NCBI GenBank assembly: GCA_964016885.1
Contig: OZ024746.1
Coordinates: 56,730,001 to 56,794,000 of the forward strand
From: Eledone cirrhosa
Taxonomy: Eukaryota
Direction: 5' to 3'
DNA: 64,000 nt
Positions 1 to 64,000 of this stretch are shown piece by piece. The notes below the pieces were generated by a model. The model ran no database searches. It had not been told where the DNA came from and saw only the letters and a list, made by a program, of their open reading frames with translations. A program made the position numbers and the translations under genes. Numbering within the stretch: the first letter of the stretch is position 1; the number at the start of each line of letters is the position of its first letter.

Positions 1-65
<65 letters not shown>

Positions 66-608
66 GAGAATAGGATTGACTGAGTAGTTGCTATTTAAGG
101 TAGCTTAAAATGGAATTGGAATAAGTTGCCTACTGGGTGTCTCGGATATTTCTGCGCTTTAAAGACAAGATATCTACCACCCAGAGCGTCAATAACTGGG
201 TAAGTTATTGGGAGGAAGGCGGGGAGGGAAACGGAGGAAGGAGGGAAGGAAAAAGGAAATGACAAGGGAAGAAAAGGAAAACAGCGAAAAAAACAGCGAA
301 AAAAACAAAACAAACCGAGCAATGTGCGAGCAACTTAAGGTAAGAAAATCCAAGACCACAGCGATGAGAGAACTTAAGTTCAAGAGCATGTGGGTGAGTG
401 AAAAGATACATGTAAAAAGCATAGGAAAGCATACGAACTCTGAAACCAGTAAAGGAAATAAATAAAAAGTCCTTAAAAAGATTCCAGCTGCATTTTCAAT
501 TTCCTTTCCTTATACTTTCACCCGTTTAGGACATCTCGTTTCTTTTTATTAAATGAAAACTAATTATCTTTTCTCATATATATATGTATATGTATATATA
601 TATATATT

Positions 609-664
<56 letters not shown>

Positions 665-965
665 CTTGGCTGATTGTGTAATTCAGTTATAATTTCTCTG
701 ACTAACTGGTCTTTAATGTTGTGACCTTCCAATTGATTAAACAGTTTTATTCAATACATTTTTTTAAATATTTCAGTTTCAAGCAATTTATATTTTGTTT
801 GCATCATTAAATAAAATAATTCATTTCTCCGAATCCACCTATGATTATTACTAATTACTATGTAAATTGGTTTAGCAATTAGCACTTTATATAAATATGT
901 ATATATATTTCTACATATACACACACACACGGACATAGACACACGCACACTAACACACACACACT

Positions 966-1013
<48 letters not shown>

Positions 1014-1638
1014 CTGAGAGAAGGAGAGGAAGGTCAAACACAGAATGAGAGAGGTCGTTAAAAATACATTCGCAGGTGCGCACGTATTTACACACACACA
1101 GACATATATATATATGAATATGGGTGTGCGTGAGCACTCGTGTGTGTGTGTCTGTGTGTGTGAGAGAGAGCTCCTATGCGTATGTGCGTGTATGTGTGAG
1201 TACACACGTGCGTGCGTGTGTCTACGAATCAAAGCTGTTTTCCAATATCAGAAACAGTTTTTTTTTCATTTAAATTACTTTCTTCATCAATGAATATTGC
1301 AGGCATTTTTTATACTTTTAACATTATCCGATGTTAATAATATATTTCATTAAATTTGCTTTGTTTTGTGCTGTTTCTCTTGGGGGATCAAAACATCATC
1401 TAGTCACCTCTGTTCCTTTAATTAAAACATGTTATTAATTTTCCCCTAAATTTTTACCATCTAACTGCGTTCCTAATTATTAAATTCCATGACCGACCAT
1501 TTATAATTTAATTACAACAGAATCTAATGTTTTTTACGGAATTTAAACTTATTGTTTTACATTATTCACTTTACTAGTTATAAATCTTTCTATTTTATCT
1601 TCCTAACTCCTCTCAGTCAGCTGCGCGCGAGAATATAC

Positions 1639-1757
<119 letters not shown>

Positions 1758-2543
1758 AATATATATATATACATATATATATACATATATACATATATAC
1801 ATATATACATATGTATATATATACATATATATATATCTACATATATATATATACATTTTATATATATACATATATATATATATCTACATATACACACACA
1901 CACATATATATATATGTAAATCTCTGAACTCCAAGCCTGTTATTAGTGTTTCACTTTGACATCCTCTGGCTCCACATTCTGATATCTATCCTCTCATTAG
2001 ACGACTTTAAACATTTTAATTGATGGCCATCTTTAACATAACGATTCAAATGTATTTTAGAATTGAATATCATATCCATAGAGTTTTTTTTTTTCGCATT
2101 TGTTACATGCTCCAGGATGTCCACTTCTTTAATATTTTTTCTCTAGTAGTTTGTTGTCCCATTCTTTTTTCAAGAGAGAGTGGTGCAGAGTCCGTACAAT
2201 ACGCTAATTTTCCGATGAATTTTCCTGCAATACTACACTGTAATTTATGTATTAAGTTTACCACCATTTTCTGTTGTATTATGTAACGTATATTCGGGAA
2301 TTTTCTTTCCTGCTATCTCTTTATAGTCATATAAATATTTCAGTGTATCGTGAGCATGTTAAGGATAGAATTTGTTACTTTACATACTGAAAAGCGGAGG
2401 GAATAATTACATAGAGCCATTCCAAGCGGTGATATCTTCCGAAAGTTTTTCTACGCTGAGGAACCTGCTGAACGGCATTTCAAAGCCAGGTGTTGGTGCT
2501 TCACAGGGGAAGTTTATGTGAACCATTCAAAAAGGCATTTATA

Positions 2544-3490
2544 GGGCGGTGGTTAAAATCCCGTCGAGGTTAACTTTGCCTTTCATCCTTACGGGGTCGA
2601 TAAAATAAAGTACCACTGGGATATTTGCGGGGATAATACACTGGGATAATTGCTGGCCTTGTGCCAAAAATGGGCGGTGGATTGGCAGTATCGTTAGAGG
2701 GTCGGACGCCATGCTTTCCAGCATAGTTACGTCCCTTTACGATCTGAGTTCAAATCCCGCCGAGGTTGACTTTGCCTTTCATCCTTACGGGATCGATAAA
2801 ATAAATTACCAGTTATGCACTGGGTAATTGCTGGCCTTGTGCCTAAAGTAGAAACAATTATTATAGGGCGGAGGGATGATGAGGATTGGCAGTATCGGTA
2901 GAGTGTCGGACGCCATGCTTTACAGCACAGTTACATCCCTTTACAGACTGAGTTCAAATCCCGTCGAGGTTAACTTTGCCTTTCATCCTTCCGGAGTCGA
3001 TAAACTAAAGTACCAGTAATGCACTGGTTAATTGCTGGCCTTGTGCCAAATATAGTAACAATTATTATAGGGTGGTGGATTGGCAGTATCGTTAGAGTGT
3101 CGGACGCCATGCTTTGCAGCATAGAGCTACGGTCCTTAACCGTCTGAGTTCAAATACCGCTGAGGTTAACTTTCCCTTTCATCCTTACGAGGTCGATAAA
3201 CTAAAGTGCGAGTAACGTACTGTGGCCCATTTAATCAACTTTCCTCTTCCCCCAAATTACTGGCCTTGTGCCTATACTAGAAATCATTATTATAGGGCGG
3301 TGGATTGGCAGAATCGGTAGAGCGTTGGACACCCAGCTTCGCAGCATAGAGTTACATCCCTTTATATTCTGAGTTCAAATTCCGCCGAGGTTAAATTTGC
3401 CTTTCGTTGTCATGGGGTCGATAAAATAAAGTACCAGTAACAGACTGGGATAATTGCTGGCCTTGTGCCAAAAAGTAGAAACTATTATTA
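2544..3490 (+). mobile_element. Head-to-tail array of ~5 tRNA-derived SINE copies
   Basis: Repeated ~190-225 bp unit: GGGCGGTGGATTGGCAGTATCGG (A-box-like), CTGAGTTCAAATCCCG (B-box), GCCTTTCATCCTT-CGGGGTCGATAAAATAAAGTACCAG central block, GGCCTTGTGCC...AGAAAC tail. First unit is internally deleted. Confidence 0.85.
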
Positions 3491-3504
3491 TCAGTAGAAG
3501 CAAC

Positions 3505-3780
3505 TATAATCATCATCAACATCATCATCGTCATCATCGCCTTTACCTGGTCTTCATTAACAATGTTATGATCAATATCCCTATTATCATTATCATTATT
3601 ATCTTTACTATCATAATCATTATCATCACCATCACCACCTTCATCACATTCATAATTATCACTATAATCAACATCATCACAGCAATCATTTCATCACAGC
3701 CATTATCATCACCATCGTCATCACAATCATTAGCATCATCATCGTAGTCCTCCAACATATCATTATTCTTCTCCACCTCC
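3505..3780. repeat. Degenerate (CAT)n microsatellite
   Basis: Runs of catcat/attatc seen directly. Confidence 0.9.
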
Positions 3781-4825
3781 GCACTCGATCGATCCTCATT
3801 ATGATTATATAATCACTATACGTGTCTTAGTATGTCAATGTAAAATGAAAGCCGTAAAATAATATCTCCAGACTTAACTGGTCCTACAGACAATTATGTG
3901 AGAGATTGTCGAAATGAACCTTATGTATATACGCACATAAAGCCAAACACAAACTAAGGCAGCCGAACACACTCACACATACACACTCACACATACATAC
4001 ACACACACAAAAGGACACACAGAGGCTATTACATACATTTCAAATAATACACACAAACTCAGGAATAGAGTGGCACACAAATATACACAAAAACACAGGA
4101 TTAACATGCACAAATACACATGAACACAACAACATACTCGCACAACAGCACACATATATGAGAAAACATACACAGTTACGCATAAATAATAACATACATG
4201 CACAATTGCATATGTAAGCACAAGCACATGTACACCTATGTACACATTCAAATATAGACTCCCGCACACATACTCACAAACAAACAGGCACACAAATACT
4301 ACAAATATAGGCATCAACGCAAACTTATATAAAGAAACAGTGTCACACATAATGCTGCATACACAGAAATACACACAAAAAGAAGCATATGGACGTTCTA
4401 AGCCACATACACATATATACACAAATAAACCGCACACATACATATAGTACTATCAACGTTTGGTAGAAGACAGCTCCAGTAAATTTCCCGCCTCCATCCT
4501 AACATGTCACAGTAATGATTATTCCAAGTTGGTTTATTACCTGCCAGGCCAGCCATCTTGGCAAGTTAATTGACTCAAACAAGAAACTAGTATGTGTATA
4601 TATATATGTAGGTATGTCAATATGTATGTATGTATATGTATGAATGTATATATGTATGTATGTATGCATGTATATATATGTATGTATATATATATGTATG
4701 TATGTATGTATATATATGTATATATGTATGTATGTATGTATGTATCCAATGATGTATATATATATGTAAGTATGTATGCATGTATATATATATGTGTATC
4801 TATGTATGTATATATATATATCATC

Positions 4826-5040
4826 AGGCATTGCTTTATATCTGGTGATCTCTCTTCACGTGTCGTCACATGGTATCATCGGCCCAGCACTATGTGACAA
4901 TAATTGTCACAGGTGTAGTGTTTGTACCAGAGTTTTCAAGTCGCTGGCTGGACTAAAGTCACACTCGTTCAGCGCATCGGTAGGGGTTCCCCTACATGGA
5001 TATAAAGTATTGGCCGTACTCGAAAACGAGTTGGCAGCCA

Positions 5041-5087
<47 letters not shown>

Positions 5088-5430
5088 TGTATGTATGCAT
5101 GTATCCAATTATGTTGACTTGTTCTTCTTTTTAGTAAATATCATCTTGGTTAAGAGAGTGGGACTGGCTTTATGCAGTGCCTTTGCTCACTATAAAAGCT
5201 TCACGACACAGGCATTGCTTTATATCTGGAGATCTCTCTGCACTTGCCGTCACATGGTACCATGGGTCCAGCACTATGTGTTAATAATTGTCACAAGTGT
5301 AGTGTTTGTACCAGAGTGTTCAAGTCGCTGGCTGGACTAAAAAGTCACACTCGTTCAGCGCATCGGTAGGGGTTCCCCTACATGGATATAAAGTAGTGGC
5401 CCTACTCGAAAACGAGTTGTCAGCCACCAT
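4826..5430 (+). mobile_element. Two tandem 3' fragments of an RTE-like non-autonomous element
   Basis: Block encoding CxxCSVCTRVFKSLAGLKSH (C-terminal Cys/His motif typical of RTE ORF ends) followed by GGCCGTACTCGAAAACGAGTTGGCAGCCACC occurs twice; matches 41835-42170. Confidence 0.65.
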
Positions 5431-6351
5431 GTATGTATATATATATAATCATATATATATATGTATATTTGTATGTATGTATGTAGCAATCTATGTATGT
5501 ATGTATGTACGTATCAGTTTATGTATCTATATATGTAAGCACGTATGTATTTAGGAACGTCTGCATGTATGCACGTACATATTTATGTATATATATACAT
5601 ATATATATATATACAGTATTTTCCGTTGTGTTGTAATATAAATATTACACACAGTAGATTATCAGCTCACGGATAGACACATGGACTAGAGTATGTATGT
5701 ATATATGTGTGTGTCTATACGTGTGTATATAAAGATAAGTTGAGTATGAAAATGTATACACATGAGCGCGTATGTATGTACATGAATACATGTGTGTATA
5801 TATATGTGTATGCATGTGTATATATATGTAAGTATGAATATGTGAATTGTGAGTATATGTATTTTGTAGAGGTGTGCAAATATATTTGTGTGTGAATGCG
5901 TGGGTGAAAGGATACGTACACTTGAAAGAAAAATTTAAGTCTGAATGTTAATTAAGTGCAAACACAAAACCAACCACGCATATCTTTACTATCTCTAATC
6001 CTTCTATAGATTTAGAAAAATAACCAATAATATATTCTATAAAAAATGTCAAAACAACAGATGGGAATCTAATTACTCACTGCCACCAAGAATTCTCACT
6101 GCTATCGAAAAACCACTCCTTCAACTATTCTTCTAACAACTTCACCCCTCCCTCCTAATATTCTCTATAAAAACTAAATAGGTCCTCAGTAATATTATTC
6201 TGATGAAATGACAGTAAATAATAACATTGAAATATTGAATGTCTGCATAACTAAAAGTTTGTAGATAGCAGCTGTTTTAGGTTATGTAACTGTTATAGAA
6301 ACACGTGTCAATAAATTCCTTTCAACTAAACTGTATCCATTCAAATCTTTC

Positions 6352-6519
<168 letters not shown>

Positions 6520-6660
6520 TGTATGTGTGTGTGTATGTGAGTGTCGCAGCGTGCGTGTGTGAGTGTGTGTGTAGATAGTACTCAGAAATGACTATGCAAA
6601 CGAAAGGGTACACTGAAGAAACATAGTACTTTAACGCTTGAAATAACAGGAAAATATCCG

Positions 6661-6689
6661 TAACGTTTCGGACACTATTACTTCATCAT
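6661..6689 (-). ncRNA. Decayed minimal hammerhead motif
   Basis: Minus strand ATGATGA-agta-atagtg-tcc-GAAA-cgt-TA; first core base mutated and stem II broken; same layout as 38299-38336 and 27666-27693. Confidence 0.4.
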
Positions 6690-6702
6690 AAAATAGGATA
6701 AT

Positions 6703-6800
<98 letters not shown>

Positions 6801-6903
6801 GTTTGTGTGTGTGTGTGTGTATACACACGTATAATTTAGTATATATATATATGGAAAAAATTAAGCGGAATTTCATACTTATATATAAATTGAAACGAAA
6901 TAC

Positions 6904-6960
<57 letters not shown>

Positions 6961-7049
6961 TGTATATGTATATAATTGTATAACTTTATATGTATTTACA
7001 TCCTTATGCCTATATGTATATATAGATGCGCACACACACACACACACAT

Positions 7050-7083
<34 letters not shown>

Positions 7084-7084
7084 T

Positions 7085-7160
<76 letters not shown>

Positions 7161-7552
7161 ATATACATGTGTATGTAGGTGCATCATCAGACATGCTTCT
7201 TTTGCACATTTAATTTCCATATCATCATATCAGACGTGTACATCAGTGAACATTGCCAGAAGTCTTCTCACTATGAAAATAATCCCCTTAGGATGTCTTT
7301 GAAATAATGATATATATTGTCTTTGTTTGGTTATAACCTGAACTTTTACCAATAATACTGACCTATATTCCAAATAAACATATTCTTGTTTTTTATCTCC
7401 TTTTTTCAACGTGATGCAAGTAAATCTTACGCATACGGTAAATGTATGGAAAAACACATACACACACGTACACACTAACTCTCACCAGTGCACACACACA
7501 CAGGCATATATATAGAGATATAGATATATAGATATAATAGATATATATATAT

Positions 7553-7601
<49 letters not shown>

Positions 7602-7710
7602 CATATATATATATATATGTACATATATATATATATATATAATATATATATATATATACACATACAAACATACATACATATATATATCTATCTATTCATA
7701 CACACTCTCA

Positions 7711-7802
<92 letters not shown>

Positions 7803-7803
<1 letters not shown>

Positions 7804-8165
7804 ATCCTGGGTTCAATCGCGGGTAACCACAGTAAGTAAGGTACTCAATACATAACAGAGTATACATATTTAATATTTATCTCAGTTAAATAAAGCAGAG
7901 CCGCGCTATACTGTCGTAAACAGACGATTGCCAACGAAAACACGACCACAACAATATTACTAAACGGACTACAGTCCGTTTAGGATAGAAATAGCTTCTA
8001 CAGGACTAGAAGTGTTTCATTCAAAAGAAATCACCAGGAAAGCCCAGATGGTTTATTTTGAATAAAACAATTGTAAACGTTTCTATATTAAATATGATAT
8101 TTACACATCTACTATTGTTTGGAATACTTTACTGACTGTGGTTAATACCGATTGAACGTTGAACT
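7803..8165 (-). mobile_element. Family A hammerhead-bearing fold-back element (decayed)
   Basis: Homologous to 9511-9659 and 38614-38797; decayed HHR at 7995-8040 (minus: ttc CTGGTGA tttcttttgaat GAAA cac ttctagtc ctg TA gaag); degenerate inverted arm at ~8080-8165. Confidence 0.65.
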
Positions 8166-8624
8166 CACTCACACACACACTCTCACAAAGATATATATAT
8201 ATATGTATGTATATATGCCTGATTATACATGCGGGCTGAGGTATGGCAGTGTTTAAGGACGTCGCTTAGCAGTGATCTGGTTCCTGGTTCGTTGAACATC
8301 GTAAATTATGTTCTACAGTTGCCTCGTAGCCTTGTTTTGACCAATTGTTTGTTTGGCAAATACTAATCTTTTCCAGCTCCGTGAACTGCAGCAACTTGTG
8401 TTAACCAGCAATACGAAACATTTCCCGACGTATTTTCTTCTATCGGAGAATCTTACTGTTATCCGACTTAAAACTATTGGCACCTGACCTCCTGGAATCA
8501 CCAACCCTGTTGTACCAGGCATGTGTATGTGCTGCAGATATCCCCCACATACAATCAAACAAACATTATTCACATTATGCATTGATTGTTCTCTGTATTC
8601 CCTTCTAACATCTAACTAGACTCG

Positions 8625-8677
<53 letters not shown>

Positions 8678-8791
8678 GCGGTGCCCAGCATGGCCTCAGC
8701 CGGATGGCTGAAACAGGTAAAAGAGTATATATATATAAGTATAATAAAATAACAAGAGGTTGGACTGGTGTTATTCCTTAAAAGGTTTATT

Positions 8792-8849
8792 ATACTATGA
8801 TCATTTCAATGACCGGGTTCAGTATGAATCCGGTGACATCATCAGGTAT
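8792..8849 (-). ncRNA. Type I hammerhead ribozyme (family E)
   Basis: Minus strand ATAC-CTGATGA-tgtcaCCGGATTCA-tac-TGAACCCGGtcatt-GAAA-TGATCA-TA-GTAT: intact core, stem I ATAC/GTAT, long stem II, palindromic stem III, UA cleavage site. Confidence 0.8.
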
Positions 8850-8940
8850 TCGAAATATAACAAAGGAATATAATAAACAAAATCCATGCGGCTGAAAATC
8901 AGAGACAGTTTTTTCTATCCAGTGGTCAACCAACACACCA

Positions 8941-8973
<33 letters not shown>

Positions 8974-9286
8974 TATAAACCACGGTTTAATATATTATTT
9001 ACTTTCAAATGCAGTAAGAAGTAGCATTTTATTCCTCTGTATTGAATTCTTCGGAATCACACCAAAATGATTGACCAAAAATTCAAATGTCTCCAAACAC
9101 TCCGAGATTTTATAATACAACAATTACTGGAAATTTACAAATCAGATTATACTCTGAACTGTTTTTTTTTACAATTTTACTGGGGACAATACAATAAAAT
9201 AACTTTCAAGCTTTGAATATCTCTTTCCTTATATATTTGTATTATAAACTTATCTAATCTACCTGATATATATATATATATATATA

Positions 9287-9480
9287 TAGGAACAAGTGAG
9301 ACCCCGACGGCTGAGCTCAAACCGTTTCGACGGCTAATTCTGGACATTAGGATTAGCCGTCGAAACGGCTTGAGCTCAGCCGTCGGGGTCTCACTTGTTC
9401 CTATTACCCACTCTACTACCCTAAGTATTGAGTACTTTGGTGCGTTATGGTCCACCTGGTTCCTTACCACATTTCCTTCG

Positions 9481-9482
<2 letters not shown>
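9287..9482 (+). mobile_element. Family B fold-back element carrying a half-hammerhead
   Basis: Hairpin 9287-9403 (axis ~9345) plus ~80-nt tail, between (TA)n tracts; contains GAAA-CGGCT-TGAGCTC-AGCCG-TC at 9362-9384. Confidence 0.8.
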
Positions 9483-9510
<28 letters not shown>

Positions 9511-9513
<3 letters not shown>

Positions 9514-9659
9514 TAACCAGGCTTCAATCGGGCGTAACCACAGTAAGTAAGGTACTCAATATGTAGCAGACTATAAATATTTAATATAGAAATGATTTCT
9601 ACATGACTAGAACTGTTTCGTTCGGAAAATTCATCAGGAATGATGATTTCTTCCGAATA
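9511..9659 (-). mobile_element. Family A element with hammerhead and short fold-back
   Basis: Minus 9597-9640: ttc CTGATGA attttccgaac GAAA cag ttctagtc atg TA gaa; followed by a short inverted copy tgatgatttcttccgaat. Confidence 0.75.
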
Positions 9660-9670
9660 TATATATTATA

Positions 9671-9706
<36 letters not shown>

Positions 9707-9750
9707 CAGCGCGTGTGTGTGTGTGTGTGTGGGTGTATGTGTGTGGGTGT

Positions 9751-9897
<147 letters not shown>

Positions 9898-10913
9898 CGT
9901 GCGTGCGTGCTTGTACGTGTCAGTGTTTGTATTTGAATCATTCAATATTTATTATATATCCTGGCATTACTCTGTGAATAATTTATTTCGATAAAATGTG
10001 TACTAGGGTCACTATGACTAACTAACTCACCTTAAGTTTATCCCTCAGCAAGGCTGCGATGTAATGACTGAAACGAATAAAAGAATAACAAAATATAAGA
10101 ATGATTATATTTGAAACAACTAAGAATTTGACATTGGTTCTCATTCATTCCATGCTGCTAGGAATAGCGCCAGTCAATTATCTTAAAACGAGGCTCTTCG
10201 TCACATAAGGTTAAACTCATTAACCGTTTAAAATATAGCTTCTTATATATTGCAAGAATACGAAGAAGACCTTACATCTCAATCAGCAAACCAATATATT
10301 TACATAAATGTAAGGTACGTTTTCACTATTTTATTATCTTCACGATATACTAATATTTCGTTTGGAAACATTTCAGATTGATATACACCGTGTCATCTCC
10401 AAGCCAATTATTTAATTATAATTAATTAATTAAGGAAACGATATGGGGGTGGTTTAATGTTATTAGATATGATATATTTCACGTTATAATTCCATGGTGT
10501 CAAGTTAACGAAATTTCCTATTCAATTATGAATGCGATACAGCATATAATGTGATATATGATATGATTATAACATGGAATTGTTTGATGATAATGCTATG
10601 ATGGACTTTCAAATGGATTATTGTGCAATAAACACCAGTTCATCTTCTAAAATATAATATGTACTGCACATAGAGTAATTACGTGCGCACACACTAACAA
10701 CAATGTCACTAGCAAAGACAGATATACATATATATGTATATACATAAGTGCATATATATGTGTATGTATGTATGGATGTGTGTATATATGTACATATACA
10801 TGTCTGTGTATGTATGTGCATGTATGTATGTATTTATGTGTGTATGTACGTACGTATATATATATATATATAAGGATAGAAACAGTTTAAAATTAGTTAA
10901 ACCATTACTCAAC

Positions 10914-11003
10914 TGAGTACTCGATGCTTGCGGTAGTACGATATGTCTATATTATAAAGATTCCGGTCCCGACGGCTGAGCTCTTGCGTTTCGACAGCTA
11001 TAA
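10914..11003 (-). mobile_element. Diverged single-arm family B relic
   Basis: GAGTACTCGATGCTTGCGGTAGTA tail and CCCGACGGCTGAGCTC...CGTTTCGACAGCT align to family B. Confidence 0.6.
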
Positions 11004-11049
11004 TTTTACTTTATATCTCCTTTATGCTTTGGATTTCATCGACTACTCT

Positions 11050-11610
11050 GTGGTTTACTTAGTTTAAAGAGAGACATATACGGATGTATAGAGCTTATCA
11101 GGCATTGCTTGAAGACATTTTTCTATGGGTCTTTTGAAGTTGTGGGGGAATTGTTTTGTTCTGTCGTGATATGCTTTTGTATGATGACCAGTTGAAATGA
11201 AATAGCTGAGTCTTAATGGTATTATATAATGTGTGTCCAGTTTTGACATGGAGACGAAGACATTGTTGGATTTTGAAGTTGATGTTTGAACAATATTGAT
11301 GGAGGATTTTCTACATTATACAAATGATATAGCATTCACAGGCTTGTTAAAGATGTTAAGCTTTCTTTGTTTACTCTTGTAATCAAAGCATTTCGCGTCG
11401 TCTGGGTTCTTCAATTTTAAAAATAATCTGATGGCAATTTCATTGTGCAAAATTAATGAAGTCAGACCGAGGTTAAAAGAAAGAGCATGAATATCTATAG
11501 ACCGAATAATTTTAATAATGCAGCAGGCCTTGTCAACATTGATCTTTATGTGAGTACTGCAAATGTTTTTGTAATCGATAATCTACTCCGAGGACTTTAC
11601 TTGTCTGATG
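11050..11610 (-). pseudogene. Highly decayed non-LTR retrotransposon RT C-terminal fragment
   Basis: Minus strand reads VLGV / IID...HIKINVDKACCIIKII across a frameshift, resembling the K-LGV-ID...HI...KA RT-thumb pattern of LINEs. Confidence 0.35.
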
Positions 11611-12404
11611 AACCAAGGTATCACACGATTGAAGAGAATATGGTAACATAAATGCAATACCTTTTGAACAGTAGATTATATAAATCATTTCGTTATTTAT
11701 TAGCATGATTTTTTTCTGTCCTGTAAATAACAGGAAACAGATAGATCTCCGACCAGTGCATTACTGGTACTTTATGTTATCGACCCCGTAAGGATGAAAG
11801 GCAAAGTCAAAATAATGAAGTTAATTGCGTCCAATGCACTGACTTTAAGGACAGCACTAATGTTCTAGATCATATTCCTTTAATCACACCACACTCGGTG
11901 TTGGTGCCCTATTAAAACTTTAATCCATTATAGTAGCTTCTCACAGACGCCAATGTTGTGATCATTTCTTCAAAAGGATGGGTGATCAAATTCAAGACAT
12001 ACACTATCCTCAAAACCTTTAGAATTTTATCAGGATGATATAAAGCTGAGTTAAACTGGTTAGAATTCAGATAAATGTTGCTGTCGAGGAAGTGAGGTAC
12101 GACTGGAAATATGAGAAGATATATCGGAGAAAAGTTGCCCGAATTGTTACACGAGAAGCAGGAAAAGTTACGTATAATTTCGTTAAGATCAAAACTGTGT
12201 TAGAGAAAGACAAAGAATTTTCTCATTTTCTCAGTGTATATGGGCCGTGGCATGAATTATTTTCATCTGTGTCCTTATTGAATGCGCCTGAACTAGTAAT
12301 TTAAGTGTTGGATTTACGATCATAAGATCGTATTTTTGATTCCCTGACTGGGCAGCGCTTTATTTTTGTTCAGGAGAAAAATACTTAGTTTTACTTAATG
12401 GTTT

Positions 12405-12616
12405 CTTATATAGGCACAAGGTCAGCAATTTTAAGGTAGGGGAAAGTCGATTAAATCGACCCCAGTTAGTGACTGGTACTTTATTTTATCGACCTCATAA
12501 GGATGAAAGGCAAAGTTAACCTCGGCGGGATTTGAACTCAGATCATAAAGGGCCGTAACTCTATGCTGCAAAGCATGGCATCCGTCCTTTACCCGATACT
12601 GCCAATCCATCGCCCT
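12405..12616 (-). mobile_element. tRNA-derived SINE (same family as 2544-3490)
   Basis: Reverse complement of the full unit including B-box and central block. Confidence 0.85.
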
Positions 12617-13587
12617 CACTTAGTTTTACTTAATATTACTGCTGCTCCTTCACTCAGGATTTGCGTCTGGCATATAATATAATACATGACAAGACCAGTA
12701 GAACCATTGTTTCCATTGTCAAATATTATGCTCGGCTAATCTTCTCAACATGTTAGTGTAGTTGTGCTGCAGATTTCATTGATATGAAATCGTTTTAATC
12801 GACTTTGGATGAAACATGCTTCATTAATTACTATACAATATTTTAATTTCAATATGTGCTTTGTAATGTGTATGTTCATTTATTTTAATTTTAGGACAGA
12901 ATATGAAGAATATTTAGATGCTATTTATAACAAAGACAGGTAGAACTGAATGGCCTCGCAGCTGATTATTTAATAACTGTCCTCGTGTATGCTAGCAGTA
13001 AGCAAATGTATACATCATATGTTAACGCAGGGATATATAGATTTCATAGAGAAAACGAAGTTTGTATCCATATCTGATAGAATAGTAATTGATGAAATTT
13101 TCACCAGTTCTTGACAAACATGGTGAAAGCTGTCAAAAATGTTACAAATGTTGATAGATGATGTTAAGTTCAATGAATTGATATGATTAGTGCCAGAAAA
13201 ACCACGCATCAAACATCGTTGAAATTGTTTAGATTGTAGAGGTCAATAACTTTGATGTCATATTTTTCAAATGAACGCCAAACATTCAAAATGTTTATTC
13301 AAAAGAATGTTGCTGCTGAGCACCAAGTATAATTGTATTAACCAAATATATGCAGGAAGAAGGAAGGTTTTTCAGACATGACAATTCAATCCTTTTGTTT
13401 CATTAATAATACACAGCAGTCTACATTATCCAATTTGGCTTGAAATTCATTTTTAATTGATTTGTTTGTAGGAGGGAGTGGATTCAATTGTTTTAAGAGG
13501 CTTTAGTAAAGACAAAATGTGCGATTTACACGACATATATACATCTAGCCGGTTCTGGGAGGTGAAGAGACACTTGTGGATTAAGTA

Positions 13588-13777
13588 ATTGTTTCTACTT
13601 TTAGCAGAAGGCCAGCAATTATCCCAGTGTATTACTGGTACTTTATTTTATCGACCCCGTAAGGTTGAAAGGCAAAGTTTACCTCGGCGGGATTTGAACT
13701 CTGACCATAAAGGGCCATAACTATTTGCTGCAAAGCATGGCGTCAGACCCTCTACCGATACTGCCCATGCACCACCG
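13588..13777 (-). mobile_element. tRNA-derived SINE
   Basis: Reverse complement of the same unit. Confidence 0.85.
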
Positions 13778-14260
13778 TGGATTAAGTAATGTGCGATAGA
13801 ATCTTGTATACTAAAATAAATTAAACATTTTGGGCATAAAACTTTTTTGTACAATACGTATTTAAGTTTAATTTATATGAAATTAATGTGACAACATTTG
13901 TGGAAAGAAAGGAATAATGAATTAAAGGGACATCCGTCCGCTAGAATTCCTAGCAGTTTCCATGAGATTTGATTGACTCTTACGTTTGTGAAAGAAGTCA
14001 TGGAGTTTGAACGAACCCGATAATTCATAATTGCGAAAAATTATTTCACAGAAGCCAAACATGCCTACCTCGACGAATAAAATATAATATTAAGTCTTTA
14101 GCATATTTGCATATAAATGTATGTTTAAAAATATATATAAGATATAGCATATTGTGTAATCATATATTGATGTTATGTTTAAACAATGACACATGTAAAC
14201 GGTCAGGCGTACATACATACGTATATATTATCAGACATACAAACATACTTATTTAGAAAG

Positions 14261-14296
<36 letters not shown>

Positions 14297-14356
14297 CGGC
14301 GCGTAGAAATAAGCAAACTCAATTTCCGATTTGTGTGGCAAGCGCTCCATGGACCA

Positions 14357-14479
<123 letters not shown>

Positions 14480-14544
14480 TATACATATATATATATATAC
14501 ATATATATACATATATATATATACATATATATACATATATATAC

Positions 14545-14607
<63 letters not shown>

Positions 14608-14686
14608 CATACATATGTATGGGTGTGTGTGTGTAAATATAACTTTGTAAGTGTGTTCGTATTTGTTTGTGATAATATATACGTAT

Positions 14687-14768
<82 letters not shown>

Positions 14769-15377
14769 TTATATATAAATGTATGTATATGAATCTGTGT
14801 GTATGTGTGGTTACATGTGTATATTATATATACAACCATATATACACATACATCTATAAACAGAAGTCTGCGAGTTACTGGGTGTCTATGTGTGTTTATA
14901 CATAATTATGTCTATATAAGTATATATAATGCCTACACAAATGTTGAATATAGAACTACAAAACTTTTAAACACATACTGGGCATACATCTCTGTGTAGG
15001 TATGTAAATATAATTAATATATATGTATATATGCCTGCATAAATATATATGTATGTATATGTATGCATATATGTATATACACACACATATATATATATAT
15101 ATATATGCATACATATGCATATACATTACATATATATTTATATATATTTACATGTTACACTGGAATAAATAGAAATATGAAAGTCTGCAAGGTAATAATT
15201 TAAATTTAATATATATGGAAATTATTAGAATATATGTGAATCACTCCATACATATGCATGCTTTTCTGTCTCATAGAATTAATAAACACATAAACACACA
15301 CAAGTATTATTGAATACACACACATCTATATGTCAACAAAGTGTAAGGCGAAAATGATTGTATGTGTAGCCCTAGCA

Positions 15378-15483
<106 letters not shown>

Positions 15484-16610
15484 GAATATATATACATATA
15501 TATAGTTCAAGGAGACAACAAACAGATGTAATATATATATGTTTATTTATAGGGAAAGAGGGAGGGAGAGAGGAGGAGCCCTGTATGAATAATGTTAGTG
15601 CGAAAAACTACTCCAATCAACTGAGACTATCCTTTTTTTAGAAATGATGTAAAACAAGCAATGTGGAGAAGCCATATCTTTGAGCGGGTCAACGTCATTT
15701 ATAACATTTTAAAACAACGTGGTTAAACAGACCTTGTGTATAAGGAAGCTAGCTTATATAAAATATCCTCACATCTGTATATTTCGAGAGTACGATGTAT
15801 ATATTTATAACCATTATATTAATGGTTCGAAAATGCAGAATCCTATAAAATATATAACTCATTTATATGTAGGTACTGGCTTGGAGTTCGTAGTCTTAAC
15901 AGATAATGGTACAGCATAGCTACCGATTATCGATGAAAAGCAGTAAAACAATAAATGCCTTGGTCTTTAGTGTACCACAACCTACATTATTTTTATTGGA
16001 AGCTACCTTTCAGTGACACAACAACAGCGTATGGTACAATTACCAGAGGCATTAATTTCTACACATATAGGCTTGCCTTGGGTCATGACGAATTATTGGG
16101 TTGCACCTGGAAATGTTTTTTCTCCAAAAATACAACCGTATACAACGTGTTTCGTTGCTTGACATTCTCTCCATCTTCACGCCATGAATGTCATCCAATA
16201 CTTAGAGTTTCGTGTCAGTGTCGTCGGAGTAAAAACATTCCCTCTTTCACTGCATTGGATACCGGTTGTCTCAAGGATCGCCTACAACTGCTGATCATAT
16301 ATAATATATCTATAGGAAAGTGAGGGACTATCTTTTAAGCGTAATATCTTATCAGGCCAAATCTTATCTCAGTTTCTTTGGCGTTAAGCAATTGACAGTA
16401 AATTATTCCTCACTGAGTTAAGACCAATCAATTGTAGGAATAACACATGCTTGCTGCTGGTAGTAATGTTTGCCAGCTGAATAAGATGGAGGATCTTGAA
16501 GTGAATTGTCATGTTAAAGGAGACAAGGCACCATCCGTCATGAGAATCGAACTTAAAAATAATGACACTAAACATTACATCATGTAGTTTCACAAATATA
16601 TATATTCACA

Positions 16611-16782
16611 TAATTGTTTCTACTTTTGGCACAAGGCCAGCAATTACCCAATGTATCGACCCCGTAAGGATGAAAGGCAAAGTTAACCTCGGCGGTATTT
16701 GAACTCAGAATGGCAAGGGCTGTAACTCTTTGCTGCAAAGCATGGCGTCCGACCCTCTACCGATACTGCCAATCCACCGCCC
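16611..16782 (-). mobile_element. tRNA-derived SINE
   Basis: Reverse complement of the same unit with a small internal deletion. Confidence 0.85.
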
Positions 16783-17283
16783 TCTATATAATGTATATAT
16801 TCACATAATATTAGATAAGCAGTTACATGCACACATGATTACTGCACATGAAACGGTGCAGAAACAGACTGCTGCAGGTGTTTACCAGCTAGTTCTCACG
16901 AAGTAGTAATCACAGCAGTAATTATGCAGTCCTGTCTAGGTCGAGTGTATATAACTCAACATATTAACAGTGTTGTACGGTGGTTATATTATAACATATT
17001 CATATACGTATCGACGTGTATATATATATATATATATATTAGGGCGTAGTAAAACTCCATAGGCTGAAACGCTTGGAGACTGGCCAAGATTATCTCTTTG
17101 AATGAGCAAATGAAATATATTTTTCAACATAGTCCCCACAAAGATACAATGCAGTTATTAAGAAGAGTTAAAATTATCTAAAATCACTCCTTCATAGTCA
17201 GTCTATTAACACTTCAGTTACCCCTTATATATATATATATTTATATATATAGCTGTCGAAACCGCGACCTTCTGCCCTTCTTT

Positions 17284-17326
<43 letters not shown>

Positions 17327-17851
17327 TAGTACTTGTAAATACTTTGAAGACATTTATACATGTGAGATTCATTGACAGAGACATGACTAGGTTACTTGAC
17401 AAAGAATGGGTCTCCAAAATACTGAAGGTATGTACCACAGTAAACTCTGTGTTGCATAACAGTGTATGCGTAATGAATCGGTAAATATCTATATTATAAT
17501 TAGCAGGCTTAAATAGTCAATGGGATTCAGTAAATTGACTCCAAATGAGGAACTGCTATTTTTACGGTTTTACTATGTGCTGAGATCAAATATCACTTGA
17601 ATTTATTGTACCCCATTTCGAGGTCGATTAATAAAGTGCCAGTCGGGCTTCGGTGGATTTGAGAAATTGTTAAATCGTCGCAGTGAATAATTTACGATAA
17701 CTATACTGCATCCCTGCGTTCTGACTTCAAATTCTATCTCAAGCCCTTGATGATGTTTCATTCGACAGATAAAATCAACAATGTAAAGATAATGTGTGAC
17801 ATAGATATTTTCATACGATCTGATGATTGTCTTCTTTCTTTTTTCTCTCAG

Positions 17852-18022
17852 GTGTTCCGCTCAACAGATAGCATCAACATGGACAAGGCGTATGAATACG
17901 TGGCTTCTTGTGTCCGATGCGTTGATGAACTTCCGTTTATTTTCTTCCGGGAATTGAGAACACAGATACTATCAGCAACAAAAAGACCAATTGAAAGCTG
18001 GCTTCCTTCATTCAAGTTGACG
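17852..18022 (+). CDS. Candidate internal exon of an unidentified host gene
   Basis: Strong polypyrimidine tract plus cag acceptor at 17831-17851; 171-nt open phase-0 frame (VFRSTDSINMDKAYEYVASCVRCVDELPFIFFRELRTQILSATKRPIESWLPSFKLT); possible donor ACG|gtagac. Protein not recognised. Confidence 0.4.
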
Positions 18023-18505
18023 GTAGACCCCTTTCTTTCTCGCATATAGAGAACAAATGATGAAAAAGGCGGTAATTTTGGTGGCTTGGCCGTTGATTAA
18101 TCAGTTTATAGTGTTAGCAATAACTTTACTGACATTTATGTCTACATTATATTGCCTTATTTTATGTAGTCATTAGTTTCATGTGGAAAAAATAGCAATC
18201 AATTGAGATTTATAGTTATATACATCGCTATGAACAGTTTTAAGATTTATTAAACCAATAGATACATATTAGTATGGTATAGTGTGTGCAGCAAGTTTGC
18301 GTTATCTGAATCTCAGTAAGTGTCTTTGTGAGCTTGTTTCTGTATTTATTCATGTGTCAGTATGTACTGCTATTTTAACGTTAAATGTATTTGTAATTAC
18401 ATGTTTGTTTGATCATTCTTCTCCCCTTACCCCACATACTCACAAAGGCACTCGCACACACATACACACACACACACGCACACACACATACACCAATATA
18501 TATCA

Positions 18506-18703
18506 CAAAGAAGGTGTGGCAAGAAACGAGGTATTCCATAACGCACCAGAGTACTCGATACTTAGGTTAGTAGAGTGGATAATAGGAAAAAAGGTCAGGA
18601 GACCGACGGCTGAGCTGCGGCCGTTTCGACAGCTTGTTCCGAACTCATTTCGATCTAGCTGTCGGAACGGCCGGAACTCAGACGTCGGGGTTCTGACTAT
18701 TTT

Positions 18704-18707
<4 letters not shown>
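18506..18707 (-). mobile_element. Family B fold-back element (older copy)
   Basis: Tail 18506-18582 then imperfect hairpin 18583-18707 ending at CCTA next to (TA)n. Confidence 0.75.
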
Positions 18708-18738
<31 letters not shown>

Positions 18739-18749
18739 TTGATATATAT

Positions 18750-19095
18750 ATCAAGGATATTAAATGGAAACTATATTTATAAAACCATATTTATTTTATT
18801 ATATATATTTCAAGGGTACCAACATTTTGGTATACTTCCATCAGATAAAATACAAAGTTTGTTTTATAAATATTGACACATCCAGGAACGAGATCTTTAC
18901 TGTTCAAATTTTACCTTGAAAGTCTATCCAGGTAAAAGTTGAAGTGTCAAGATATAATAGATATGGTTTTATGAATATAGTTTCCATTTATTAATATCAT
19001 TGATATTATACTCCAGAAAACCAGTCGAGTGCTTCGAATCAGTTATACATATATATATTTGTTGAATTACCAACAGATTAAATATCCCTTTGCTT
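18750..19095 (+). mobile_element. Family C fold-back element (decayed)
   Basis: Homologous to 24111-24571; left arm carries decayed HHR on minus (CTGATGG-aagtataccaaaatgttggtaccctt-GAAA-tatata-TA); right arm partly deleted; tail has GTCGAGTGCT. Confidence 0.7.
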
Positions 19096-19168
19096 ATATA
19101 TATTAATTCTGGGAACATTATTACATCAATATGACCCTCCCCAAGTATAACAATATATATATATATAA

Positions 19169-19243
<75 letters not shown>

Positions 19244-21493
19244 TATATATATATGTATATATGAATGCCTGTGTGCTTGTGTATGTGTGTAGATGAAACG
19301 ACCAACCCGTAATTTCGAACAGATTGCAATCTATCTACCCAGACTGATATTTACAGTTTAATATCACGTTTTAAATGCTCAGTCAGTTGTTATTTGAAAG
19401 TGGTTAGTAATGTGGTATTTTGATCAGGTGGGCAACTGTCGAAATCGCGAGAACACAAAACGAATGTTGGAAGAAAAATACAGTTGAATACGTCAACTAT
19501 AGTACTTCGATGTGAATGTGCTTGGAGTTGACCTTGTCACCTATAATTATCTATATGCCGATAACGGTAGTCATAATAAAATAAAATGTCTATAAATTAA
19601 CGATAGATAACAAGCATTATGTTATATGGAAGCTAAGATAACACATCTTATGATATATGGAAGCTAATTCGTGTGCCTGACAATATTGCTAGAGCCTGGT
19701 ATCAAATTCCATTTCGTTTTTTTTTCTTCTGGACTTTGTATTCTGTATTGAAATCTGAGGTAACATTTGCATTATATCCATCTCGTGGTCGATAAAATAA
19801 AGCACCACTCAAGCATTGAAGTTGCTTTAATGAACATTGCGCATCGCCCAAAATGTTGGCATTGTGATGAAATTAAAAATCAATATATAATGAAGTGGGT
19901 TATAATCAAGACAGCATCGGAAGTAAATGAATGTAGAAAGAATAGTTGTTTAATGCTTTTACAAGCGGAATAATTTGTTGGGATAGGAATTGTCGGTTGC
20001 ATGGACTCTAGTACTGGAAAATTTCAAAATTCCGAATGAATGATATGCAATGTTCATCTGAGTGGGTAGATCTTAAAATACTGAAAACCGTAAATTCTAA
20101 ATAGTGAAAACCAGTAAATTCGGTAGATCTTGCTATTATATTGAATTAAATAATGATTTATATAATTAGCCACATTATCACAATTGACAAATCTAACAAC
20201 AGTAGTTGTCTCATACAGGGTGTAAAAAATGATACCGTATCATTTTCTACGTTATTTTTTTATTGACAAAACTGAGGACGCTCTGAATATCCTTAGGGCA
20301 AACCATTAAAGACAACATAACAAAAATCCAGTATCTTCTGATATTTCTGGACAGAGTTACAGCATATATAACATGTGAACACCCATTTGAATCCTAGCAT
20401 ATTTGAGGCGCATGAAATTTAGAATAACGTCTTAAGAATCAGACCTCCGGATGGCAGAGATCTCCTTTTCGATGGTTTCCTTTATATCAGTGATGCTCCT
20501 GCGTTTGTTGACATATATTTTCTCTCTCAGATAGCCTCTGGGATATCTGAGAGAGAAAATATCTGATGGCTTGAATCAGGGATGTGTGGGGTCGGGCTCT
20601 CACAAAAGAAGTCGTTAGACTAATCACACGATGTCCAAAGTTATTCTTCAGTCTGTATTATGTAAGGGGTACGTCTTAAAATTCAATTTGATAACCATTC
20701 TGGATGTTTCGCTGGAATTTGCCAAGGACTGGCTTCTCCTGTGCAACGAATGTTTTCGGCTCTGTTCAACAAAATCACGGACCATGTCGATATAGTCATA
20801 TGTACACTTCTTGGCTCATCCAGAGTGAGTAGGACTGTCTTCAGATAGGGTATTGAGGTTCTCCACTGTCCCATAGTTATTAAACATATTCAGCTAGTTT
20901 TGTAAAGTAGCTTTGAAAAGAGCGTTGTCTGTCCACAAAAATGCATGATATTACACCTGGAAATGTTTGACACGCTACACTTACTGGGGCTTCCATTTTC
21001 TCACTGCTCGTTGTTTCATCAGACGTTGTATCTACCATGACCTGAAATTTAATGTTGATCGGTTAGAAGATGAATGAATATACAGTGACACAAACGTCTA
21101 CGTTGCTAGTACTATTTATTGAGGTTGTACATATCACAGGAATTGATTTGGGTATCATTCTTTCATGGAGGGTAAATATATTGCATGAGCAGTTAACCCC
21201 GACGAGATTTGCAATGAGAAGACGCAAAAGGCATGACTAAATACGCAAGAATCGTACCTAATACACACGATTTGACTGAAAAATGTGTGCTCATTTGCTT
21301 TTGTATATATGACTCGTTCCACATATTGAACCCAGAAAGATAGGCGACACACGCATCTTTGGTAGAACTCGAACTGAGGAGAGATAAAAGCTTAATAGAG
21401 TACAAGAGTACGACAAAACCTTACGCAGTTGCCCTTTTTGACATTTACTATCACTCAAGAAATAGTGCCGTCTTCTGCAGAAAAGTTATTGTT

Positions 21494-21527
<34 letters not shown>

Positions 21528-21766
21528 TAGTAATAATAATAAGTTCAAACATAGGACCGTCCTAAATGTTGCAGTAGTAGAGAGAAAGAGAGAGATATTT
21601 GAACACGAGGAGGAAGAAATAAGGGAGGGGGAGGGGGGGGGGGGTCGGGGAAGAGTAAATAGCATTACAAAACAAAGGTAGTCAGTGCGCTTGCGCAGAG
21701 AGAAGTTCAAGTTAGCGATTCAGGTTGGTCTCATCTCATACGCGCATGAGTATCTATCTATCTATC

Positions 21767-21800
<34 letters not shown>

Positions 21801-22016
21801 AATGTGTGTGTGTATTTATATATACAGATATACACTTATAGACACTTATTCACCTCACATACATACACACATGCAGTTAGTTACTCAAATACTATTACGT
21901 GCACACACGCATGTATATGAATAAATGTACTGCTGTCGTATAAAAATGACTATTCTAAAACTACCCTCGCCGGTTAATGCAGAAAAACACACACACAAAG
22001 CATATGTGTATATGTT

Positions 22017-22366
<350 letters not shown>

Positions 22367-22377
22367 ATATATATATA

Positions 22378-22492
<115 letters not shown>

Positions 22493-23403
22493 AGCATATA
22501 TATATATACATATACACATATATTTATATATAAACTTATACATATATACAGTATATAGTATTCATGCATTAAACACACACACATATAGTCGGTCCTTCAC
22601 GTGACTGAAAATGCACAGTATGCAGAGAAATGCAGTGTAGTCTGCTACTGACTGTATCATGGAAATGTGAATACAGGAAGTAAAAGGCGAGAGTGAGAGA
22701 GAGATGGAGACTGGGGGATTGTAAAAGGGGTAGGAGAGAGTGGCTGACAGACAGCTGTATAGATAGAGAGGTAATGTGAATGAGTAGACAGCAACCGAGA
22801 TAGAGAGAGTGCAGTTATGTGATTGTGAAAAAAAATTGGCAATTTCGTACGGAAACACACTCAATCACACACATTCATGAAGGCGCTACGAACGCGGACC
22901 CCATCACGCAACGCGCACAGACATGGATAAGAATAAATGCATTATGTTTCTAGAAAAGCGTCTATTTTGTAACCTACACATAACTTCGTAGACACGGTAA
23001 CACATCATATCGTGAATATATTTGAAACGTCCTCGTAATGATGCAGCATGTGTGTATATTCAGGTAAAGAAACATATGTTGATGTTAACAAAACTGATAT
23101 TTTCGCGTGTCCCATAGTCTCATGTTGTTGCTCATATTACTATACAATATCGCGGGATGTGACATACTTTGTTTTTCATCTTCTTTGATTTCATATAATA
23201 AATACCATTGGTATACACCGGGATCAAATAGATAAATGCATTGCATACCTTACTTTAAAAACCTTGGTATTATGGCGAGGATGGAGATGGGTGATCGAGA
23301 GACGGACCATTGCGAGGCCACTTAGGCATGAGTTTCTACTTTAGGCTCATGTTAACCAGTACTATGTGAGTGGAATTTTGTAGACGGATACTCCAGAAGC
23401 TCG

Positions 23404-23463
<60 letters not shown>

Positions 23464-23470
23464 GCATATG

Positions 23471-23510
<40 letters not shown>

Positions 23511-23511
<1 letters not shown>

Positions 23512-23556
23512 TCCTGATGATTTTTCCCGAATGAAACAGTTCTAGTCCTGTAGAAG
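23511..23556 (+). ncRNA. Type I hammerhead motif (family A, solo arm)
   Basis: ttc CTGATGA tttttcccgaat GAAA cag ttctagtc ctg TA gaa; intact core and stem III, weak stem II; sits between (TA)n and (CA)n. Confidence 0.65.
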
Positions 23557-23571
23557 CCATTTCTAGATTAA

Positions 23572-23806
<235 letters not shown>

Positions 23807-24154
23807 AGGGTGTGTAACTAGGAGTTAGCATGTATTTCCTTTTCTTATAGCATTTTAAGAGGGTCCGTCGAGCTGCCGATTATTGAGTCGGGTAGGATCG
23901 ATACAGATTGAACCTTGAGCTGATCAGTGGCGAAACGCGCGTCACCTATCAATAAATGCAATGAAGGAGTAATCAATCGTCCTTGTTATCCTTTCAATAT
24001 ATATATAGTGTCGATGACTCAGTGAAGTACTGGTGGTGGTTGCAAAACAACCATTCTATGTACAAGCGGAGTGTGTATACATCCTCTTTTTTCTTATATA
24101 TATATATATATACAATATTAAATAAATGGAAAACTATATTTATAAAACCATATT

Positions 24155-24220
24155 TATTTCATTATATATATTTCGGGGATATCATATTAACAATATGTTA
24201 TGCCTTCATCAGACAAAATA
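24155..24220 (-). ncRNA. Type I hammerhead (mirror copy, family C)
   Basis: Reverse complement of 24375-24440 with one stem II substitution. Confidence 0.7.
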
Positions 24221-24374
24221 CAATATAAACAGTTTTATAGATAAATATATTCGACATACCGTAATAAACATCAACTTCATTTGAAAAGGTTTACGCTAGA
24301 GTAAACCTCTTCAAATGAAGTTGATGTTTATTACGGTATGTCGAATATATTTATCTATAAAACTGTTTATATTG

Positions 24375-24440
24375 TATTTTGTCTGATGAAGGCATAGCAT
24401 ATTGTTAATATGATATCCCCGAAATATATATAATGAAATA
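24375..24440 (+). ncRNA. Type I hammerhead ribozyme (family C)
   Basis: TATTTTGT-CTGATGA-aggcatagCATATT-gtt-AATATGatatcccc-GAAA-TATATA-TA-ATGAAATA: 8-bp stem I with two G.U pairs, long imperfect stem II, palindromic stem III. Confidence 0.7.
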
Positions 24441-24568
24441 AATATGGTTTTATAAATATAGTTTTCCATTTATTTAATATTGTAAATATACTCCAAATAT
24501 TTGTCGAGTGCTTTTATATCAGTTATAAATATTTACTAGTTGTAACCCAACAATTTTAAATATAACTT

Positions 24569-24628
<60 letters not shown>

Positions 24629-25468
24629 GTGTATGCATGTATGTGTGCGTTTGTGTGTTTATTTATGTAATTATGTATAGGTAATTGTATGTTTGTTTAC
24701 AAATATGTGTGTGTGTCTGTCTGTGTTTATGTCACCTAATTGAACATTTTGTCAAGTAAGCGATCTATAAACATGTAAACACTGGTTGAACATGAATCTA
24801 CTATAGCATGGCGGCGTTACAGCATGGTCGCAGTCTAATAGCTGAAACCGATAAAATAATAAATTATTTGACTTCAGCCACACGACCACACACATATTTG
24901 TAATAAAATGTAAAACTGTAATTGCTTTCCAATCGGAAGTTGACTGACTGTAAAACTATAATTTCTTGCAGATGTAGCTGACATGAAAATGACGTTAAGA
25001 TTATGACATACTATAAAAACATCAGTGATAGACAAACATAGTATCATTATGTGTTCTGTTTGTTTGCTTGTTATGTGACATATCGTCTTTACTTTCTATT
25101 TGGATAACAGATAAACGCGAATGTTTGTTCGTTAGGTACACACACTTACACTCCCTCACACACATATACACATTCTCTAACATACAGACATATACATCAC
25201 AAGTTCTCAATACATGATCTATCACTACACTCACTCAGCTTAGCGTTTCTATTTCTCGATTAATCTCACACCACTCTCTCATTCTCTGTCTCACTTTCTC
25301 TCATTAAAGTTTTCTCTTTATTTCTGTCTCTTTCTCACTCTCTCTCTCACCCCCTCGCCCTCTCTCTTTCTATCTCTCTGTCTCTCACTCTTTTTGTCTC
25401 TCTCTCTCTTTACAGAGACACATATATATGAATATATATATATATGTGTGTGTATATGTATATATGTT

Positions 25469-25519
<51 letters not shown>

Positions 25520-25546
25520 GTACATATATATCTGTGTGTGTATATG

Positions 25547-25596
<50 letters not shown>

Positions 25597-25678
25597 AATA
25601 TATATATATATATATGTGTGTGAATATATATATATATACATATATACACACTTACATATCCATATATATATATGTATG

Positions 25679-25781
<103 letters not shown>

Positions 25782-25971
25782 AATACATACATATATATAT
25801 GGATATGTAAGTGTGTATATATGTATATATATATTCACACACACACACATATATATATATATGTACATATATATATATATATATATATATAAATATATGC
25901 ATATATATATACATATATATATGTCTAAAAACACGCGGTCTGCATTTAGCTTCGTTTTTGTGTTCACACAT

Positions 25972-26037
<66 letters not shown>

Positions 26038-27132
26038 TTACATATATATATGTGTGTGTGTGAACACAATAACGAAGCTAAATGCGGACCGCGTGTTTTT
26101 AGAGATTTTTATTTCTATCATTATAGTTATTAGGTTAATAACTTAATAAATTACTATTTGATGTTATGTAAATAAGATGCAACTTTCTTGCTGGGAATTA
26201 TTTTTATCTCTGAATGTTTTTATGTAATTTTTGACACGTTTTCTTCAATTGTGTAAATGTACTCTGTACTTGAGGATTATGTTATGGACCCGGTAAATAT
26301 AAAATACAGATTTGAGTGGCTGTTAATTTGAATAGGTCAGTGACCTAATATATGTTAGCGTTTTGTCTTGAATGCGTGTGTATATGTTCCGGGGTTGGTT
26401 GATATATGTATATGTCTATATTTATGTGTGCTAGATTCTACGTGTGTCTGTTTATGTGGTAGGGATATATATGGTTGAGTGAATTTTTGTGTGTTTATAT
26501 ATGTATATATATATATATAGGACAAGATTCAGGACCCCTACGGCTGAACTCCGGTCGTTTGATCATCTTCCTGTCAAACAATATTTTCACGATGAACTTT
26601 TCAAATGTAAGCAGTGCCATAACTTAACAAGCATAGGATCACGTTTGTCCTAACTCTGGCACTGTATATATATATATTGAAGATATATAACAAAGCGCAA
26701 CCCCTTCCTGCTTCGGCTTTATATGTCCCCTCTCTCCCCCCCCCCCTCTCTCTCTCTCTCATATATATATATATGTTTCCTATTCCACCTGGTTTTGGTG
26801 AGGCTGATAACGTTAGTATTCAATGTGTCCTTGGAAAGATGGTTGAACCAAGATTTGGCGGTGTGAACAGTTGTTTTTTGTCGTTGGTGACCACAGCTTT
26901 AGGTTCCATCGAGAAAGACCTGCCCAGATTTCATAGTTATTTACACATGTATGTTTGTGCATAGAACAATGAAGAAAAGACACAGGTCAAAGGTAGTCAT
27001 TTTTTTCATTGTTCTATGCACACACACAGACACATACACACACACGCACATATATATATGTATATATACACACACACATATATATGTTTATATATATATA
27101 TATATATGCATATATATATGCATATATATGTC

Positions 27133-27184
<52 letters not shown>

Positions 27185-27665
27185 TATATATATATATGCA
27201 TGTATGTATGTATATATATATGTGTGTATAAACATGTATGTGTATCTATGTATGTATGCATATATATATATATATATATATGTATATATGTGTGTGTGTG
27301 TGTGTGTGTTTGTTTGTGTTTGTGTGTTTGTGTGTGTGTGTGTGTATGTGCGTGTGTGTGTGTGTGTGTGTGTATGTGCGTGTGTGTGTGTATGTGTGTG
27401 CGCGTGTATAGTTTAAAATACAACGTTTCCACATAAGAAACTGATAAAGGTAGGTGAATAAGTAATTACACCGCAACAAATGTTGTTTAATCCAGTAAAC
27501 TACTCGGATACAGACAATTCTATTTTTGTTAAATCCTTTTTCTTTTCAATATTATATTTTATATTTATGTAAATACATAATTGATGAATGAAACAAAACA
27601 ACACAGGTATGCAAAAATAAAAATACATAATAGTTTCACGCTTTGAGCAAATGGAAACGGGAATA

Positions 27666-27693
27666 CTACGTTTCGGATTGAAGTCCTTCATCA
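27666..27693 (-). ncRNA. Decayed minimal hammerhead in a probable PLE 3' end relic (~27410-27900)
   Basis: Minus TTGATGA-aGGA-cttcaa-TCC-GAAA-cg-TA; only the first core C is mutated. Confidence 0.55.
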
Positions 27694-28507
27694 ACAATTT
27701 CGTATATGGAGCGTACATGAAAGTTGTGTGTGAAATTTAGGAAAGGAATTTAGGAAAAGGGTGTTAGGAAGACGTTTATATGTTGTGAATAGCAGGTGAG
27801 AGTTCTAGAATTTGGTAGTGTGGGCCGTAGTGGAGGGTCTAGGTGTGTCAAGGATGTGGTTGTGTGTGTGCCGAATATATATTTAGTCGTGATAATAAAT
27901 CTGGAAAGAGGAAAATATTCTGGTATACATTAACAAATTAAAATCTATTTTGTTATAGCAAGAATTGATTCTTCCCGTTTCACTTAATGACTTATTTCTC
28001 CTTGCATACATTTCACTGTATCTAAAGAGAGTGTCTTCGTGTGTTTCACTTATGTCTCTCTATTTTCCAAAGGCAATATTTGCTCGTGAATTTTTTGAAA
28101 TATTGAATTCTGCCTCCTCTGATTGATATGACTGTTGAGAAGATCCTGCTTTAGGCTGAAAGCAGAAAGAGTTTTGTTTACATTCAAATCTCTGCTAATA
28201 ACAAAGATTTGCTATATAGATTTATATATACTTATATATACCCCCCCCCCCCCACACACACACACACGCACACACACACACTCTCACACACACACACATA
28301 TATATATATATTTTTTTTTTACTTGGAATAACTTTTATTTTCTATATCTATCATTTTTTATCCGTCTCTATATTTGTATTCCTGAAAAGGGCTAAATCCC
28401 GACAGGACAAACTTTGTATCACCTTTTCCACATAAAGCATGAAACAAATAACACTTTTAGTATGTTTGTCTTATCGGCTATACGAACTATATATATGCAC
28501 TATATGT

Positions 28508-28617
<110 letters not shown>

Positions 28618-29464
28618 ATATATAAATATGTGTGTGTTTGTGTGTGCGCATGTATGTGTGTGTGTGTGCATGTGTGTGTGCGTGCGTATGTGTGCGTATG
28701 TGTGCATGTGCGCCTGTGCGCATATATGTGGAAGCCTATGGGGTGATAACGAGAAAGTTCGATATAATAATAATTATCTCAAAACTCTCAATCTTAACTA
28801 TAATAAAAAAAGGATTTATTATATAATTATTTTAAAATCATAGAAAGTGTTTTATGGTAAGGAAAGGGAGAAAGGTTTGGCTAACTTATTTCCTATAGGG
28901 TTCGTCCAGAGAAGATTTAGTGAGGATTATTTAACGTTTTAAGCAGAAGGTAATCCTTCTGTACCCCCCCCTCCTCTCTCTCTCTCTCTCACTTCATACA
29001 ATCCTTACATTTCCATCTCTTTAGCTCAGTATCTTACTTCATATAATATTGCTGTTCATACTGAGTGGACAGTTTTCAGTCTGTATATGTTTAATTGCAG
29101 TAGCACAATACTAGCACTACTACAGCTGCTCCTACTATTATTATTAGCATCACCATGACTACTGCTACCACATATAGGGGACAGCACAAAATACAAAAGA
29201 CAGTGTTAGTGGGGTTTACAATCAATCATGTAAAAAGCGAAAGTAACAATAAAAATATAATAATACAAATTCCTCAATAAGGGTGAGAACTAGCCAGGGG
29301 CGATTCCGGAACCCCACCAATCCTGAACCACCCCATGCTCCGAGAGCATAACGTGGAGGGCACCCCTCTCCTCTTCAAATCAACCAGCCTACAGGCGCAT
29401 GCTTAGAGTAGGTCCATTCACATGGGCCATGCTCGGACCATTCAACTACAATTTAGACTGATCT

Positions 29465-29950
29465 CGGCACAAGTTCAACAATTTGAGTGGAGGGAGAAGT
29501 CGATTAAATCGACCCCAGTGCATTACTGGTGCTACATTTAGTCGACCCTATAAGGACGAGGAGCAAAGCTAAACTCGGCGAGATTTGAACTCAGAGCGTA
29601 AAGGGCAGTGTCTCTATGCCACCCAGAATGTCCGACGTTCTACCGATACTGCCAATCCACCACCCTTATACTGATAATAATTGTTTCTACATTTGGCACA
29701 AGGCCAGCAATAGTCTCAGTCAATTACTGGTACTTTATTTTATCGACCCTGTAAGGATGAAATGCAATGTTAACTTCGGCGGGATTTCAACTCAGACTGT
29801 AAAGGGCCATAAATCTATGCTGCACAGCATGGCGTCCAACCCTTTACTGATACTGCCATTTAGACACAACGCCAGTAATTTTAGAACGATGAGAAGCAAA
29901 GCTAACCTCGTGGGATTTGAACTCAGAAGAGATGGGGCTATAAATCTGTA
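29465..29950 (-). mobile_element. Two to three tandem tRNA-derived SINE copies
   Basis: Reverse-complement units of the 2544-3490 family. Confidence 0.8.
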
Positions 29951-30157
29951 CCAGGAAGCAGGATTTCCAATCATTTATTTTATTTGCCACACGGGCATCT
30001 GATGGAGGAGACGATACAAGGACAGCTTACAGACATTGAGGTTGAGGTTAACAAAAATAAGAGAAAAACTATAATCACCGGTCATGGTTACAACGATCAT
30101 CATCAACATCATTAAAATCACTACATCAACGTTCGAATCCATGAAGTAGTTGTAGTA

Positions 30158-30288
30158 ATGGTAGTAGTAGCAGCAGCAGTACCGCCATCATTATCCTCAG
30201 CAGCAGCTGTTATTGTAGTAATAACATTAGTACAAGTATTAATAATAGTAGTTACTGGTAGTAGTAGTAGTAGTAGTAGTAGTCATAT

Positions 30289-30364
<76 letters not shown>

Positions 30365-30453
30365 GGTGGTGGTGGTGGTGGTGGTGGTGGTGGTGGTGGT
30401 GGTGGCGGTGGCAGTGGTAGTAGTAGTAGTAGTAGTAGTGGTAGTAGTAGTAA

Positions 30454-30486
<33 letters not shown>

Positions 30487-30565
30487 CGGTGGTGGTAGTA
30501 GTAATAGTAGTAGTAGTAGTAGTAGTAGTAATATTAGTAGTAGTACTAGTAGTATCAGTAGCAGC

Positions 30566-30632
<67 letters not shown>

Positions 30633-30744
30633 ATGGCGGTGGTGGTGGTAGTAGTAGTAGTAGTAGTAATATTAGTAGTAGTACTAGTAGTATCAGTAGC
30701 AGTAGTAGTAGTAGTAGCAGTAGTAGTAGTAGTAGTAGAAGTAA

Positions 30745-30789
<45 letters not shown>

Positions 30790-30877
30790 AAGTAATAGTA
30801 GTAGTAGTAGTAGTAGTAACATTAGTACAAGTATTAGTAATAGTAGTTACTGGTATTATTGTAGCAATGGTAGTAGC

Positions 30878-30908
<31 letters not shown>

Positions 30909-31053
30909 ATGGCGGTGGTGGCGGTAGTAGTAGTAGTAGTAGTAGTAGTAGTTGTAGCAGTAGCACTAGTAGTAGTAGTAGTAGTAATATTAGTAGTAGT
31001 ACTAGTAGTATCAGTAGCAGTAGTAGTAGTAGTAGTAGTAGTAGTAGAAGTAA

Positions 31054-31104
<51 letters not shown>

Positions 31105-31187
31105 AAGTAATAGTAGTAGTAGTAGTAGTAGTAGTAACATTAGTACAAGTATTAGTAATAGTAGTTACTGGTATTATTGTAGCAATG

Positions 31188-31256
<69 letters not shown>

Positions 31257-31447
31257 ATGGCGGTGGTGGCGGTAGTAGTAGTAGTAGTAGCAGTAGCACT
31301 AGTAGTAGTAGTAACAGCAGCCACAAGCTGAACTATAACTACAGCCACAGATGATGCCGTCCATCTCTCAAGTTGGCAGCCGTAAAAATCACAGAAGGAA
31401 TCCCAACCAGACTATACATCAACATCAACAACATCATCATCATCATC

Positions 31448-31496
<49 letters not shown>

Positions 31497-32381
31497 CCAT
31501 CATCATCATCACCATCATCATCGCCACCATCATCGCCACCATCATCACCACCATCATCACTATCACCATCATCACCATCCTCAAATCACCACCACCATCA
31601 TCACCATCATCATCATCATCATCATCATCAGCATCATCAACATCACCATCAACATCATCATCACTATCACCATCATCACCATCCTCATCATCATCATCAC
31701 TATCACCATCATCACCATCCTCATCATCACCACCATCATCATCACCATCATCATCATCATCATCATCAATATCACCATCATCATCACTATCACCGTCACC
31801 ACCATCATCATAATCAACATCATCATCGTCTTCATCCTCATCATCACCATCCTCATCATCATCATCACCATCACCATCACCGTCACCACCATCATCGTCT
31901 TCATCATCATCATCGTCTTCATCATCACCATCATCAACATCACCATCATCATCACCATCTCCACCACCATCATCATCATCACCATCATCATCATCACCAT
32001 AATCATCACCATAACCATCACCATAGCAATGATTATCGGGATTCACAATCATCATCATCACATCATTATCATTATAATCGTCATTCTCAACACCATATGG
32101 TAAAAAAAAAAGGGCAACGACAGCCCCGCCACAAATACGTCACCATCACCATCATCACTGTAATCACGACCAACATCATTATCATCAACAATTACAACAC
32201 GATCACCGCCATCATCATCATCACCATCGCCATCATCGTCATCAGCGCCATCATCATCATCATCATCGTCGATATAAGAAATAAACAAAATGATCTCTTT
32301 TCAACATCTAGGTCATGATCATAATGATAATCATTTTAACCATCAGAATGATGACCATAATTATACTTATCATCATCATCG

Positions 32382-32427
<46 letters not shown>

Positions 32428-34787
32428 TACCATCATCATCATCATTATCGTGATCATCAGCATCATCACCATCATCATAACCAATGTTATCATCATCAAC
32501 ATGATCACCTTGATCATCAACATCGTCATCATGATGATGATCATCATTAACTTCCCCACCACCAGCAAACACAACAGCAACAATACCGCAGCTGCCACCA
32601 TGACACCCAGCACTACCATCATCATCAGCATCATCAACATCCTCTTCCAATCGTCACCAACGTTTACCATCAAAACGCCAACATCATCATCATCGTCAAT
32701 ACTAATATCGAGAATTTACTACAGAAGGATTAACATACAGACAAAACCTCTAACACCACCACCAATACCAACCACAACAACACCACGACCACCACCACCA
32801 CCACCACCACCACCAACATTAACATCAACAACCCCACCACTACCACCACCAACATCAACAACAACAACCCCACCACCACCATCACCAACATCAACAACAA
32901 CAACCCCACCACCACCACCACCATCATCAACAACAACCCCACTACCACCACCAACATCAACAACAATCCCACCACCAGCACCACCACCACCACCAACATC
33001 AACAACACCAACCCCCCCCACCACCACCACCATCAACAACAACAACCCCACCACCACCATCATCAACAACAGCCCCACCACCACCAGCAACATCAACAAC
33101 CCCACCGCCACCACCACCACCACCACCATCATCATCAACAACCACCCCACCACCAACAACAACAACAACCCCACCACCACCACCACCACCACCAACATCA
33201 TCAACAACCACCCCACCACCACCACAAACATCAACAACAACCCCACCACCACCACCAACATCAACAACAACAACCCCACCACCACCACCAACATCAACAA
33301 CAACAACCCCACCACCACCACCAACATCAACAACAACCCCACCACCAGCACCACCACCACCAACAACAACAACCCCACCACCACCACCACCACCAACATC
33401 AACAACAAAAACCCCACCACCACCAACATCCTCAACAACAACCCCACCACCACCACCAACATCAACAACAACAACAACACCACCACCACCACCACCACCA
33501 GCATCATCAACAACAACCCCACCACCACCATCATCAACAACAGCCCCACCACCACCAGCAACATCAACAACCCCACCACCACCACCACCACCATCATCAT
33601 CAACAACCACCCCACCACCAACAACAACAACAACCCCACCACCACCACCACCACCACCAACATCATCAACAACCACCCCACCACCACCACCAACATCAAC
33701 AACAACCCCACCACCACCACCAACATCAACAACAACAACCCCACCACCACCACCAACATCAACAACAACAACCCCACCACCACCACCACCACCATCATCA
33801 ACAACAACCCCACCACCACCACCAACATCAACAACAACCCCACCACCACCAACAACATCAACAACAACAACCCCACCACCACCACCAACAGCAACAACAA
33901 CAACCCCACCACCACCATCATCAACAACAACCCCACCACCACCACCACCAACATCAACAACAACAACCACACGACCACCACCAACATCAACAACAACAAC
34001 CCCACCACCAACACCACCACCATCATCAACAACAACCCCACCACCACCACTCCACCACCACCAGCATCAACAACAACAAGCCAGCCACCACCACCACCAC
34101 CACCATCATCAACAACAACCCCACCACCACTCCACCACCACCAGCATCAACAACAACAAGCCAACCACCACCACCACCACCACCATCATCAACAACAACC
34201 CCACCACCACCACCAACATCAACAACAACAACCCCACCACCACCACCACCACCATCATCAACAACAACCCCACCACCAGCATCAACAACAACAAGCCAAC
34301 CACCACCACCACCAACATCAACAACAACAACCCCACCACCACCACCACCACCACCACCAACAACAACAACAACCCAACCACCACCACCACCAACATCAAC
34401 AACAACAACACCACCACCACCACCAACATCAACAACAAACCCACCACCAGCACCACCAGCACCACCAACAACAACAACCCCACCACCACCACCAACATCA
34501 ACAACAACCCCACCACCAGCACCACCACCACCACCAACATCAACAACAACCACACCACCACCACCAACATCAACAACAACCCCACCACCAGCACCACCAG
34601 CACAATCAACAACAACAACAACCCAACCACCACCACCACCACCACCAACATCAACAACAACAACCCCACCACCACCACCAACATCAATAACAACCCCACC
34701 ACCAGCACCACCAACATCAACAACAACAAAACCACCACCACCAACATCAACAACGACAACCCCACCACCAACAACAACAACAACCCC

Positions 34788-34819
<32 letters not shown>

Positions 34820-36545
34820 CCCCACCACCACCACCACCGCCAACATCGACAACGACAACCCCACCACCACCACCAACATCAACAGCAACAACCCCACCAC
34901 TACCACCACCATCAACAACAACAACCCCACTACCACCACCACCATCAACAACAACAACCCCACCACCACCACCACCACCACCACCAACAACATCAACAAC
35001 AAACTCACCACCACCAACATCAACAACAACAACCCCACCAACAACATCAACAACAACCACACCACCACCACCAACAACAACATCAACAACAACCCCACCA
35101 CCACCAACAACATCAACAACAACAACCCCACCACCACCAACAACAACAACATCAACAACAACCCCACCACCACCACCACCAACAACATCAACAACAACCC
35201 CACCACCACCACCACCACCAACAACATCAACAACAACCCCACCACCACCACCACCAACAACATCAACAACAACCCCACCACCACCACCACCAACAACATC
35301 AACAACAACAACCCCACCACCACCACCAACAACAACATCAACAACAACCCCACCACCACCACCACCAACAACATCAACAACAACCCCACCGCCACCACCA
35401 CCACCAACAACATCAACAACAACCCCACCACCACCACCACCAACAACAACATCAACAACAACAACCCCACCACCACCACCAACAACATCAACAACAACCC
35501 CACCGCCACCACCACCACCAACAACATCAACAACAACCCCACCACCACCACCACCAACAACAACATCAACAACAACAACCCCACCACCACCACCAACAAC
35601 ATCAACAACAACCCCACCGCCACCACCACCACCAACAACATCAACAACAACCCCACCACCACCACCACCAACAACAACATCAACAACAACAACCCCACCA
35701 CCACCACCAACAACAACATCAACAACAACCCCACCACCACCACCACCAACAACATCAACAACAACAACCCCACCACCACCACCACCAACAACATCAACAA
35801 CAACCCCACCACCACCACCACCAACAACATCAACAACAACCCCACCACCACCACCACCAACAACATCAACAACAACAACCCCACCACCACCACCACCACC
35901 AACAACATCAACAACAACCACACCACCACCACCAACATCAACAACAACAACCCAAATACCACCACCACCAACATCAACAACAACACCACCACCACCACCA
36001 CCACCAACAACAACAACACCACCACCACCACAAACAACAACAACAACAGCTACAGTAGCAGCATCACCACCAATAACAAAAACAACAGTAGCAGCATCAA
36101 CAAATCCACCACCACCACCTACACCGTCGCCACCACCACCATGAACAACAACAACAACAACAACAACAACTACAGTAGCAGCATCACCACCACCAACAAC
36201 AACAACAGTATCCTCATCACCAGCAACAACACAAGTAGCAGCGGCAACATCACCAGCACCACCAACAACAGTAGCAGCATCAGCAACACCACCACCACCA
36301 ACAACAGTAACAGCATCACTCACCAAGACCACCACCAACAACAGCAGTACGATCACCACCAACAGCAACTAAAACAGCTACAGCTCCGAATGTCAGCAAC
36401 AACAACAGTGGAATGCATTACTGCTAGAGCAACTAGTGCAACTGCAGGCAATATGATACAACAACAACAATAACAGCAACAACATTATGAACATGAATCT
36501 GAACACCAGTAGCTGCATCAACAACAACAGCAACAACAGCAGTTG
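30158..36545. repeat. Compound trinucleotide tract (AGT/GGT, then CAT, then CAC/CAA) with higher-order units
   Basis: Seen directly; ~24-33 nt unit ACCACCACCAACATCAACAACAACCCC across 33-36 kb. Confidence 0.95.
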
Positions 36546-36837
36546 CAGTGCTTTATATATCATCAGTAAAAACATGCAAGCAGGTATACCGCCTATAGCA
36601 AGTGAACATTAACAAAATCAGTTGCAGTTTGGTGCATATTGACGGGATGCATATATACAGTTGGGCTGCAGTGACTGGAAGTGGCTTGCTGCAATTCTAT
36701 TTTATACTTGTGCATAGCTTGTGACATTAGTATTACAACTAACTTGCACATGTGGAAGTCTGTGGAATAAGGCGTGTGAGTGTATTCGTACATATACATT
36801 GCATTAACATGTATATATATATATGTATATGTGTGTG

Positions 36838-36936
<99 letters not shown>

Positions 36937-37099
36937 ATAAAGATTCAGCGACAAACGTAAAAATCAGAAATGATACTGGCAAAGAGCTCAATAGTTAAAC
37001 ACCAGAGCTAAACAATGTGTTAAGAAGCCATACAAAACTGAAAAGGTGGCCAAGAAGGCATTAACCACCCAAGCCAAAAGCAAATATATATATACATCA

Positions 37100-38420
37100 G
37101 GACGACGATTTCGAAACCCATTCCCTTCGCAAGGCTTCCTGCTTCAGTCAGCGTGGATATACCCCCACCTTGATCCAAGCCGCGCTTACCCGCGCACGTG
37201 AAACAGGCCGCACCACAGCCCTCTCACCTCACCCTCGCCCTCCCAAACCCCGTGTTCCTTTCCCTCTTACCTACCACACCATCACCCTACCTCTCCGGCG
37301 ACATATCCTCCGTTCCTCCCGTGTCCTCTCTTCTGACCCCGTCACTTCTCACTTTTTTCCAAACCCACCCATTACTGCTTTTAAGCGCGCCCGCAACCTC
37401 CGCGACCTCCTGGTTCGCAGTTCCTTTTCGTCCTCTCCCACGACTCCACCCGGCTCTCATCCTTGTTCCCATTCCCGCTGCAACATTTGTTCCTTTATTT
37501 CCACAATCACTACTCTTACAGTCCCTTCACCTATACATCCACCCACGTTGCCTATGCACTCCGGTGTTCTCTTTGCGGGTTTCTATATACCGGACAAAAG
37601 GGATACCGTATGGCGGACCGTTTTGCCGAACGTTTGAGGGACATACGACTCGGTTTGGATATTCTTGTCGCCCATCACTTTTGTTCGCCTGGTCATTGTT
37701 CCTTACATGTTTCAGTCCAGGGTGTCCTTTTACATCATGGATCACAGGCCTCGCGCACCAGGACTGAACAAAGCCTGATTCACCGCCTTGGACTCAACTA
37801 ACCTCCCCAGTTTCTCTAATACCCCGTCCATTACCACACCCCTAGATTCCTATCGCTTTCGCTTGATCATTAGTGCTCCTCTTACAACTAATACATGCCG
37901 GCTAGATATGCTCACTCTGCTTTCCCCTTCACATATACACCCTTATATTAACATACTTTTGCTCATAGCTTCGTACTTACACGCACACAGCATCTTCTAC
38001 TCAAATATACACAGAGAGTTGTTCTTAGCTTCGTACAGACGTATAATAACACACACACAGACAAGCACATTCATGCGCACGTGCTCAAGTATAGCTCTTT
38101 TTACAAAACGGTTTTTCTTCCATTTCAGGTAGACGCGCTCCATTATCCACTTTTCTAAACAAATATATCATACACAAAACGCCAGCACCGACAGTTTTGC
38201 AAGAGATGTCAACATGAATGGACCTGTTACATTTATCTAAAGACATTTTTTCCAATTCCATCCCGCCCGTCCCCTCAATCTATTTTATTTCTCATTCTTT
38301 CTACTGATGAAGGATTAGCGTCCGAAAGGTTAAGAGCCTCTTGCTGCTATATCAAGCGTTAACCTAATATATACCTTCCATATACGGTACCGATCTTGTT
38401 ATTTCTGTTTACCTTTTACA
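37100..38420 (+). mobile_element. 5'-truncated decayed Penelope-like element
   Basis: RGYTP...PFPLTYH...PITAFKRARNLRDLLVRS, Cys linker CSHSRCNIC, GIY-YIG remnant VAYALRCSLCGFLYTGQKGYRMADRFAERLRDI; frameshifted; HHR near 3' end. Confidence 0.8.
38299..38336 (+). ncRNA. Minimal type I hammerhead at PLE 3' end
   Basis: ttcta-CTGATGA-aGGA-ttagcg-TCC-GAAA-ggt-TA-agag; intact core, imperfect stem III. Confidence 0.65.
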
Positions 38421-38543
38421 CACACACACACACACACACACAATGTATATAAAGTAATAATAATACATTTGAAGGCTAAAATCCAAAGAGGGTTCCCGTT
38501 AAGGGTGAAAGCAGCGATTCTTTGCTTAAACTTTAATCTGTTA

Positions 38544-38581
<38 letters not shown>

Positions 38582-38613
38582 TAGATCGATACATAGATAT
38601 ATATGTAAATACA

Positions 38614-38797
38614 TATTTAATATAGAAATGGCTTGTGTAGGACTAAAACTGGAAGGAAATCATCAGGAAATCATCAATGCTTTCCTGATGATTTCCTTCG
38701 AATGAAACAGTTCTAGTCCTGTAGAAGCTATTTCTATATTAAATATTTATACTCTGCTATGTATCGAGTACCTTACCCACGACTGAACTCGGGTTAC
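38614..38797 (+). mobile_element. Family A fold-back element
   Basis: Left arm 38614-38670 inverted to right arm 38681-38748, axis ~38675, tail 38749-38797 ending in (CA)n. Confidence 0.8.
38681..38727 (+). ncRNA. Type I hammerhead ribozyme (family A)
   Basis: TTTC-CTGATGA-tTTC-cttc-GAAt-GAAA-CAG-ttctagtc-CTG-TA-GAAG; all three stems pair; loop III contains palindrome CTAG. Confidence 0.75.
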
Positions 38798-38882
38798 ACA
38801 CACACACGCACACAAATACACACACATGCACACACATACACACAGACACACACGTACGCGCACGCGCACCCACGCACCCACG

Positions 38883-38942
<60 letters not shown>

Positions 38943-38948
<6 letters not shown>

Positions 38949-39050
38949 TGTAATAAACTACATAAGATAATTATTTCATTTACCAGTGGTTTCTTGAAAG
39001 CAAGCAAAATTTGTTTTCCGTCATCGGAATGATAAAATCCTGGTGTATTT
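38943..39050 (-). mobile_element. Family D pLTR end with decayed hammerhead (38974-39035)
   Basis: Homologous to 51133-51232; core reads CCGATGA...GAAA-ccactgg-TA-aatga. Same strand as, and possibly the 3' end of, the PLE at 40640-41300. Confidence 0.65.
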
Positions 39051-39188
39051 ATTGAAAGTGGATTTTAAAAACAAAAATATAATCTATATGAAAGTGAGGC
39101 TGGAAAAGGAAGAAGGAAAGGAAAAAGAATAAATATAAAAGTAGATAAGCACACATGCACACACACACACGCCCACGCACACACACAT

Positions 39189-39261
<73 letters not shown>

Positions 39262-39371
39262 TATATACACATACATACACACACGTAAATATATATATAT
39301 ATATATATAAATATATATATATCCATACATACACATACACATAAATGCACAAACACATATATACATATATA

Positions 39372-39429
<58 letters not shown>

Positions 39430-39792
39430 CATATATATACACACACACATACACATATATATATATACACACGTACAAACACACACATACATACACACAT
39501 ATATACACGCATACATACGCGCACCCATATATAGATATATATACAGACACCTACATACGCACACACACAATTAATTATAAGAAGAAATAAAAGAAAAAAG
39601 AAAAAACAATGAACAAACATATAATGCAATAGGTCGTCACATAAACAAAAATATACGACTTAAGAAAATAAAAATTATTATAAAGTTGACAGCGATACAC
39701 GAAAGGACACAAATAAATAAACAAACACACGTGGTAAGCAATACACATACACATACATATAAATATATTATACATACACACACACATATACA

Positions 39793-39918
<126 letters not shown>

Positions 39919-40225
39919 AGACAATACAAACATATTGTATATATATTAAAATAAAAAGGTGGAAGGGGTAAACAAATAGTTGGGAATACGACAAATAATA
40001 AATAAATAAATAAATAAATAAATAAAGGTATACATCTTTACAGGTGATTTAGATCACTCAACAAGTTCCTGGACCAAATAATTAATGAAAATAAACATTA
40101 AATCACTATGTATGTAATTATGCATATACATACACATATATACATACACATATATACATACACACACAGACACACACAACCATAAAAATATTCATATATA
40201 CACATATATTCACATATACATATAC

Positions 40226-40291
<66 letters not shown>

Positions 40292-40325
40292 GATATATAT
40301 AATTATATACACGCATATACATACA

Positions 40326-40413
<88 letters not shown>

Positions 40414-40639
40414 CACATATACACAACACATACATACACACAGAAATAAATATCTATAAATAAAAAAGATCGGTATGTAAAGGGTAAGGTAGAAAGTAAA
40501 AGTTTAAGGAAAATAAATAACAGGAAAAAGTTTAAATATGAGTGGAGATAAGGGAGAACAATAATATAAGGGTAGAGAAAATGAGTTCAGAGAGTAATAC
40601 AAATCGTAGTGGATGTAAGGCATAAAGAGCAGAGAAGAA

Positions 40640-41298
40640 ATTCAAGGTGGCTGAGTCATCGTAGGAATGTCAATCCAGTTACAGAGCAGATGTGATTTAA
40701 GGTGAGGACAACATCTGAACATCTTGGTCTTGGAGTTCAGGTAAGTTGAAGTGGCTTTCAAGTTTTGTAGAATTCTAAATTTTTCAGTGGTACACAAAGA
40801 ACAATTCTTTGTGCCCCTTTGGTATTCCTTCGAATGGTCTAAAATAGACCAATCGATAGAGTACGGGATGTTTTTTATCTTTGAATTCCCACACATTATT
40901 TGCGAGAGCCCTTGCTGTTCTTTTATCTGAGTGTGTAAAAGAAACGACATGTGCATAAAACCTGGTTTTGAACCTGTCCTGAGTCATGCCAACATATCGT
41001 TCACTCCGGGCTGGCTGGTTGTTAATCAAAGGTATCACTTTGGCCTCACTTACTACGGATTTGGTATTACATTTGCCCTGTAATGGGCATTCATCCGGCT
41101 TCCTGCAACTGCATCCTGGATTTATTCTCTTACGATTATAATTGGTGATTTTCGACTTCATTGTTGGGCAGCAAGAGTAACTGATTTTAACTACATTTCT
41201 ATTTAATATCGTAAAATATCTATGATTAGGGCGAAAATGTTTGTCTAAGAGGTCAAGGAATTTCCTTCCTACATTAGTTTTGACAGTTAGAGAGAATG

Positions 41299-41300
<2 letters not shown>
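40640..41300 (-). mobile_element. Penelope-like element fragment (linker plus GIY-YIG endonuclease)
   Basis: PFSLTVKTNVGRKFLDLLDKHF...VKISYSC...CSCRKPDECPLQGKCNTKSVV...YVGMTQDRFKTRFYAH, then frameshifted CSLCTTEKFRIL...LNSK; 5'-truncated at (TA)n. Confidence 0.85.
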
Positions 41301-41373
<73 letters not shown>

Positions 41374-41560
41374 GCAAAAGGCAAACAGAAATACCAAACG
41401 ACATAGTACAATGAAGAAATATATTATTAGTTTTACGCTTGATATAATAGGCAAAGTCTCTTAATGTGAATATATATATATAATACGTATGTGTGTTGCA
41501 TGTATGTATATAGGTATGCACGTGTATATGTGTGTATGTTTATATGTACGTACGTATGTC

Positions 41561-42170
41561 AGGTCACCAGTTGGTGCTACTGGTAACATGTATCCCAGTA
41601 CAACCTGTCTCATGGTCGGGTCGTTGGCGACTAAACTGGCAACCCCACCAAGGTTTCTTGGTGAGGAGGGTGACTTTGGACATCCTGCAGGACTAAAATC
41701 AAAACCTGTCAAAGGGCAAAGTAACTCTTAAGTGTCAATGGCCATCCAAAATCACCGGGAGAGATGACCACTTAGTCCTTGTCAAGGCAGAATTCTAGGA
41801 GAAGGAAAACTCTGGTATAGCACCTGCAACCCTGATGTTATCCAATGATGTTCACTTGTTCTTCCTTTTGGTAAATATGATATTGGTTAAGAGAGTGGGA
41901 CTAGCTTTGTGCAGTGCCTTTGCTCACTATAAAAGCTTCACTGCACATGCATTGCTTTATATCTGGAGATCTCTCTGCACTTGTCGTCACATGGTACCAT
42001 GGGCCCAGCACTATGTGTCAATAATTGTCACAAGTGTAGTGTTTGTACCAGAGTCTTCAAGTCGCTGGCTGGACTAAAAAGTCACACTCGTTCAGCGCAT
42101 CGGTAGGGGTCGTCCTTCATGGATATAAAATAGTGGCTGTACTCGAAAACGAGTTGGCACCCACCACCGA
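41561..42170 (+). mobile_element. Bipartite RTE-derived non-autonomous element (5' UTR-like part plus 3' end)
   Basis: CTAGGAGAAGGAAAACTCTG motif resembling RTE 5' UTRs joined to the 3' block also present at 4826-5430. Confidence 0.6.
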
Positions 42171-42776
42171 TGTATGTATGTATGCATGTGCGTATGTGTG
42201 TATGTATGTGTGTGTGACTGTGTGTATGTTTATACGAGTGTGTGGATGTCTGTGTCTGAATTGTTATTTATTCGTATGACGTCTCATATTCAGTAGATAT
42301 ATCCTTTATTTATATGTTTCAGATATGTTTACCCAGCTATTTTTCTAGCATTAATAATATTGCAGTACATCCTAGAATATCGTCAACCTTGTATCTTCAG
42401 GTTTAAATACATTTATTAACGTCTGTGTATATTGTCGACCAAGCTGGTGTTTCGGATAATTTCTCAGTTGTCGTTTATTTTAAGAGGATGATTAAGAATA
42501 ACCCATACAAGATATATGAATATATATTGCTAAGACACAAGTCATTCAATCAAAACCCTAGCGTAGAGAGTGTCGTAGTTGCATGGCAAGAGACATGTGT
42601 TTGCGGTTTTATTTTTCCGGCCATTAAACAACCTGAAATTATTACATTTTTTTCATTTCTTGACATTGTTGAAGTAAGCCCTACCAGGATTACGTTCATC
42701 ATTTAATAAAATATCTACAGACAACAGCATAATATCTACATATCCTTCTAGTTCTTCTTCTATATCATATTCGGTA

Positions 42777-43800
42777 AACTTCAGTTGGATATTCTTTCAG
42801 TTGTTATTTAGCTCCTGATTGGATATTCTTTCAGTTGTTATTTAGCTCCAGATTGGATATTCTTTCAGTTATTGTTATTTAGCTCCAGATTGGTTATTCT
42901 TTCAGTGGTTATTTAGCTCCAGATTGGATATTATTTCAGTGGTTATTTAGCTCCAGATTGAATATTCTTTCAGTGGTTATTTAGCTCCAGATTGGATATT
43001 CTTTCAGTGGTTATTTAGCTCCAGATTGGATATTCTTTCAGTGGTTATTTAGCTCCAGATTGAATATTCTTTCAGTGGTTATTTAGCTCCAGATTGTATA
43101 TTCTTTCAGTTGTGTTTATTTAGCTCCAGATTGGATATTCTTTCAGTGGTTATTTAGCTCCAGATTGGATATTCTTTCAGTTGTTGTTATTTAGCTCCGG
43201 ATTGGATATTATTTCAGTTCATATTTAGCTCCAGATTGGATATTCTTTCAGTTGTTATTTAGCTCCAGATTGGATATTCTTTCAGTTACTGTTATTTAGC
43301 TCCGGATTTGGTATTCTTTCAGTTCATATTTAGCTCCAGATTGGATATTCTTTCAGTTATTGTTATTTAGCTCCAGATTGGATATTCTTTCAGTTATTGT
43401 TATTTAGCTCCAGATTGGATATTCTTTCAGTTCATATTTAGCTCCAGATTGGATATTCTTTCAGTTGATATTTAGCTCCAGATTGGATATTCTTTCAGTT
43501 ACTGTTATTTAGCTCCGGATTTGGTATTCTTTCAGTTGATATTAACTCCATATTGGATATTCTTTCAGTTGATATTTAGCTCCAGATTGGATATTCTTTC
43601 AGTTGATATTTAGTTCCTGATTGGATATTCTTCCAGTTGTTGAAGAATTTAGCTACGGATTGGATATTCTTTCTGTTGATATTTAGCTCCAGATTGGATA
43701 TTCTTTCAGTTATTGTTATTTAGCTCCAGATTGGATATTCTTTCAGTTATTGTTATTTAGCTCCAGATCTAAATAACAACTGAATGAATATCCAATTCTG
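42777..43800. repeat. ~34-38 bp minisatellite, roughly 28 units, with one terminal inverted unit
   Basis: Unit AGATTGGATATTCTTTCAGT(GG/TG/TATTG)TTATTTAGCTCC; 43769-43800 is an inverted unit. Confidence 0.95.
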
Positions 43801-45369
43801 ATATAATCGAGCATTGATCAAAGGTGTTCCTGCCTTAATTTCTTCCGTCATTTCATTCAGATAGTGTGCATCTTGTATACATTCAGGCATGACCTGTTAG
43901 GTGAGACATGAAGGAAATTTTACGGCTATATTTAGCAAGCCGAGAAATCAACTTTTAACTTAATTTTAGTTTATTAGTGTAGTTAGTTTTAGTGACTAAG
44001 ACAGTATTGGTAGATTTACTAGTATGATTCCCTGTGTGTGTCGTTAGTTTCGGTAATTACAATATAGTATTAGTACACTATATTCCGATATACTCATATA
44101 TACTATACTATGACGGTTTATGATTATAGTTTTATAGTGCTATACAGCATAGGGCTACTATATTATGGCAATATTATAGTTTTGGTGGTTATTTGTTAGA
44201 GTTCCTAGCTATACCAGAAGTATCGTTATCATACGTAGATAAACGTGTTGGAATGTGTCGATAAACCAGTATATATCCTTGTTTAGACCAGCAGATGTTG
44301 GTGGCTTCATTATATAGAATTAGTATATATTTTATCTAACCTCTTTGATGGCAAGATACAGTGTATATACTGTAGCGATATGTAAGGTGGTGTTGGGGTT
44401 AGTGCTCTAATGCTATGTTGGCTGAACGTAATGACTCATAAGAGGTATTTATGGGTAAGAAGGCGTAGAGACTGTCGTTGATAAACAAGAGTGGTGAAGG
44501 AGAAATACGTGAAATAAAACCTATAAGTACTTGCACGAAAAACTGTCACATTTAGTTATTCAATAAATGTTCAAATAATATTTTAATTAAATATTTAAAC
44601 ATTACATTATTAATTTTTACCAAATTTAGAGTTGTGTGCTGATGAAATATATCATCTAATAGTGGGCTGGTAGATCCAAACAAGCTTGGGAACTTCTGAT
44701 AAATAGACTACATCAATAGAACCATGACAAGTAATCTACTTTATATATTAGTTACCATTACATAATAACTGTAAAGTAAACGTTTATAAAGATGTATACG
44801 TCGAAAACCTCGGAATAAACAATTAATGCATATATAGTATTCAACATGGTGCTATGTCTATAAAACAAATTCAAAATTGGATGCCATTTTAAACATATGA
44901 TTAAAGATGTGTATATGTGATCAACCAGCATTTTCTCAGGGAAAACAATGTAAGTTAATTAAGAATTCTAAGTGGCTTGCACAAAATATATTCATTGGAT
45001 CAATCGCAATTTACTTTGAAAGTTAATGAGGAGAAATTTTATAAATAAATAGATTTTTCTCTATTGAAAGGCACGCCATTTTCTAATGAACGGAAATTCG
45101 CATTTCATGCATGTTTGTTTCTGTTGCAGTGGAAAAGGGTGTGTATTGTACATCACGCACATATCTTTTATGGAATTAATTTGCATATGGAAGTCAATTG
45201 GCGCCAGTGGTAATGCATATAATAATATATAAGATTAAGTGTACATGAGTATGTACATATTTATACATACAATGATACATAGAGATTCAGGCAAGCACAG
45301 ACAAACACACATACACAACACACACACACACATACACAAATACATACATATATATACATATATATATGC

Positions 45370-45450
<81 letters not shown>

Positions 45451-45468
45451 CATATATGTATATATATA

Positions 45469-45537
<69 letters not shown>

Positions 45538-45699
45538 GTGTGTGTGTGTGTATATATATATATGTGTGTGTGTATATATATATGCATATATGTATATATA
45601 TATATATATATATGAAAACAGGGAGAAAGAGGAGATTATTAGGAAGAACATTTTTTTTTTCTTTTTTATTTCTATCTCTCTTTTTTCTGGGCTAGAAGA

Positions 45700-48600
45700 T
45701 GATTAAAACGAAAGATTTTACTTTGTGTGAAGTGTTAATGTATTAGTTGATTTATTTATTAATTAACAATGGCATTTATTTATTTATTTATATATTTAAT
45801 AATTGTTTATTACCGGTTTCAGCATTTTTATGCATTATCAAATGATAATAATATGTATTGGTGTATTGTGGTGGTGTTGGACATGTTAAAGAAATGGTGC
45901 AGAAAGAATAATGTTATTTACAAACAAGGTTTATGAAGTGAAAAGAAAAGAGAATAAAAAGGAGCGTAATGTGGAACTTAATAAGTCAATGTGAAAGGAA
46001 AAATAATGTTATTTACAGGCATTGTTCTTGAAGATAAGCAGATCAAAATGTGTTAATAGAGCAAGAGTGCTTAGTTGATCCATGATAGAGGCAAATGATG
46101 GACTGGGTTTTGTTATGATTTCGCTTTTTAGAGAGTTAATATACAAGGGGGGGGGGGGGGTAATTCATGCTGAATGATATTTAATTTATTTAAGAAAAAA
46201 GATTAGGTAGCGTGTGAGGGAGGAAACTCTTTAGAGAGACATAGGTATTTGTAAATGTTTGATTGTTCGTTCCAGTTTTAGTTTAGTCCGAAGTTTAGTG
46301 CATTAAGTAGAGGTTGGAATTTGTTAATGAAATACTTTTCCTTATTGGTACGATGGATGAAAATAGCGTTGTCTATGAATTTGTAATGGGGAAAATGTTA
46401 AAGTTTAGATGTTGGTTGGGTTCACAATTAGAGATATGTTCACTAAAAGCAATGTTTCTGTATTCATGTATTTTGATTTGTGATTAATGGACGGTCATAC
46501 GTTGTCGGAGGGTGTTTTTTGTCTGTCCTATGTAGTGCTCTTGACAACCTGAGCAGGTCAAAACATAGATTAGGTTTTCAGATGCACATTTAAAGTTGTG
46601 TTTAACTGTGAAATGTTGTCCTTGTTTAAAATAGAATGTTGAACCTTCTATTAGATTTATGCATATGCCACAGTTGGGCCTACCACATTTTGTTACTGTA
46701 GGGTTCATTGTGAGGGTTTGTTGGATTTTGGCTTGTGTGAGGATGTTTTTTTATGGATTTAGGTTGGTTTTTGCTCTTTATGATTGGTGTTTGGAGGACT
46801 TTTTTCCTTCTTGGGTCTTTTTTAGTAAAGGAATGTTCTGGAGGATGGTGTCGAATGCCTCATTATTGAAGAGGTTGTGTGTGGAGATGTATGGTAGAGT
46901 TTTCTGTTGCGGTTCATTCCTGGGTTTGGGGTGTCTGAGTTCCTAGATGTCGAAATTTAGGGCACGTTGCAATCCATTGTGATTAGGGATGGTGGGTAGT
47001 TTCTGCTGATAAGTGTGTTTTTTTAATTCTTCTAGCCGTGTGTAGCATGTGTATTTATCTGAAACTATTGTGCAGATTCTTCTGCCTAGGTTATAAGGAA
47101 TTGCCATTTTGGTGTGTCTAGGGTGGCATGAGTTGAATGGAAGGTATTGTTTGGAGTCTGTGGGTTTGTAATATATGTCGGTTTCTATACTGTTGTTTGT
47201 TCTATACTGTTCTTGATGAGGATGTCGAGGAAAGGGAGTTGTTCATGGCTGTAATCCATTGGGAATTGTAAGTTTGTGTTGAGTCTATTCAGAAGCGTTT
47301 TAAACTCAATCAGTCTATCTAGACGTTCATGTCAGAGAATGAAGCAGTCGTCCAGATATCTCTTCCAGTTCTTTTATATGTGTTGGTAGAAGTGGTTGCC
47401 GTATTTGTCTAGAACTTTGCGGTAGAGAGTGGTTGCCAAATATCCCATGACAAGGTTGGCGTATGAGGGGGCTACTTTCGTGCCCATGGCACTCCCAGAT
47501 TTATGTCTGTAGTATTTGCCATTGAATTCGAAGAAATTGTTTTGCAAGATGAATTTGAGTCCCTCCAACAGAAATTCTTTAGGGATGCGCTGTGGGAGTT
47601 CACTAGGGAAAATGTCAAGCCAGAATTGTGTTGCCTTTATACCTAGGTTGTGTGGGATATTGGTATATAAATTGATGACATCAAAGGTTACTAGTAGGGT
47701 ATGTTCATTATTGAGTGTTGTTGGGATGTGGTTGAGTATGTCAAGATCGTCCCTTATGAAGCTTTTTATGTGTTTTAGGAAAGGTTTATGCAAAATATCT
47801 AGGAAGTTGCTTAGGCATAGGTTTCACATGTGGTACCTGCTATTATGGGTCTTAATTTAAGGTCATCAGGAGGGGCTATATTGATGTAAATGTATGTGGC
47901 TTGCTTGCAGGCCCTGCCTATTACTTCGCTTTTGTGTGTCTTTGGGATACCGTAGAAGAGGCTGGTTCTGCTTTTCATATTGGTGATGTAGTTGTATTCC
48001 TTTTCTGTAAGGTCTTCTTTGTAAAGGGTTGTTATGGATTCTAGGTTTCTCATTATTTTCTGTTGTGTGTAGTGTTGGGCCTTTTCATAATGTTTGGTTT
48101 TCTAGAGTTGAGAGTACTAGAGTCGTGTAATAATCTGTCCCCATAAGGACTACTGCACACCCTTTATCTGCGTCTTTGATTGTTAGCGTGTTGTCGTTGT
48201 TTAGACTGTTAAGACCATTCCATTCGTATTTGCTTAGGTTTAGTTTGTGTTTATGTCTGTGTAGGTGGTGGTATGGGTAATTAGTAATGTGTTCGCAGAA
48301 TTGATCGAGGAATTTGTTCTTGCCTTTTGGTTGGGTGTAGTTGCTTCTATTTCTGGCTATTGAGTCATCCTCATTGTATTTGTCGTATAGTTGCTCGCTG
48401 AGTCTTAGTTTTCTGCAGAATTCTGCAATATCTTCCTTCATTTCGGGGTAGTTTGGTTGTTGGGAGTTGGTGTAAATTTTAGATCTTTGGGGAGTATGTT
48501 GATTTGGTCTGTTGTTAATTCTTTAGAAGTTAAATTAACAATTTTTATTACAATGTGTGTCTCCTGTGTGTTTGTGTTATCATGTTATCCTGTGTCTGTG

Positions 48601-49770
48601 TGCTGTGTCTAAAATAATGATTACGGAAGTTGTGATGGTTGTTGAAGTTTGGATGCGTCTTATAGTTGTGTTGGCCCCTGCTGTTGTTGTTAGATGGTGT
48701 GTAGCTGTGGTGGTTGTTGAAGTTAGGTTGTATCGTGTGGTTGTATTGAGCCCTGCTGATGTTGTTGTAGCGCGTGTAGATTTGATGGACGTGGTTATAA
48801 GGTGTGAAGTTATGGTGGTTGTTGAAGTTGGGTTGTATCGTATGTCTGTGCTGAGCACTGCTGTTGTTGTAGGGTGTGTAGATTTGGTGGTAGTTGTAAT
48901 ATGGTTGTCTTGTGTGGTTATATTGAGTACTGCTGATGCTGTTATATAGTATGTAGCTATGGTGGCTGTAGTTGTTAGGGTGTCTCGTGTGGTTGTATTG
49001 TCCCATGCTGGTGTTGTTGTAGTAGGATGTGGTTAGTGGGGGAGGGTAGATTAGGGTTTCCTTATAGTTGGTGTCTGGTTGTGAGGCTCTATGTGACATG
49101 TGTGGTAGTTGTGTATTTTGGGTTCTATGAAGGAAGTAATGATGGTTGTGGGTTTGTTGTGTGGGGATGTTAGGGGGGTTGTAAGTGTGGGGGATTCTAT
49201 AGTTTCTCCTGGTGGGAGACAAGTTGTAGTGTCTATCTTGTAGCTGATGTTTCTCTATTACTATATTTGTTGATTGGGAATAGTTATGTGGAGGGTGTAG
49301 GAGGTAGGGACGGAGTGATGCCTTCTTTTTGTTTCGTATGTGGGGAGGTATTGTGTTTTTGTTGTTGTTGGTTGTTGTGTGGTGTTTGGGTGTTGATTGA
49401 ATTTTCTTGTTTTAATGAAGGGGTTCTTGGGTGTGTGTTCTTTTTGGAAAAGTGTTTCATAGTTAGAGAACCAGGTTTCGCTTATTTCCCAACGTTGAAG
49501 GGATTTTAGCTTCCTTTTTACAGTCCTCTAACCATAATTTTGAAATATTTTCGAGGGTGGTGTCTTTGGTTTTATTGATAATTGCTTGATTAATCTCATC
49601 GTCGATTGATTTGAAACCATCTTCATTTGCTTGGGCTCTCAATTTAAGGAGTTCGATTATGGTTTTTATGTTATCAAGTGCCATTCTTTCCCTGAGGCGT
49701 CTGTGTGTGTCTGGTTCGTTTGGAATTGATTTAATTTGTAGTTTGCGGGCGATGATTAATGGGGATGAGT
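45700..49770 (-). mobile_element. Near full-length decayed Penelope-like element (RT plus GIY-YIG; Cys linker as in Neptune-type)
   Basis: In order on minus: IKDADKGCAVVLM, FYGIPKTHK, LRPIIAG, LVTFDVINLYTNIP, GSAMGTKVAPSYANLVMG, WKRYLDDCF, YKPTDSKQYL, CGRPNCGIC, NLIYVLTCSGCQEHYIGQT...RMTVH, EKYFINKFQPLLN. Many stops and frameshifts. Confidence 0.92.
45809..45844 (-). ncRNA. Decayed hammerhead in the 3' end of the large PLE
   Basis: Minus TTGATAA-tGCAT-aaaa-ATGCt-GAAA-CCGG-TA; two core changes, stem II and palindromic stem III preserved. Confidence 0.55.
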
Positions 49771-50502
49771 TAATATATATATGTATATATAGAAATAATA
49801 ACAATATTTATACTTATATATGTTTAATATATAATTATAAATATGGAGGGTAGTACTAAGTAATAGTCGGTTACCGGTATGACAAAAGGCTCAATGCAAA
49901 TTATCAAGTGTTTTACAGAGCCGAGCTACAAAGTGTTAAAACAATCAAATCTTAGTTTAATACATTTATTTGTTGATTCATCGGAGCATAGGGAATGTCT
50001 AAACGGGTGATTAAAATTCTAGTCATTCAGAATATTTAGGTAGATACATAAGTCCTGTTAATGTCCTAGACATCACATAGAGAATCAGGAGTTAAAACGA
50101 TGTTATGCTTGAGAGAACACAATTACAAGGAACACTGGTGGAAAGTGCAAACGTACAAGCAAAACGTACAGGCGTACTTTTAATAGTACTTTTATAGTGT
50201 TAATACTAAAATAAAAGATTATATAGAAATATAGAGAGTGATAAGAGGAAGGAATGCAAAATGCTTTTCTGCGACACAGAACGTTTGTGTTCAGCCATAT
50301 TCTCCATGTTGTCTGCATTTGAAATATTATTTGAATGACCGGCTAAATGATATTTGTGTCACAACGATTTTGTTTTTGCCTGTATAGGGTTTTCGTCCAA
50401 GTTTATATTTTCAATATTTATGTTTGTCAAGCTTTCTTCAAAGTCTATCAGTTTGTAACTCGATGCCCATTAGTTACACCTTATTCGTATTATTGCGAGT
50501 CA

Positions 50503-50685
50503 TAGGGCTTGACAGTATCGGTAGAGGGTCAGACGCCATGCTTTGCCCCAAAGAGTTATGGCCCTTTGTGGTCTGAGTTCAAATCAAACCGAGATTAACT
50601 TTGCTTTTCATTCTTACGTGGTCTATAAAATAAAGTATACACTGGGATAATGGTTGGCCTTATGCTAAAAGAAGAAATAACTATT
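50503..50685 (+). mobile_element. tRNA-derived SINE (diverged)
   Basis: CTGAGTTCAAATC B-box and TTAACTTTGC-TTTCAT central block. Confidence 0.75.
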
Positions 50686-50956
50686 TCATGGCATCCGAAT
50701 TATGCTTTCCTACTTTGGAAATATTTTCGCAGAAGGTAGCTAAACTATGAATTTTCGTCTGTTTCCTTAGTGAAAAGGCCTTTGTTTAGTGGAGCCGATT
50801 GACAGTATTTCTGCTGTTATTGTTCGGTGTGTTCCCGAATTTTGTCGTCAATATTGTTCTAACCTATCTACTCTTGTTCTATTCTATATTCCACTGGTTA
50901 AATTTGATTCAGATATTCCAACGCGCCATAGTATTCACAAATCCATCGGATATTTT

Positions 50957-51071
<115 letters not shown>

Positions 51072-51132
51072 GAAGTAATTCCGTCGGAAGGGTCCAGGTA
51101 AAAAGAATGATCTATGTAGGTTACAGAGCTTT

Positions 51133-51290
51133 ATAGTTATGTAATAAACAACATAAGATAATTATTTCATTTACCAGTGGTTTCTTGAAAGCAAACAAAA
51201 TTTGATTTCAATCATCAGAATAAAAAAATCCAGGATTTTTTCATTCTGATGATTTTGTTTGCTTACAAGAAACGACTGGTAAATGATAAA
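51133..51290 (-). mobile_element. Family D fold-back element
   Basis: Axis at ATCC-a-GGAT (~51232); long arm plus tail on the left, short arm 51233-51290 with stem II deletion. Confidence 0.75.
51165..51225 (-). ncRNA. Type I hammerhead ribozyme (family D)
   Basis: Minus TTTTATT-CTGATGA-TTGAAA-tcaaattttgtttgc-TTTCAA-GAAA-CCA-c-TGG-TA-AATGAAA; intact core with all stems pairing. Confidence 0.8.
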
Positions 51291-51522
51291 AAAAAAAATA
51301 TATATATATTTCGTCTCTGCATTTGTTTAGCAAGATTCTTTATCTGAAATCGTGTGTTGAAACCGATATTGTTATACTTTGTGAGGGTCATGTTGCCAAT
51401 AAGAAACACACGCACCAGTTGGTTTCACTTCAATTTATTATAATAAATAAATAATAAATTTATAAATTTATAAATTTCTGGTTGGTTGGTTGGTTCCACA
51501 ACCAGGTAGTTATTTATATATT

Positions 51523-51565
51523 GTCATAGTTCTTTCGTCACACACTCTGTGACTTCTTCAGTGAC
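51523..51565 (-). ncRNA. Type I hammerhead (inverted pLTR copy)
   Basis: Minus GTCA-CTGAAGA-aGTCACA-gagtg-TGTGAC-GAAA-gaac-TA-TGAC. Confidence 0.85.
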
Positions 51566-51792
51566 TGGGGATTCTTTTCTTTGTTTCTGTGCCTCTCCTT
51601 TGTTCTGTCCTACGCCATTTTGTGTCTGTGTGTGTGTTGTGTGCTCAGTCTGCGCATGCCCACCTCCGGGTCTTTGTGTGTGTTTATGTTCATTTATTTA
51701 TTTGTTTATTAACATGTTACTGGTTGGTTGTTTGTTCTATGTGTGTGTGTGTTTTCATTTTGTCCTTAATTTTAAGTTGTGATGTTGCTGTT

Positions 51793-53060
51793 ATGGCGGA
51801 ACAGTAGACTTAAACATAAGCTTAAAGAACAATTAGAAGACCCCTTAACCCTGATAATGTACTCCCGCTACGTTGATGATATAAACATCGTAGTTAAGAC
51901 ACGCCCACTAGAGAACATTCAGGAACTAGAGAAAAACACAATGGAAAGCATCCAGCAAATAGCTAACTCCATCCACCAGAGCATTAGAGTTACTATAGAC
52001 TACCCAAGTAAGCACCCCAACCATCGATTACCTGTACTAAACACAGAGCTCTGGTTAGATACCATTAATAACAAAAAGACAAATCCTCCATTCCCATTAT
52101 GCCAAAGCCATGACTTCCAAACATCTGAACCACCGAAACTCGGCCGTTTCGGACCATACCAAAATCAACATACTGATTGCGGATTTGGTACGGGTGATGA
52201 GAAACGTGTCCCGCATGTGCAACCCCGAAGAACTAGAGAGACACATACAACACTTCATCCACCGTATGCAATTCTCTGGCTACAATCAGAGAGATAAAAT
52301 CAGAGTGTATAGAGGAGCCAGAACCAAATGGGAAAACATGGTAAATAATGACATAAATGGGACCTGCCCCTTGTATAGGAGCACATTTTGGAATAGAATA
52401 GAAAGAACTACGAACAAGGCTAATAGAATAAACTCATGGTATGATAGCAATAAATACCAGAATGTAATGTTCATCGATACAACCCCTAGAGGTGAATTAG
52501 CTTACAAATTTAGAAGGGCCCTAAATAAACATAAACTCAATATTAAGATAGTAGAAAGACCAGGTACCTCCGTAAAAACACTTATTAGCAAGACATACCC
52601 TTTTCAAAGACCCTCATGTATAGATAAGAAATGTATAACCTGTAAAATAAGCCCCCATATTAACTGTAAAACTAGAAATGTAGTGTATAGCATAAGATGT
52701 ACTGAAGGACAATGGAGAGACAAAAATATAGTGCACATAGGTGAGACAGCTCGTAGTGTAGGGGAACGGATAAATGAACACTGGCGAGACCTTCAAGATA
52801 GTAAAGAATCATCTGTACTCTACCAACATGCTAAAATAGAACACAAGGGTAAATTAGAGAACATAGAAATAAAAATAGAATCTACACACAGAAAAGACGC
52901 AATGTTTAGACAGATCACAGAGGCAATAAACATAAAAGAATTACAACCAAAATTAAATAGAAAATATGAGTGGAACAGCAACATCACAACCTACAATTAC
53001 GGACAAAATGAAAACACACACACACATAGAACAAACAACCAACCAGTAACATGTAAATAA
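51793..53060 (+). pseudogene. PLE RT C-terminal half plus GIY-YIG endonuclease, one frameshift near 52075
   Basis: YSRYVDDINIVV (RT motif C), RLPVLN, SGY, CIDKKCITC, NVVYSIRCT...HIGETARSVGERINEH, RQITEAINIKELQPKLNRKYEW. Confidence 0.9.
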
Positions 53061-53201
53061 ACAAATAAATAAATGAACATAAACACACACAGACACCCGG
53101 ATGTGGCGCATGCGCAGACTGAGCACACAACACACACACAGAAAGAAAATGGCGTAGGACAGAACAAAGGAGAGGCACAGAAACAAAGAAAGGAATCCCC
53201 A

Positions 53202-53244
53202 GTCACTGAAGAGGTCACAGAGTGTGTGACGAAAGAACTATGAC
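53202..53244 (+). ncRNA. Type I hammerhead ribozyme in PLE 3' pLTR
   Basis: GTCA-CTGAAGA-gGTCACA-gagtg-TGTGAC-GAAA-gaac-TA-TGAC: stem I GTCA/TGAC, 6-bp stem II, minimal stem III; predicted cut after 53240. Confidence 0.85.
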
Positions 53245-53389
53245 AATATACAAACAACTACCTGGTTGTGGAACCAACCAGCCAACCAGAAATTTATAAA
53301 TACATAATTTTATTATAAATCTATTATAATAAATTGAAGTGAAACCAACTTGTGCATGTGTTTCTTAATCACAACATGAACCTCCCAAA

Positions 53390-53447
<58 letters not shown>

Positions 53448-53585
53448 TTTGGGAGGGTCATGTTGTGATTAAGAAACACACGCACAAGTTGCTTTCACTT
53501 CAATTTATTATAATAGATTTATAATAAAATTATGAATTTATATATAGATATATAGATATATAGATATATAGATATATAGATATAT

Positions 53586-53774
<189 letters not shown>

Positions 53775-53777
53775 AAA

Positions 53778-53890
53778 AGGCGACTGGCTGACTGATTAAA
53801 GAATTGGATTCGCAATCGTAAGGTTGTGAGTTCGATTCCTGGACCAGGCGTTATGTCCTTGAGCAAGACACTTTGTTTCACGTTGTTCCT
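53778..53890 (+). mobile_element. CORE-type SINE 5' fragment
   Basis: GAGTTCGATTCC B-box followed by TGTCCTTGAGCAAGACACTT CORE motif. Confidence 0.75.
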
Positions 53891-54627
53891 TCTACCTGGA
53901 GTTGCGACCGATAGATAGTATTAGCAATTGGAAAGACCAACGGAAACATTGTTCCCTCGGTCCGATTTGACGAAAGTCGATCGTTCCTTTATATATATAT
54001 ATGTATTAATATATATATATTAATTCATATCTGTGTGTGTGTGTGTGTGTAAATAATTATTAGCATGTCAATTGATTTCAAAGACTTAGAAAATTAAAGG
54101 TACTGAGTTCGATTCCTTGCACCGACTGCTGACCGATTTTTTCCGTATACATGGGGATCTTTCCCGATTTCTCACCTCTGTTCAGAGCTATTTCTGAAGT
54201 GCGAGCATTCCTACATGTTCTGCCAATCACACACACCCATATATATATATACTTTTTTTTTCGTCTGTTTCCCTAGTACAGTGTTTAGGCAACCACGTCT
54301 GTTTCCTTCTATAGGCTTCTACTAACCTGGACATTATTTTCCCAACTTGTAGAAAACTTATAATGAAACGATCGTTTGGAAAGGGAGATGTATTTAATTA
54401 TGTCTCATATGAACTGGCTATCCGTAAAATACGTATAGTTATCACCCCAAACGTATAATTGGGAGTATACTAAGGTATATCCTAATGTTTGTTGAGTGAG
54501 ATGGAAGTCGGTCGGAGTAATGCTTAACACTTTCTCTGTTAATGTATTACATATATATATATATATAGAATAGAATGAAACGAAATTTCATTTCTCACTC
54601 TTAGTACGGCAGTTCCTTAAATGTAAG

Positions 54628-55144
54628 TATGTATGTATGTATACGTACATACATATATGTATAAAGACGTACAGTAGTATGTATATACATAAATACATGC
54701 ACACTTATATATATATATGCACGTATCGGTTTTCCGAAAATTTATTATAATGCTCGGTTTGTTTGTAATCAAACAAACAGCCCGAATTACGCCGTACAGT
54801 GTTTAGACATCCCCGTCACCTTTTTGTTCAACACTGTCACAGGAACGATGTACTATTTTAAAGCTTATTAGCTATCGTCAGCATAGTATACCTTCCTGTC
54901 AGATGGTTGAACGTTTGAAAGTATATAATTTCTTTATGCATATTAACGTCTTAAGTGTTGAACAAAAAGGTGACGTGGTTGCCTAAACACTGTACGGCGT
55001 AATTCGGGCTGTTTGTTTGTTTATAAACAAACCGAGCATTATAATAAATGTTCGGTAAACCGATACGTGCATATATATATATGTGTGCATGTATGTATAT
55101 ATATACATACTACTGTATGTCTGTATACATATATGTATGTACGT

Positions 55145-55158
<14 letters not shown>
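54628..55158. repeat. ~205-bp inverted repeat with ~118-bp spacer
   Basis: 54628-54835 is the reverse complement of 54954-55158 with scattered mismatches. Confidence 0.9.
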
Positions 55159-55223
<65 letters not shown>

Positions 55224-56011
55224 TATATATACCTGCTTTTTTGTTATTTACCTGAAAATCAGCGTTGATTAAGCAAATCAATGATATACCAGCCCTGACC
55301 ATCCATTTTTTTTCAATCCTTTTCAACATAATACATCTAAATTAAAGGCCTATTTGAAGCCATATAGAATATGTTTAATGAATATATATTTATTCTTGGT
55401 TTGATTATGTGTGCATATCACATCTACCTGAATATCTACGTACGAGCGATATATGTATGTGTTAATCTTTAAACGCGTGCATGACGCGTATCACGGTGCA
55501 AGATTCGCTTATGATTGTTAATACTTCCGAACTGCTTGTGTTCAACAGTCTTACATATATATTGGTGTATATGTGATAGGATAACAGCTTCAAATACGCA
55601 CACTGCAGGGGACTTATAAACCTTTATTCAGAACCTCTGTCCGTTAGTTGTTATTGCTAATTACTCAAATTTGAATTACATTATCTAATACATGCTCCAG
55701 TACTTTACAGACGTTAGAGCTTCGTTTCCTGGTCATTTGTCTGCTATGTCTAGCAGGTGAATCAACCGCTTAAAGGCCCACACGTTTCATGATGTTTTCT
55801 TTACAGTAGTAGATTTTCCTTTTGATATTTTGTTGTTAATGTTCTGTTATTGTTGTTGTTGTTAATAATGGAGGTGTGAATGCTGATGTCATTGTTGTAT
55901 TATCTTGGTGGTGCAGGCGTTGCCACTGCTGATACTGCTGTGTCTGTTGGTCTACACACACATACACATGTAAACAAACACATACAGACTATCTCTCTCT
56001 CTCTCTCACAC

Positions 56012-56066
<55 letters not shown>

Positions 56067-56089
56067 CATATATATATATTTAAATATAC

Positions 56090-56141
<52 letters not shown>

Positions 56142-57049
56142 ATATACATCTATACATATATGAGATAGAGACCAACTAACATTCTTCACCACAGTCCAGG
56201 TTCCCTTGAATATAAACAGCCACATTCCTAACATTCTTTTAACATTCCACTCCTCCTTTCTTATTTCTCACTCTCCTCACTCTTTGACTATTTCACACTA
56301 ACATTCTCCCTCACTTTCACCTACTGTATTCCCATATTCACTATGTTTAACACACATTATTTATTTATTTATTATCTCTTTATTCCACATATTTAGTCTT
56401 TCTTTCTGTCTTTCATCTTTGAGTTTAACATTATCATTATTACGTTCCTTTTTTTTTTACTCGTTTCATTCTTTATCGCTTACTTTCATTCCTTCCTTTT
56501 CTTTTATTCCCTCATTCACATATCTTTCCTTCTTTCCTCTCACTTCCACGTTTTTTTTTGCTTTTATTTGTTTGTTTATTTGTCTCTGCATTTCCCCCTC
56601 CCTTTCTTTCTTCTTCTTCCTTTATTGTTACTTCTTTTTTGGATGTTTTCCCAGAGAAATATGGTAACTGAAGTGTGGAATATGGCCCCATTTTATACCA
56701 ACCTTGCCACAATTGGCTATGGGGCTATTATTTTATATGAGAACGTTGTCTTAAGTTAAAACCTTAGTAATGAAATAATTATTAATTTTAGTAAATTCCT
56801 CAAAATTCATTCTTAATTAAATGAAATGTAGTGAAACCCATTAGACATATGGTCACGAAAGTATAAAACATGGATTTGCTGTTTTCCTTAGATTCAGACA
56901 TTATGTCCACGTTACTTAATATACTACCTGACAGCTAGTATATAATTGCAAATATTAAAATTAACAATCGCCTTTCACATATATTGCACACGAAAAAAGA
57001 ACCCCCGCAAATCATGGCAGCACAAATATCTTTCTATAATTATTTATTC

Positions 57050-57210
57050 TTTTGGGACAAGGCCAGCAATTACCAAGTGCCTTACTGGTGCTTTTATTTT
57101 TTCGACCCCGTAATGATGAAAAGCAAAGGTAACATCAGAACGTGAAGGATCATAATTATATGCTGCAAAGCATTGTGTCTGACGCTCTACCGATATTGCC
57201 ACTCCACCGA
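57050..57210 (-). mobile_element. tRNA-derived SINE (diverged)
   Basis: Reverse-complement unit of the 2544-3490 family. Confidence 0.7.
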
Positions 57211-57510
57211 TGAAAGGAGAGATATTGCATTACACATGATCTTGCATTACCACTTGATGGTTGTCGGTTATTAGCGTGGGAAACGAAGCTGCAAGACGAA
57301 GGTGAGAGATAGTTCTAAAAAACTATTTTGTCACAAATTCATATGTGCCGACAAAACACATGTCTTCCGCGGCGTCAAGGATATTATCGGACGCCTTTAA
57401 TTGCTTTGTCACAAAATCATCATTATTTTCCTCGGAGCATCTTCGTTACACTGGGTCCACAGTTTCTTATTAGACTGGCACGACAGGTTGTCTCGCAGTT
57501 GTCCTCTCTT

Positions 57511-57544
<34 letters not shown>

Positions 57545-57579
57545 TCTCTTTCTTTCTCTCTTTCCCTCTGTCTCTCTCT

Positions 57580-57858
57580 CTAGAATTACCCTGCGAGTCA
57601 CAAGTCCGTGTATGGTAGTTAGAGGAAGACCGACAGTTACCCATACATACCAGTCTCTCCTTTCTACCGACGTTGTCCAATTTAAAAGCCAAGGCCGATG
57701 GAGATTGGCAACGGATACGTCGCAACTAATTTCTACAGCAAAGTAAACTGGAACAACGTGAAATAAAGTGTCTTGCTCAAGAACACAACATACAGACCGG
57801 GAATAGAATTCGCAACCTCAATATTGTAAGTCCAACGCTCTAGCCACTAACCATTGCG
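57580..57858 (-). mobile_element. CORE-type SINE, left arm of an inverted duplication
   Basis: Reverse complement of 58697-58977; contains AAGTGTCTTGCTCAAGAACAC. Confidence 0.85.
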
Positions 57859-57917
57859 TATATATAAATATATATATATATATGAGTGGGTGTTTGTGTA
57901 TGTGTGCATATATATAC

Positions 57918-58246
<329 letters not shown>

Positions 58247-58405
58247 ATTATTAAAAACGTAAGCTATCGCCGTATTTTGACTAAAGAAATTAAAGAAATT
58301 ATTTAGCCTGATAGTGGGGTTAAGAACCCTCGGAGAAATAGAAAAAGATGAGTATTGACGTACAATAATTTCAAACCCACTCGCTGTTTCGAAAATATTC
58401 TTACT

Positions 58406-58499
<94 letters not shown>

Positions 58500-58509
58500 G
58501 TATGTAGAG

Positions 58510-58650
58510 GTTATATATAATTTGTTGGAATATAACAAGCTAAATATTTTTTATAACTGATATAAAGCACTCAACAAATTATTGGATATGAAATACAATA
58601 TATTAACAAATGGGAACTATATTTATAAAACCATATTTATTTCATTATAC
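58510..58650 (-). mobile_element. Family C 3' end and tail fragment
   Basis: Reverse complement of ~24430-24570. Confidence 0.65.
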
Positions 58651-58696
58651 ATAGTTCAAATATTTGCACACACTCATATATATATATATTTATATA

Positions 58697-58977
58697 CGCA
58701 ATGGTTAGTGGCTAGAGCGTTGGACTTACAATCGTGGGGTTGCGAACTCGATTCCCGGTTTGTATGTTGTGTTCTTGAGCAAGACACTTTATTTCACGTT
58801 GTTCCAGTTTACTTAGCTGTAGAAATTAGTTGCGACGTATCCGTTGCCAATCTCCATCGGCCTTGGCTTTTAAATTGGACAACATCGGTAGAAAGGAGAG
58901 ACTGGTATGTATGGGTAACTGTTGGCTTTCCATTAACTCCCACACACGGACTTGTGCCTCGGAGTGTAACTCTCTAG
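58697..58977 (+). mobile_element. CORE-type SINE, right arm of the inverted duplication
   Basis: GCAATGGTTAGTGGCTAGAGCG tRNA-like head, CTCGATTCCC B-box, GTGTTCTTGAGCAAGACACTT CORE motif. Confidence 0.85.
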
Positions 58978-59007
58978 GTGCAAATTTCTCTCTCTCTCCG
59001 TCTCCTC

Positions 59008-59045
<38 letters not shown>

Positions 59046-59813
59046 GACGTGCCCTAATCTGCCACTCACGACATGTGTTTCGAGGACGATTGATCAACGA
59101 TTGATCAAGCTGCTAGCACACCAGAACCTCGAGGTGGAAACATTTACATGAAAGTGGCTCAGTATTTCACTGAGACGCGCACTCTAAATGATGACTTCGG
59201 GGAGAGTTCCATTTCTCATAGCACCTGACAAGGCTGGGCTTTTGAGATACAGTTACAGACATTTTTCTCTATCAACTTGGTCCGGGCAACTTGAAATACT
59301 GTTTTGCTCAAAGTCAGAATACCCCTCGGGAAATTGAACTCAGTACCTGGCAATAATGAGCCGCATACGCTAACAACGAAGTCAAACGCATTTACTTTGT
59401 ACAATGTAGAACTAGAAACGTGAAATATGAATCAGAAATATATGGCATTTTCAATCGCTTTTGCTCATACTAAATCACATGAATGCTAGATCAGCATTTG
59501 CAAACTGGTAATACAACAACAACAATTACAACAACAAATTGAGGCTGACGACGACAACGGCAAGATAAAATCAACAATGGACGACGAAGACGAAGATGAG
59601 GACAACAGCAAATATACTTGAGAATATGTGACATCTATTAGAGACAATAATTGAATAGAAATGTAGATCAATAATGAAGAAGAAAAGAAAGGGAACATTT
59701 CAGATGTTCATCGAAATCTTTAAAAATCTATAATTTAATTGCTGGCCAATACTGCTTAATATTATATATATCCAAACATGGCATGTAACACACATACAAA
59801 CACGCGCAAGACG

Positions 59814-59850
<37 letters not shown>

Positions 59851-59882
59851 GAGTGTATGTATATAGCACACCTGCATACACT

Positions 59883-59924
<42 letters not shown>

Positions 59925-59976
59925 CACATACATACATACATACATACATGCATACATACATACATACATACATACA

Positions 59977-60016
<40 letters not shown>

Positions 60017-60453
60017 CGTGTGTGTACTAGATTTATATGTTCAGTAAGTGCACCTGTCAAATATGGACGACATTCATTTTACATTTCTTTTAGCGGTATT
60101 ACATTTGTTTAATGTCTAACTTCATTCGATGCGACATCACTAATGAAATTACAACTATGACATACCATGAAAACATAATTTTACAGACAACAAAAATAAA
60201 ATTACTTTTCTTTTTCTCTTGTCTGCCAGTCAACTGATGTGTCGTCTGCTTTTAGCAATTGATCACGTGATAATGTAACGTATGTTATGTGTATCACTCT
60301 GTTTTCCTTACTCATCCCTATCTCTCTATTTCTCTCTCCGATATTTTGTGTTTATCTCGTGTATGCTTACATGCATACATTCACACACACAGGCATATAC
60401 ATACATACACACACACACATACACACACACAGACACACACACACACACTCGCG

Positions 60454-60493
<40 letters not shown>

Positions 60494-61604
60494 CATGCGT
60501 GCATACACACAAACAATTTTAAATATATATACATATACTTCCGATTTTGCAGTCACGTGAAGAGCTCGGTATGTAACGCACAATATATATCTGCGGACAT
60601 TATTTTAATGAAGCAGCTTAACCATTTTATGACGGATTGTGGTTTGCCTAGACTTAAACATTTTCAGTCCATGGTCATCTCAGTCCAACACATTTTGTGA
60701 TAGACATTAACAATGAACATGTCAACGAATGTTATCCCCGCTTTTTCTGAAATGGGAAAATATTTTGTGTTGAAAATGCTTCGCAACTTTCACAGGGCAT
60801 TTGAAGAGAACTTTACCACTGTCTTTATATTTCCATTCTGCAAATAAAACGTTCTCCATCGTTAATTGCATCTTTATTATGTTTCTATTGAAGAGCGTAT
60901 TTGTAATACGCCCTTCAATAGAAATACTTTTTTAATAACTTAATATCATGTACTATGATATAATAAGATATAGAAATGATTGCCCATAGATGTCTTTGGC
61001 AGCTGTTCAAGCAATGAGTTTTATTATTTTTCTATGAATTCAAATATACCTGCCCTTCGTCTCGATTAGAGACAGCAATCTTTATTCCGTTAACGTTATC
61101 ATTCCTACGATTAACTTTCTATTTAGGACAGACACCACATTTTGAAATCCACTATCCCGATGTTTTGTTCGTCTTTCTATATGTTCTCTTTATTTTATCA
61201 CAGACAATTCATACCGACAGAGAGATTTATTTTTCTATTGCACGAAATTCAATCGTGCGAAACCATTTTGCGAGTTTGAGAGTTGATGAAGGTGAAGATA
61301 TGTGCGTCGCCAATCCTTTTTTTTCCCCAGTCATTTCTATGTGCCAACACACTACCCATTGTCCTCCTCAACCCTCAATATTTTCTATGCTTTATTAACC
61401 TGTGGCCCAGATAATGGATTGTCTTTCTGCCGGACACTGGCCACTTTATCTCTGTCATCTGAGGCATTTTACCCAACACTGCCACTGGGTGTTTTAACAC
61501 CTCTTCTAGCGACGAAGTTTTTTCAATTTTTTATGAATGTATATAAAATACATACATACATACATAATTGCATACATACATACATACATACATACATACA
61601 ATAC

Positions 61605-61700
<96 letters not shown>

Positions 61701-62168
61701 ATATATGAGGATTTAGAAATCTCTACTTAAATTGAGAGAGGGTTTTGTATTCATTCTTTTTTATGCCCACTGTGAAATATTAGAATACGTGGTTACTTTA
61801 CGTCAAGCTGTTTAGGGGTTGAGACGCAAAGCACAGTATCAGTTTGATTTTGAAAAGCCATTACTTCCGCCCACGTCATATATCAGACGTCATTCTCATT
61901 GCAAAAACAATAAATCTTTAAAAGGAAAGTACAATATTCAAATTAAACACGTTACCACACACACACCCACGAATGTAAACATGTTTACGTATTTATATAT
62001 ACATTAATATATACGAGTGTGTGTGTGCCGTGCCTATCTGCCGTACATATACGCATGTGTCTGTCGTTATGCGGGTATATAACATTTGATAGGTATATAA
62101 AAACGTAAGCCCCCACTCAAAATATACATCCACACCCACATAAATATTTACATATATACATGTATATA

Positions 62169-62235
<67 letters not shown>

Positions 62236-62420
62236 ATGTGTGTATGTATATATTTATGTATGGGTGTATGTATATGTTGTGTGTGCCTGAGAGAAAGTGT
62301 GAGAATGGATGTGAGTATATATATATATATTTATGTATATATGTATGTATATATATATATATATACATACTTGTATATATACACACACACATATATATAT
62401 ATATATACATACGTATATAT

Positions 62421-62451
<31 letters not shown>

Positions 62452-62606
62452 CATATATATGTACATACATATAATATATACATATACCTACATATATACA
62501 CATATATACATACATATAATACTTATATACATACATATAATATATATATACATACTTTATATACATATATATACATACATATATATACATATATATATAT
62601 ATATAT

Positions 62607-62653
<47 letters not shown>

Positions 62654-63000
62654 TACATACGTACATACATACGTATATACATATATGTCTGTAGGCGTTC
62701 GCGTGTAATAAGTTTTAGTGGTATTTACATATTACGTATTTCGTGACACATACGTCGTTTTCATCATGGTTATCTTCAGTCAATTCATGAAAAAAGCGGA
62801 TTGTTTTCTGTGTAGGAGATAATACGATCAAACTTTTAATTCAATACTATTTCGCACTTAATTTTCACCCACCTATTTCATAAGCTTCTTCGTAAATGAC
62901 GTTTACATTCTACGTATATTCATATTTTCCCATCTCTCCATTTCCCTTGCTCTAATTCCTTTATATTCCGACCCGAACACGCACATCATTATATCTATCT

Positions 63001-63047
<47 letters not shown>

Positions 63048-63093
63048 CCTTCTCTCTGCACGTCTCTCTCTCACTCACTCTCTCTCTCTCTCC

Positions 63094-63129
<36 letters not shown>

Positions 63130-63241
63130 GCATATGGATACAGAACAACGGTGAGAACGTGGGAGAGAGCGAGAGAATAAGGGAGAATTATGTCTCTATA
63201 AACATATATAGATGTATATATATACACACAAACCCATATAT

Positions 63242-63339
<98 letters not shown>

Positions 63340-63668
63340 ATGTACCTATTTATATGCAGTTGTGTGTGTGCATTACTAACTTATCGAAATATAGCACACA
63401 CGCACATACACAATTCATATGTAGTTTATGAGGCAAAATAAAGCAAAACATATGGCTCGTACCTAGGTACCGTGCAAAGTAGTGGAAGGCAGATCCCCTG
63501 GGTTTCGAAACAAACTTAGTAACTACAACCCTACAACTGCATTTGTTTTAAATTTCTGTACTGAGATGCCGTTGATCCGACGTTATAAACTCCCGTAAAG
63601 TTCCGTTGGATTCTATCGGATACACATGCGTATATAGTTGTAAATACATATACCTGCGCAGACGTGCG

Positions 63669-63751
<83 letters not shown>

Positions 63752-63797
63752 ATGTGTCTACGAGTGCGTGCACATGAATATATATATATTGAATATA

Positions 63798-63964
<167 letters not shown>

Positions 63965-64000
63965 ATATGTATATATATATATATATATATACATGTATAT

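Follow-up and report, generated by a model that had tools for sequence, protein, structure and literature searches.

Hairpin insertions in Eledone cirrhosa as products of a Hydra-clade Penelope-like element, and their possible origin from paired run-off cDNAs

The window analysed here, a 64,000-nt stretch of the Eledone cirrhosa genome (contig OZ024746.1, positions 56,730,001 to 56,794,000), contains four short hairpin elements whose mirrored arms carry one half of a hammerhead ribozyme. It raises the question of which element leaves such insertions and how their two arms come to lie head to head. All four were found where the original prediction had placed them (Table 1), each consisting of a short arm, a junction, a long arm and a tail of 80-81 nt, and all lying within (TA)n. 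In every copy the short arm stops at CC/TA, and the arms hold the 3' half of the hammerhead, i.e. the 3' strand of stem II, GAAA, stem III and GUC, while CUGANGA is absent, again as predicted. The mirroring of the outer arms that had been claimed for each copy held in general, although copy 2, a diverged member of an older subfamily, shows it only poorly and copy 4 has a single mismatch there. Pairwise identity between the four copies is 75-90%.

Table 1. Copies and arms of the Penelope-like element (PLE) family in the window, with other repeats nearby.
Feature	Position	Strand	Description
Copy 1, tailless arm	9289-9345	-	57 nt of PLE pLTR, from CC/TA to 1 base short of the stop-site A
Copy 1, junction	9346-9351	.	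6 nt for which neither arm accounts
Copy 1, tailed arm	9352-9401	+	50 nt
Copy 1, parts of tailed arm	9354-9361; 9362-9365; 9366-9382	+	Stem II 3' strand; GAAA; stem III
Copy 1, hammerhead cleavage position	after 9384	+	Stem I 3' strand from 9385
Copy 1, tail	9402-9482	+	81 nt; equals the 5' UTR start leading to the ORF in tandem full copies
Copy 2	18506-18707	-	Older subfamily, E type; tail 18506-18584
Copy 2, start of tailed arm	about 18645	-	Stop-site A with an extra G in front
Copy 3	22171-22366	+	D type; arms 58 + 56 nt, 1 nt common at 22230; tail 22286-22366
Copy 4	58018-58205	-	B type; arms 54 + 52 nt, 1 nt common at 58150; tail 58018-58098
Single tailless arm	23702-23768	-	E type; between two (TA)n runs; starts at the same stop-site motif
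Diverged relative	10902-11000	-	One arm + tail
Diverged tailless arm remnant	26517-26560	-	Ends at CC/TA
Second hammerhead family	9560-9660; 23510-23600; 38600-38800		Canonical CUGAUGA core
Palindrome	24105-24490		Near-perfect, 190-bp arms; complete canonical hammerhead in each arm
Small hairpin	51167-51286		CUGAUGA...GAAA core on both strands; a further family
Palindrome	53295-53542		124-bp arms, centred on a (TA)n run; two like ends face one microsatellite
Inverted repeat	57582-57888; 58667-58973		307 nt, 92%; encloses copy 4
Low-complexity array	about 31500-37000		Long, degenerate, 9-15-nt periodicity, extreme strand skew

A Penelope-like parent for the hairpins

The hairpins are the shortest and commonest insertion product of a Hydra-clade PLE. 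Genome-wide counts, which throughout are exact sequence-pattern matches, gave 12,980 exact hairpins for a hairpin-centre pattern in the 3.0-Gb genome and 19,802 matches to a 34-mer of the arm, with none for the reversed control in either case, an abundance far above chance. The 21 matches in four 100-kb blocks extrapolate roughly to the order of 100,000 insertions. The outer ends are fixed and of two kinds, near-equal in number in one subfamily (9,540 tailed and 9,986 tailless), and the target is (TA)n, with a TA run 3' of the tail in 85 of 90 loci, 63 of them at an identical offset.

A parent carrying the missing hammerhead half and a linked PLE ORF, which had been proposed from the four copies, was found among the longer copies. 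One such locus, L042, comprises a tail, a hammerhead, a 710-codon frame for a reverse transcriptase (RT) with a C-terminal GIY-YIG domain, and an inverted tailless copy; its ORF stop lies 1,267 nt upstream of CC/TA. The protein has 402 homologues at E 1e-20 or better, and its ORF gave no Pfam match at E 0.1. It shows DKT in place of DKG, as in the Hydra clade. At the position of the Hydra-clade RWK motif it has RWR, and its homologues have RWK or RWR. Comparison by eye with Fig. S7 of Craig et al. (2021; PMC8557442) added a CxCX5C linker, CxxC and CxH motifs flanking the conserved E and N, and no CCHH. By motifs as defined in the available parts of that paper, the parent is classed as a Hydra-clade PLE.

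In the tandem copies L243 and L262 the order reads hammerhead, CC/TA, tail, 5' UTR and ORF start, which makes the tail the first part of the 5' UTR. The long insertions share the layout of the short hairpins (minis), with one tailed and one tailless arm and arms of up to 3.5 kb, and have the features of an EN+ PLE insertion unit, namely a partial tandem pLTR, an inverted 5'-truncated copy and a tail at one end. An inverted arm plus tail is the PLE unit described in the accessible text of PMC8557442. Two other classes were considered for the minis and rejected: a MITE or Helentron-type unit, since there is no fixed internal sequence and an RT-encoding parent takes the place of a DNA transposon, and a non-LTR retrozyme, which in the available part of its definition consists of tandem units each with a complete hammerhead (preprint 10.64898/2026.07.22.740005), whereas the minis are inverted pairs with half the motif.

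Long copies extend upstream into the missing hammerhead half, one pattern for which has 2,114 exact matches. The half thus exists as predicted, but its core reads UUGANAA (U3-A8) or CUGANAA and not CUGANGA. With it, the long copies hold a type I hammerhead of three stems round the core, with a 3-8 pair, GAAA and GUC. Over 14 long copies picked by core patterns, 85% of cells in this fold are paired, 12 of the rows have U3-A8, and between subfamilies three stem II pairs are changed on both sides; as the rows are related, the support from covariation is modest. The fold lies 0.3-5.5 kcal above the minimum-energy fold in five copies. In the window, the 150 Rfam matches listed out of 319 include no hammerhead, and five parent loci gave none at gathering score. 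The B-type long copies (L069, L033 and others) form a successful subfamily with C3 opposite A8, a type seen in many of the 100 listed matches to the missing-half pattern; judged by its core, this pairing should weaken the ribozyme.

It had also been suggested that the half-hammerheads might be substrates cleaved in trans. This finds little support because arms ending at the cleavage site are rare: only 102 hairpins fit such a pattern genome-wide, against 9,540 tailed ends of the same subfamily. A second stop of the arms at this site was also considered: among 100 listed, ∼37 end at 16-17 nt and each position from 18 to 28 has ∼5-6, in a hand count that is confounded by microhomology through shared G bases.

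A sharp inner edge and an untemplated G

Most arms, about nine in ten, are tiny and do not extend beyond a single site; about one in fifteen is long. We measured 120 arms (four anchored sets of 30) from CC/TA and found 12 ends at 19 nt or less, 17 at 20-45, 38 at 46-57, 43 at 58-63, two at 64-99 and eight at 100 or more. Thus 81 of 120 arms end 46-63 nt upstream of CC/TA and 29 fall below 46; the junctions sampled were the first matches on one contig, and some of the shorter arms may owe their length to later deletions. In the whole genome, patterns of different length counted 27,951 arms that extend to position 58 and 7,104 that pass through loop II. The inner edge is sharp and lies at an initiator-like motif within loop II. 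The A of this motif, TTAGT or TCAGT, occupies position 58, and an overlapping TCATT has its A at position 62; both resemble the insect initiator consensus. In the E subfamily, where the loop differs and stem II is longer, the motif lies 60, not 58, nt from CC/TA; 31 of 50 listed hairpins had 0-1 nt between arms reaching this homologous motif (hand count). Many edge-reaching arms continue 1-5 templated nt further, so that the run-off reading discussed below must assume a second start ∼4 nt upstream, or heterogeneity. The fixed inner stop looks new, a literature search that was thin on subscription journals having returned no report of a fixed run-off stop or a cap G in PLE inverted insertions.

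Some arms that end at this edge carry an additional base. Among 10,148 arms from hairpins whose two arms both reach the stop-site A, the preceding base was G in 1,252 and A in 330, counted at spacers of at least 3 nt, many of the A cases being A runs from the partner arm. Long copies show a G there in only 9 of 7,104, so that the extra G is untemplated; a templated-G subfamily was rejected on the same count. The G occurs in several subfamilies, although most edge-reaching arms carry none and in the E subfamily it precedes the motif A in only about 4-5 of 50 hairpins. A partner G stands on the other arm for 68 of 100 listed G arms, and hairpins with 2-3-nt spacers have it on both arms in 24 of 50 (both hand counts), the commonest such junction making up 21 of the 50; some of these may instead be 3-nt insertions templated by the neighbouring arm. 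No shared upstream exon or common leader preceded the G in any of 30 G arms. An extra G is the mark of a copied cap in full-length L1 insertions, according to the available text of PMC11702581. Where an arm terminates within the T run that precedes the stop site, as in L127, L137 and others, the junction can hold up to ∼18 added A residues in a row, which suggests reiterative slippage at the template end.

The original prediction had the ribozyme hairpin set the 5' end of the element. This was not borne out: the position of the stop follows a sequence motif, and an extra G is found there, both of which suggest the 5' end of an RNA. The reading that we consider probable, on the pattern of arm ends, is that twin target-primed cDNAs run off the likely capped 5' end of one RNA inside loop II and are then end-joined head to head.

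The stop could instead be an RT block on a longer RNA, imposed by an inner stem of loop II or by the element's own bound protein, with twin priming kept. A further stem can indeed form inside loop II, its 3' strand covering the stop site, and many arm ends lack the G and are scattered over ∼15 nt. Such a block is nevertheless rather unlikely, given the one-sidedness of the edge (2 of 120 arms at 64-99 nt), the stronger G+C stems that RT has already traversed, the long arms that cross the stop site in pairs, and the untemplated G, often on both arms. A processed RNA end, made by a splice acceptor, trans-splicing or a nuclease and not by initiation, would also yield a fixed stop; together with the U-rich run upstream of it, the motif looks like a 3' splice site, which also tells against the run-off reading, and a D. 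virilis PLE intron ends at the hammerhead (PMC4209133, in its available text). However, the arms retain the AG and often the upstream T run, both of which splicing would remove, and a common leader or exon is missing before the G in all 30 arms, which leaves processing unlikely.

Symmetry and pairing of the arms

The junctions arise anew at each insertion and sit in loop II, as the prediction had it. They differ between copies, the same junction recurs in different subfamilies, and the arms are joined through 0-6 nt of shared bases or short insertions. The predicted route to such a junction, in which the cDNA of stem II snaps back and primes its own second strand, would fit the position of the junctions in loop II, and the cDNA can form short hairpins. 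The product that it calls for, with the whole of loop II, was not found: of two genome-wide patterns, which covered loops other than the D type, one gave two matches not of that form and the other none. The junctions moreover lie on the 3' side of the loop, ahead of the copying of the stem II 5' strand. Snap-back of a single cDNA would also require the tailed arm to reach further than its partner in every copy, and it does so in only about half of them. The arms are symmetrical in length, the tailed arm being longer in 25, the tailless in 31 and neither in 13 of 69 minis, and the tailed arm longer in 12 and the tailless in 13 of 25 long inverted pairs (a count that leaves out L031 and L243, which are nested or tandem, the tandem L262, L038 with equal arms and a mini in L041). 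With the product absent from the loop types covered and the lengths so balanced, snap-back is largely refuted and retains scarcely any probability.

Pairing of the arms was followed through their outer haplotypes, which agree in 39 of 43 copies against 0.19 at random; arms of one rare haplotype had a same-haplotype partner in 64 of 100 cases, and 52 of 100 listed long arms were in inverted pairs (both hand counts), against a share of long arms of about one in fifteen. Like ends are thus paired with like, which suggests that both primers usually sit on the same pLTR of one RNA, or on RNAs from one source locus. Four of the 43 copies are discordant, the chimeric L024 differing at a multi-base recurrent haplotype, so a single RNA is not the rule in every case. 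Mismatch between the arms of one copy was 5.2 in 45 (inflated by indels), no lower than the 5.25 between copies of one subfamily, which counts against the run-off model with one RNA.

Self-priming on an antisense template would likewise give a head-to-head palindrome, and has been proposed for the palindromes at inverted PLE junctions in rotifers (PMC3846280), a proposal left untested in the available part of that paper. It would account for arms that are usually of the same haplotype, but not for chimeric copies such as L024, nor for the two target-joined outer ends, the extra G at the sense 5' end of both arms, or arms that have no sequence in common (of 30 tailless-anchored copies, four have a tailed arm that ends within the tail and shares nothing with its partner, although a later deletion is possible). 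We regard it as very unlikely. A pair of separately primed cDNAs fits the arm lengths, the unshared arms, the discordant haplotypes and the equal numbers of outer ends, and the family counts, in the thousands, favour two independent cDNAs over self-priming.

A last alternative makes the hairpin itself an inherited unit, either MITE-like or copied from a self-copying mini master. The very high copy number and the recurrence of some junctions would agree with this, but junctions vary by copy, one of them is found across subfamilies, and the one rare haplotype tested has long parents of its own (88 of 1,816 arms) and yielded no mini-only lineage. That the unit is not an inherited MITE had been part of the original prediction and is upheld by the variable junctions and the RT-encoding parent; inheritance of either sort appears highly improbable. 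It is possible that minis serve as RNA templates for new minis.

The run-off model and its setting among known elements

Under the run-off model, the element's enzyme would nick both strands of a (TA)n target, and two cDNAs would be primed at sites 81 nt apart, likely on one RNA. Both would run off its 5' end, likely a capped transcription start in hammerhead loop II, and after trimming would be joined head to head into the hairpin, likely through end joining. A tandem transcript would present both priming sites twice, at its 3' end and also close to its 5' end. The minis would result from use of the 5' set, whose run-off cDNAs of ∼60 and ∼140 nt would lack the first ribozyme half; use of the 3' set would yield long arms that include the complete hammerhead. 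The 5' ribozyme copy, being transcribed without its first half, would likely be unable to cut the message off its ORF.

Retroviral strong-stop DNA is a short run-off cDNA that ends at a capped 5' end, and in L1 twin priming two primed cDNAs are joined in an inversion. Here, unlike in either system, both run-off products are likely joined together and integrated as the main product. A wider scheme of this kind, a 'double strong-stop' behind most insertions of this PLE, would combine a dimeric enzyme that primes twice on one RNA, run-off of both cDNAs at the cap and a start within the hammerhead that disarms the 5' copy and leaves only the 3' copy to cut; the genome would then be a fossil map of PLE starts, and the same rule would account for head-to-head mini-hairpins of other PLE families and animals. 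We give this scheme a little less than an even chance.

Several published systems, as described in the available parts of the papers cited, resemble the one reconstructed here. With the Hydra-clade PLEs of Craig et al. (2021; PMC8557442) it shares the C-terminal GIY-YIG, DKT, CxCX5C, CxxC and CxH motifs, a YRDD core, (TA)n targets, a pLTR hammerhead, an inverted 5'-truncated copy and a one-sided tail. It differs in length (∼3.6 kb with a 1.27-kb 3' UTR, where under 3 kb is reported), in its tail of 81 nt instead of 30-40, in a U3-A8 or C3-A8 core that has a long loop II and escapes Rfam, and in the nine in ten or so arms that are tiny and end at or before one stop site. The hammerhead is like those that Cervera and De la Pena (2014; PMC4209133) describe from PLEs, being type I, located in the pLTR and found with a U3-A8 core and in opposite-strand pairs, both the covariant core and the pairs being already known from Schistosoma; it stands apart in its long stem III (5-6 bp) and in the fact that most copies keep only the 3' half.

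A biochemical counterpart to the two separately primed cDNAs is the green anole Poseidon in vitro (Frangieh et al., 2024; PMC11167929), where two internal initiation sites bound the tail, both strands are cut and extended at AT-rich targets, hammerhead cleavage is not needed and the enzyme is predicted to be a dimer. Poseidon belongs to a different clade, and the available text of that paper does not treat inverted insertions or a fixed inner stop. In D. virilis Penelope, an internal promoter of the Inr/DPE type drives transcription from an Inr-type site in the upstream pLTR (Schostak et al., 2008; PMC2377424). That start lies upstream of the intron and hammerhead (PMC2377424, PMC4209133), in contrast to the start in loop II that the arm ends point to here, a difference that weighs against the run-off model.

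Other hammerhead repeats accompany this family (Table 1). The second one is also present in L026, L121, L128, L197 and L201; it forms two-arm minis, and its arms stop upstream of the core by ∼3-8 nt, close to a motif that is TCAGAT-like in the long copies. The run-off rule may apply to this family as well, from another start site. The palindrome with a hammerhead in each arm belongs to an AT-rich family represented by many copies across the loci retrieved (1.28 Mb), which hold several more repeat families with canonical hammerhead cores. The Eledone cirrhosa genome is rich in PLE-type ribozyme motifs.

How the inverted units of PLEs are formed is named as an open task in the available text of Craig et al. 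(2021; PMC8557442). Because the element class, its layout and the U3-A8 core are already known, the gain here lies in mechanistic detail and not in a new system. The run-off model makes a precise prediction, namely an RNA whose capped 5' end lies inside loop II, and cDNAs of ∼58-62 and ∼140 nt that run off it, and it suggests how a self-cleaving motif may sit in the pLTR without severing the message from the ORF.
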